From Macrostomum lignano (Eukaryota): a stretch of 64,000 nt of DNA. Below the pieces are notes generated by a model. The model did no database searches. It saw only the letters and a list, made by a program, of their open reading frames with translations, and had not been told where the DNA came from. The stretch covers positions 124,001 to 188,000 of the forward strand of contig NIVC01001494.1 in assembly GCA_002269645.1 (NCBI GenBank), in the 5' to 3' direction. Below, one piece after another: positions 1 to 64,000 of this stretch (its first letter is position 1; each line of letters begins with the position of its first letter). A program made the position numbers and the translations under genes.

Positions 1-164
1 GCGGGTGTTTGGAGATGCTGCAGCTCTGGTGCTCTTTTAGCTAAAAAATATGCGAGCTTGCGCTGGGACTGCTCGATTTTTTAAAAGGAAAGATGATGAT
101 GGGAATCTGGGATTGCAATGCTGGAAATAATGTTTTCTTTCAAATACTCCTTGATTATGATGAG

Positions 165-822
165 GGAATCTGGGATCCAAATGATGGGATCTGGATCCAA
201 ATGATGGGATCGATCTAGATCCAAATGATGGGATCTGAATCCAAATGATGGAATAATCTGGGATCCAAATGATGGGATCTGGGATCCAAATGATGGGTTC
301 TGGGATCCAAATGATGGGATCTGGGATCCAAATGATGGGATCTGGGATCCAAATGATGGGATCTGGGATCCAAATGATGGAATAATCTGGGATCCAAATG
401 ATGGGATCTGGGATCCAAATGATGGAATAATCTGGGATCCAAATGATGGGATCTGGGATCCAAATGATGGAATAATCTGGGATCCAAATGATGGGATCTG
501 GGATCCAAATGATGGAATAATCTGGGATCCAAATGATGGGATCTGGGATCCAAATGATGGGATCTGGGATCCAAATGATGGGATCTGGGGTCCAAATGAT
601 GGAATAATCTGGGATCCAAATGATGGGTTCTGGGATCCAAATGATGGGATCTGGGGTCCAAATGATGGAATAATCTGGGATCCAAATGATGGAATAATCT
701 GGGATCCAAATGATGGGTTCTGGGATCCAAATGATGGGATCTGGGATCCAAATGATGGAATAATCTGGGATCCAAATGATGGGATCTAGGATCCAAATGA
801 TGGGATCTGGATCCAAATGATG
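165..822. repeat. 21-24-bp minisatellite GGGATCCAAATGAT(GGGATCT/GGAATAATCT) in an Rh intron
   Basis: Direct tandem copies. Confidence 0.95.
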
Positions 823-982
823 GTAGGTTAAATCAATTTAATTAGTGGATCTGGAAAAAAGATGATTTAGGTGCCGAAGCCGGATGGGGATCTGGAATAA
901 AGACAATCGGGATCTGGGATAAAGGTAAACAGAATGACCGAAGTGCACATAAAGACTGTTGCCATGGCAAGCAGCACCTCAC

Positions 983-3900
983 CCGTTCCCATAGTCATCG
1001 AGGCTGGCCGAAGCGGAGTAGATGATGCCCAGGAGGCCGGCCAGCAGACCGGGCATGCCGTGCAGGTTGTTGACCCCGCACGTGTCCAGGATGTTGGCGG
1101 CGCGCAGCTTTTTCTGCAGATTTTGCGGAAAGGAACTGCCTGAGCTACTGACAGTAGGCTGTGGTAGGTTTGCTTCTGTTAGGCAAATGATAGAAAAAGA
1201 CAGATCCCAGCACGAATTCCCAGAAATTAAATCCCAGATCCCAAATCCCAGATCCCAAATCCCAGATCCCAAATCCCAGATCCAAAATCCCAGATCCCAC
1301 CTGCAAAACCCGCATACCAATTCTTGACTCCCATCCCAAGTCACACATCTCAAACCTCATATCCCCATAACGGGATACCCAATCTCAAATCTTAAATCCC
1401 AGGTTCCAAATCCCAGATCCAAAATCCCAGATCGCAACTCCCAGATCCCAAATCCCAGATCCCAAATCCCAGATCCCAAATCCCAGATCCCAAATCCCAG
1501 ATCCCAAATCCCAGATCCCAAATCCCAGATTCTAATCTCAATCTTCCTATTGCATCAACCCCCCGCAGGCAGGTGAGCAGTGCTCACGCCAGGTGCTCAC
1601 AGCAATCACAGCGTAGCCAAACACGCTGAGCAGGCCGGCCAAGCAACCGATGATCAGAGCTCCGTACGGCCGGATCATCATGTCGGCGACTGTCCCGACG
1701 GCCACCCCGCCGGCCAGCGTGGCGTTCTGAATGTGACTCATCTCGAACTTGCCCTTCTCGAAGAGGGCGGAGGCGGCGTAGGCCACGACGGTGCAGGCGG
1801 CCAGGGACAGGTAGGTGTTGATCACCGCCCGGTGCTTGTCGTCTCCCGAGGCCAGGCCGGCGTTGAAACTCGGCCAGTACAGCCACAGAAAGATGGTGCC
1901 TGCGGGAGTGAGTGAGTGAGTGAGTGAGTGAGTGAGTGAGTGAGTGAGTGAGTGAGTGAGTGAGTGTGTGAGTGAGTGAGTGAGTGAGTGAGTGAGTGAG
2001 TGAGTGAGTGAGTGAGTGAGTGAGTGAGTGAGTGAGTGAGTGAGTGAGTGAGTGAGTGAGTGAGTGATCTCAGCTCACCGATCATGGCAAACAGGTCGCT
2101 GCTGTAGCCCGAATGGTCGTTGCTGTTCTTGCCGTCGCCCGGCGCGGTCAGCGCCTTAGAGGCGGCGATGCCGAAGTAGGCGCCGAACACGTGGACAAAC
2201 ATGCTGCCGCCCATGTCCGCGGCCTGGGGATTTTATTGAGATTTGTCAGCGGAACGAGCCTTGACTGCCGCCTCCCCACAGGCTTCCGGCCGATTGTCGC
2301 CATGATCGCCCAGAACCCCCCCCCGCGAACTGAGCAGCGCATTGCTGATGAATCGCTCAGGTGCAACCCTTCATACCTTGAATATGTATAGGCCAACATA
2401 TTCGTTAGCAACAAAGATGGGGATCTCGACAAGCGACAGCACGAGACACTGCAGTGGCGACAGCCGGCCCAGCATCGCGCCGAAGGAAATCAGCACGGCG
2501 GCGCAAGCGAAGTCGGCAGCCAGCAGTCTGGAGGATTTCGAAGGGGGTATTTTGATGGCTGCAGTGATTATGCCTGCTACACTACTCATAACTGGATAGT
2601 AGAGTAGTGCGAACTAATTTTTTCATGCAAATTTAATAACCCTAACCCTAACCATAACCCTGACTCATTTCAGCCACGTCTGGGTCACAGCTCACCCCTG
2701 AATATCGATGCTGAACTTGGCATCCTTCAGGTGGAAGAACCCGTTCACCAGCATGCCCCACTGGATGACCAGCGCGGAGATGAGCATGTTGAGGCCTACG
2801 CTGCAGAAGCCGTACCACTTCAGGAAGGTCATGAGGAACCCGAAGCCGGCGAATATCATCACGTGGACGTCCTGAAACACTGGAAGTTTTATATGGCAGA
2901 CTATCATATGGAGGTTATTGAGGAGTGACTAGAGATAGGGCGACCAGACTACCGGGGAGGTAACCAGACTACCGGGGAGGTGACCAGACTACCGGGGAGG
3001 TAACCAGACTACCGGGGAGGTGACCAGACTACCGGGGAGGAGACCAGACTACCGGGGAGGAGACCAGACTACCGGGGAGGTGACCAGACTACCGGGGAGG
3101 TGACCAGACTACCGGGGAGGTGACTAGACTACCGGGGAGGAGACCAGACTACCGGGGAGGTGACCAGACTACCGGGGAGGAGACCAGACTACCGGGGAGG
3201 AGACCAGACTACCGGGGAGGTGACCAGACTACCGGGGAGGTGACCAGACTACCGGGGAGGTGACCAGACTACCGGGGAGATGACCAGACTACCGGGGAGA
3301 TAATCAGACTACCGGGGAGGTGACCAGACTACCGGGGAGGTGACCAGACTACCGGGGAGGTGACCAGACTACCGGGGAGATAATCAGACTACCGGGGAGA
3401 TGACCAGACTACCGGGGAGGAGACCAGACTACCAGGGAGGAGACCAGACTATGACCAGACTACCGGGGAGGTGACCAGACTACCGGGGAGGAGACCAGAC
3501 TACCGGGGAGGTGACCAGACTACCGGGGAGGAGACCAGACTACCGGGGAGGTGACCAGACTACCGGGGAGGTGACCAGACTACCGGGGAGGAGACCAGAC
3601 TACCGGGGAGGTGACCAGACTACCGGGGAGGTGACCAGACTACCGGGGAGGTGACCAGACTACCGGGGAGATGATCAGACTACCGGGGAGGAGACCAGAC
3701 TACCGGGGAAGTGACCAGACTACCGGGGAGATGATCAGACTACCGGGGAGATGACCAGACTACCGGGGAGGAGACCAGACTACCAGGGAGGTAACCAGAC
3801 TACCGGGGAGGTGACCAGACTACCGGGGAGGTGACCAGACTACGGGGGAAGTGACCAGACTACCGGGGAGATGATCAGACTACCGGGGAGGTGACCAGAC

Positions 3901-4150
3901 TACCGAGGAAGCGACAACGTCGCATTAAATCCCATCAATCCAGCCCTCAGAGCCCCGTGCGCTCACTCGGGTAGTTCGGTCCCAGGCTGTTCTCAGTGCC
4001 CACCTCCGCCGGTCTGAGCCGTCCGGTTGCGTTGCCCCACAGCCCGGCGTCCGCCTGCTCGTCGTACTTGGCGAATGCGGCAAACAGCGCCACAAAAAGC
4101 GCCTGCAGGGCCAGCGCCACGGCGCCGAATTTTGCGTTACCGAATTCCAT
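983..4150 (-). CDS. Rh50: Rh-family (Amt/Mep/Rh) ammonium transporter, RhAG/RhBG/RhCG-like; 3' exons outside window
   Basis: Exons 4150-3967, 2879-2696, 2527-2377, 2223-2079, 1899-1601 and 1113-983 have GT-AG ends and compatible phases. The spliced product contains the Rh motifs [87 protein letters not shown] and [13 protein letters not shown]. Both pore His residues are kept. Confidence 0.96.
1203..1530. repeat. Interrupted 14-bp minisatellite CCCAGATCCCAAAT in an Rh intron
   Basis: Two tandem blocks. Confidence 0.9.
1907..2066. repeat. (GAGT)n microsatellite filling a 179-nt Rh intron
   Basis: About 40 units between the donor at 2078 and the acceptor at 1900. Confidence 0.97.
2942..3908. 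repeat. 20-bp minisatellite GACCAGACTACCGGGGAGGT in an Rh intron
   Basis: About 48 tandem copies. Confidence 0.97.
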
Positions 4151-4699
4151 CGTTGCTGCCGCGCTGCCGGGGCTCTGCGGTAAAAATGCGAACGCTGGCT
4201 TACAGAACTGCACTGGCAAGAGGCTGACAGACAAAAATGCGGGCTAAGCTGATTTTATGCAAAAGTCACTGGCCCGCTGGGGCGCCCGGTCGCCCACCTC
4301 CTGCACAGGCGTACAAACCCAGGGCCTTGACATTTACTGCTCTGTCTGCCCTCAACACCCTTGGCCTGCAGGTCTTTGCTTGGCTTTCAGGTTGACTTTG
4401 ACTTTTTTCGCTCTGTCTCAATGCTTTTGCGCTACAAAGCAGCCAGCGGGCCTGTCGCTGCTCTGGAGCGCGCCACACCCCAATTTTTGACACACCTCCG
4501 AGCACCTGACCTGCTGCTTGCTCCAATACAGATAGCAGTGCGTTGCAACATGCAAAACGGTGGGAATGATGGAGATTGTTTGGCGCTGACCGAAGAAGTA
4601 AAGCCACTTTTAGCTCGAATTGTACTCGTAAATAATTACTGGCAAGAGGGTGAATTTGACCGGAGCTGTGTCCAGTCACGAAGGGAACAAAGGGGAAGA

Positions 4700-5075
4700 A
4701 AGGACAGGGGAGATGAAAGGATAGAGGGGAGAGAGCGAAGAGAGGGAAGAGAGGGGCGAGGTGGGAGAGAGAGGAGAGAAGGAAGAGAGGGGAGAGAGGG
4801 GAGAGAGGGGAGAGATGGGAGAGAGAGGAGAGAAGGAAGAGAAGGAAAAGAGGAAAGAGAGGGAAGAGAAAGGGGAGAGAGAAGGAAGAGAGAGGAGAGA
4901 GAGGAGAGAGGGAAGAGAGGGGAGAGAGGGGAGAGAGGGGGGAGATGGGAGAGAGAGGAGAGAAGGAAGAGAGTGAAGAGAGGGAAGAGAGGGGAGAGAG
5001 TGAAGCGATAGAAGAGAGGGAAGAGAGGGAAGAGAGGAAAGAGAGGAAAGAGAGGAGAGAAGAGAGAAAATAGAG
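4700..5075. repeat. GA-rich low-complexity repeat
   Basis: Degenerate GAGAGGG/GAAGA units. Confidence 0.9.
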
Positions 5076-5764
5076 GTAGAGTGGGGAGAGGCAGAGAGGT
5101 GGAGCAGAGAGATATGAAATCGAAGAGCACTGAGCAAATAATTGAAGAGATGGCAGAAGCAGATAAGTTTGCAGCTAATTTGATCAGCTCTAAAAGCTCT
5201 CCCTCTACTCAAAACTCCCAGGGCCAAGGCGGAACCGGTCAGGTGGCCGCAGCAACTGCTCTGCAGTCGGGGCCACCGCTATCTCTGTTTTCTGTCTTGT
5301 AGTTTTTCAGCTGGACTTTATCAGAAGATTTTGTGCAAACTGAAATCTAAAGAAGCGCTTTATTGCTTTCGCAATAAAAGCAACAGCGAGGCTCCCTTGC
5401 TGATAGCTGCTTCTGGGGAGCTCCGAAAACTTTGCAGCACGCATGCTGGTTAAGACAACAAAGAGGGTATTATAAGCGTTGAAATATTGACATTTGACAT
5501 CGGGGCAAAGCGGTGGATTAAGCGGAGAGGGGCACAGCTGATCCTTCCGGGCAGATCCCCCACAAGAAGAAAAAGCAAGGCAGTTCTTTAAGCCTGAGTG
5601 GCAGCGGGGCTGCACGGGAACTGCACGCAAGGGCGGCTCTGGCTGCTTGGATCCGGCTTTCGGGCTGACTGGAAAGACAGGCTGAGACTGAGTTGCTGTT
5701 CACCTGGCCTTGTGCCGCCGCTTGTGGTGGGCCAGCACAGACTTTTGTATTCTGTTTCTTCCTG

Positions 5765-6930
5765 GATTGTTTGAGTCATGGGCTGTTTGAGTCACGGTTT
5801 GAGTCATGGATTGTTTAAGTCATGGATTGTTTGAGCTATGGGCTGTTTGAGTCATGGACTGTTTGAGTCATGGGCTGTTTGAGTCATGGGCTGTTTGAGT
5901 CATGGGCTGTTTGAGTCATGGACAGTTTGAGTCATGGATTGTTTGAGTCATGGATTGTTTGAGTCATGGATTGTTTGAGCCATGGGCTGTTTGAGTCATG
6001 GATTGTTTGAGTCATGGGCTGTTTAAGTCATGGACTGTTTGAGTCATGGATTGTTTGAGTCATGGATTGTTTGAGTCATGGATTGTTTGAGTCATGGACT
6101 GTTTGAGTCATGGGCTGTTTTAGTCGTGGATTGTTTGAGTCATGGGCTGTTTGAGTCATGGACTGTTTGAGTCATGGATTGTTTGAGTCATGGACTGTTT
6201 GAGTCATGGATTGTTTGAGTCATGGATTGTTTGAGCCTTGGATTGTTTGAGTCACGGATTGTTTGAGTCATGGACTGTTTGAGTCATGGACTGTTTGAGT
6301 CATGGGCTGTTTGAGTCATGGACTGTTTGAGTCATGGGCTGTTTGAGTCATGGGCTGTTTGAGTCATGGACAGTTTGAGTCATGGATTGTTTGAGTCATG
6401 ACTGTTTGAGTCATGGGCTGTTTGAGTCATGGACTGTTTGAGTCATGGACTGTTTGAGTCATGGACTGTTTGAGTCATGGGCTGTTTGAGTCATGGGCTG
6501 TTTGAGTCATGGACTGTTTGAGTCATGGATTGTTTGAGTCATGGGCTGTTTGAGTCATGGATTGTTTGAGTCATGGACTGTTTGAGTCATGGACTGTTTG
6601 AGTCATGGGCTGTTTGAGTCATGGACTGTTTGAGTCATGGGCTGTTTGAGTCATGGGCTGTTTGAGTCATGGACAGTTTGAGTCATGGATTGTTTGAGTC
6701 ATGACTGTTTGAGTCATGGGCTGTTTGAGTCATGGACTGTTTGAGTCATGGACTGTTTGAGTCATGGACTGTTTGAGTCATGGGCTGTTTGAGTCATGGG
6801 CTGTTTGAGTCATGGACTGTTTGAGTCATGGATTGTTTGAGTCATGGGCTGTTTGAGTCATGGATTGTTTGAGTCATGGACTGTTTGAGTCATGGACGGT
6901 TTGAGTCATGGACGGTTTGAGTCATGGGCT
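5765..6930. repeat. 16-bp minisatellite TGTTTGAGTCATGGAC (AP-1 motif in most units)
   Basis: About 70 tandem copies. Confidence 0.97.
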
Positions 6931-7331
6931 GTCATAGGCATCCTTCATAACGAAGCTGCTCTAATTTACAAAAAAATTATGAGTTTCTTTTCAAAAAAAG
7001 ATCACAAAACCCGAGCAGGCTACTGGAGCAGTAGTGCTGCTCATACAGTGTTAAAATTTGTGCAGAATTTCGGTCTCAGCTCTCGGGTTTAAGGAAGAGG
7101 GCGAGAAGAAAAGAGGAGGCTGATGGGAGATGGCCGGAGGAAAGGGAGGGCATCGCTGAGCAAACAAAAAGCTTAGAAATGAGGGCGGAAATCTAAAGAA
7201 ATGCGCTGATTGCACTGAATAGAGGTGGGGCTGAGTCTTCCTGCTGGCATTCATCACTGGAGCGCCTTTGCTTGGATTGAAGAGCCTTTGAAAGAGAATT
7301 GCGACATTGAAGCATTGCACCATTAGGCAGG

Positions 7332-7750
7332 ATACCCGCCATCCATCAAGAAGATACCCGCCATCCATCAAGAAGATACCCGCCATCCATTAAGAAGATA
7401 CCCGCCATCCATTAAAAAGATACCCGCCATCCATTAAGAAGATACCCGCCATTCATTAAGAAGATACCCGCCATCCATTAAGAAGATACCCGCCATTCAT
7501 TAAGAAGATACCCGCCATCCATTAAGAAGATACCCGCCATCCATCAAGAAGATACCCGCCATCCATTAAGAAGATACCCGCCATCCATCAAGAAGATACC
7601 CGCCATCCATCAAGAAGATACCCGCCATCCATCAAGAAGATACCCGCCATCCATCAAGAAGATACCCGCCATCCATCAAGAAGATACCCGCCATCCATCA
7701 AGAAGATACCCGCCATCCATCAAGAAGATACCCGCCATCCATCAAGAAGA
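7332..7750. repeat. 22-bp minisatellite CCGCCATCCATCAAGAAGATAC
   Basis: About 19 copies. Confidence 0.95.
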
Positions 7751-8566
7751 GGAATTAATTCTGATGCTAAAGAAATCCCCTGATAATTAGTTGATGTTTG
7801 CGGCCGCGCTGAGGTCTCACTTAAAAAATTGGGCAGTAAAAGTGCGCCCACGAGCGGCATTGTTTGCTTTCATCTCTGCCGCTTTGAGACTGGCCGCTTC
7901 AAAGGCAGAAGCCTCCCTTTGAAAGATAAAGTAGAGGGAGGGATGAGGGGCAGCGCAGGCCGGTCCGCAGTGGTGGGAGCATCCTCGGCAGCAGAATATT
8001 TTTAATATACCATTGGTTTTTCTGACTCCGGCTTATCTGCCAGGCCTCCCCATTGTTTACCCAAGGCCAAGCTGCGAGCTCGGGACCCACCAGGCCATGA
8101 CTGCCGCATCCCAGCAGAAGTTGCCAGATAGCATATCCATCGAGATGCACTGGGGTGGGGGGGGCAATCCCGAGCCAGGGAGATCCCCGAACCGGAGTCT
8201 GGAGCAGTAAGTCTCCGCCAACTCTTCACGATGAGTCATCAAAAACTTATTCAAATAGAAGAAGAGCGGCTGGACTCGCACCCATGAGGGCCAACCCTCA
8301 AGGCACAGAAGTGCACCTGCGTGACGATGGAACTACCTGCCTGGTTGCGGGATGATGTCGCCGAAGGCCTGCGAAGATTTCCTACGAAACGAAGTTCCCT
8401 GTTCTAGTTGACACAGACAGCGGCTTTCTGCCTATCATTGAGTTCTGCCCAGTTCAGCGTCTGAAAATGAAACTGGGGGAAGGCCCGCCACTCCGCACCC
8501 TCGTTCAAGGACTCCTTGACCCGGCCACCCCCGGCCGCCCCGGCCAAGCCCCGGACAAAAACTTAC

Positions 8567-8682
8567 CAAAGTCACGCGCAGCGGCTGAGCTCGGATCGCC
8601 AGTGACATCGTAGGTCAAGAGAGCCGCAGACCGGGCGCAACTCGCTGATCACTGAGTGAGGGAAGTCGGATCGCATTTTATA
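8567..8682 (-). promoter_or_regulatory. TATA+Inr core promoter and short non-coding first exon, probably of the Rh gene
   Basis: Minus strand: TATAAAA at 8682-8676, Inr-like TCAGT with its A at 8653 (29 nt after the first T of the TATA box), and a perfect donor G|GTAAGT after 8567. The first Rh coding exon has an acceptor (tttttaccgcag) ending at 4175. Confidence 0.55.
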
Positions 8683-9297
8683 ATCAGTTCGGACTCGAAG
8701 GTGGAAAATCCCCCCCCCCCAATTCCCCAAGGTGCACATCGGCAATATTCGAATTCGATTGCCCTGTTCCACCTTGGCTGGGCGAGGCCCCGCACTCCGC
8801 TCTAAGTGCTTAGTCTGGTTGCCGGGGGCGGTGGGAGGGCGGAACTCGCCTGCCAGCAGCTGCACGGGCTGAGTGCTCTGCTGCTGCTTTAGCCTTGGCT
8901 GAGCTGATCCCAGATGAGGCGGAGATGGAGGCTGGGTAATGCGGGAAGGGGCTGCAACTCGACCCCGCAGCAGCGGCAGCAGCAATTTTGCGCCTGAAGA
9001 CCTCAGAGACGCGCGAGTGATCGGGACGGGGGGTCACCCGCTTGCCAGGCAGCTTGATGAGGCTTCATCTCGCGCCCAGACTCCTTCCCTACGCCCTGGC
9101 TCACCTTGGCACGCCATGCTTGTCACGGCGGCTTTTTGATACTCAATGCCACTTCGGGCTGCCCGGGCATCGCGTGACGCCCCGGCTTCTCCGGGAGACG
9201 CTCGGCTGGCAGCCCCCCCCCCACCCAGATTTTACCGAGCCTGCCTGTCTTTCAGTTGCGCCACTTTCTGCAGCCCTGGCTTGCCTTCTGAAGCTCG

Positions 9298-10052
9298 CTT
9301 GAGGGAATCTTGCTTGAGGGAATCTTGCTTGAGGGAATCTTGCTTGAGGGAATCTTGCTTGAGGGAATCTTGTTTCAGGGAATCTTGCTTGAGGGAATCT
9401 TGTTTTAGGGAATCTTGCTTGAGGGAATCTTGTTTCAGGGAATCTTGCTTGAGGGAATCTTGCTTAAGGGAATCTTGCTTGAGGGAATCTTGTTTGAGGG
9501 AATCTTGCTTGAGGGAATCTTGTTTCAGGGAATCTTGCTTGAGGGAATCTTGTTTGAGGGAATCTTGCTTGAGGGAATCTTGTTTCAGGGAATCTTGCTT
9601 GAGGGAATCTTGCTAGAGGGAATCTTGCTTAAGGGAATCTTGCTTAAGGGAATCTTGCTTGAGGGAATCTTGTTTCAGGGAATCTTGCTTGAGGGAATCT
9701 TGCTTAAGGGAATCTTGCTTGAGGGAATCTTGCTTGAGGGAATCTTGTTTCAGGGAATCTTGCTTGAGGGAATCTTGCTTGAGGGAATCTTGCTTGAGGG
9801 AATCTTGCTTGAGGGAATCTTGCTTAAGGGAATCTTGCTTGAGGGAATCTTGTTTCAGGGAATCTTGCATGAGGGAATCTTGCTTGAGGGAATCTTGCTT
9901 GAAAAAATCTTTATCAGGAATCTTCTTGAGGAAATCTTCAAGGGAATCATGCTTGAGGGAATCTTGCTTGAGGGAATCTTGCTTGAAAAAATCTTTATCA
10001 GGAATCTTCTTGAGGAAATCTTCAAGGGAATCATGCTTGAGGGAATCTTCTT
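9298..10052. repeat. 15-bp minisatellite GAGGGAATCTTGCTT
   Basis: About 50 copies, degenerating at the right end. Confidence 0.96.
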
Positions 10053-10063
10053 AAGAAAATCTA

Positions 10064-10342
<279 letters not shown>

Positions 10343-11019
10343 GAACTGGTGGGCCATGAGCAGCGCAGGGATGGACAGAGGAGGGGCGCGCATTCAAATC
10401 GATTTATTCGCAACGCACAGGACGGAATCTGCAGGGTCAGAGAGCGCAGTTGAGCAGAGGGGGGGGGTTCTGCTCGAATTCCCCCGGCTGAGATCGAAGA
10501 TTAATTTGGCTTCGACGGCCGGGCGACCGGGAGGCGCGAGGCCCGGAACGGGAAACTTCTTTGACTTCTGGCCTCCCCTCTCGGCCCTCTCCGAACAGGA
10601 AAGCCGGGCCTGCTGCGCACTCAGGCTCGAATTTCCGTCTCAAATCTGAGGTTCGATATTTACGGGTGTTGTGCACTTTTGAGTAGAGCAGCCTCTGCCC
10701 TGGAGACCGGTGGCTAGACGGAAGGACTCACTGAGGCTTTCCATCAGGGCAGCTTACGCTCGTATGACAGCTTAGTGATTGATTGATTGACAGCCTGGTG
10801 TCAGCTGCAATAGGAAAAATATTTAGAGTCGTCCGAAAGAAATTTGGGAAATTGTGACTGTATTGGTTCTCAACTATTCCCCCCGAAGACACGCCCTCTT
10901 CCTCGTGCTGAATGCCCCCCCCCGAAAAAATTCCTGGTTGGGTGCAACACTGGATCTTTGCACGCACGAAGCACCCCTATTTTTCTAGATCCTATCAGTG
11001 TACATAGTATTGACTCATT

Positions 11020-12045
11020 GGCCCAGCAGTGTACAAAGACACAAGGGCCCAGCAATGTACATAGACACAAAGACACAATGTACATAGACACATACACAAG
11101 GGCCCAGCAATGTACATAGACAAAGACACAATGTACATAGACACATACACAAGGGCCCAGCAATGTACATAGACACAAAGGCTACCGGACATTTGCCCTC
11201 CGGCATTTGCCCTCCGGACATTTGCCCTCGAGGACATTTGCCCTCGGGGACATTTGTCCTCGGGGACATTTGCCCTCGGGGACATTTCCCCTCCGGACAT
11301 TTCCCCTCTGGAAAAGTACAGGTAAGGCTGGGGATAGGGTAGGGCGCGGGTATATATTGCTTACTAGAAAAGGATGAGTTGTTGGCTGGAGAAGAACCTG
11401 ATGGATGCAAGAGGCGGGAGGATGAGGTTGGTGCTGGAGGAACGACGGGTGGGTACAGGAGGAGGTGAGGTGAGTAATGTGCGAGGGGGTAAATTTGCAG
11501 AGGGCAAATGTGCGGAGGGGAAATGTCCGGAGGGCAAATGTCCGGAGGGCAAATGTCCGGAGGGCAAATGTCCCGAGGGCAAATGTCCCCGAGGGGAAAT
11601 GTCCGGAGGGCAAATGTCCGGAGGGGAAATGTCCCGGAGGGCAAATGTCCGGAGGGCAAACGCCGCCGAGGGGAAGTGCCGGAGGGCAAGTGCCAGAGGG
11701 GAAGTGCCGGAGGGCAAATGTCCGGAAGCGGACACAAAGACACAAGGGCCCAGCAATGTACATAGACACAAAGACACAATGTACATACATGTAGACACAT
11801 ACACAAGGGCCCAGCAATGTACATAGACACAAAGACACAATGTACATACATGTAGACACATACACAAGGGCCCAGCAATGTACATAGACACAAAGACACA
11901 AGGGCCCAGCAATGTACATAGACACAAAGACACAAGGGCCCAGCAATGTACATAGACACAAAGACACAAGGGCCCAGCAATGTACATAGACACAAGATTT
12001 CAGCAATGTACATAGACCCAAGAGCCCAGCAACGTGCATAGACCC
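11020..12045. repeat. About 34-bp minisatellite CAATGTACATAGACACAAAGACACAAGGGCCCAG, split by the foldback element
   Basis: The same unit occurs on both sides of 11180-11730. Confidence 0.93.
11180..11730. mobile_element. Non-autonomous foldback DNA transposon (MULE/foldback-like)
   Basis: The left arm has tandem GGACATTTGCCCTC repeats and the right arm their reverse complement GAGGGCAAATGTCC. Termini are GGCTACCGG / CCGGAAGCG, flanked by duplicated GACACAAA(G) (8-9 bp). Confidence 0.8.
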
Positions 12046-13304
12046 CAACTATCACGATAGATAATAATGCTTTTCACCTTTTATTGGTTTTACTAGCTTA
12101 CATCGGAGCCGAATCTCGGGACAAATGTGATGCAGAACACACAGATATTCAATCTTCTGCTGAGCCCCAGCCGAAGTGTGCTGGGATTTCACCTCAGAAT
12201 ACTACAGTATAGTCTTCATTCCCAAGCAGATCGAAATGATCCAAGGTGAGTTCGTGTGATTTGCACGGAGTGAAAAACGTGTCTTATTAATTTAATGCAT
12301 AACGTTACTGTAAAAAAATTAATTTGATCTTAAGAAGCCTCTGACTTCGTATTTCAAATTTCAAAGCGAGCTGGAGTCTCTACGTTTCTTAGATAAATTG
12401 TAAGGATTTGTTAATTTAGATTCAAAGCAAAGGCAGTAGAAAATCTCCGGCTTTAATTTTCGGCAAGCGCGCAAAGAGAGAACTGCGCTTGCCTTATTAT
12501 TCAGTCTCAGACTCTCTGCGTCATCAGCCACTTCTGGCCGGGACTTGAAAGCTTGGATCAAACAAAGAAGACTCAAACGAATTTAGACCCAGGTACAGAT
12601 AATGCCAGTCAACCAGACCGGACTCATAGCTCGTGAGCACCAAGTTATCAATAAATCAATAAGGTGTGAATTTGAATTGCGATTATTTTTTGTTTTATTC
12701 AACAAAAATATATATTAGAAAGTTATGAAAGTGATTCCCGGATATGTCAGGACTTAGAAATACTTGTTTTTGTGTACTTTTATTTTCAACCGCCGTGATA
12801 TATTTATCTATCCTGGGTAGAAAAACATAACTGATTTTTTATTACTGAAACTGGAATTAGCATCCAGCATCTGAGATGCGGCTGGGTTACTAGGGCCTAC
12901 AGACTAATCTTGGTCACAAATCTCTGCAGCACAGCTGAGCTCTGCTCCTGCTCTCACTTTGGCTGATTATCTAACTCACTGGCTGAGTCCACACGCCAGC
13001 TTTCCTTGCCTAATCCCCGGGTGTCTGGGGGAGACTGGGAATAGAGAGGCTGGGCGCCTCATCAGTCTGATTGCGCGCTGAGGCTGGGACTTGGACAGGA
13101 GTTGGCGCTGAACTTTTTTGGCACCCCGATGCGAGCTCTGACAGCGAGATTCGAGATTTGCTCTGGGGATTTGGGCTGGAGTGACGGGCGACACGCGGTG
13201 AGCATTTGCTCCTGCCGTTCATCAATACAATTTCCCCTTTAATCAGTTGGTTTGTTAATGGGATTGAACAACACTGATCTGAGCGGATCCGATCTGAGGT
13301 GAGA

Positions 13305-13770
13305 TTGATAAACTGATCTATAGGTGAGATTGATCAATCAACTGATCTATAAGTGAGATTGATCAATCAACTGATCTATAGGTGAGATTGATCAACTGAC
13401 ATATAGGTGAGATTGATCAACTGATCTATAGGTGAGATTGATCAACTGACATATAGGTGAGATTGATCAACTGATTTATAGGTGAGATTGATCAATCAAC
13501 TGATCTATAAGTGAGATTGATCAATCAACTGATCTATAGGTGAGATTGATCAACTGACATATAGGTGAGATTGATCAACTGACATATAGGTGAGATTGAT
13601 CAATCAACTGATCTATAGGTGAGATTGATCAATCAACTGATCTATAGGTGAGATTGATCAATCAACTGATCTATAGGTGAGATTGATCAATCAACTGATC
13701 TATAGGTGAGATTGATCAATCAACTGATCTATAGGTGAGATTGATCAACTGACATATAGTGAGATTGATC
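13305..13770. repeat. 25/29-bp minisatellite ATAGGTGAGATTGATCAA(TCAA)CTGATCT
   Basis: Tandem copies. Confidence 0.94.
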
Positions 13771-14201
13771 AGAACGGATTCATAGGTAAGATAAAACTTG
13801 ATTTGAGTGCGAATTTGCTGCCAAAAAATCAAAGCACAAGGCGTCATCAAGTTATAGATGCCAGAGCAGTTAACATTGAAAACGGGGTGTCTCATTTGCC
13901 ATCATTTTTTCATTTGCCATCGTTGGCAGCTGAACAGCGCTTTCACATGGCAACTGTAGCCGCGGAACCATCGGGTCCTTAGCCAGCCTACGGTATCGCG
14001 TCATTTTCCAATAAGACATATTCTTGTAACCATAGCAACCCACTGAATTCTACTGACTAATACTTTGTACTCGCAGATGTAGGCCATCGGGTGGGAGTTT
14101 GGGAGATTTTTCCCAGATTTTCACAAAACCGGCCGGGTGTTGGAGGAAATGAGGCGGCAAACAACAAAGTCGGCAGTAACGACTAGCGGGCGGGCGGCTC
14201 G

Positions 14202-15110
14202 TCAGTTGCCCCTGACGGTGGCCAGCAGGCGGGCGGCGCACGGCCGGCTGCAGCCGATCACGTCGGCGGCCACGGGGTCGGCGGGCGCGTGGGCGGCCCG
14301 CACGGCGGCCAGTAGGGCGTCGGCCTGGCGGCCGCAGGTCAACGGCTCGGACTCGCGCAAGCAGAGGTCGGCAGCCACGGTGACGAAGGCGCGGTCGCAG
14401 GCGCCAGCTTCGATGCCGTAGTGGCCGGCGCAGGCGGCGCACAGGCGGTGGCTGTCACACAAGGCGGCCGCCTCAGCGTCCATTGCCAGGCCGAAGCGGC
14501 GCCGCACCTGGGCGCAGTTGGCCAGCGGCGTTCCGGCCGGAAAGCAGGCGCCGCCCTCGGCTTCGGCTGCCTCCTCGCCTTCGGCGTCGTGCTGAGCCAG
14601 CATCCCGGCCAGCCGGCGCAGGTCGCGGTCCCGAGCCGCGTTCTCCGCTGCCTGCGGCGGCGGCGCCACGGCGGCGGCCCGCTTCGGCGGAGACGCGTCG
14701 GGGGCCTCGGCGGCCTCGGTGACCTCCGCGGCGGCCTCGGCGGCGGCAGCTGCGGTGGCTGCCACGGAGCGCAGCTCGGCGTTCTCGGCACGCAGGCGGC
14801 GCAGCTCGTGGGCCTGTCGGCGGAGCTTCCGGACGGCGGTGCGGCCGGCCCGGACGGCCTCGGTCAGGGCTTCGTCCAGCTCCAGGCGTCGCCGTAGGCC
14901 GCCGAGTGCAGCCTCGCCTGCCAGCTCGGCAGAGTTGGACGCCGACGCCAGCTGGCTGCCCTCGGCCCGACGGTCCAGCGCGAGGTCGCCAGCATACACA
15001 CCGTCGTCGAAGTCGTCGTCGAAGTCGCCTTCTGCGTCGGAGATTCGGGTGAAGGCACTCAGCAGCAGCAGCAGCAGCAGCGGCCGCAGGCAGGTGTAGC
15101 GGACAGTCAT
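14202..15110 (-). CDS. Secreted protein: signal peptide, acidic and coiled-coil segment, and a C-terminal 10-Cys phospholipase-A2-like (conodipine/group IX-like) domain with an altered active site
   Basis: Intronless 302-aa ORF with GC-rich codon usage like neighbouring genes and a hydrophobic leader (LRPLLLLLLLSAFTRISDA). LCDSHRLCAAC...ACDRAF...LC mirrors the sPLA2 pattern CxxHDxCYxC...CDxxF...C. The family assignment is from motif recall only. Confidence 0.75.
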   Translation of the reverse strand: MTVRYTCLRPLLLLLLLSAFTRISDAEGDFDDDFDDGVYAGDLALDRRAEGSQLASASNSAELAGEAALGGLRRRLELDEALTEAVRAGRTAVRKLRRQAHELRRLRAENAELRSVAATAAAAAEAAAEVTEAAEAPDASPPKRAAAVAPPPQAAENAARDRDLRRLAGMLAQHDAEGEEAAEAEGGACFPAGTPLANCAQVRRRFGLAMDAEAAALCDSHRLCAACAGHYGIEAGACDRAFVTVAADLCLRESEPLTCGRQADALLAAVRAAHAPADPVAADVIGCSRPCAARLLATVRGN

Positions 15111-15966
15111 GTCTCTGCGCTCCGCTGTGTCAATCCGCTCCCCTTCTCGCCAAAAAGCGCCGCTCCAGTCTTTTAAGGCTTTCCCAGACTTATCTGAGCT
15201 GCACCGGGGCGGGGTGGCGAGATGGCGCGGCGGGTGGCCGTTTGTTTATCCCCACTAGTCCTGTCCCCGCCTGCCCTCGGGCCTGGACCAATGACAGCCG
15301 GCTCGCGTACTGCGGCATGCGGACTGGCACCTGGTGTTTGACTGGGAAGGGGCGGCAGTTCCCCAGGGCTGAGCTGAGGGGAGCAGCTTGAGCGCTGGGA
15401 GAGAGATGAGGAGAGATGAGAGAGATGAGATGAGGATCTGCAGCTGGGAATGCGGAGGGGGCCAGGTCCCATCCCGACACTTACAGGCTTTTGTTTCCTC
15501 ACGTGGGGACAGAAAACAGAAGGCAGACGGACAGAAACACTGCACTGCCGGCACTGAATACGGGGGGGGGGGTACGGGCTGAGGATAAGGGAACTGCTCA
15601 GTCTCACAGGACCTCAGCTCCGACACGACGTATAATTAAGAGTATAATGCAAGACATGCGGGAGCAACCTATCAATCAATTTCTGCTGCAATTTCTGAAT
15701 TGATCTCCAGCCTCGCAGTTTTTCCCAGCTCTCGAATTGCTGAAGCGCCCGCTGACGTCCCACCTCCGTCCCGGAGTGCAGCGGGGTACAGCGGCCCGGC
15801 GGTCAGTCTGGAGTCTGTACTCTGGCATTGGTTTGAGTCAGGTGTGCCAGAAAGCGGAAAACCCTCTGGCTGGGCCAAGATAGACTTTGAGAAGGGCTGG
15901 AATGATGAGGGCTAGGGGAAAGGAGACGCATGCTGACAGCAATATGCATCTTGCTCCATGGCCTGA

Positions 15967-15980
15967 GTTGCCATGGCAAC
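15967..15980. promoter_or_regulatory. Perfect palindromic RFX X-box GTTGCCATGGCAAC
   Basis: Exact X-box consensus about 860 bp upstream of the PLA2-like ATG. Related sites are at 14026-14039 (GTAACCATAGCAAC), 17907-17920 (ATTGCCATGGCAAC) and 958-971 (GTTGCCATGGCAAG). Confidence 0.55.
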
Positions 15981-16840
15981 CGTGACAGAATTGGCGAGGC
16001 GTAGAGGCACGAGCGCGAGCCTGGAAGAAGAGGGAGCGGAAAGAGGGGAGCTGAGCAAACCGAGCCAAACTTTGCAGTTTTGTCCCTGAGAGCATCGGCC
16101 TCGTTGCTGGGAGAGACGGGAGCGACTTGAGCTCAGCTTCAAGCTTTGTTGTCCATGAAAATTAGATGGATGTGCGGCAATTATTCATTTTTTCGAGCTC
16201 TCCTTTGAGCTCGCGGCACCGCCCTCCCAGCAATGTTTGCCTTTCCTCAACGACTCTTTGATGTCCGGGCCGATCGTGGCAATTTTCAGTCAAAAAAGCT
16301 GATCTCGAATGTACTTTAGTGGCCGCTGCCTTCCCAGATTTTTCCCGGGCATTAAGTCGGGGGATCTTGTGGGATTAGGAAAATTGCAGGCCGCATCGTA
16401 AAACTCTGCTGAGCTCGGATCGCCCCGGCGAGCCCATTGTGCAGCTATAATTGGATTCCGAGGGCCGCCGCTGCCGCTCGCTCCGCCGTCCCCGGCCGAA
16501 ATCTCGGCAATCGGATGGCGGCGCGGGGCACCGGGGAACTCTTTGAGGAAGCCGGCCTGTCCCGGCCAAGCTTTGAAACCCTGGGGATTTCAGTCAGTCT
16601 GCTTCCCCTTCCACTCTCTCTCTCTGTGCTAGTGAGCAGATTTGCCAGCCGCCTAAGGCATCAATTATTCCTCGTGTCCCTGTGTTATCCTCCTTCCTGA
16701 GAGCTGAGGGACCGGCTGCACTATTGCAGCCCCTCAGCCTCTCCAGCTCATGCCCGGCCTCATGTCTTGCATCCGCCGTTCTTGAGCCTCTCATTGTGAA
16801 TTTTTAACGGACTTTCAAGCTCACGATTTCAGCCCATACG

Positions 16841-17346
16841 CAAGTTCATGTGCGCAATCTGAGTCTGCGTCAATTATCACAGATCTGCAATGTCTGGTCC
16901 ACGCTCTCTCCTCAAGTTCATGTGCGCAATCTGAGTCTGCGTCAATTATCACAGATCTGCAATGTCTGGTCCACGCTCTCTCCTCAAGTTCATGTGCGCA
17001 ATCTGAGTCTGCGTCAATTATCACAGATCTGCAATGTCTGGTCCACGCTCTCTCCTCAAGTTCATGTGCGCAATCTGAGTCTGCGTCAATTATCACAGAT
17101 CTGCAATGTCTGGTCCACGCTCTCTCCTCAAGTTCATGTGCGCAATCTGAGTCTGCGTCAATTATCACAGATCTGCAAATGTCTGGTCCACGCTCTCTCC
17201 TCAAGTTCATGTGCGCAATCTGAGTCTGCGTCAATTATCACAGATCTGCAATGTCTGGTCCACGCTCTCTCCTCAAGTTCATGTGCGCAATCTGAGTCTG
17301 CGTCAATTATCACAGATCTGCAAATGTCTGGTCCACGCTCTCTCCT
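16841..17346. repeat. 72-bp satellite, about 7 near-identical copies
   Basis: Unit CAAGTTCATGTGCGCAATCTGAGTCTGCG...ACGCTCTCTCCT. Confidence 0.96.
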
Positions 17347-18364
17347 GATGAGGAACAGAGCAACCGCAGCCCCACAATGCATGCAAGTTTGGACGCAGAT
17401 GAGAAAGCGAGCTTGCTGTACTCTGTGAGTGGAGTGCGCAGACTCGATTGAGAATTTTTCAATCAATTCATTTTTAACAGCATGACTAAACAAAAGGCTT
17501 TTAATCCAGACACACAACTGTCATTTCAATAACAGGACAGGAAGAGCTTTGAAAAAGCATTTGTCTGCCCACAGATGCCGTCTAGACAGCAACATGGGTC
17601 AGGACATACTCAGCAGAATTGGCAGGAGCAGCAGCCAAGCACTCAGCGCTACTCAGCGATTTGAGTAGCAATCAAAATCCGGCAGGGGCGCTCGGCACTG
17701 CAGGGAATTCATCCCATTTTTAATCTCCAATCTGCCATGCAGCACCCGCTGAGTGATGACGCATCAATGTCAAAATTTAGCTGCCTATAACAAGCTTCTA
17801 TTATGAATCCAAAGAAGGTCGCGAGTTCGAGTACCACACTAGACTTGTCGAGAAATTGTATCCTACGCAGGGAATGTGTCCCAAGGCGGAAGTATGCGGA
17901 TGAGCAATTGCCATGGCAACCTCGGCATAAAGCCAGATGAAATGACACACAGGCCGCGCTGGGTGCCATGAAATATAAATGCGCAGCGGGCTACTGCAGG
18001 CAGCCAGTTGAATAGGGACAGGCGGGTATTGAGCCAAGCAGCGGCCAGGGCCAACTTGAAGCACCAATAAAATTGAGAGAAAAAACTGTAGCCTGCGGCG
18101 TCGCTCCATCATCCTGCCGGAGTCGCCTGCCCAGGTGAGGGGATTGGGCCGTGATAAATTAAATTACAGCTCAGCGAGAGGTCTATGCGGGCTGGCCAGT
18201 ACAGTTGGACACAAGCAGGGCAAGTGCTCTACGCTGGTAGAGTATAGAGGCTGAATCGCGGATCATTGGATTTTATGCGTTCATTTCTTCTACTTATAGT
18301 AACAAAGAAGCGCGAGAAATTCATTTTTTTAATCTTTGATAAATATCAATATTTACCCCCCTCC

Positions 18365-19520
18365 CAAGTGACTGGATTCTCGTGAGCTGGAACCCCAAGT
18401 GACTGCATTCTCGTGAGCTGGAACCCCAAGTGACTGCATTCTCGTGAGCTGGAACCCCAAGTGACTGCATTCTCGTGAGCTGGAACCCCAAGTGACTGCA
18501 TTCTCGTGAGCTGGAACCCCAAGTGACTGCATTCTCGTGAGCTGGAACCCCAAGTGACTGCATTCTCGTGAGCTGGAACCCCAAGTGACTGCATTCTCGT
18601 GAGCTGGAACCCCAAGTGACTGGATTCTCGTGAGCTGGAACCCCAAGTGACTGCATTCTCGTGAGCTGGAACCCCAAGTGACTGCATTCTCGTGAGCTGG
18701 AACCCCAAGTGACTGCATTCTCGTGAGCTGGAACCCCAAGTGTCTGCATTCTCGTGAGCTGGAACCCCAAGTGTCTGCATTCTCGTGAGCTGGAACCCCA
18801 AGTGACTGCATTCTCGTGAGCTGGAACCCCAAGTGACTGCATTCTCGTGAGCTGGAACCCCAAGTGACTGCATTCTCGTGAGCTGGAACCCCAAGTGTCT
18901 GCATTCTCGTGAGCTGGAACCCCAAGTGACTGCATTCTCGTGAGCTGGAACCCCAAGTGTCTGCATTCTCGTGAGCTGGAACCCCAAGTGTCTGCATTCT
19001 CGTGAGCTGGAACCCCAAGTGACTGGATTCTCGTGAGCTGGAACCCCAAGTGATTGCATTCTCGTGAGCTGGAACCCCAAGTGACTGCATTCTCGTGAGC
19101 TGGAACCCCAAGTGACTGCATTCTCGTGAGCTGGAACCCCAAGTGACTGCATTCTCGTGAGCTGGAACCCCAAGTGACTGGATTCTCGTGAGCTGGAACC
19201 CCAAGTTGACTGCATTCTCGTGAGCTGGAACCCCAAGTGATTGCATTCTCGTGAGCTGGAACCCCAAGTGACTGCATTCTCGTGAGCTGGAACCCCAAGT
19301 GACTGCATTCTCGTGAGCTGGAACCCCAAGTGACTGCATTCTCGTGAGCTGGAACCCCAAGTGACTGCATTCTCGTGAGCTGGAACCCCAAGTGACTGCA
19401 TTCTCGTGAGCTGGAACCCCAAGTGACTGCATTCTCGTGAGCTGGAACCCCAAGTGACTGCATTCTCGTGAGCTGGAACCCCAAGTGTCTGGATTCTCGT
19501 GAACTGGAACCCCCTAAGTG
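18365..19520. repeat. 31-bp minisatellite AGTGACTGCATTCTCGTGAGCTGGAACCCCA
   Basis: About 37 highly homogeneous copies. Confidence 0.97.
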
Positions 19521-20107
19521 ACTGGATTCTCGTGAACTGACTCAGACTTAGTCTCACCAGAGCCCAGAGCTAACACCTGCTTCTTGTACAGGGAACAGGT
19601 GAGAATGCCCCATTTAGTGTCTAACCGAGACCTTCTGATTCATTATTACAGTTGCAGCTGCAAAAACATGGAACAACCTATCAATCAATACCTAGCTCAA
19701 CTCTATACCGAGAGGAAAGGCAGAGTAACTTGCTCACTAATGCACTTTGAACCCGTGCTCATTCATCACAGCTCCATGCCCTCATTTCCGGAGCAGGATT
19801 TTCTTTAAGAATGGCAATTGCCTCAGTTATAAGGCTACCAAAATGAAGCAAGGCAATCAATAAGCTGGACTGCATTTTAGCCAATAGTAAAGACAAAATA
19901 TTTCCAATTCAATATGCCTTATAATTACAGCAATCATGCAATGTACTCGTCATTACAATAGGATTAATAGGCGAAGTTCACTCTGAACAGAAGAAAAATT
20001 AAAATGAAATTTTTAAAACAACAGCTAACGGCATAACAGCGGCAAAGTCTGAATTTTTATGGACACCCAACTGACACCGAACACTAGAGGCTGCGGCGAG
20101 CGAGCTG

Positions 20108-21152
20108 GGGTGGGTGATTGGGGAAGTGGGGGATTGGGGAAGTGGGTGATTGGGGAGTGGGTGATTGGGGAAGTGGGTGATTGGGGAAGTGGGGGATTGG
20201 GAAGTGGGTGATTGGGGAAGTGGGGGATTGGGGAGTGGTGATTGGGGAAGTGGGGGATTGGGGAGTGGTGATTGGGGAAGTGGGGGATTGGGAAGTGGGG
20301 GATTGGGGAGTGGGGGATTTGGGAAGTGGGGGATTGGGAAGTGTTGGATTGGGAAGTGTGGAATTAGGAAGTGGGGATTTAGGAAGTGGGGATTGGGAAG
20401 TGGGTGATTGGGGAAGTGGGGGATTGGGGAGTGGGGGATTTGGGAAGTGGGGGATTGGGAAGTGGGGGATTGGGGAGTGGGGGATTTGGGAAGTGGGGGA
20501 TTGGGAAGTGTTGGATTGGGAAGTGTGGGATTAGGAAGTGGGGATTTAGGAAGTGGGGATTGGGAAGTGGGGGATTGGGAAGTGGGGGATTGGGAAGTAG
20601 GGGATTGGGAAGTGGGGATTGGGGAGTGGGGATTTGGGAAGTGGGGGATTGGGAAGTGTTGGATTGGGAAGTGTGGGATTGGGAAGTGGGGATTGGGAAG
20701 TGTTGGATTGGGAAGTGTTGGATTAGGAAGTGGGGATTTGGGAAGTGGGGGATTGGGAAGTGTTGGATTGGGAAGTGTGGGATTAGGAAGTGGGGATTTA
20801 GGAAGTGGGGATTGGGAAGTGGGGGATTGGGAAGTGGGGGATTGGGAAGTAGGGGATTGGGAAGTGGGGGATTGGGGAGTGGGGGATTTGGGAAGTGGGG
20901 GATTGGGAAGTGTTGGATTGGGAAGTGTGGGATTGGGAAGTGGGGATTGGGAAGTGTTGGATTGGGAAGTGTTGGATTAGGAAGTGGGGATTTGGGAAGT
21001 GGGGATTTGGGAAGTGGGGATTTGGGAAGTGGGGATTGGGAAGTATGGGATTGGGAAGTGGGGATTGGGAAGTGTTGGATTGGGAAGTGTTGGATTAGGA
21101 AGTGGGGATTTGGGAAGTGGGGATTTGGGAAGTGGGGGATTGGGAAGTGGGG
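20108..21152. repeat. G-rich 14-16-bp minisatellite GGGAAGTGGGGGATT
   Basis: Tandem copies with dense G-runs. Confidence 0.95.
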
Positions 21153-21890
21153 GCTTGAGAGGTGGGAGAACGCGACAATTTCGGGATGCAATCATAGTGT
21201 AAGCAGCGAGAAACAGAGAAATGTAAATGAAGTGAAAGAGTCAATTCGGGCAAACGAGAGACTTGAGTGCTGTCGCGACTGCTCAAACCGCAGCAGCAAA
21301 GATAGGGAGCACAAATGGACAGTAAGTAAGCAAGGACAAAAAGCATTAATCGGGACTTTATTCCCGCAAAAATCCACGCAATGAGCAGAAACAAATAAAG
21401 GTACAAAAAGTCCGCACCCGCCGCTGCAGACAAGAATTTTTGCTTTTGCAGGCACACCTGCGATGGCAGGCTGGGAGATTGGGCAGCAGAGGGGGGGGCA
21501 AAGCGGCCGCAAGTGAGCAGCTCTGAGTACAGGGGGAGATTGCAAGTCCCAGAGAGCAAGACTTTTTGCGATCAGGGGGAGGAGGGACAGAAGGAGGAAT
21601 CCGATTTTATCCCCCCCCCGAGTGTACACCGGCTGGACGTCGCTAGCCGCGCAGAGCAAGCGGAGATGCTGCAAAGCGCCGATCTCAGCTGAGGAAGGCG
21701 GGCAGGCAGGTGCAAAATCAAAGACAAGACGACAGGAAGAGGACTGAGCGCGGGGCCGGCGATGCAAAGCTATTTTGGGACTCTCCGAGCATCACAAGCT
21801 CCGAGTCCGCATTGAATTTCGTTGTTAAGCCCCCCGCCCATCCCCGGCTGCCTCCCCTCGCGGATTATCCCCAGCAGCTGAGCTGGAGCT

Positions 21891-22424
21891 TCATCCCTTG
21901 GCCTGTGCGGCCAGCCACTCCAGGCCGGCCGTGAGGCCCTCGCCGCTCAGGGCGCAGCAGGCCTGAATGTGCCAGGGGTTGGCCCGGATGCTGGTGAGGT
22001 CCAGCGCCTGGCTGATCTCGGCCGCGGACAGCCGGCCGTTGATGTCCTGCTTGTTGGCGAGCACGAGCAGCCGCGCCCGCTTCAGGTGGTCCGAGGCGAG
22101 CATCTTGTACAGCTCGTCCTTGATGACGGCCAGCCGCTGCCTGTCGGAGGAGTCGATGACGAGGATGATGAAGTCGGTGCTCTGGTAGTAGGTCTCCCAC
22201 GTGGCCCGGATGGAGGTCTGGCCGCCCAGGTCCCACATCACGAAGTGGATGTTGCGCCAGCGCAGCTGCTCCACGTTGGAGCCGATGGTAGGCGAGGTGT
22301 GCACGGCCTCGCCCAGCACCAGCTGGTACAGCACGGTGGTCTTGCCGGCATTGTCCAGCCCGACCAGCAGTACTTTGTGCTCTTGGGTACCAAAAAGGCT
22401 CCACAGCCTGGCTATTATCAGCCC
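21891..22424 (-). CDS. ARL5: ADP-ribosylation factor-like protein 5 (small GTPase); initiator Met not encoded locally
   Basis: Contains GLDNAGKT (G1), [14 protein letters not shown] (G3), NKQD (G4) and [14 protein letters not shown], typical of ARL5. The coding sequence starts at Gly2 (GGG, 22424) directly after the acceptor ccaacttgcag. The ORF-track start is a TTG inside that acceptor. Confidence 0.95.
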
Positions 22425-24823
22425 CTGCAAGTTGGCGAGTGCCGTGATTTACTGATAGGCTTCAACTGAACTCGAATTAACAACCAGGTAGGATCCTGGG
22501 ATTGGGGTCCTACTTGACCCTTATTCAATACAAGGCTGGATGAGACAAGGAATTAGGCAGGCAGTCAAGATGGAATTGAAAGTTTCATGCTTGCATATCG
22601 AACTATTTGACAACAGGGAATAATCTGGTCTGTTCTTGCCACATTCTCTCAAACAAACCACATGCTAAGAGTTCACCTTCGACCTGCTGAATCATCTTGG
22701 GACCAGTCTGGTTCAGTATAAGCTGTGGTCCATTTCTCTTCTACTCCCTTGGGTGTGGGATGAGAGATGCTAATGCCAGACCTGGGGAGTTGCAGCTCTC
22801 TACAAAAGTACATGTTTTTTGTTATATGGATATATAAGCTTGTAGACAGGACATACAAATACATATATGGCTTTGGGAATGCATATTGCCTATATCTAAT
22901 TAGTAATATTTGCCAATCAACAACAGAATTAATTTAGACTTATTAAAAGATCATTGGAGCCCTTGATTTAATTGGTAAGAAGGGGGGGGTAAAACAGAAG
23001 AAATAAATTAATTTTGCCCATTTCAAAGCTTTTGTAAAGCAGAGGGAACTATCAAATTCTTAGGTTAGGGACTCAAGCAATAGAGATCTTCTAAGCAATT
23101 GAGGCTAAAGTTGAGATAAATTCAATCCTAGCCATTCTTATAATATTAATAAATAATAATTTACAATATTACACTTGCCTTAATGGCCAGATGTGCAACC
23201 AACAGCTTAGCTATAGCTATTATGCAATTATGAAAAGTTATAGGAAATTAATTAGCTATAGATATAAACATAAGTAAAGAATAAGAAAATGTATAAACTG
23301 CTATAGATATAGATACAAGAAAGTTTTTGTTATGGTTGAGCTCTTGCTTGTTGGATAAGTTCACAATATATAAAATTTTATTTTTGACAAAAAATCTAAT
23401 ATATAGTATTGTATATTAAAAATAATTATTAACAATATATTATTACCTATAACTTAAAAGCTATCATCTATTGGAATAAAAAATATTTTAGGACATAAAG
23501 GAATCTTAATAGCCAAAGTTAGTGATATAATTATTGAATGAAATAAGAAAATCATGCTAAAAAATAGAAAAAAGAAAGAACTCATGATGAACTTATGAAA
23601 AGAAAGAGAAAAGATTGTCTATAAATGAAAGATTGAAAAAATATACATTAAAAGACCTTTCTTTTGCTGATTTGTTTTTTTCATATACTAAAAATGGTTT
23701 ATCAATAGTGAATAGGTATCTATGCATACATGCCCAACCTCAAAATTTCACCTGTCCGATGCAACTTAGTTTTATCTAGATTAGTTAGTTCCTCCTAATT
23801 GCAACTTAGTTCTTCTTGATTGCAACTCAGTTACCCCAATTGCAACTTAATTTTCAATTTGTATGATTTTCCTTGCCTTTTTTCTTTTCTTCTTTTTCTC
23901 TTTTCTTTTCTCTCTCTCCTCTCTCCTTTCTTTTCTTTTTCTCTTTCTCTCCTTCATTCTTTTCCCAATTTTTTCAATTTTCGCTTTTTTGATTTTGCAA
24001 CTTACCTTGGCTAATGTTCCCAAAGATGTTCCCAAATCAGTACATGTATTTTTATTAAGCTCTAGCTCATTGCTAATAAATGGATGAAATATTATGCTAG
24101 CTAAGACATCAGAAATTATGCTTTTTTATAGTTGATATAGCCCATAATAGTAATAATTTTATACTTTTCTACTATGCTAGGCCTAGGGCTAAAAAAGGTC
24201 TACATTTTATTTTACTAATTAGCAGATAATCAATGTTTAATAGGTTTTAAAATTGTTAGACCTTTAACTTAAATAAGATAAATAGCATAGTAACTAAGTA
24301 AGCTGTAGTAGTAGGTAGGCTGTAGTAGGCCAGTGCAGGCAAAAATAGGCCCACCTAATAGTAATAGAATGGATATTGGATAAGATAAAATTGAATGGTT
24401 TAAATTGAACCAACAAAAGTTAAGAGTAAGACAAAGTGCTGACAAGCAAAAAGAAATATACAGAATAGAGAGTACTCGTATATATATACTAACGTAACCC
24501 ACTTTTATAGCAGGAACTAAACTAAAAAGACTAACACTAGTCGCCTACCTTGACTGAGATTAAATTAAGCAAATAAAGACCAACCCTACCTCCTATACAT
24601 AGTGATGGTGTGACGTACTTGCCTATATTTGGAAGATTATTCGGCCTATTTTTTAGCACTTATTATCACACTTAAAATTATTTTGAGATTTACTGAAACA
24701 ATTAAACTCAAATAGTTAAATTCGTTGAAATACCATATTGAGTTTCTTTACTTTTGTTTTTTTACACTATTCTGCCATTTTAATTTTAGATTTTACACGA
24801 AACAAACGTGAACAATAATGCCA

Positions 24824-25241
24824 GTAAAGTGTAAAAAGTTACACACCCAGTTTTTTTGGGGAAAACGTTACCTTCAAATTGCGTTCAAAGAGCACAATGA
24901 AATTGAAAATAATATTGTATTTTGATTTCGTTTGTCTAGTTCAAATTAAAATTGCAAGTTAGAAGCTTATAGAATGGGTAAAATAAATCACAAGAGCATT
25001 TTTATTTTTTCATTGGGTAAGCGTGTGTAAACCCTGGGTAATTTCAGGTACGTTTTTGGGGTAATGTCTTACCCAGCAATTAAACACTCATTTATTGGCC
25101 TCATCATCTATATTTTATGAATAATTATTCTATGATTTATGCTGCATAGGCGATAGCAAGTTATTTTCAATTTCATTGCGCTCTTTGAATGCAATTTGAA
25201 GGTAACGTTTTCGGGTAACTGGGTAACTTTTTACACTTTAC
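24824..25241. mobile_element. MITE-like element with about 85-bp terminal inverted repeats
   Basis: 24824-24912 (GTAAAGTGTAAAAAGTTAC...GAAAACGTTACCTTCAAATTGCGTTCAAAGAGCACAATGAAATTGAAAATAA) is the near reverse complement of 25161-25241. No clear TSD. Confidence 0.7.
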
Positions 25242-25454
25242 CATAAAGCTTGAACTGCAGAGCAAACATCTGCAGATAGCAAGCATCCCCAGATATTGTT
25301 GAAGCATCCACCCAGATAGCAAGCATCTTCCGAGATAGCAAGCATCCCCCAGATATTGTTGAAGCATCTACCCAGATATAAAAAATCCTGCAGATAGCAA
25401 GAATCCCTAAATTGCAAGCATCCCTGGATAGAAAGAATCCGATACATGTAGCCT

Positions 25455-25780
25455 AGCTTATCAAGTGCAATAATCCTTTGTTTGCCAATGCAGTTAATCC
25501 TTGGTTTATCAAGCGCAGTAATCCTTGGTTATCAAGTGCAGAAATCCTTGGTTTATTAAGTGCAGTAATCCTTGGTTTATCAAGTGCAGTAATCCATGGT
25601 TTATCAAGTGCAGAAATCCTTGGTTTATCAAGTGTAGTAATCTTTGGTTTATCAAGTGCAATAATCCTTGGTTTATCAAGTGCAGTAATCCTTGGTTTAT
25701 CAAGTGCAGTAATCCTTGGTTTATCAAATGCAGTAATCCTTGATATATCAAGTGCAGTAATCCTTGGTTTATTAAGTGAA
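25455..25780. repeat. 24-bp minisatellite TAATCCTTGGTTTATCAAGTGCAG
   Basis: About 13 diverged copies. Confidence 0.92.
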
Positions 25781-25823
25781 TGAAAAGAAAATTTCACTAC
25801 TTTTATATACTTTATATACACTA

Positions 25824-25887
25824 CTAAGATTTGAACCTAGGTCGCTGCATTAGTAGTCCAGTATGTTCAGCTCTAGGCTAGCTCTCA
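25824..25887 (-). mobile_element. Decayed tRNA-derived SINE head or tRNA pseudogene
   Basis: The minus strand reads TAGCCTAGAG (A-box-like)...CTGGACTACTAATGCAG (anticodon-arm-like)...GGTTCAAATC (B box) with tRNA-like spacing. The acceptor stem is not intact. Confidence 0.4.
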
Positions 25888-27990
25888 TTGAAGTTAAATG
25901 AATTTGTAGCTCATATAAATCAACACTCACACAAAGTCAGGTAGAGTAAAAGTCACATGAAGCAGTTATGATATAATTAATTTCTTAGGCAGTCAGTATC
26001 AGTGTCTATACTAACAATATGGTTAGGCAATATAAATCAAGTACTGTGCTATGCTTCTACACTCAACACTAATGCAATTCAACTAGTATACAGACAATAA
26101 ATAAAAAGCCTATTGTGATGCAATCTATTTCAGAATCAGAATTCAACCAGTCAGTTTTTTTCTTAGCATTCTTATGATGCATTTAAAGTTGAAAGAGCTG
26201 CTTGACCTTTGCAAAAAGCATGTTTTTCAAATATTTAATCCCTTTAGCATCAAGCAATTTCTTAGCAACATTGCAAGTACTGTCATGGAAAAATTTCTGA
26301 TTGAACAGTGCATGTTCAAAGAAAATTGGCTTAGCCATTTTTGCTAAAACTGATCACATACTTACCTAGATAGATAGATACCTACCAACAGACCATTTTT
26401 AGTATATAGAAAATGTTATTCTTAAAAAAGTGGCAATTTTTTTCTAGTTCTTTTAATTAAAGCATGTTTAAAGCATTATATGGCATTTTTTTGTTTTACA
26501 ATACTTGCACTTTGTGTCAATTTTGTTATATAATACCCATTGGAAATTAGTGAGAATTGAAATAGATGTAGCTTTGATTGCAAAAATGTTTCAATCATAG
26601 CTTGCTAGCACACAATCCTTATATTCACTTTCATTATACAATGCCCTTAATGGAGAATTTGTTAAGAATGCATTGTAAAATGAAAGTGAGGAGGTATAGA
26701 AGCAAAAATAAGGGAGAATATTAAGAATTGGATATAGCCATGAAGAATCTTACAATTTTAGCTTATTAGTGCACAATCCTTATATTCACTTTCATTATAG
26801 GCCTACGATGCCCTCAATAGAGAATTTGTTAAGAATACATTGTAAAATGAAAGTGAGGGGGATATAGCAAATAAATGAAAGACTGAAAAGAAATGGGTAT
26901 GACTGTTAACAAATTATCCCTTATTTTCATTTTTATCCCCCTCACTTTTGTTTTAGAATGCATTCTTAATAAAGTCTTATATATTGGTCTATCTATCAAA
27001 TTGCAGCCATTTGTTGTCTTGGTATCTATTTTCTTAATTAACTAGTATTTCTAAAGCTGCTAAAAATTATCATTGATTTTAAATGAGTGACCAATAGTAC
27101 AAAATTATATTTACACTACTATAAAAGTACAACATAATATTGGTTAAGAATTATTTCTATACATACTTCTGAAGAGTCAGAATCAACATTTGAAAATTGA
27201 CCTTCCATTTTTTGCAAATTGCAAGTGTAGTGTCCTGATATATTGCTAATCCTTGTTTTGTAAAAGGTTTTGTTTATTCACTCAAATTTTGGATGCAATA
27301 ATAAAAATATTATATTGCATCTTTATTTGAGGAATAACAGCATGTTTATCTATAGACCAACACATTTTTTGTTTTTTTTTCTACAAAGACATTTAATCAC
27401 TCTTTAATTGGTGGTTCCTTAAAATTAGAAAGGATAGGTAGTAGATAAAGGATAATGGATAATAGTAAAAGATAGGTAAGTACTAGATAACACTGTATAT
27501 TAGTAGCAATTTTAGTGTATATAAGTCACACTTTGGAAGATTTTGAAAGATTGGAAAATTGTATTTTGTCATTTGAACTAGAAATGATCAAATAGATTTA
27601 CATCCTGGCTATGTAGATCTACATGCAGGTTAAGTTAGATTTATCTAACAAAAATTGTGCAAATCATTATAATATATGTATAAAATGTATATATAGATTG
27701 TATATTGATATATTGCCATGATAAAACTGGTTTCTTTATATACTTTAGCCAAATTTAATAATAGTAAGAGGCTCACAAAGTCATTTTTCAATTCTAAGCA
27801 CATCTATAAAAGTATAAGGGATTATGTTATTTAACCCTCACAATAATTTTGAGAAATTAGTCTAGTTGCACATATGCAGTTGGTTACTAGGCCCATTTGC
27901 CTATGGGTTAAATATGAGATTTGTCTATTTGTTTTAACTAAAGACAAAGTTATTAACTAATATAGTCTATTGTGGCTTTTGCGCCCGCAG

Positions 27991-29822
27991 CACCGCCTGT
28001 GGTGCACTGGCTTAGTGCGCCATCTCTGGCGGCGCCGCAGGCGGCAGGCAGCCATTGTGACTGCTGCTGCCACCGCCCTGCTGGCGCTCCTGCTGCTGGC
28101 CAGCGCCTTGCTCAGCAGGCCGCTGCCGCCGCCCTTCCAGCTGGAATCCGCAAGCACCGCCATAGCCGTCGAATCTATTGACCTGTTCGACTCTCGCCGC
28201 GATGTCATCGTGCTGCTGCACATGCAGAAGACCGGCGGCTCGCACCTGAACCGCCAGCTCGTCTCCGGCTTGCGCCGACCCGACATGCGCTGCCAGTGCG
28301 GCCGCGGCGGCCTCGGCGGTGCGCGTCGGCGGAAATGGCGCTGCAACTGCCGCAACAGCCGCGGCGACCTGTGGCTGGTGAGCCGCTACAGCACCGGCTG
28401 GCTCTGCGGCCTCCACGCCGACTTCGCCGCGCTGTCTGCCTGCGTGCCCGGCCAGCTGGCCGCGCTCGACTCCGACTTTGAGAGGCCGCGCCGCCTCCGC
28501 TACGTCACCATGCTGCGCCGGCCGGCCGACCGCTTCCTGTCCGAGTGGCAGCACGCGCGCCGCGGTGCCACCTGGCGGAAATCGCAGCCCACCTGCCGCG
28601 GCAGCCGGCCTCCGCCCTGCCGGACTGGCGACGGCGCCTGGCGCGGCGTCTCCCTGGCCGAGTTCGCCGCCTGCCGCGCCAACCCGGCGCTGAACCGGCA
28701 GGCGCGCATGCTGGCCAACACCAGCGGCCTGCCCTGCCGGGCCGTCTTCGCCAACGGGAATCGAACCGCAGACCTACTGCTGGCCAGCGCGCTTCACAAT
28801 CTGGTAGGGATGGCGGCGTTCGGCCTGACTGAGTGGCAGGTGAGCGAGCGGCTGGGAAGCTGGGACTTTTATGGAGTTGAGGATCTGGGATATCTGATGG
28901 AGTTGAGGATCTGGGAAATTTGATGGAGTTGAGGATTTGGGATATCTGATGGAGTTGAGGATCCGGGATATCTGAGGGAGTTGAGGATCTGGGATATCTG
29001 ATGGAGTTGAGGATCTGGGATATCTGAGGGAATTGAGGATCTGGGATATCTGATGGAGTTGAGGATCTGGGATATCTGAGGGAATTGAGGATCTGGGATG
29101 TCTGATGGAGTTGAGGATCTGGGATATCTGAGGGAATTGAGGATCTGGGATGTCTGATGGAGTTGAGGATCTGGGATATCTGAGGGAATTGAGGATCTGG
29201 GATGTCTGATGGAGTTGAGGATCTGGGATATCTGAGGGAATTGAGGATCTGGGATGTCTGATGGAGTTGAGGATCTGGGATATCTGAGGGAGCTGTAAAG
29301 ACTCTTCATGCGGGTTTCCCGTTGTCACGCGGATGTCACTCTACCCCAAGCACCACTCTCGGACCCGCGCAGATCCTGACGCAATACCTGCTGAGCAGGC
29401 GCCTCGGCCTGAGCTTCAGCCGCCTGTTCTGGCAGCAGGACGCCACCGTCGCCTCTAATTGGCGCGCCAGCGGCAACTTCAGCCTCGTCGCCGACGCCGG
29501 CGACCTCCAGCAGAGGCGACTGGCGGAGCTCGCCAACCCCGCCGACGCCCGCCTGTACGCAGCGGCCGAGCGGCTGTTCTTCGGCCAGGCCCGCCGCCTG
29601 CTGGCTCGGGAGCCGCTGCTGTCGGTCGGCCAGCGGGCTCGAGTCCGGGACGCCGACTCCGCAATCGGCGGCGACGCACTGACCGCGCTGGCCCGCCGGG
29701 TGCTGCTGGAGCTGGGCGCCGTTGAAGTGGACGACGCCGAGAAGGCGGACATCCGGCGCCGGGTGCGCAAGAAGCTCCTGCGGGCTGGCAACGACGAGGC
29801 CGAGTCGGATTCGAACTCGTGA
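27991..29822 (+). CDS. HS6ST: Heparan sulfate 6-O-sulfotransferase (type II Golgi membrane protein)
   Basis: Exons 27991-28839 and 29373-29822 (GT-AG, phase 0). Motifs DVIVLLHMQKTGG (5'-PSB), SRYSTGWLCGLHAD, YVTMLRRPADRFLSEWQHARRGATW, NRQARMLA and AFGLTEWQ|ILTQYL. A basic tail precedes the TM segment. There is no in-frame ATG before the TM; an acceptor gcgcccgcag ends at 27990. Confidence 0.93.
28872..29290. repeat. 26-bp minisatellite GGAGTTGAGGATCTGGGATATCTGAT in the HS6ST intron
   Basis: About 16 copies. Confidence 0.95.
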
Positions 29823-29981
29823 CCACGGATTCTAGACGGACTACAGCGGGTCCGGCTTGAGTTTCTGAGCCAGTTGCATGCTCTGTACCGGTAATGCGAA
29901 CTGGGGATGGAGTTCGGCTGCTTTTGATTTTGTGCTGTGCCTTCATTGTAAGCAGGACTGCTGCTGGCGGTTTCTGGCACG

Positions 29982-30565
29982 GTCTGTTAGACAGGCTGTT
30001 AGATTATCTGGGTCTGTTAGGCAGGCTGTTAGATTATCTGGGTCTGTTAGACAGGCTGTTAGATTATCTGGGTCTGTTAGACAGGCTGTTAGATTCTCTA
30101 GGTCTGTTAGACAGGCTGTAAAATTCTCTAGGTCTGTTAGACAGACTGTTAGATTCTCTAGGTCTGTTAGACAGACTGTTAGATTCTCTAGGTCTGTTAG
30201 AAAGACTGTTAGATTCTCTAGGTCTGTTAGACAGGCTGTTAGATTCTGTAGATCTGTTAGACAGACTGTTAGATTCTCTGGGTCTGTTAGACAGGCTGTT
30301 AGATTCTGTAGATCTGTTAGACAGACTGTTAGATTCTCTAGGTCTGTTAGACAGACAGTTAGATTCTCTAGGTCTGTTAGACAGACTGTTAGATTCTCTA
30401 GGTCTGTTAGACAGACTGTTAGATTCTCTGGGTCTGTTAGACAGGCTGTTAGATTCTGTAGATCTGTTAGACAGACTGTTAGATTCTCTAGGTCTGTTAG
30501 ACAGGCTGTTAGATTCTGTAGATCTGTTAGACAGACTGTTATTCCAGATTATCTGGGTCTGTTAG
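29982..30565. repeat. 30-bp minisatellite GGTCTGTTAGACAGGCTGTTAGATTCTCTA
   Basis: About 19 copies 3' of HS6ST. Confidence 0.95.
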
Positions 30566-30965
30566 ACAACAGCTGCCAGGCCCACTAAGCAGCACCTGCT
30601 CTCGCTCAGCTGCATGTATGTGTACTCACTGTATTGCTAGTATCGGTTGCAAAAGTACAGCCCCAGATAGTTCATGTTAAGTACTGTAAGGCGCTTCATA
30701 CTTGTACTTTAATATCGTATTGTTTGCGCGAAGATTGCTCAGTTCTGTATGCAGCAATATTTTTAAATTACTTTTTTTACTCAGCTGTAAAATGTTTTGT
30801 AATAACTGAATGCGCTGTGTCATTACTTAGGCTGTAAATTCACCTGCATAAACGGTTTCCATTGCGCTGTTATTTAAACTTTTAATCAGCTTGATCTGAA
30901 TTGGCTTGACTCCCTTCACGGGCAGTCGACCTTTAGGGATCCCAGTCTTCCGGCTGATAGTGGAG

Positions 30966-31420
30966 TAGCTGGTCACAATCTGCCAACTGATAGAGGGGTA
31001 GCTGGTCACAATCTGCCAACTGATAGAGGGGTAGCTGGTCACAATCTGCCAACTGATAGAGGGGTAGCTGGTCACAATCTGCCAACTGATAGAGGGGTAG
31101 CTGGTCACAATCTGCCAACTGATAGAGGGGTAGCTGGTCACAATCTGCAAACTGATAGAGGGGTAGCTGGTCACAATCTGCCAACTGATAGAGGGGTAGC
31201 TGGTCACAATCTGCCAACTGATAGAGGGGTAGCTGGTCACAATCTGCCAACTGATAGAGGGGTAGCTGGTCACAATCTGCCAACTGATAGAGGGGTAGCT
31301 GGTCACAATCTGCCAACTGATAGAGGGGTAGCTGGTCACAATCTGCCAACTGATAGAGGGGTAGCTGGTCACAATCTGCCAACTGATAGAGGGGTAGCTG
31401 GTCACAATCTGCCAACTGAT
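30966..31420. repeat. 33-bp minisatellite GTAGCTGGTCACAATCTGCCAACTGATAGAGGG
   Basis: About 14 copies. Confidence 0.95.
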
Positions 31421-31664
31421 CTGCCAGCTCAGCCATCTGCCAACTGCTGGTTCGATTTGCTTTTTGTGCCAGTTTTGAACCGCCGTTTGGCACACGCCAT
31501 GATGCAGCGCTGAATTCTGGAATGTCCGGAATGTTTTTGACATGACATGACCGGGGTAGCTGTACGCCTGCTCTGTTGTTGCAGTTGCTGCTTTCTGATC
31601 TTTCTTGCTGCCAAAAACTGCGAGCCTTTTTTAACGTTGCACGCTTGCAGTGCTGATCTGACCC

Positions 31665-32000
31665 ACTGGTCTGATCTGCTGACCAAATCAGCTGATCTAC
31701 TGACCAAATCAGCTGATCTACTGACCAAATCAGCTGATCTACTGACCAAATCAGCTGATCTACTGACCAACTAGTCTGATCTGCTGACCAACTGGTCTGA
31801 TCTACTGACCAACTGGTCTGATCTGCTGACCAACTGGTCTGATCTACTGACCAACTGGTCTGATCTACTGACCAACTGGTCTGATCTACTGACCAACTGG
31901 TCTGATCTACTGACCAACTGGTCTGATCTACTGACCAACGGGTCTGATCTACTGACCAACGGGTCTGATCTACTGACCAACGGGTCTGATCTACTGACCA
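31665..32000. repeat. 21-bp minisatellite CTGACCAACTGGTCTGATCTA (two variant blocks)
   Basis: Tandem copies. Confidence 0.93.
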
Positions 32001-33019
32001 ACAATTTTACTTTACCGCCAATTGCAATTCATATCCACATGCTTTGATAACTTTCTGTAGGCACAATTCACACGTACTTTACTGTTTAAATATAGCACTA
32101 CTGGCAATGGCAAGCCCGCAAGCATTGCTGGCTCCTGTTGGTTGCTATGCCATAAAATCTGGCTTTGCGCTGTCACTCGGTTTGGCTTTCATCATTTCTG
32201 CATTCCCACGATTTGCAGCGGAAGTCTGCTTGGAGAGGCTGCATTGTTGAATGGCTTCTGAATGTTTCAGGAGCCCCCGCCAGTGCTTGAAAATGAGGAT
32301 GCAGCTGAAAAATCCAGCTATTGCGAGTAGCTTCTGCAAGCTGGTGTCAGATTGCACTCTTGTTGTATGCATTCGCTGTGTGCTGGGGTGGATCCTGCAG
32401 TTGCGGACTGGGGCTTTGGAACTGCTGATCTGCCAGAGTAATTAACAGGCATCTGCCAGCACTAGCTACCAGGCATCTACCAGCACTAGCTACCAGACAT
32501 CTACCAGCACTAGCTACCAGACATCTACCAGCACTAGCTACCAGGCATCTACCAGCACTAGCTACATGTACCAGGCATCTACCAGCACTAGCTACAGTAT
32601 CAAAAAGCCCAACCCATCAGACCCTTATGTAGGCGTATAGGCTGCAATTAAAAGCAGATGTAGAGCACAACTCCGAGCACTGAAAATGACAGCCAGTCTC
32701 AAAAGCAGAAGCTGCAACAAGTGCGCGAACTGGGAAGAATTTGCTGTTAATTTTCACCAAACCGAGAGTTCAGCAGCAGAGAATAAAATTATTGATACAC
32801 AAGAGCCGATGTGCGAGCATGAGGTGCGGTTATTGAACAAACATTTCTCTTATGCAAAAAGCGGGGGAGGACGAGAGTGCAAGTGTGACAGAGTCATGCA
32901 TGAGATGCTACACATCAGGAGTGAGTGGACATGGTGCGAGAGACGAGTTGCCTTCTTGCAGTGAGTATCAAATATTTATCATGCTGAGCTCCTGTCGAGC
33001 GGCCATTGCGCGGCCTCGG

Positions 33020-36000
33020 CTAACTGTAATCAATGTAGCCCTTCTCTCGCCCTGTCGGCGACGCCGTGGTCGGCGGCTGCTTCTCCTTCGGCTTGCGGAT
33101 CAGCAGGCCGTTGCGGTCGGTCCTGGGGATGATGCCACCCCGGTGGGCGTGGGGCCGCGGCGCCTCCCGGCTCACCGTGCGGTACACGGCGTGGAAGCCC
33201 TTGAAGCTGATCGTGTCGTCGCTGCGGAACCGGATGTGCAGACTCTGCCTGGAGGAGTAGATCGGCCCGTCCGGACCCTGGGGCGCGCGGATGGAGGGCA
33301 AAATTTCATGGTGAATTAATTGCATTTCGGCAGATTTTATTGAAGAAATACAAACTGGGGAACACCTTGCGGGGGAATCCGTACTGGGGAACACCTTGCA
33401 TGGGAATCCGTACTAGGGAACACCTTGCGGGGGACTCCGTTCTGGGGAACACCTGACGGGGAATCCGTACTGGGAAACACTTGACGGGAAATCCGTACTG
33501 GGGAACACCTTGCGGAGGAATCCGTGCTGGGGAACACCTTGTAGGGAATCCGTTCTGAGGAACACCTGACGGGGAATCCGTACTGGGGAACACCTTGCGG
33601 AGGAATCCGTGCGGGGGAACACCTTTAGGGAATCCCTACTGGGGAACACCTTGCAGAGAATCCCTACTTAGGGGACACCTTGTGGGAATCCGTACTGGGG
33701 AACACCTTGCAGAGAATCCCTACTTAGGGGACACCTTGTGGGAATCCGTACTGGGGAACACCTTGCAGGGGAATCCGTACTGGGGAATACCTTGCAGGGG
33801 AATCCCTACTGGGGAAAACCTCGCGAGGAATCCGTATTGGGGAACACCTGACGGCGGTAAGGATTGCAGGTGGATACCTTGTAAATCCTCTGCAATGGCA
33901 TATTTTGACGAGTCCCTACTGGGATTAATCTCTCTATGGAATATTTCGAGAATCCTTACTGAGGAATAACTACCAATATTTGGAATTATCCCTTTAACGG
34001 AGAAAAACTTTCTTTATGGTAATCACTCTAATGGGAATCCATGCAGGGACTAACTACCCCGTATGCTAAAGCTCAATTTAGCGGAAACAGAGTTCGAACC
34101 ACAGACGCTGACGCACCTTCCTCTCCCGCAGGTTGCCGCAGTAGCGGCCCAGCAACACACCTCTGTCGTTGTCGTCATCGAAGATGTCCACGTAGTCGTA
34201 GCTGCGGGTTGGCCGGAGCGGCGGGGAAGGGAGTGAGTTCCCCCAATCCCAATCTGGGAAAAAACTTCCACGCTTTCGAGATCAGAACGCGGCCAACTCA
34301 CCCGCACTCGATTTCGCTCTCCAGCTCAAATGTCTCCATGTTGAGCACGATCACCTCCTCGGGATTGGAGGTGGTGAGGGTCCAGTTGCAGTTCTCCCTG
34401 GTCCCGTAGTCCTTGTCCCCGAAGCCGGCGTGGCTGTAGAAGCTCGCGTTCGCGGACGAGGCGATCAGCTGCCCGCCGCAGACTGTTGAGTGACAGGTGT
34501 GGGTGGGGGGCCCTGACTTTCTAATCGGGGTCAGGCAATCGCCTGTACACACTGCCGTAAGGTGTTTAGACCTCTAAATATGAGAAATTGCTAGAACGCT
34601 ACTTATAGTAGTTTATCCAAACTGCGCTCCTCACTGGACGAGTGATCCGCATTGAAGCCCTTCCGCTGCAGCGAGGAGTCGCTGACGAAGCCCACAAACA
34701 TCGAGTTGCCGGTGCTGATCACCGGAGTCGGCGGCATCGCGTCGCCGCAGAAGACTCCGATTCGCTCCGAGGTGGCGTCGGGACCGTCGCGGATCTCCAC
34801 GTGGTCGTAGGCGCAGTCTGGATGGCGCTCGATTTCAAAGTGCTTGAACACCTGGGGGTGGGAGGAGGGGATCTCGAAGTGCTTGAACACCTGGGGGTGG
34901 GAGGAGGGGATCTCGAAGTGCTTGAACACCTGGGGGTGGGAGGAGGGGATCTCGAAGTGCTTGAACACCTGGGGGTGGGAGGAGGGGATCTCGAAGTGCT
35001 TGAACACCTGGGGGTGGGAGGAGGGGATCTCGAAGTGCTTGAACACCTGGGGGTAGGAGGAGAGGATCTCGAAGGACTTGTAACTGCGATCCCCAGCTCC
35101 CTACTCAGAGTAGCCACGCTCTGCTCATACCAGTTTGATGCGGTGCCCCGGCGTGGTGAGGAAGTTCCAGCTGCACCGCTTTTCCAGCGGGTACCTGCGG
35201 GGATAGTTGGGGCTGGAGAACTCGCCGCTCAGCCGGGTAATTCGGTGCTTGCAGCCGCCCTCCTTGCACTGGTGGTTGCCGTACAGCACGTAGCCGCTGT
35301 GGCAGGCGCACACGTAGGAGCCGATGGTGTTCTTGCACAGCTGGTCGCAGCCGCCGTTCATCATGGCGCACTCGTCCCGGTCCACCATGAAGCTGGCCGA
35401 GAACCCGCCCTTGGACACCTGCGGGGCGGAGGCGGGTCCACGGGTGAATGGGGCGGATGGAGTGGGTGCGGAGGAGTGGGAAGAGCGGCGAATGGAGAGG
35501 GAGGCGGATGGAGTGGAGACAGGGGCGGATGGAGAAGGGGCGGATGGAGTGAAGACAGGGGCGGATGGAGAAGGGGGCGGATGGAGTGAAGACAGGGGCG
35601 GATGGAGTAGGGAGAGGGGCGGATGGAGTGAAGACAGGGGCGGATGGAGAAGGGGGCGGATGGAGTGAAGACAGGGGCGGATGGAGTAGGGAGAGGGGCG
35701 GATGGAGTGAAGACAGGGGCGGATGGAGTGAAGACAGGGGCGGATGGAGAAGGGGGTGGATGGAGTGAAGACAGGGGCGGATGGAGTAGGGAGAGGGGTG
35801 GATGGAGTGAAGACAGGGGCGGATGGAGTAGGGAGAGGGGCGGATGGAGTAGCGAGAGGGGCGGATGGAGTGAAGACAGGGGCGGATGGAGAAGGGGGCG
35901 GATGGAGTGAAGACAGGGGCGGATGGAGAAGGGGGCGGATGGAGTGAAGACAGGGGCGGATGGAGAAGGGGGCGGATGGAGTGAAGACAAGGGCGGATGG

Positions 36001-39000
36001 AGTAGGGAGAGGGGCGGATGGAGTGAAGACAGGGGCGGATGGAGAAGGGGGTGGATGGAGTGAAGACAGGGGCGGATGGAGTAGGGAGAGGGGTGGATGG
36101 AGTGAAGACAGGGGCGGATGGAGTAGGGAGAGGGGCGGATGGAGTAGGGAGAGGGGTGGATGGAGTGAAGACAGGGGCGGATGGAGTAGGGAGAGGGGCG
36201 GATGGAGTAGGGAGAGGGGCGGATGCAGTGGGGAGATGGGCGGATGCAGTGGGGAGATGGGCGGATGCAGTGGGGAGAGGGGGTAGAGGGGGTGGAATGC
36301 GGTCGGTTGAAGTAGTTGATAAGGGAAAAGTTGTGCACTAATCAAGCATAAACACAAGAACAATTCAGTTAAACAAATGAATATTTTAGATAAACACAAG
36401 AGCATGTGTTTATATGCAGGTGCAGAGAATAAACGCAAGCATCTTCGCGAGCTCACAGTGCCGTCAGAGATGAAGCTGATCTTCATCGTATTATTCTCTG
36501 AGGTAATGGACTCGGGAGGCTGGTCGCCGCAGTATCTGCCGACTCGTTTCGAGGTGGCCTCGTCGACACCGTCGAAGATGTCCAGGTAGTCGTATTCGCA
36601 CCTCTGCGGGCCGGCGATGGATTAATGAGAGCAGGTGCGTCACGTGACCGGAGCTCGGTGGCCGGGCAGGGGATGATATTAATGAGAGCAGGTGCGTCAC
36701 GTGACCGGAGCTCGGTGCCCGGGCAGGGGATGAGATTAATGAGAGCAGGTGCGTCACGTGACCGGAGCTCGGTGCCCGGGCAGGGGATGAGATTAATGAG
36801 AGCAGGTGCGTCACGTGACCGGAGCTCGGTGGCCGGGCAGGGGATGAGATTAATGAGAGCAGGTGCGTCACGTGACCGGAGCTCGGTGCCCGGGCAGGGG
36901 ATGAGATTAATGAGAGCAGGTGCGTCACGTGACCGGAGCTCGGTGGCCGGGCAGGGGATGAGATTAATGAGAGCAGGTGCGTCACGTGACCGGAGCTCGG
37001 TGGCCGGGCAGGGGATGAGATTAATGAGAGCAGGTGCGTCACGTGACCGGAGCTCGGTGCCCGGGCAGGGGATGAGATTAATGAGAGCAGGTGCGTCACG
37101 TGACCGGAGCTCGGTGCCCGGGCAGGGGATGAGATTAATGAGAGCAGGTGCGTCACGTGACCGGAGCTCGGTGCCCGGGCAGGGGATGAGATTAATGAGA
37201 GCAGGTGCGTCACGTGACCGGAGCTCGGTGCCCGGGCAGGGGATGAGATTAATGAGAGCAGGTGCGTCACGTGACCGGAGCTCAGTGGCCAGGCCAAACT
37301 CACATCGCGTCCTTCGATATCAAAGGTGGTGAAATTGAGCAGAATCTTGTGCCCGATGGGGGCGATAATGTGCCACTTGCAGTGCTTGTTGGGCGGGTAC
37401 TTGTCCGGGTAAGAGGGCGATGTGACGGTGCCCCGCATGGCCACCAGGGTGCCTCCGCAGGTGTCTTCGCAGGTGCGACCGTCTCGGTGCAGGTGGAAGC
37501 CGGGCCGGCAGTCGCAGTGGTAGCCGCCCAGCGTGTTCACGCAGATGTGCTGGCACCCGTGCTGCTGCCCGCCGTGCAGCGCCATGCACTCATCGTACTC
37601 TGGGTGGGTAGGTTTGGTAGGCAGTGTAGGGTGAGACGGGTAGGGTGAGACGGGTAGGGTGAGACGGGTAGGATGTGCTGGGTAGGGTGAGTTGCGTAGG
37701 TTAAGTTGCGTAGGGTGAATTGGATAGGGTGAATTGGGTAGGGTGAGTTGCGTAGGTTGAGTTGCGTAGGGTGAATTGGGTAGGGTGAATTGGGTAGGGT
37801 GAATTGGGTAGGGTGAATTGGGTAGGGTGAATTGGGTAGGGTGACTCGGGTAAGGTGAGCTGAATATTGGTATGCTCACAATCATGGATTAAGCAGGGTT
37901 CGAACCCGGCCAGCTCACCCTTCTCGAAGGTGGCCGCAAAGCCTATCTTGTTGACGGAGTTGTCCGACTTGAACCGCACCGTCATCCGGTTGCCGGTGCT
38001 CTTCACCGGCTTCGGGACCGTCTCGCCGCAGAACTTGCCCAGCGATACGCCGTCCTGCGACCAGCCCTCCAGCACCTCTACGAAGTCGTACACGCACTGG
38101 GTGTGCGTCTCCAGCTGCGGGTGGGTCGATGAACTGCAGACCTGACCTGATCTCATCTTACCTTGACCCGATCTGACCTGACCTGACCTGACCTGACCTG
38201 ACCTGACCTGATCTGACCTGATCTGACCTGACCTGACCTGACCTGATCTGACCTGACCTGACCTGACCTGACCTGACCTGATCTGACCTGATCTGACCTG
38301 ATCTGACCTGATCTGACCTGACCCGACCTGACCTGACCTGACATGACCCGATCTGACCTGACATGACCTGATCTGACCTGACCTGATCTGACCTGACCTG
38401 ATCTGACCTGATCTGACCTGACCTAACCTGACCTAACCTGACCTGACCTGACCTGACCTGACCTGACTCAGAGGTTTATCAATCAGTGGTTAAATCGGGG
38501 TTCAGGCATGGAATTTTGGCTTGAGGCTCGTGCAATTCACCCTGTTAATAGGAGGAAGCAGGACGTTCCCATGCCCCATCCTCCCCCAGACTCACCTCAA
38601 AAGAGAAGAACTTGAGCGCCACTGAGTAGCCGTTGGGCACCTCAATCTTCCAAATGCACTCCTTGTCGCCGCGGTAGGCGCTGGGGTAGTTGGGGCTGGA
38701 GATCTGGCCCTCGTCACTGATTCGATAGCCGCCGCAGATGGCTGCTCGCGTTGGGAATGAAAATTGATCGATTGATTTATGATTGGCAAATCAGAATTCT
38801 GCCTGCAACCTTCGCCTCAAATGGAAAGATACTCGTATGAGCACCTACGAACTTTTTAAGCACAGCCTTTTTTGAGAGGACAGCAAAGAGATACCGCATC
38901 TTGTGACAATGTTTGCCGATTGCAATTCAAAATGAGTTGATTGTAACTGATAATGGCAGATTGCAATGATACACTGGCAGATTGCAATGATACACTGGCA

Positions 39001-42000
39001 GATTGCAATGATACACTGGCAGATTGCAATGATACACTGGCAGATTGCAATGATACACTGGCAGATTGCAATGATACACTGGCAGATTGCAATGATACAC
39101 TGGCAGATTGCAATGATACACTTGCAGATTGCAATGATACACTGGCAGATTGCAATGATACACTGGCAGATTGCAATGATACACTTGCAGATTGCAATGA
39201 TACACTTGCAGATTGCAATGATACATTGTCAGATTGCAATGATACACTAACAGATTGCAATGATACACTGGCAGATTACAATAATACACTGGCAGATTGC
39301 AATGATACGCTGGCAGATTGCAGCTGTCAACTCACAGGTGTACTGCGCGAAGAATCCCCTGCTGCGGCTGGCGGGCGGGAGGCGGTACTCGATCCACACC
39401 CTTGAGCTGTTCGAGGTCACGCTGCGCGGGGTCAGCGAGCCACAGAATCGGCCTGGAACGAAAAGCGGGAGAGGCCGGCCGCTCAGTCCCGGATGGTCTT
39501 GGGATTCACCAGCTGCGGCTACTCACAGTAGAAAGGGGAGATTGTTAGCCTGTTCACATTAGCACCCAGTGAGTCACTGGGAATCATTCACGCCTGTTCA
39601 CACTAGCACCCAGTGAGTCACTGGGGATCATTCACGCCTATTCTCACTAGCAGCCAGTGAGTCACTGGGGATCATTCACGCCTGTTCACATTGACACCCC
39701 AGCGGTCACCGTGACCCACCCAGCAGCGGTGAGCCCCTGTAATATCCGTCCCGAATCTCCAGGTAGTGCGCCACGCAGTTGCGGTTGTGCTCAGCCTGAA
39801 TGTCCAGCCACTTGATGTCGATTTGCACTTTCTCCCCCTGCGTGGCCGAGATCTGCCATTCGCAGCGAACCTCGCCACTGCCACTGCCGCCGCCGCTGCC
39901 GCTACTCAGCTCCGACGTCGCGGCCGCCGACCCGAACTCGCCGGATTCCTGCGTTAAGATTCGGGTGTTTTTATGCACAGCGCGCCTACTCTAAGTAAAA
40001 AAGCGCGAATTCCTTTTTTAAAGGCTTTTTTAACGGCTTTTTAAAGGAATGTCAATCAAAAGGAAGAAGCTTGAATTCTGAAAAACTGAGCTGTGCCTCA
40101 CTCTCTGAGCTGTGCCTCACTCTATGAGCTGTGCCTCACTCTCTGAGCTGTGCCTCACTCTTTGAACTGTGCTCCACTCTCTGAGCTGTGTCTGACTCTC
40201 TGAGCTGTGCCTCACTCTCTGAGCTGTGCCTCACTCTCTGAGCTGTGCCCCACTCTCTGAGCTGTGCCCCACTCTCTGAGCTGTGCCTCACTCTCTGAGC
40301 TGTGCCTCACTCTCTGAGCTGTGCCTCACTCTCTGAGCTGTGCCTCACTCTCTGAGCTGTGCCTCACTCTTTGAACTGTGCCTCACTCTATGAGCTGTGC
40401 CTCACTCTCTGAGCTGTGCCTCACTCTCTGAGCTGTGCCTCACTCTCTGAGCTGTGCCTCACTCTCTGAGCTGTGCCTCACTCTTTGAACTGTGCCTCAC
40501 TCTATGAGCTGTGCCTCACTCTCTGAGCTGTGCCTCACTCTCTGAGCTGTGCCTCACTCTCTGAGCTGTGCCTCACTCTTTGAACTGTGCCTCACTCTAT
40601 GAGCTGTGCCTCACTCTCTGAGCTGTGCCTCACTCTCTGAGCTGTGCCTCACTCTCTGAGCTGTGCCTCACTCTCTGAGCTGTGCCTCACTCAATGGGTA
40701 GCTCTGAGTCAGCTATTCATATTTCTATACAGCTTCCTCAGTCTGAGAGATGACCTCGCCTCCTAAAAAGATCTGTGATGCCCCTACTTGCTACTTAAAG
40801 TAGGCAAAATCCGAACAAATTCCAGTTCGAGACGTCCGAGCGCACCTGCAGCAGCGAGCCGCCGCACTTTCTGCAGCCGTACAGCTTGTGCACCTGGCGG
40901 ATGTCACCCGCTGAGATGTAGGACCGCTGGCCGATGTTGGGCCTCGGGCAGCACTGCACCGGCCGCATGGCGTCCAGGTTCGGCGAGGTGGCGAAGGTGC
41001 TGCGCGCGTAGTGCATGATGGAGTCGAAGTCGTACGGCTCGCCCAGCGAGTCCACGTCCATGCTGGTGAGCACCTTGAAGTTGTACTTCTGGCCTGGTGT
41101 GGGGGCGGCCGGTGCTTGCGTCAGGAACTCACCACTAGTAGCAAAGATAGATTAGTGTCAGAAACCATTTTCTAGTAGGCTACGTTTGTGTCAGCACTAT
41201 TCTGCCAATAAGCTACATTTGTGTCAGCACTATTCTGTCAATAAGCTACATTTGTGTCAGCACTATTCTGCCTATAAGCTACATTTGTGTCAGCACTATT
41301 CTGCCAATAAGCTACATTTGTGTCAGCACTATTCTGTCAATAAGCTACATTTGTGTCAGCACTATTCTGTCAATAAGCTACATTTGTGTCAGCACTATTC
41401 TGTCAATAAGCTACATTTGTGTCAGCACTATTCTACCAATAAGCTACATTTGTGTCAGCACTATTCTGTCAATAAGCTACATTTGTGTCAGCACTATTCT
41501 GTCAATAAGCTACATTTGTGTCAGCACTATTCTGTCAATAAGCTACATTTGTGTCAGCACTATTCTGTCAATAAGCTACATTTGTGTCAGCACTATTCTG
41601 TCAATAAGCTACATTTGTGTCAGCACTATTCTGCCAATAAGCTACATTTGTGTCAGCACTATTCTGTCAATAAGCTACATTTGTGTCAGCACTATTCTGT
41701 CAATAAGCTACATTTGTGTCAGCACTATTCTGTCAATAAGGCTACATTTGTGACAGCACTGAAGCCACCTGAGGCCGCCACTATCAGCTGCTCATTGTCT
41801 GCAGCCTGTGCGCATATCCGCTTCCCAGTTCGGGAGAAAACAGCCCACAACAAGTCTCCCACCTCTGGCATATCTGGCTGGAATTTGGGGAATCGAGAGG
41901 CGCCGGTTTATCCCGCGGATCAAAGAAATCCCCTCCTCCCCAGACTGCACGGGATTCTCCGCAGCGGAATGAAATATTGGGTGCCGGGGGTCCGCTGGCT

Positions 42001-42780
42001 CGCCTTGCTGCCCTCCCCCACCCCCCCCCCCCGGCAAGTGCACGGGCGATCATCAGCTCGTCAGCGATTTATGAAAATCCCCCTGATTTTCCTTGGCTTA
42101 CTTACTGGGAGCAGCAGGGGAAAATCCCCCCGTCTGTGAGAGCCTCTTGGTTAACGGCTGACCTGCAGTGCCCTGAGCACTCAGACCGGGCCTGAGTCAC
42201 ACAGGCTCCCTGACTCACTCTCCATACCGGGCCTGAGTCACACAGGCTCCCCGACTCACTCTCCATTACCGGGCCTGAGTCACACAGGCTCCCCGACTCA
42301 CTCTCCATACCGGGCCTGAGTCACACAGGCTCCCTGACTCACTCTCCAGAATGTTCTCCTCGATGATCTCGATGTACTTGTCCCTGTCCGGCCTGGTGTG
42401 CTCGTGCCAGAAGCCGATCACGTGACCCAGTTCGTGCATCACGATGCCCAGCTTGTCGCAGTTCTTGCCGATGCTGACGCTCTGGACGCCGCCTTTTCGG
42501 CCGACGTAGCTGCAGCAGCCGCAGTCCAGGGCGGTGAACTCGATGTAGGAGCTGTGCGAGTTCTCCTTCTCCACGAACCGGATGCAGCTCACGTTCTCCC
42601 ACTGCCGCATGGCCAGCTTGAACAGAGCCTGCTGCTTGCCTGCGGGTGCGGGGGGCTGCTGACTGACTTGCTGACTGACTGACTGACTGACTGGCTGGCT
42701 GACTGACTGACTGACTGACTGACTGACTGACTGACTGACTGACTGACTGACTGACTGACTGACTGGCTGGCTGACTGACT

Positions 42781-42823
<43 letters not shown>

Positions 42824-45800
42824 TAACTGACTGAATGACTGACAGGCAGAGATTTTAGTTTGATTTTAGTTTGTAGATGTTAGTTTGTACGTTTAGGACA
42901 GGCAGAGATGGACAGGCAGAGATGGACAGGCAGAGATGGACAGGCAGAGATGGACAGGCAGAGATGGACAGGCAGAGATGGACAGGCAGAGATGGACAGG
43001 CAGAGATGGACAGGCAGAGATGGACAGGCAGAGATGGACAGGCAGAGATGGACAGGCAGAGATGGACAGGCAGAGATGGACAGGCAGAGATGGACAGGCA
43101 GAGATGGACAGGCAGAGATGGACAGGCAGAGATGGACAGGCAGAGATGGACAGGCAGAGATGGACAGGCAGAGATGGACAGGCAGAGATGGACAGGCAGA
43201 GATGGACAGGCAGAGATGGACAGGCAGAGATGGACAGGCAGAGATGGACAGGCAGAGATGGACAGGCAGAGATGGACAGGCAGAGATGGACAGGCAGAGA
43301 TGGACAGGCAGAGATGGACAGGCAGAGATGGACAGGCAGAGATGGACAGGCAGAGATGGACAGGCAGAGATGGACAGGCAGAGATGGACAGGTAGACCGC
43401 AAACGACCTGGCGCCAGCCGCAGGTTCACCCTGAGTCAAAGACACGCGCATCCAGATTTGCATAATCATGCATTCCTCTTCCCAGTTCCCATCTCGATTA
43501 GTCCTCAGAGGTTTTCCACAAGTTGAGTGGAAGGTCAATAATTTGGGGAGTGGGCTGGTCGGCTTTGATTGGGAACTCTCGCTGTGCTGATGGGGATGAA
43601 GCAGACAGGAGGGAAGCTGGGGGTTCGGCTGTATGAGGGGGCAGAGACTGGCAGAATGGAGGAGTCGGGGTGAGAGTCGGCCGATATATTTATGAGTTGA
43701 AGATTGAATCAGCCACTGAGCAGTTCGAAACAGTCGGGGACGGATGTAGTCAGGGGACGGATAAACAGGGAGCAGACTGAGATAAACAGGGAGCAGACTG
43801 AGATAAACAGGGAGCAGACTGAGATAAACAGGGAACAGACTGAGATAAACAGGGAACAGACTGAGATAAACAGGGAACAGACTGAGATAAACAGGGAACA
43901 GACTGAGATAAACAGGGAACAGACTGAGATAAACAGGGAACAGACTGAGATAAACAGGGAACAGACTGAGATAAACAGGGAACAGACTGAGATAAACAGG
44001 GAACAGACTGAGATAAACAGGGAACAGACTGAGATAAACAGGGAACAGACTGAGATAAACAGGGAACAGACTGAGATAAACACGGAAGAGGCTGGGGTAC
44101 GCAGGGACCTTAGAAGTCAAACAGCGAGGCTTTATGGATGCATCGGGCTGCTCACTGGTGAAGTTGGCGGGGATCCGGTACGGGATGACTCCGTGCGGCC
44201 ACAGCCGCTTTTTGTCGGCCGTGGCGGCCCGCTTGAACCGCGACACGCTGCGCTCCGGGTAGGCGGCAGCCCGGCGGACCCGGCGGACCCGGCCGACCCG
44301 CTGCTGCCGGAGCCGCCGCTGTCGTCGCCGCTCCCGACGTCGCTGCCGACGCCGCTGCCGACGCCGCTGCCGCCGGCGCTCTTCGTCTGCGCCGCCGCCG
44401 CGGCCGCCTCTGCCGCCAGCCGGCCTTCGACCGCCTCGTTGCATGCGGCGGCGTCTGCCGCGCCTGCGGCTCCGGTCCCGATGTCGTGGCCGCCTGCCTC
44501 GAGGTCGCGGTGTCGTCGCGCTTGTCAACAGGTCACTGTCGATGTCGGCGAACTGGCCGAGGTGGGCCTGCAGTTCCTCGGCTGTCGTCGCCTTCTTGGC
44601 CGACGCTGGTGGTTCCTTGCCGTCCAAAACTCCATTTCGACGCAAAATCCGCACGTCATCTTCGTCAAGGGCGATGTCGCCCATGAACATCACTGCGGGA
44701 CAGGGGATCGGAGTGTCGTGACTGAGTTTTTGAGACCAATGTGAGCATGGCAGGGGACTGTAATCCCTGAGCAAGCACACGGATGCCAACACTGCTGTTT
44801 GTGTTCAGGGGACTGTGATCCCTGAGCAAGCACACGGATGCCAACACTGCTGTTTGTGTTCAGGGGACTGTAGTTTGTGTGTTTAGGAGGCTGTAGTTTG
44901 ATGTGTTTAGGAGGCTGTAGTTTGTGTGTTTAGGAGGCTGTAGTTTGTGTGTTTAGGAGGCTGTAGTTTGTGTGTTTAGGAGGATGTATTTTGTTGCTTT
45001 TAGGAGGCTGTAGTTTGTTGTTTTTAGGAGGCTGTAGTTTGTTGTTTTTAGGAGGCTGTAGTTTGTGTATTTAGGAGGCTGTAGTTTGTGTGTTTAGGAG
45101 GCTGTAGTTTGTGTGTTTAGGAGGCTGTAGTTTGTTGTGTTTAGGAGGCTGTAGTTTGTGTGTTTAGGAGGCTGTAGTTTGTTGTGTTTAGGAGGCTGTA
45201 GTTTGTGTTTTTAGGAGGTTGTAGTTTGTTGTGTTTAGGAGGCTGTAGTTTGTGTGTTTAGGAGGCTGTAGTTTGTGTGTTTAGGAGGCTGTAGTTTGTG
45301 TGTTTAGGAGGCTGTAGTTTGTGTTTTTAGGAGGCTGTAGTTTGTTGTGTTTAGGAGGCTGTAGTTTGTGTGTTTAGGAGGCTGTAGTTTGTTGTGTTTA
45401 GGAGGCTGTAGTTTGTGTGTTTAGGAGGTTGTAGTTTGTTGTGTTTAGGAGGCTGTAGTTTGTGTGTTTAGGAGGCTGTAGTTTGTGTGTTTAGGAGGCT
45501 GTAGTTTGTGTGTTTAGGAGGATGTATTTTGTTGCTTTTAGGAGGCTGTAGTTTGTTGTTTTTAGGAGGCTGTAGTTTGTTGTTTTTAGGAGGCTGTAGT
45601 TTGTGTATTTAGGAGGCTGTAGTTTGTGTGTTTAGGAGGCTGTAGCTCATATTTGAATTATTAACACTGAGGGCAGCTTTGTGGCAGATCGAAGTGTTTC
45701 CTGCGTGCAAGTCTGATGAAGCGGGGCTCGCGGCTGAGTCAGCGAGGCCGGTGCGGCATCGGAACTGCAGTAGGAGCAGCTGGGGCCACGGGGGGACGCT

Positions 45801-46457
45801 GGGGATTCGTGGGAGCTCGGCCTGTACCCGCCCGGATGTAGCCAGCCAGCCTCACCTGTCCATCGGGGCGTGAGAATTTGGAAACAGCTGGGCGAGCGAG
45901 CTGGCAGCTGCTACAGTTCTCCCCGTGTACCGAAGTGCGAGCCGCGATATTCATTTGCCATCCCGGGTCGATTTATGGCGACCCGAAGGGCCTCGCTCGG
46001 TGAGGGGGGGCGCAGGAGCCGCGTGCCGAATCACTTTTTGGAAAGACGAGTTTCTCATAGGCATCACCCGGGTCACTCACCGGAATCACCCGAGTCACTC
46101 ACCGGCATCACCCCGGTCACTTACCGGCATCACCCGGGTCACTCACCGGCATCACCCGGGTCACTCACCGGCATCACCCGGGTCATTCACCGGCATCACC
46201 CGGGTCACTCACCAGCCTCACCCGAGTCACTCACCAGCCTCACCCGAGTCACTCACCAGCCTCACCCGAGTCACTCACCAGCCTTACCCGAGTCACTCAC
46301 CAGCTTTGCAGGGGTTCGCATGGTCGTCCTCGGCCTCGGACCATGGCTTCTGCGGCTGCAGCGGTGGTGGCCGCGCCTCGGTGGGAGGCGGCGGGGCCAC
46401 CGCATCGGTTTGAAGGCAGCGGACCGACAGCAGCAGCGACATCGTCTGCAGCAGCAT
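33020..46457 (-). CDS. tld: Tolloid/BMP1-like astacin metalloprotease (prodomain-astacin-CUB-CUB-EGF-CUB-EGF-CUB-CUB), about 1132 aa
   Basis: 15 exons, all GT-AG and phase-compatible: 46457-46301, 44692-44156, 42639-42343, 41093-40846, 39948-39720, 39452-39336, 38741-38596, 38114-37919, 37599-37304, 36603-36457, 35418-35131, 34851-34635, 34482-34302, 34201-34117, 33277-33020. Motifs [37 protein letters not shown] (zinc), SIMHY (Met-turn), five CUB and two cbEGF domains. The start ATG is the least certain part. Confidence 0.96.
33355..33850. repeat. About 28-bp minisatellite GGGAATCCGTACTGGGGAACACCTTGC in a Tolloid intron
   Basis: Diverged tandem copies. Confidence 0.92.
34843..35085 (-). repeat. 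39-bp repeat containing the Tolloid exon-12 splice acceptor and first codons
   Basis: Six acceptors CCCCCAG|GTG at 39-bp spacing. Confidence 0.95.
35452..36290. repeat. About 21-bp G-rich minisatellite GGGGCGGATGGAGTGAAGACA in a Tolloid intron
   Basis: Tandem copies. Confidence 0.94.
36624..37290. repeat. 57-bp minisatellite carrying GTCACGTGAC in each of 12 copies
   Basis: Fills the intron between Tolloid exons 9 and 10. Confidence 0.96.
37615..38466. repeat. Two intronic arrays flanking Tolloid exon 8: 15-bp GGGTAGGGTGAATT-like (37615-37860) and (TGACC/TGATC)n (38140-38466)
   Basis: Tandem copies. Confidence 0.92.
38955..39322. repeat. 21-bp minisatellite GGCAGATTGCAATGATACACT
   Basis: About 17 copies. 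Confidence 0.95.
40085..40692. repeat. 19-bp minisatellite GTGCCTCACTCTCTGAGCT
   Basis: About 32 copies. Confidence 0.95.
41183..41752. repeat. 33-bp minisatellite TTTGTGTCAGCACTATTCTGTCAATAAGCTACA
   Basis: About 17 copies. Confidence 0.95.
42183..42346 (-). repeat. 41-42-bp repeat containing the Tolloid exon-3 splice donor
   Basis: GAGA|GTGAGTCAGG repeated four times. Confidence 0.9.
42660..44083. repeat. Tolloid intron 2 arrays: (GACT)n 42660-42846, 14-bp GACAGGCAGAGATG 42896-43392, 21-bp ATAAACAGGGAACAGACTGAG 43745-44083
   Basis: Three separate tandem arrays. Confidence 0.95.
44870..45645. repeat. About 22-bp minisatellite GTAGTTTGTGTGTTTAGGAGGCT
   Basis: About 35 copies in Tolloid intron 1. 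Confidence 0.95.
46062..46304 (-). repeat. 22-bp repeat containing the Tolloid exon-1 splice donor
   Basis: GCTG|GTGAGTGACTCGGGTGAG repeated, diverging with distance from the exon. Confidence 0.9.
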
Positions 46458-47515
46458 CAGCACCCGCAGCGATGCCGCAGCCCCCCTCCTGGAACAGATG
46501 GGACTGCATCTTACACCTCAGCCTCTCTGCCTCATCTGTCATCATCTTCCTCCTACTACCACTCTCTCTGCCCATCCTCTCCTCCCATCTCCCTCTTCCT
46601 CCCATATCCCATCCCGCTCTTATCTCCCATCCCCCTCTTATCTCCCACCCCCCTCTCATCTCCCATCCCCTCTCATCTCACATCCCCCTCCCATATCCCT
46701 CTCACCCCCTCTCCCTCTCATCTCCTACCCCCTCTCATCTCCCTCATACCCCCCTCTCCCTCCCACCCCCATCTGATCCTCTTATCCCCTCCCATCTCCC
46801 ATCCCCCTCCTATCTCCCCCCTCCCTCCCATCTCCCTCTGCCTTCCATCGTACTTGACAGCTCCCACAGCACTGAACTCAGGTGACTCAAATCTCATAAA
46901 TCCCATCGCACACTGTGCCGCATTGCGCAACTCAGAATTTTTCACTTCCCCAATAACCGCTCGGACTCAATCAGCCTGGAGTGGCCGAGCTGAGCGAAGA
47001 CGAGGCCCGTCAGTTGGCATCCCAGGCGATCTCCGCTCAGTCATGAAATTTCCCGAATTCGTTTGGAGAAGGCACGGGGGAGGCAGGAGCTCAGGCAGAC
47101 ACAGCTTTCTCTCTGCCGAGCAGCCCCCGGCCGAGATGTCAGGTAACCCTCGCGCGGGATTATAAATGCTAATCCCGATCTGCAGCCTTAATCTCTCAAT
47201 CTCAAGGGAACACACCGGCATTTGAGGATCAGGATTATTGTCGGGCGAATCCCCCGAGACAGCAGCACAAAGATGCTGGGGATGCTGAAGGCATCTGGGC
47301 TTTCTTTCTAAACAGGGCGAGAAATCCTAAGGGATTAGAAAAACCTGTGAGTGAGTTAAAAATGAGTTCATGTAAGCGTGAGCGTGAGCTCATGCGCGTG
47401 GGTTCGTGTTTTCATTTCTGAGTACTTGAGTGAATTCATAACTGAGTTTATGAGTGAGATCATAAGTGAATTTGAAGAGGATCGTGAGTATAAGTGAGCT
47501 CATGGGCGAGATCAT

Positions 47516-47776
47516 GAGTGAGTGAGTGAGTGAGTGAGTGAGTGAGTGAGTGAGTGAGTGAGTGAGTGAGTGAGTGAGTGAGTGAGTGAGTGAGTGAGTG
47601 AGTGAGTGAGTGAGTGAGTGAGTGAGTGAGTGAGTGAGTGAGTGAGTGAGTGAGTGAGTGAGTGAGTGTGTGAGTGAGTGAGTGAGTGAGTGAGTGAGTG
47701 AGTGAGTGAGTGAGTGAGTAAGTGAGTGAGTGAGTGAGTAAGTGAGTGAGTGAGTGAGTGAGTGAGTGAGTGAGTG
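47516..47776. repeat. (GAGT)n microsatellite
   Basis: About 65 units. Confidence 0.97.
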
Positions 47777-48329
47777 GGGCTAGCAGCTAAGGAAGAGTCA
47801 TCACTGCAGCAGTGAGGCAGATAAGATAAGCCACGCGCGGCTGAGTGTGACTATAAAAGCGTTCGGTGGCGGTAGAGCTATAAAAATGCTATATCCAATA
47901 TTTTTTTAGCATCTTTTCAGCGTAGAAATTTCAGAAAAGAAACTTTCTAGGCCAGAATTTTTATGGCTCGATATTCGTAATGCAAGGGGGAGCCGGCCGA
48001 GCCGGGCAGTTCCAGCCCGGGCTCCACAGCGATACAACACGCAAGTTTGGGAGGCTGCCGGTGTGAATTACAGCGCTCTGTTTTTCTTTAGGATTTCCCG
48101 TGCACCTAATGAGAGCCAATAGCGCAGACAGCACAAGATTGATCCCCGAGGGGAGTCGGGGATCGGCTACGGCAACTGCCTGCCTCTGTAATGGTTGCTC
48201 TTTCCCGCAGCTGGAATTCCGGTCCGTCAGTGAAGGGGCTGCTTTGCACCGGACTCTGGGCCTCCACTCCATCAGCGTTTGTCACCCATCGGCAATTGTT
48301 TCCAGCGCCGATAAGACGGGCGTGGATAG

Positions 48330-49000
48330 CATCACTCCAGCTGAGACCCTGTCAATCTGACATCACTCCAGCTGAGACCCTGACAATCTGATATCACTCC
48401 AGCTGAGACCCTGACAATCTGATATCACTCCAGCTGAGACCCTGACAATCTGACATCACTCCAGCTGAGACCCTGTCAATCTGACATCACTCCAGCTGAG
48501 ACCCAGACAATCTGATATCACTCCAGCTGAGACCCTGACAATCTGACATCACTCCAACTGAGACCCTGTCAATCTGACATCACTTCAGCTGGGACCCTGA
48601 CATCACTCCAGCTGAGACCCTGACATCACTCCAGCTGGGACCCTGACATCACTGCAGCTGGGACCCTGACATCACTCCAGCTGAGACCCTGACATCACTC
48701 CAGCTGGGACCCTGACATCACTCTAGCTGAAACTCATTTGAAAATCCTGGAACTCATCTGGAGATCCTGAACTCATCTGGAGATCCTGAACTCATCTGGA
48801 GATCCTGAACTCATCTGGAGATCCTGAACTCATCTGGAGATCCTGAACTCATCTAGAGATCCTGAACTCATCTAGAGATCCTGAACTCATCTGGAGATCC
48901 TGGAACTCATCTGGAGATCCTGAACTCATCTGGAGATCCTGAACTCATCTGGAGATCCTGAACTCATCTGGAGATCCTGAACTCATCTGGAGATCCTGAA
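48330..49000. repeat. Adjacent 31/22-bp (CATCACTCCAGCTGAGACCCTGA...) and 19-bp (GAACTCATCTGGAGATCCT) minisatellites
   Basis: Tandem copies. Confidence 0.93.
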
Positions 49001-49635
49001 CAGCTAAGCTAGTTAAGTTAGTTTATTAACCGAAACTCACCTCATTATGAGCAGCATTTTCAGTGCAGGAAGTCGTTTCTTTGACTGTTTTCGACCCTTC
49101 TGTCTGGCTGTCTGACTGACTGTCTAGCTGTCCAGACAATGAATAAGCTTTAGTCATACAATTTCCACTGAGCTCCTTTCAGTACTCTACAGAGGGCAGG
49201 GGGATCCGCCTGCTCTTCTAAAGAATAAGGAAAATGGCTGGCTGCCCACAGTGCCCTGGGTGATAATAAGTTTCCCCTGTGTGGGAATACGGGCCTTGGG
49301 CTGCCGCTCCCCATCTGCGTCATTGGCTGGCTGGTTCCTTGGGATACGGGGAGGCCTGAGTTTATAATATCCCATCTGCCAACCCCACACACCGCCTCCC
49401 CTCCCATTGCCCTCAGTGTTGTCTTGTGTGTCCCATCAAAGCCTGAGTCAATTTAGCGGACAAGCCCCGGCAGGACTTCTCGGCCGCCAGCTCAACTTTT
49501 TAGGCTAATTTTATTGATAGGCACCGGCCGTGCGGGACAGCTGGGAGAATCAGCTGGGGATGGGCCGGCGGCTCACTTAGAGAGGCAGCTGCTGGGGAAA
49601 CCCGCCTGTAGGCTGTTGAAGCTGATGCGATTTTC

Positions 49636-51190
49636 TTTACCGGCACTTTACCGACACTTTACCGGCACCTTACCGACACTTTACCGACACTTTCCCGACA
49701 CTTTACCGACACTTTACCGACACTTTACCGACACTTTACCGGCACCTTACCGACACTTTACCGACACTTTACCGGCACCTTACCGACACTTTACCGACAC
49801 TTTACCGGAACTTTACCGACACTTTACCGGCACTTTACCGGAACTTTACCGACACTTGACCGGCACTTTACCGACACTTTACTGTAGTGAGCCGCTAGTT
49901 TATTGTTAGGCGTCGCCCTTGTCAGCCGCTCCCTTGCCCTCCCTTTGGGTTGCTGTCTGCCGCTGGTCAGCTTCCCGTCCCTTTTTCGTTTGCCTGTTGC
50001 CCCCCCGTGTCCCTTTCCGCCCTGTTGCGTCTCCGTTCTCAGCCCTCAGTCTCTCGACTGTGGGCTGTCACTGTTTCGCTTCCATCCTGTTCCTCTGTCA
50101 TGTGAGCAAGTCACATGACAGCTACTGCGTTCTTTGAGTCTTAAAGTGCAGTAAACATGTTTACTGCACTCGTTGGCCCTGTTTACCGGGTGAGTCACAT
50201 GCTTTCGGACCCCTCCCTTTTCTAAGGAGAGGAGTGACTCATGTTGCTAAAAATAGCAACTGAGTCACAGCCATGTGTACTCTGCCGGGGACCCTCAAGT
50301 GACGTCAGTTCTAAAAATAGAACAAGTCACGAGGTCTTCCGCGCGCCTGTACCCTGCCCGAGACTCTCGAGTGACGTCAGTTCTAAAAATAGAACAAGTC
50401 ACGAGGTCTGGAGCGTGGGAATTTCCCGGCTATAAATAGGAGCCCTCTCCCCCTTGTTTCCGTCAAGGAGTCTTCCTTCTGTTCAACCTCGAGTTCTACG
50501 TCCGCGTGTGACTGAGTCCCGAGTGTCCGAATCTTTGCGCACATTGATTCTGTTCCTATTGCTCCGACTGAGACCTGACCAAAACCAACCCAAGTTTACG
50601 AGAGGCTAACTCCGCCCTCCCTGTACCATCCAAGCCCGGCAGGTGCTGCTGACGAGACGCCTTATACGTGAGCTGCAAATCTGCACGTCGTGCTGTGTTC
50701 GTTGACTTCATTATTTCGTTCCGACGGGAAGCTCACCTCACCGAAGGCCGAGACCTGAAGGAACTGGTGGCAGCACTACCTACGCTACTGAGAAAGTTGA
50801 GAGAACTTCCCACTGAAGAGGCCCGAGTCTGAAGGTAATCCGCAAGGGCCGAAACCGGGAAGAAACCCCATTGTACTTCATTACCGACACTTTACCGACA
50901 CTTTACCGGAACTTTACCGACACTTTACCGGCACTTTACCGGAACTTTACCGACACTTGACCGGCACTTTACCGACACTTTACCGACACTTTACCGACAC
51001 TTTACCGGAACTTTACCGACACTTTACCGGCACTTTACCGGCACCTTACTGGCACCTTACCGACACTTTACCGACACTTTACCGGCACTTTACCGACACT
51101 TTACCGACACTTTACCGACACCTTACCGACACTTTACCGACACTTAACCGGCACTTTACCGGCACTTTACCGATCCGCAGACACTTTACC
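49636..51190. repeat. 12-bp minisatellite CCGACACTTTAC split by the solo LTR
   Basis: The same unit occurs at 49636-49882 and 50881-51190. Confidence 0.94.
49883..50880 (+). mobile_element. Solo LTR (998 bp), probably Ty3/gypsy-type
   Basis: TGTAGT...ACTTCA termini, a 4-bp TSD TTAC (49879-82 and 50881-84), TATAAATA at 50431 and an internal enhancer duplication. It interrupts a 12-bp minisatellite and has no ORF. Confidence 0.85.
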
Positions 51191-51519
51191 ATTCAATCGA
51201 TTGCGCACTTATTTTGACCTTCAAGCTTCTCGGCCAGACCTCGACTGACTGCTAAGCCGCGTGTTGCCCCCCCCCCACCTGCTGGGAAAGTGCAGCTCGG
51301 CAAAAGGCAGCTGATAAGCCGAACCCGTGGCTGTCTGGGAGACAGACAGATAAAGCGTTACGAACCGAAATCTCAGCTTCCTTGATCCCGCTATCTGCTG
51401 CATCCAGGGTGCATCATCTGACAGGCCTCCGGCCCGCTGCTTGCAACTCTTCCGGCTTTGTTTAATTGCTGCGGGCTGCGGCCTGTCAAGCCCGTCTTCT
51501 CCGCCGCTGAACCGCGTAA

Positions 51520-51551
<32 letters not shown>

Positions 51552-51779
51552 TCCGCCGCTGCCTTCGCCACTTTCTCGTCTTGACTCGTTTTAGTCGCTG
51601 TAAACAACTTGGGAGATGCCAGTCACGGCTTGGGGGGGGGGCATTGCATCGCCTCTGGGAGGCTGCCAGCGCCAGCACCACTTCAAGTCCAGCCAGCTTC
51701 ATTCGCAGCCAGTGCCCGTCAAAGGACCCGGCTGGCGGCCTTTTTGGCCGGATCAGCGAAATCCCAACTTTCTCTTCCT

Positions 51780-52268
51780 CTCCTCTCCCCGCTCTCTCCC
51801 GCTCTTCCTCTCCTCTCCTCCGCTCTCTCCCGCTCTTCCTCTCCTCTCCTCCGCTCTCTCCCGCTCTTCCTCTCCTCTCCTCCGCTCTCTCCCGCTCTCT
51901 CTCTCCTCTCCTCCGCTCTCTCCCGCTCTCTCTCTCCTCTCCTCCGCTCTCTCCCGCTCTCTCTCTCTCCTCTCCTCCGCTCTCTCCCGCTCTCTCTCTC
52001 CTCTCCTCCGCTCTCTCCCGCTCTCTCTCTCCTCTCCTCCGCTCTCTCCCGCTCTCTCTCTCCTCTCCTCCGCTCTCTCCCGCTGTACCTCTCCTCTCCT
52101 CCGCTCTCTCCCGCTTTCCTCTCCTCTCCTCCGCTCTCTCCCGCTCTCTCTCTCCTCTCCTCCGCTCTCTCCCGCTCTCTCTCTCCTCTCCTCCGCTCTC
52201 TCCCGCTTTCCTCTCCTCTCCTCCGCTCTCTCCCGCTCTCTCTCTCTCTCTCCTCTCCTCCGCTCTCC
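51780..52268. repeat. CT-rich minisatellite CTCTCCTCTCCTCCGCTCTCTCCCG
   Basis: Tandem copies of variable length. Confidence 0.93.
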
Positions 52269-52716
52269 CTCCCAAGGACTAAATTCACCTCCGCCCGCTG
52301 TCACCCAGAGCATTTAGCGCATTTTCTAACCAACCCAGCATTGCAGAGGCCAGTGGTGATCCGCTGACACAAAATATATGAATACTTGCTCAAGTTGTCT
52401 TTTTTGATACAGACAGGCAAAAAACAATTTAATACAAGTAGGGCTGTCAGAGACTGCAGATGCACTCCACCCCCCCCCACTGCTTCTCCTGCCCGCCTTA
52501 CCCACCTGTCGCAGCAGCCGCAGTTCATATTTCGCTCTGATTTCCACGAACTCTTCATTTCTTCTCATTGTTGGAGCGCCCGGCCACGAGAGCAGCGGCC
52601 CCACCCCCGGCGGGCGCCGTGGCCATAAATTCCGAACCTCTCCGGCCCCTCTTCTCACCATCCAGCGCGGTAAAAGCTGACTAGAATTACCCACTAGTAC
52701 GTGACATTTTTCTAGA

Positions 52717-53094
52717 ATGTGCCCGTCCAAGGACAGCAGCGAGAACGACTGCTGCGGCTGCTGCCCGAGGCGGCGTTGCCTGCTGGGGATGCTGATCGGC
52801 TCCATCTTCATCACCGTGCTCAGCATCATCCTGCTAGTCGTGGACCTCAACACCAGCGCCCTGGGCGGCATTGGCGGCTATGTCATGTTGGGCGTCTCCT
52901 TGGTGATGGCGATTGCCATGTTAACAGTCACCGTGGTGGCCTACAAGCCGGACGCCTGCCCCAACTGCTGCCGCGGGGGCGACAGCCAGACCTGGCCGGC
53001 AACAGAGTCCCAGGCCGGGCGCACTCGCCAAGCCAGGGCGGCGCCGGTGCAGCGGAAGGGCGGCGAGGCCGGCGGCTACCCGCCCAGGTGGTGA
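52717..53094 (+). CDS. Small membrane protein with two TM helices and Cys-rich flanks, unknown family
   Basis: 125-aa ORF with GC3-rich codons, two hydrophobic segments (CLLGMLIGSIFITVLSIILLVV; GGYVMLGVSLVMAIAMLTVTVVAY), CCGCC and CPNCC clusters, and an acceptor-like tttttctag just before the ATG. The 3' end could be spliced. Confidence 0.65.
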   Translation: MCPSKDSSENDCCGCCPRRRCLLGMLIGSIFITVLSIILLVVDLNTSALGGIGGYVMLGVSLVMAIAMLTVTVVAYKPDACPNCCRGGDSQTWPATESQAGRTRQARAAPVQRKGGEAGGYPPRW

Positions 53095-53104
53095 CGGCCC
53101 GTGT

Positions 53105-53525
53105 CTGTCCATCTCTGCCTGTCCATCTCTGCCTGTCCATCTCTGCCTGTCCATCTCTGCCTGTCCATCTCTGCCTGTCCATCTCTGCCTGTCCATCTCT
53201 GCCTGTCCATCTCTGCCTGTCCATCTCTGCCTGTCCATCTCTGCCTGTCCATCTCTGCCTGTCCATCTCTGCCTGTCCATCTCTGCCTGTCCATCTCTGC
53301 CTGTCCATCTCTGCCTGTCCATCTCTGCCTGTCCATCTCTGCCTGTCCATCTCTGCCTGTCCATCTCTGCCTGTCCATCTCTGCCTGTCCATCTCTGCCT
53401 GTCCATCTCTGCCTGTCCATCTCTGCCTGTCCATCTCTGCCTGTCCATCTCTGCCTGTCCATCTCTGCCTGTCCATCCCTGCCTGTCCATCTCTACCTGT
53501 CCATTTCTGCCTGTCTGTCTGTATC

Positions 53526-53590
<65 letters not shown>
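53105..53590. repeat. 14-bp CCATCTCTGCCTGT array followed by (CTGT)n
   Basis: Reverse complement of the 42896-43392 unit. Confidence 0.95.
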
Positions 53591-53596
<6 letters not shown>

Positions 53597-54829
53597 GTCT
53601 GTACAAACTATCAATTTGTCGAGCTCTGTTATCTCACACAACCTACCGTTTGGTCAACAGACTGACCGCATGCACCTGTAGTGCAATATGCTGTACAAAA
53701 TCCGCACAGTTATTGAGCTGTTATCCAACTATTCTGTCCTTCGGCAAATATTTTCAAAGAGCTCCACGTACTTGTAATTTACTCCCACAAACCTTGCATA
53801 CAAGCATTTTGGCTAAATTCTGGCTAAATTCGAGGTAAAAAATTATGAAACAATTTTTCCTGCTCTTTAAACCGCTTTTCGATAGATACTACTGAGTAAT
53901 GCTAGTAGTCACCAATGATTAAACACCTGGTACTTTCGTTCAGGAAAAGTCAGGACTAATTATTATTAGAAATGAATTTAAATTAAAACGAATGGATACT
54001 GTGCTGCCCAGCTATGCAATTATGACACACTGGCTTGTCAATAACCGGCCAGTGCTGCAGGGATAATTGCAGGCTTAGCGCCCCCCGGCAACAGCACCTG
54101 GGACCGGGTGGGGGCACCGGCACCTCCCAGGCCGCTCAACTGGAAGATTCGGGGGGCGGCCTCCATAACTCCGGGTGGGCGGGGGCGCCCGTGTCTCCCG
54201 CTGGCTGTGGCTCAAAATAAAACTGGGGTTTTGACACGCGGACTGGCGCGCAACACGCAGCAGGCTCAATGGATTTGAGCTGTGCTCAAGCGAGAGTTAA
54301 TCGAGTCGTGAAGATCTCGGACAATGCGATGGGGCGGGCAGATTAGAATTAGTGATAAACACGGGCTGCAAAGCTGGCCAAGTGAGCACCCCAGATGCAT
54401 AATGCATGGCCTGGGCCCCCCAGGTCATTATGCAACACAGGGCAATTCGGGCATAAGCCCTGGAGAGGAGCGGGCAGAGAAACAAAAGCTGAGGGGTGAA
54501 ATGGGGGCGGCTTTATGGGCCGGGCATTCATGACAATCAAATGAGGTTTGAGGCAGCTCAGACAAAGTCTCCGCTGTCATGAGCAGGCAGGGAAAGCATG
54601 AAGTCACTGGGAGGGGGCACGCGGCCAGGTGATTAGAAAAAGCAGTCAATAAAGCAAACATTGCTATGAAAGCAGGGAAATAAAATACAAGAGAAGTTTG
54701 TCGTAAAAGCTTTGGCATGCGCGCAAGCACATGGAGCAGCCGGGGTTCCGCAAGATTTGAAAAGCCACTGAGAAGACAAGGAAGTGGCGGATGAAGCAGG
54801 GCTGGGGTGGCTCGATGAGAAAGGATGGA

Positions 54830-55740
54830 CAGATTAGAGAAGATTGGGAGATGAGAGAGGATGGGGGGATGAGAGAGGATGGGGAGATGAGAGAGGATGG
54901 GGAGATGAGAGAGGATGGGGGGATGAGAGAGGATGGGGGGATGAGAGAGGATGGGGGGATGAGAGAGGATGGGGAGATGAGAGAGGATGCAGAGACGAGA
55001 GATGATGGAGAGATGAGAGAGGATGGGGAGATGAGAGAGGATGGGAAGATAAGAGAGGATGCAGAGACGAGAGATGATGGGGAGATGAGAGAAGATGGGG
55101 AAATGAGAGAGGATGCAGAGACGAGAGATGATGGGGAGATTAAAGAAGATGGGGAAATGAGAGAGGATGCAGAGACGAGAGATGATGGAGAGATGAGAGA
55201 GGATGGAGAGATGAGAGAGGATGCAGAGACGAGAGATGATAGAGAGATGAGAGAGGATGGAGAGATGAGAGAGGATGCAGAGAGTGAGCTGCAGAGGCAG
55301 GTGAGCAGGCACACAGAGTGAGCTGCAGATGCAGGTGAGCAGGCACATAGGGTGAGCTGCAGATGCAGATGAGGAGGCACACAGAGTGAGCTGCAGAGGC
55401 AGGTGAGCAGGCACAGAGTGAGCTGCAGATGCAGATGAGGAGGTACACAGAGTGAGCTGCGAGGCAGGTGAGCAGGCACAGAGTGAGCTGCAGAGGCAAG
55501 TGAGCAGGCACAGAGTGAGCTGCAGAGGCAGATGAGGAGGCACAGAGTGAGCTGCAGAGGCAGGTGAGCAGGCACAGAGTGAGCTGCAGAGGCAGATGAG
55601 GAGGCACAGAGTGAGCTGCAGAGGCAAGTGAGCAGGCACACAGAGTGAGCTGGAGAGGCAGGTGAGCAGGCACAGAGTGAGCTGCAGAGGCAGATGAGGA
55701 GGCACAGAGTGAGCTGCAGATGCAGATGAGGAGGCACACA
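54830..55740. repeat. Two purine-rich arrays (GATGAGAGAGGATGGGG; GAGTGAGCTGCAGAGGCAGGTGAGCAGGCACA)
   Basis: Tandem copies. Confidence 0.92.
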
Positions 55741-56895
55741 GAGGCGGCAATCATCAAACAAGCTACAGAAGTGCCAGCAGGGCCAAGCGAAATATAATCG
55801 GCCACCGTGTCAGCGATAATTTAGCGCCGATAAAGAGGCGGAGCCGGCCAGCCGGCAGAGGCAGATAAGAGCCTAATTAACTATTCTGGCTTGGCAGCTT
55901 TCAGCCTTCTCGGAACAGGAGCCATGGAATACTATCAGGAGCAGGATCTGGGTGCCGGTCTCCTTGGCCATTCCGGCAGTTTATCTACTGGTCGGAGGCG
56001 CCTGAAATGCACGGGCTGGTTTTTCTGGATGCAACGTCACCGCCTCCATGTGGCAGCGGAGGCCGTTGCCAGGCGCTGGGGGGGGGGGCGATTAACACAC
56101 GCGGCACTGTCCTGTCCAAACCTGCTCAAGCTTTCTCAATTTCCCCTGTGCGCTTTCTCGATCGCCTATCGGATTTCCGAACCGCTGATTGCTCAAGCGG
56201 GAGGCTGGAGATGTGGGGGGGAGCAGGGGTGAACAAAGGGTCTCTGGCAAACATTCGAGGATAGTCCATGAGATCCGTGGGACCCGGCCGGCTCCGCCAC
56301 CTCACGCGTGGAAATGAAATCGCCTTGAGAAGCTCGGGCGCCGCCGCACTGTTTGAAGCCGCCGGCCGCCAGCCCCTAAAAGTGTTGCAGCAAAAAGCGC
56401 GCGGCGCCCCCCCCCAGCCCGGAGCCCGGCAGCTGTGCCGAAATTGCCATCGATTTTGCTTGCGCTTTTTCTCTCCCTCTCTGCTGTCTCTCACCTGCTG
56501 TCTCTGCCGGCAGCCCCGGCCCGGAGTTGCCACCTGGGCGTGTCAGAATCGCCTTCATCACCTGCCGTTGCCACCCGCCCAGAAGGCCTGCATCCCGCAT
56601 CTGGGATTCATCCGAGCAAAGTTGTCACGACACCCCTGCTGCAGCTGGGGAGTTTTTTCAGCCCGCTGAGATGGGAGAATCGAAATGAGGCGGCAGCGGC
56701 GGCGAGGACACTTAGCAGAGCCAGCCAGCCGGGTGGCGGATGGCGTGACTTCCATGGCCGCAGCTCCCGGGTTCCGGGGGGGGGGGGGGGCAGAGACTGG
56801 GAAGAGGAAGGTGAGAGCCTCAGATTGCCCGGCCTGCTGGCCGAATGTGAGCTGCTGAGACTCAGAGCTGCCAGTCTTGTGAGTCTGATGGCATT

Positions 56896-57960
56896 CTGAA
56901 TGCTCCCACCAGTCCCTGAATGCTCCCACCAGTCCCTGAATGCTCCCACCAGTCTCTGAATGGTCCCACCAGTCCCTGAATGTTCCCACCAGTCCCTGAA
57001 TGCTCCCACCAGTCCCTGAATGCTCCCACCAGTCCCTGAATGTTCCCACCAGTCCCTGAATGCTCCCACCAGTCCCTGAATGTTCCCACCAGTCCCTGAA
57101 TGCTCCCACCAGTCCCTGAATACTCCCACCAGTCCCTGAATGCTCCCACCAGTCCCTGAATTCTCCCACCAGTCTCTGAAAGCACCCATGTTTTTTCGGG
57201 AGAATTTATGAATCTTAAAACATATTTTACTTTCTGTATTGTTTTGAGGGCTTTCGCATCATCAGAAGCTGTCCGGGAACCAAAGAAGATGTCCGGGATA
57301 CATAGAAGCTTTGCGGGAACTATAGAGGCTTTGTGGGAACCATATAGAGGCTTTGGGGGAACCATATAGAGGCTTTGGGGGAACCATATAGAGGCTTTGG
57401 GGGAACCATATAGAGGCTTTGGGGGAACCATAGAGGCTTTGGGGGAACCATAGAGGCTTTGGGGGAACCATAGAGGCTTTGGGGGAACCATATAGAGGCT
57501 TTGGGGGAACCATATAGAGGCTTTGGGGGAACCATAGAGGCTTTGGGGGAACCATAGAGGCTTTGGGGGAACCATAGAGGCTTTGGGGGAACCATAGAGG
57601 CTTTGGGGGAACCATAGAGGCTTTGGGGGAACCATATAGAGGCTTTGGGGGAACCATATAGAGGCTTTGGGGGAACCATAGAGGCTTTGGGGGAACCATA
57701 GAGGCTTTGGGGGAGCCATAGAGGCTTTGGGGGAACCATAGAGGCTTTGGAGGAACCATAGAGGCTTTGGGGGAACCATATAGAGGCTTTGGAGGAACCA
57801 TAGAAGCTGTCCGGAGACCATAGAAGCTGTCCGGAGACCATAGAAGCTGTCCGGAGACCATAGAAGCTGTCCGGGGACCATAGAAGCTGTCCGGAGACCA
57901 TAGAAGCTGTCCGGGAATCATCAAAGCTGACCGGGATCATCGAAGCTGTCCGGGGACCAA
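56896..57960. repeat. 20-bp ATGCTCCCACCAGTCCCTGA array (56896-57180) and 20-22-bp GGCTTTGGGGGAACCATAGA / GAAGCTGTCCGGAGACCATA arrays (57330-57960)
   Basis: Tandem copies. Confidence 0.93.
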
Positions 57961-58856
57961 AGAAGCTGTCTTTAAATCACAGAATTCGTCCGTAAATCAC
58001 TGAGTCAGTAGGATGTGGTTCGATTCTTATCCACCTCAGTTTGGTTTTTAAAAAAATCGATTCCTAGCACCCACGGGAATGACCAGTGGGTGAAGCTTCA
58101 AAGCTTTCGTGCGGCAAATCCCAAGGAAGCTGGACCCGTCATCTAAGATGTGTAGCTGTGACAGACCGGCCTCCACTCTCCACTCCCAGCCTGACCACCC
58201 CGATAAATCAATTCCAGTCAGGACCCGCCGAACCCAGCGGGTTTCAGTTGAGCTTCAAAAAAATTCACTCCGTAAGTTTTTATAGTGTTAGCTTTGATAT
58301 CAGATAGAATGCTCAACAAGGGACGCACATCGAATACTAGATTCCGACAAAGTTTTATTGAATTGTAATGTAATCATATATAATTTATTAGCGCAGATAA
58401 AATGTCATCATATTACCGCTAATATGAAGGTGCGGCAGCTCCACTCACTCGACCGTGTCAGACAAAGACGACAACACAAAGACATGCGCCATGCTGCTGG
58501 GGCGCAGTTCACCGCCCGCATGGCGCTCGCCGGCTTCAAAATCAAAGCCAAAACTGACACGACAACGAATAAGCGACAGCAGAGAAGGAATTGCTCGAAA
58601 GAGTTACAGTAGAAACAATCAACATCAATGCATCAGAAAAGACCTGCTCTACAGCTGAGCTGGGCGCGCCCACGGCTCTGTGTGTACTCGGCAGTGCAGC
58701 CATGGCAATAGGAGAGCTTTGCGAATGAGGGGATTAGGGACTCATTTACGACGTTAACAACACAAGGGACCAGCTGTTCAAACAGTATGTACACGAACAC
58801 CAATGCAGATACTGACTAGTTTGCTTCCAAAGCTGACAGTCGCGGAGTGCGCGGCC

Positions 58857-61800
58857 TCAGTCCGCCATGATCTGGTGAATGAGGAACCCCTTCTTCTTCT
58901 TGGGGCTGGCGGCCGGCGCTGCTGAAGCTGCCGAAGCTGGCGAAGCGGCTCCGGCCGAAGTCAGAGGCTCGAAGCTTCTTTGGGAAGCCGGCAGCGGCGG
59001 CATCGGCGGCGGCGACGCAGGCGGCCCGGGCGGGAAGAGGCCCGGCCAGAACAGGCCGCCGTACGGAGCGCGCGGCAGCGGAGGCGGCGGGGGTCCCCCG
59101 AGCTGGTGGTGGCGGGCCGGCCCGCCGGAGCGGCAGTGGCTCGCGGCAGCGGCAACGGCTGCGGCTGCCAGGCAGCTGAAATCGCAGCTCTGATGCGGCT
59201 GGTGATGCAGCTGGTGATGAAGCTGGTGCTGCTGGTGCTGCTGGTGCTGGTCGAAGGCGGATCTGTAGTGGTGGATGGTGCTGCCACCCCCGCGGCCGCT
59301 GCCCCAGCCTTCCAGCCGGGGCCGCCGGTCCTCCGGCAGGTCCTGCAGGTCGGCGGAGGCGCCGTCGGCTGCCGGACGCTTCAGACCGGCGAAGCAGCGG
59401 CCCATGGGGCTGACGGGCAGCAGCACCGGTGGCTCCAGGTGGCCGCCAGCTCGTGGGTGGGGATGGTGGTGATGGAGCAGAGAGTCTGCGGGAGCGGAAG
59501 TCGGGGGAGGTGGGTTCTGCAGTGATTAAGCGAGTTTAATTGGTCCATAAAACAGAGGCAGGTGGAGTTTTAAACTGAGCTGGAGGCAGTTGGGGTTCCG
59601 TGAGCAGTCACGCATTATACTGCTCTGTGCTACACTGGGGCAGCCCATCGCAGCCCCATTGTCTGAGTGCGGGCTTATGAAATCCGTTTATGGGAAACGA
59701 ATGAACAGTTCAGGCTTTGCTGGGAGGCGCCATCGAGGGTGGCAACTTTCTCCCCTGCTCTGCCCACCCCGACACGGCCCAGGCTGTAAAGTTTATTGTT
59801 CAGCAGGCCACCGCAGCCTCGTCCCGCAGCAGGGAAGTGGCGCCCTGCACTGACACCTGACAGTCGGGGGGGGGGGGCCTCTGCGGGCAGTTTAATGGCC
59901 CTTGCTGCAGGAGCGGTGGGTCTTCTACAGCACTGCAGGCCCGCCTCACTGGCTGAGCATATCAATGCTGCTGTCTGCTTGAATGACCTCATTATTTGGG
60001 GGGGGGGGTAATCTCTACGATTCACAAAGCCGGGCATTCACAAACTCGGACATTCACAAGCCCAGACATTCACAAACCCAGACATTCACAAACCCAGATA
60101 TTCACAAACCCAGAAATTCACAAACCCAGAAATTCACAAACCCGGACATTCACAAAACCCGAACATTCACAAACCCGGAAATTCACAAAACCCGAACATT
60201 CACAAACCCAGGCATAAAAAGCCTAGACATTAAAAAACCGGAAATTTAAATACTCGGACATTCACATTTACCCGGACATTCACATTTACCCGGACATTCA
60301 CATTACCCGGACATTCACATTTACCCGGACATTCACATTTACCCGGACATTCACAAACCCGGACATTCACAAAACCCGAACATTCACAAACCCGGAAATT
60401 CACAAACCCGGACATTCACAAACCCAGGCATAAAAAGCCTAGACATTAAAAAACCGGAAATTTAAATACTCGGACATTCACATTTACCCGGACATTCACA
60501 TTTACCCGGACATTCACATTACCCGGACATTCACATTTACCCGGACATTCACATTTACCCGGACATTCACATTACCCGGACATTCACAAAACCAGAACAT
60601 TCACAAACCCGGAAATTCACAAACCCGGACATTCACAAACCCGGACATTCACAAACCCGGACATTCACAAACCCGGACACGAATATAGCGAATTTTAACT
60701 CCACAGTGCTTTCGGGCTTCCCTAGAAAAAAAACAAGAATGCCTGAATGGGAGTGGAAAGAGAAACCTGCCAGCAGGATGTCTCCGCGCTCACCGATCCC
60801 TGCAGTCTCACTTTCTGTCTTCCACAGAAGACAATTATTCTCCCATTCATCGACTCTCCAGCTCAAGAAGAAAAAAGCTGCCTCCCAGATTTAGCGGAAT
60901 TTTTGCCCGGGAGAAAGCCGGAGAAAAAAGCAAATTATTTTAGCGGCCGTTCTGCCGGCGGTCCCGCACAAAGGCGGCGGGAGCTCCGCGCGGGAGGGGC
61001 TGGGGAGCGAAGAATCACTTTTGCGGAGCTTCCCGAAGCCGCCGGGGACGGATTCGAGGGTCAGCTTTTTTCTGCCTCTACCCAGGCGGCTCCCAGCCTC
61101 CCCGACACTCCGTCGGAGCCGCTCCTTCATCTCGCGAGCTGCCCCGGCGCCGTCTTCCCGGCGGGCTGCAGCGGTTCCGCTTGCCCGCCCGAGCGGTTCA
61201 GGCGCTCCCCGCTCAACTGATTTGCTGCTGCTCCGCTTTTTTCAAGAATTGGTTTCAGGAAATTTGCCGAGCTCAGTCGGGCTTGACTGCGGGAGGCGGG
61301 GCTGGCGGGAGAAGACGCGGGACCAGCCGGGAGAGGCGAATTCAGTGCCTGCCTGCACTCGCTACCAGCAGCAGCCTCTGCCGCCACCGAGCCGTGACCC
61401 GCCGCCACTGCAACTCTCAGCTGCCTGCCGACTTTCATCAAGCGGCCTTAGAAATGAGCGGGCATTGTTGAAACTGATTTTTTCACTTGAGCAAAAATAA
61501 CTTTCAATTGTTGCAGCAGACAGGCCGGGTCGGCTCCCGGCTCCCGGCTAATTATTGGGAATTAATTCCTTCGCTGATGAGGCGAGAAAGAGAGAGCGAA
61601 AGATGAGGGGAGGCGGCAGACAGTCCAGGAAGCTGCGGACTGCCAAAGACGATGGCGCTCTCTTTTTCTGGAGCTCTAATTGAGCGAACAATGCACAGAG
61701 TGCCGCCGCTGCTGCCGCCAACTTTCCCCTCTGATAGCTGCAACTCGCCCCCCCCCCTAGCTTGAGCCCGGCTGCCTCAGTGCGGGCAGAGCAGGCAGAC

Positions 61801-63600
61801 AAGGCATTGCTTTGAAGCCAAGCAGAGAGCCTTTATTGCGGCGGGGGTCAGAGATCCGTATCTGGCCTCCCAGCCAGTGCGTCGCCTCTTTCGCCCCCCC
61901 CCCACTAAACCCGCTGGACAAAGTGGCAGCAGCGACTTGAAAAGGCCAAACACAGGCCGCCCCAACCCCCCTCCGCGCTGCTGCTCAAAAAAGCCCGACG
62001 GAAGCCGTGCGAGGGGGGGGCGGCCCAAGCTGAAGGAGCCACCCACAGCTGTCTGTCTCGCTGTCTGTGTCTCCTCTCTCTGCCCCCCCCCCCAAGTCGG
62101 GCCCCGGCGCTCCCGCACCCCAGCCCAGGCCGCTTGGCGCCAGCTCTGACAGCAGCGGCGGCAGCGGCGGCAGCGGCCAGCAGCGGAGGGTGAGACTGGG
62201 GTTGCCACCGCAGATCCCACGCAGCTCAGGTGGGGCAGCCACCGCCCCCACCCTGCTGAGGGCCATTGTTGCCGCGGCGCCTGGAAGGTGCCAACCGCAG
62301 CCCGCCGCCCTGCAGATCTGCCCCCCCCCCACCTCGCATGGCCGGCCAGCTCTCTCTGTCTTTTCAAGCCTTGATGGCTTCAGCACCAACCGCTGTCGCC
62401 CTGTGCCCCTCCCATCTGCATCTGTAACATCTTGCGCGTCTCGGCCAGCCGGGCATCTTCTTTGTTGTTTTACACGGCAGCGACGGCGGCCTTAGCGACA
62501 GATTTTCAAGCTCGGCTCTCGCGGCTCCGCGGGGCCAGGGGCCACTTCAAGTCGTCTCCGCTTGATTCTGGAGCTGGTGAGGGTTTTTGCACGGGCGGTG
62601 CCCACTCCCCATTACCCACTCCCCTCTCCCCAATCCCCTCTCCCCAATCCCCTCTACCCACTCCCCTCTCGACTGATCGACCTGCCAGGCTTCGCGGGCC
62701 CGAAGGTGGAGATTTCCGCCTGGAAGAGTCCGCAAGAGCTGCTCGGAGACTCTCGCGCTCGGGCGGCAGCCGCCGCCGCCGCCGCCGCCAAGCTCGAAGT
62801 CACGCAACGCAGCTGCCCCGCAGTCTCCGGGCCTTTGCGCTGCGCCGGGACTGAGGCTGGAGTCAGGAAGAAGCTGACTGCAGACCGGGGGCGGCGAGGG
62901 CGGGTCAAAGCGGAAGGCGGCGGCTCCGCCGATCCAAGCGGCTCCACGCCCGATGGGCAGCGAAGTGGGAAGCGGCGATGGGGTGGGGCCGATCTCCATC
63001 AGCGCCTCCGCCCGGCCCGAAGTGGCTGAAGGACCCCCGGGCCGGGGTTTTGAGGCCGGGAAGCTCCGTGACCCGCAGAGTTTTAATGATGACGCCCCGG
63101 ACTGTGGAGTGCGGATGCGGGCCGAGGGAGCTCAAAGGCAGGCCTGGGCTTGAGGCGGACGGCAAAGCCAAGGCAGGCTGTACCGTTCTGGGCCCAATTA
63201 AGGCGATGCCGCCTACTGAAAGTTGCTCCGCTTTTCACCGGCGGGGCCGGTGGGGCTCCGCTTCAGGCAAGAGGTGAGCTCAAATCCCAATTGCTCAAAA
63301 TTGCTGCTGCGTCTTCTTTCGCTACAACAGCGCCGCCCGAGAGCTAATTGCGATCCAGATCCCGCCACAGGCCTGCAGGGATTTCTCCCCAGACCTCTCG
63401 TGCGTTGAAGCAAACAAAACAGAAAAAGAAAACTGCTCAATGCGACACTCACCTGCCATGGCCAGCTGATGGCGCTCGCGCAGCCCAGCCTCCTTGGCCT
63501 CGGCCAGTAGCGAGCTCGAGTCGTCCGAGTCCTCGCTGTCGCTCTGGCCGCCCGACTGTCCGCTCTGCTGCTGCCGGCTCCTGCGGGATTCGAGCCCGGG
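58857..63600 (-). CDS. 3' part of a probable transcription factor (His/Gln/Pro/Ala-rich, C-terminal eh1-like motif); DNA-binding domain not in window
   Basis: The terminal exon 59485-58857 (acceptor cccgcag, phase 1) ends KKKKGFLIHQIMAD*. It joins in phase to an exon ending at 63453 (GCAG|gtgagt; SDSEDSDD...GLRERHQLAMA) that starts at 63580 or 63600. Confidence 0.65.
60030..60680. repeat. About 16-bp CACAAACCCGGACATT array with a 216-bp higher-order duplication
   Basis: The unique spacer GGCATAAAAAGCCTAGAC occurs at 60211 and 60427. Confidence 0.9.
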
Positions 63601-64000
63601 CTGTACAAACACGCCAAGCCCCCCAGCCTCCTCGCCTCATCAACTCAGCCCCAAAGCCCTATAATCCGCACGCAGCCGGGCTATTGTTGTCCCGCTGGCG
63701 GCAGGCCGCACGCCAGCTCAATTACCGGCCGCCCATTGTGCTCAGCCCGTGGAAAATGTTTGCAACTGCGGTGGCGCCTGCCCGCCTCGCCTGCCCGTCC
63801 GGCCGCGGCAACGTGCGAAATCGCCGCCTCCTCCTCCAGCGCCGCGGCCCGGCGTCGCCCCGGAGCTCCTGGCGAGACGCTCACGCGATCCGCCCGCATT
63901 GACTGCGGGGCCCCGAGGGCGGCCGCCCTGCCCCTCCCCAACTCCACTTTTCCCTCTGTCTCCACTCCGTCTCGGCTCCTCCGCCCCGATCTGTTGGTAA

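Follow-up and report, generated by a model that had tools for sequence, protein, structure and literature searches.

In schistosomes, the AUG that closes the spliced leader was shown experimentally to act as an initiator codon (Cheng et al. 2006, J Biol Chem 281:733, as cited in PMC9851317 and PMC12582326), and according to the account of this work in PMC9851317, more than 40 schistosome cDNAs, reported for Schistosoma mansoni, need the leader AUG (Cheng, Cohen, Ndegwa & Davis 2006). Macrostomum lignano has a single 35-nt spliced leader, CGGTCTCTTACTGCGAAGACTCAATTTATTGCATG, the 3' end of which is ATG (PMC8629364). Between 30 and 39% of its genes are trans-spliced (PMC8629364, PMC5730564), with an enriched acceptor motif, [T/C]TNCAG, and a donor motif GT[G/A]AG (PMC8629364). 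The genome is polyploid and repeat-rich. Its Mlig_3_7 annotation is transcriptome-based, with 5' ends placed from the peaks of mapped leader-containing reads (PMC5730564).

Here, we analysed a stretch of 64,000 nucleotides (the window) in which two genes, encoding ARL5 (Arf-like GTPase 5) and HS6ST, lie head to head, their coding sequences having 65-72% GC versus 31% for the spacer that separates them. The initial annotation had suggested that, if the DNA came from a flatworm with an AUG-terminated leader, both proteins might take Met1 from that leader. The source is indeed M. lignano, as the window shares 98% identity with contigs NIVC01000636/637 of Mlig_3_7 (over 8.5 kb for NIVC01000637, GCA_002269645.1) and encodes an identical ARL5 protein; the ...GCATG end of the leader is moreover found on an RNA contig discussed below. 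We estimate the probability that ARL5 and HS6ST take their start codon from the AUG of the trans-spliced leader at roughly 85%.

The ARL5 coding sequence consists of one intronless exon on the minus strand (22424 to 21891) that runs from Gly2 to the stop, with 177 codons plus TGA and no genomic start codon. The predicted trans-splice acceptor TTGCAG (22425..22430, minus), which matches [T/C]TNCAG, lies directly 5' of the Gly2 codon; the junction at 22424 reads ...caacttgcag/GGG CTG ATA ATA GCC AGG CTG TGG (slashes mark splice junctions throughout) and the protein ends in ...AQAKG. Upstream and in frame, eight codons devoid of ATG are preceded by a TAA at 22451-22449, confirming the earlier observation that ARL5 opens at Gly2 right after ttgcag and lacks an ATG of its own between the upstream stop and the exon. 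The assignment to ARL5 also holds, with a Pfam Arf match at E=1.3e-64, ARL5A/B as best named matches (63-67% identity), and residue 1 aligned to the invariant Gly2 of nine ARL5 proteins, together with the P-loop and NKQD motifs. The first internal Met is residue 63, and the P-loop GLDNAGKT precedes it. The product is identical to a GenBank protein of 177 aa, with G as first residue, encoded on NIVC01000636/637; no difference was found among the three copies of the protein, and the four differences between the homeologous coding sequences are all synonymous. The N-termini GLIIAR of the window ARL5 and GVALAK of its paralog both fit the N-myristoylation pattern G-{EDRKHPFYW}-x(2)-[STAGCN]-{P} (PROSITE PS00008). 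Only an added ATG would turn the first residue back into the Gly2 of a myristoylation-type N-terminus, which is consistent with a leader start for ARL5.

The HS6ST gene lies on the plus strand and comprises exon 1 (27991..28839; 283 codons, no genomic start codon), an intron of 533 nt (28840..29372; gtgagc...cgcag) composed mostly of a 26-nt x 16 tandem repeat (28871-29292), and exon 2 (29373..29822; 149 codons plus TGA). Its predicted trans-splice acceptor, CCGCAG (27985..27990, plus), directly 5' of exon 1, is one position off [T/C]TNCAG; that of the homeologous copy on NIVC01000636 is CTGCAG and matches the motif in full. The junction at 27991 reads ...gcgcccgcag/CAC CGC CTG TGG, and upstream in frame one finds ten codons without ATG, then TAA at 27958, so that here again the exon was correctly described as open right after cccgcag, with no in-frame ATG between the upstream stop and the exon. 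Exon 1 encodes an Arg-rich cytoplasmic tail, a signal anchor, the PAPS-binding QKTGGS motif and most of the catalytic domain. The strongest hydrophobic segment (residues 20-41) follows a RRRRR run, and no in-frame Met occurs before residue 78. The protein is identified by its match to the zebrafish HS6ST3 structure 5T03 (E=2.2e-53 over residues 64-356), by flatworm HS6ST homologs, and by the 5'-PSB motif (QKTGG) in LLHMQKTGGS. The other long open reading frames of the window mostly have no Pfam match or a sub-threshold one, and many overlap minisatellites.

The deposited Mlig_3_7 models of both genes are 5'-partial proteins that start at the predicted acceptors. GenBank labels as 'partial' the HS6ST model BOX15_Mlig029954g2 and the ARL5 paralog models Mlig003408g1, 001563g1 and 024902g1, and the model of the window-type ARL5 has the same form, with 177 aa from Gly2. 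Four of the five loci read, which span three gene families, have a model starting at the base that follows the AG; in the fifth, the homeologous HS6ST, it starts one codon later. For an open reading frame to be 5'-partial, its transcript must begin in the short interval that separates the upstream stop from the acceptor, and the pipeline took such 5' ends from leader-read peaks. The locus tags are absent from the supplementary tables of two M. lignano papers.

Transcript evidence for HS6ST comes from the RNA contig SRR28338166_20342 of a related Macrostomum-like species, which encodes an HS6ST ortholog (74% identical) with the intron removed. This contig starts with CAATTTATTGCATG joined to CACCGCCTGCGG, namely the last 14 nt of the leader followed by homology to the genome from the acceptor onward, with the ATG in frame; the leader end is joined to CACCGCCTG at the orthologous acceptor. 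The same leader 14-mer was not found in 20 kb around each M. lignano copy, nor in the window, and both an Rfam scan and a search with the leader sequence found no leader RNA gene in the window. The HS6ST of the related species has an in-frame AUG at codon 23, just before the anchor, and hence does not strictly need the leader AUG. This is the only leader junction observed: the search for leader-acceptor joins in RNA, as proposed by the initial annotation, succeeded for HS6ST in the related species and retrieved no M. lignano read or contig with the leader joined to either gene. For ARL5, no leader-bearing transcript came up when the Met-prefixed proteins were looked up exactly, when the N-terminus was searched by homology or when the M63 fragment was looked up.

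According to the mechanism that we propose, spliced-leader trans-splicing would remove the outron of each pre-mRNA, using the AG whose last base is 22425 for ARL5 (minus strand) and 27990 for HS6ST. With a leader ending in ...UUGCAUG, these joins would create AUG/GGG CUG... for ARL5 and AUG/CAC CGC... for HS6ST, and the leader AUG would be the first AUG of each mRNA, in frame with the entire protein. In the computed leader-attached mRNAs, the AUGs that come next open ORFs in another frame (37 aa and 15 aa), and a Met codon in frame does not recur before M63 in ARL5 and M78 in HS6ST, after the P-loop and the anchor, respectively. The context of the leader AUG is weak, with U at -3. Neither mRNA would then yield a functional protein without trans-splicing, so that the start codon of both genes would have to come from the leader. 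The initiator Met of ARL5 would be cleaved and Gly2 N-myristoylated as in other Arf-family GTPases, so that the mature protein would retain no leader-encoded residue. HS6ST would be translated from the leader AUG as MHRLWCTGLVRHLWRRRRRQ, followed by the signal anchor, as expected for a type II Golgi enzyme. The suggestion that the leader provides Met1 of both proteins is supported, by the junction in the related species for HS6ST and, more indirectly, by Gly2 and the paralog acceptor for ARL5. What we infer is that the leader is joined to the ARL5 RNA, that translation of both proteins begins at its AUG and that ARL5 is myristoylated.

The ARL5 paralog carries its acceptor at the same Gly2 codon boundary (ttttcag/GGT; TTTCAG). 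The two paralogs are both intronless and their four-fold degenerate sites are saturated (26% identical), with 70% protein identity and every G-box motif kept. The dependence of ARL5 on trans-splicing for its start codon is probably complete in the Macrostomum lineage and old, with a leader Met that would only initiate before its removal for myristoylation, since both anciently diverged intronless paralogs lack an ATG at the exact Gly2 boundary and neodermatan ARL5 genes encode one. We also considered that ARL5 could be a retrogene derived from a leader-bearing mRNA, given the resemblance of TTGCAG to the leader TTGCATG. This idea found no support, as the 45 nt preceding each of the four acceptors aligned locally to the leader no better than shuffled sequences did (p = 0.46-0.82) and contained no leader remnant.

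The spacer between the divergent genes (22425..27990; 5566 nt, 31% GC) contains tandem repeats and inverted-repeat (MITE-like) elements but no leader RNA gene, and is presumably where the two outrons and the promoter(s) lie. In a bidirectional promoter pair, divergent transcription start sites are conventionally less than 1 kb apart, with co-regulation or conserved pairing in addition. Here, 5566 nt and several repeats separate the coding start of ARL5 from that of HS6ST. At the paralogous loci the two genes are not paired in this way: the upstream neighbour of the ARL5 paralog is on the same strand rather than head to head, and the HS6ST paralog, which has its own ATG, faces a Ras-like GTPase. 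The latter neighbour, labelled 'Arf/Ras' by Pfam, had raised the possibility of a conserved ARL5-HS6ST head-to-head module, which was discarded because the protein (MSKSV...KIVVIGSGGVGKSALT) is Ras-like and has its own ATG. That the two genes share a promoter region, with two Golgi functions co-expressed from paired outrons, is an extension that we consider weaker than the old leader dependence of ARL5.

A comparison by BLAST of the regions upstream of the two ARL5 paralogs returned one block of 270 nt (79% identity) with CAAG/GTAAGT at its edge, a candidate conserved upstream exon that was rejected because the block is MITE-like. In the window it corresponds to a repeat (23725..24012, minus) with an internal 21-nt minisatellite, also present upstream of the paralog, where the element has a perfect 14-nt terminal inverted repeat (8632-8645 / 9080-9093 of that locus). 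The block has terminal inverted repeats and a minisatellite and no open in-frame ATG at either ARL5 locus, and it was not found in 21.7 kb of another locus.

The main competing explanation is cis-splicing, in which the same acceptor would receive a short exon from further upstream, with an in-frame ATG at its end or within it to supply Met1, and the annotated 5' ends would be incomplete. Parasitic flatworms often use one acceptor for both cis- and trans-splicing (PMC12582326), and the spacer does hold ATG/GT strings, three on the ARL5 strand and six on the HS6ST strand; these counts are however at or below the expectation of 5.8 +/- 2.3, and none of the strings fits GT[G/A]AG. The initial annotation had named two of them as possible ends of an ARL5 exon, ATG/gtattt (24734..24736, minus) and ATG/gtaaag (25242..25244, minus). 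Both exist, as chance-level matches, and since the count is not above chance they carry no evidential weight as donors. The former misses the donor motif. The latter is on the flank of an inverted-repeat element, about 30 nt outside arm 25161-25212 of a 52-nt inverted repeat (24861-24912 / 25161-25212), and its GTAAAGTGTAAAAAGTTAC string is repeated at the outer flank of the other arm, with CCA in place of the preceding ATG. The perfect donor-like CAAG/GTAAGT, 1.6 kb upstream of ARL5 and recurring upstream of the paralog, also speaks for cis-splicing, but it belongs to the MITE-like element described above, with no open in-frame ATG upstream at either locus. An in-frame N-terminal extension would moreover bury Gly2 of ARL5, the HS6ST mRNA of the related species bears the leader and not a cis exon, and the models end exactly at the AG in four of the five loci from three gene families, or one codon after it in the fifth. 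We therefore regard cis-splicing as very unlikely.

A second alternative, in which translation would bypass the leader AUG and begin either at a 5'-proximal non-AUG codon, such as the CUG at codon 3 of HS6ST, or at the first AUG inside the coding sequence, and would yield proteins with an altered or truncated N-terminus, appears more improbable still. Non-AUG starts associated with spliced leaders have been reported in other taxa (PMC9851317) and the pyrimidine at -3 of the leader AUG makes leaky scanning conceivable, but scanning ribosomes would meet an out-of-frame AUG next, and a start at the following in-frame one would leave ARL5 without its P-loop or HS6ST without its signal anchor. ARL5 myristoylation needs Met-Gly, and unless the junction adds an AUG there would be no explanation for an exon that, in both ancient paralogs, opens precisely on the invariant Gly2 codon, which argues against this mode of initiation. 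The least probable explanation, in our view, is that these are unexpressed or decaying copies (e.g., processed ARL5 pseudogenes) that lost their ATG by decay. Such an origin would fit with a polyploid, repeat-rich genome and with the lack of introns in both M. lignano ARL5 paralogs, as opposed to genes of 9.5 kb in Fasciola and 3.3 kb in Taenia. The reading frames are nevertheless intact in every copy, the three identical ARL5 proteins show purely synonymous divergence at the DNA level, and paralogs with saturated synonymous sites still share 70% of their residues and all G-box motifs. The gene models also come from a transcriptome-based annotation, the M. lignano protein-search matches included no further ARL5 gene carrying an ATG of its own, and no leader remnant is present upstream of the acceptors.

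The reading that we favour, a start codon supplied by the leader, makes this locus an illustration of how an AUG-ending spliced leader permits genes to lose their own start codon. Gene finders that require an ATG fail on such genes, as shown by the 'partial' flags in GenBank and, in UniProt, by a model for the same HS6ST gene that runs through the acceptor in the wrong frame. In M. lignano, a transgenic model, constructs of ARL5 or HS6ST would have to include the leader acceptor or be given an ATG. ARL5 would also offer a convenient endogenous test of leader-AUG initiation, because myristoyl-Gly2 is detectable by mass spectrometry. If the dependence of ARL5 is indeed old, the gene would represent a natural conserved reporter of such initiation, and the loss of a genomic start codon under an AUG-ending leader could be fixed in essential genes over long times.

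The locus is a clean example of a known mechanism and we do not claim a new phenomenon, since flatworm leader-AUG initiation has been known since 2006; the general picture of flatworm trans-splicing is unchanged. As in the S. mansoni mRNAs, insofar as they are described in the papers that cite the 2006 work, the leader ends in AUG, the acceptor lies directly before the second codon and there is no genomic in-frame AUG, so that the right frame can be read only from the leader AUG. M. lignano differs in being free-living and early-branching (Macrostomorpha), with another 35-nt leader and other genes concerned, and in that the ARL5 Met is presumably removed for Gly2 myristoylation and the dependence is common to two ancient ARL5 paralogs. 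The two genes resemble those of the Mlig_3_7 trans-splicing studies (Wudarski et al. 2017; Ustyantsev & Berezikov 2021) by their acceptors, equal or close to [T/C]TNCAG, by 5' ends located at the acceptor and by being conserved and human-homologous, a class enriched among trans-spliced genes, whereas the leader AUG as the start codon of particular genes is not discussed there. They share with slORFs (slORFfinder, PMC9851317) a reading frame that arises only once the leader is added; slORFs, however, mostly have non-AUG (NUG) starts, were described in nematodes, Oikopleura and trypanosomes and were detected by ribosome footprints, whereas in M. lignano a canonical AUG would complete two conserved housekeeping proteins. 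Finally, the ARL5 orthologs of Fasciola hepatica and Taenia crassiceps (178 aa, 60-65% identical) also start with MG, but their genes have introns and a genomic ATG directly before GGC (gttATGGGC and ttcATGGGC), in contrast to the intronless, ATG-free ARL5 of M. lignano.

Both genes open their coding sequence directly behind a splice acceptor. The ARL5 exon begins on the minus strand as ...caacttgcag/GGG CTG ATA ATA GCC AGG CTG TGG..., its GGG starting at 22424, and continues unbroken for 177 codons to a TGA ending at 21891. Its product belongs to the Arf family of GTPases (Pfam Arf, E=1.3e-64); the best named relatives are ARL5A/B (63-67% identity), and in an alignment with nine ARL5 proteins of flatworm, insect, amphioxus, cnidarian and sponge origin, residue 1 coincides with the invariant Gly2, the Met alone being absent. 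Upstream in frame, eight codons without an ATG lead to a TAA, and the first internal Met is residue 63, past the P-loop. The HS6ST frame opens on the plus strand at 27991 (...gcgcccgcag/CAC CGC CTG TGG...), runs to 28839, where a gtgagc donor follows, is taken up again at 29373 behind cgcag and stops at a TGA ending at 29822; no in-frame ATG occurs between 27991 and the upstream TAA. The 432-residue product matches the zebrafish HS6ST3 structure 5T03 (E=2.2e-53), carries the QKTGGS PAPS-binding motif and starts with an Arg-rich tail followed by a strongly hydrophobic segment (residues about 20-41), its first in-frame Met being residue 78, beyond this membrane anchor. The single intron (533 nt) consists almost entirely of a 26-nt x 16 tandem repeat (28871-29292; ATGGAGTTGAGGATCTGGGATATCTG).

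The initial annotation had described both exon starts in these terms, and its frames, acceptors and missing local ATGs proved right in every detail. It proposed the leader start for the case that the organism is a flatworm, and M. lignano is one. In this free-living species, a single 35-nt spliced leader, CGGTCTCTTACTGCGAAGACTCAATTTATTGCATG, is added to 30-39% of genes (PMC8629364, PMC5730564); it ends in ATG (PMC8629364). Trans-splicing would join the leader end ...TTATTGCATG to GGGCTGATAATAGCC for ARL5 and to CACCGCCTGTGGTGC for HS6ST. With the leader in place, each mRNA has its first AUG at leader nt 33-35, in the reading frame of the entire protein. Ribosomes that passed over it would next reach an out-of-frame AUG in either mRNA, opening ORFs of 37 and 15 aa, and initiation at the next in-frame AUG would cost ARL5 its P-loop or HS6ST its membrane anchor. 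We consider it very probable, at roughly 85%, that both genes take their start codon from the trans-spliced leader, with higher confidence for HS6ST than for ARL5 because a leader-bearing ARL5 transcript was looked for and none was found.

For HS6ST, the key evidence comes from its nearest non-lignano relative (74% identity), a Logan assembly contig (1550 nt; run SRR28338166) from a related Macrostomum-like species. The contig begins CAATTTATTGCATG/CACCGCCTGCGGTGC..., its first 14 bases being the exact 3' end of the M. lignano leader, and similarity to the genome begins exactly at the HS6ST acceptor. The 533-nt intron is missing, so the contig represents a spliced mRNA, and the leader ATG is in frame with HS6ST. 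The leader 14-mer was found neither in the window nor in the 20-kb M. lignano loci. The contig is thus direct evidence of trans-splicing at the orthologous HS6ST acceptor in a related species. It also carries an in-frame ATG just before the anchor (codon 23, nt 78-80) where M. lignano has ATT (28057-28059), a candidate fallback start codon in the related species with no counterpart in M. lignano.

The acceptors themselves can be set beside [T/C]TNCAG, the motif enriched at M. lignano trans-splice sites (PMC8629364): TTGCAG of ARL5 and TTTCAG of its paralog fit it, while at the HS6ST acceptor the window has CCGCAG and one homeolog has CTGCAG.

Deposited gene models point the same way. An identical ARL5 protein, likewise of 177 aa, is encoded on NIVC01000636.1 and NIVC01000637.1 (GCA_002269645.1, Mlig_3_7), and the window aligns with NIVC01000637 at 98% identity across 8.5 kb around both genes, which identifies it as a further homeologous or allelic copy, or a different assembly, of one M. 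lignano locus. All four sites that differ between homeologous ARL5 copies are synonymous, arguing against pseudogenes. GenBank tags as "partial" the HS6ST product BOX15_Mlig029954g2 (429 aa, starting HRLWCTG...) and three copies of the second ARL5 gene (Mlig003408g1, Mlig001563g1 and Mlig024902g1); the ARL5 model of the window type is built alike, with 177 aa from Gly2. In four of the five models read at these loci the start is the base right after the AG, the exception being the homeologous HS6ST locus (L002, 4480-4483), where it lies one codon past the acceptor. Such a 5'-partial frame is callable only if the transcript begins between the acceptor and the in-frame stop a short way upstream, and the Mlig_3_7 pipeline (TBONE) takes 5' ends from leader-read peaks after leader trimming (PMC5730564). 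Other genes at these loci have normal ATG starts. The paralog model Mlig024902g1 (P0122, 176 aa) has one N-terminal residue fewer than its sister copies; like the L002 model, it may reflect a leader-trimming or read-mapping artefact. An older automated UniProt model of this M. lignano HS6ST gene (P0125, A0A1I8I7P...) runs through the acceptor in the wrong frame (SFVAIAPAAPPVVHWLSAPS...), an example of how ATG-requiring gene prediction fails on leader-AUG genes. At the ARL5 paralog locus (L003), the neighbouring metallophosphatase gene reads ...ctttcag/cacaATG (19935-19951), which may be a trans-splice acceptor four bases 5' of a genomic ATG; if so, the leader AUG would lie just upstream of the real start and out of frame by one base.

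The alternative is that an upstream cis-spliced exon supplies the ATG. The genes stand head to head, separated by a 5566-nt spacer of 31% GC (coding sequences, 65-72% GC with GC3 near 0.9) that holds several tandem repeats (e.g. 24 nt x 13, 25458-25778) and inverted-repeat elements. The strings that the initial annotation proposed as cis exons for ARL5 are present, but ATG/GT occurs in the spacer at chance level (three on the ARL5 strand and six on the HS6ST strand, against 5.8 +/- 2.3 expected), none is followed by the species donor GT[G/A]AG (motif from PMC8629364), and one of the named candidates sits on the flank of an inverted-repeat element. A block conserved upstream of the ARL5 paralogs (window 24012-23725, L003 8688-9093; 79% identity), with a perfect CAAG/GTAAGT at its edge, was rejected as a start-codon exon, being a MITE-like repeat in which no open in-frame ATG precedes the donor-like site. 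An origin of ARL5 as a retrogene, by copying of a leader-bearing mRNA, is likewise unsupported, since no leader remnant was found upstream of any acceptor.

The MITE-like element (window 23725-24012, minus strand; L003 8632-9093, with a perfect 14-nt TIR in L003) also holds a purine-rich run and a variable 21-nt minisatellite (ACTAAGTTGCAAT...). Both ARL5 paralogs, which diverged anciently, have it 0.9-1.6 kb upstream and in one and the same orientation, and the roughly 106 kb of M. lignano sequence examined yielded no further copy; its presence at both could reflect coincidence, a preference for insertion into 5' regions, or a co-opted regulatory element. Long minisatellite arrays extend along the whole window (1-64000), with 72 TRF rows scoring 200 or more; the period is mostly 4-88 nt but reaches 216 in some, and copy number rises to 73. 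The many long ORFs that overlap them are probably repeat artefacts. The only convincing protein-family matches are ARL5, HS6ST and two long minus-strand ORFs (35125-37885) with calcium-binding EGF and CUB matches (CUB E=1e-12); these are probably exons of a single EGF-CUB gene, alternating with tandem repeats.

The second ARL5 gene repeats the arrangement: it is also intronless, and its acceptor falls exactly at the Gly2 codon (...aattttcag/GGT GTA GCC). Its protein is 70% identical to window ARL5, and identity at four-fold degenerate sites is 26%, so these sites are saturated. GC3 is 0.92 in window ARL5 (21891-22424) and 0.46 in the paralog (L003 10001-10534) despite this protein similarity, which suggests that local mutation or gene conversion acts very differently on the two. 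Arf-family proteins are classically matured by Met removal and myristoylation of Gly2. The N-termini GLIIAR (window) and GVALAK (paralog) fit the N-myristoylation pattern PROSITE PS00008. Translation from the leader AUG would yield MGLIIAR..., from which Met removal and Gly2 myristoylation would leave a mature protein lacking the leader-encoded residue. The initial annotation also suggested that ARL5 and HS6ST may share a bidirectional promoter; where transcription of trans-spliced genes starts leaves no mark in genomic DNA. The pairing with HS6ST is not kept at paralogous loci: 6 kb upstream of the ARL5 paralog lies a gene on the same strand, and the HS6ST paralog, which has its own ATG, faces a Ras-like GTPase.

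In Fasciola and Taenia, ARL5 has introns and a genomic ATG directly before GGC, whereas M. lignano ARL5 has neither, which makes the ATG-less, intronless state derived in the Macrostomum lineage; being common to saturated paralogs, it is probably old. In Fasciola hepatica, ARL5B (L005 1-2806) has another Arf/Ras-family GTPase gene as its head-to-head neighbour, at a distance of about 200 nt. The use of flatworm leader AUGs as initiators is established: according to Cheng et al. 2006, as cited in PMC9851317 and PMC12582326, 28% of schistosome trans-spliced cDNAs have the leader AUG in frame, and more than 40 of them require it. The mechanism is already known, and the deposited annotation reflects it implicitly; the present locus adds two specific and well-documented cases, including a GTPase predicted to be N-myristoylated, in whose mature form the leader Met would not survive.
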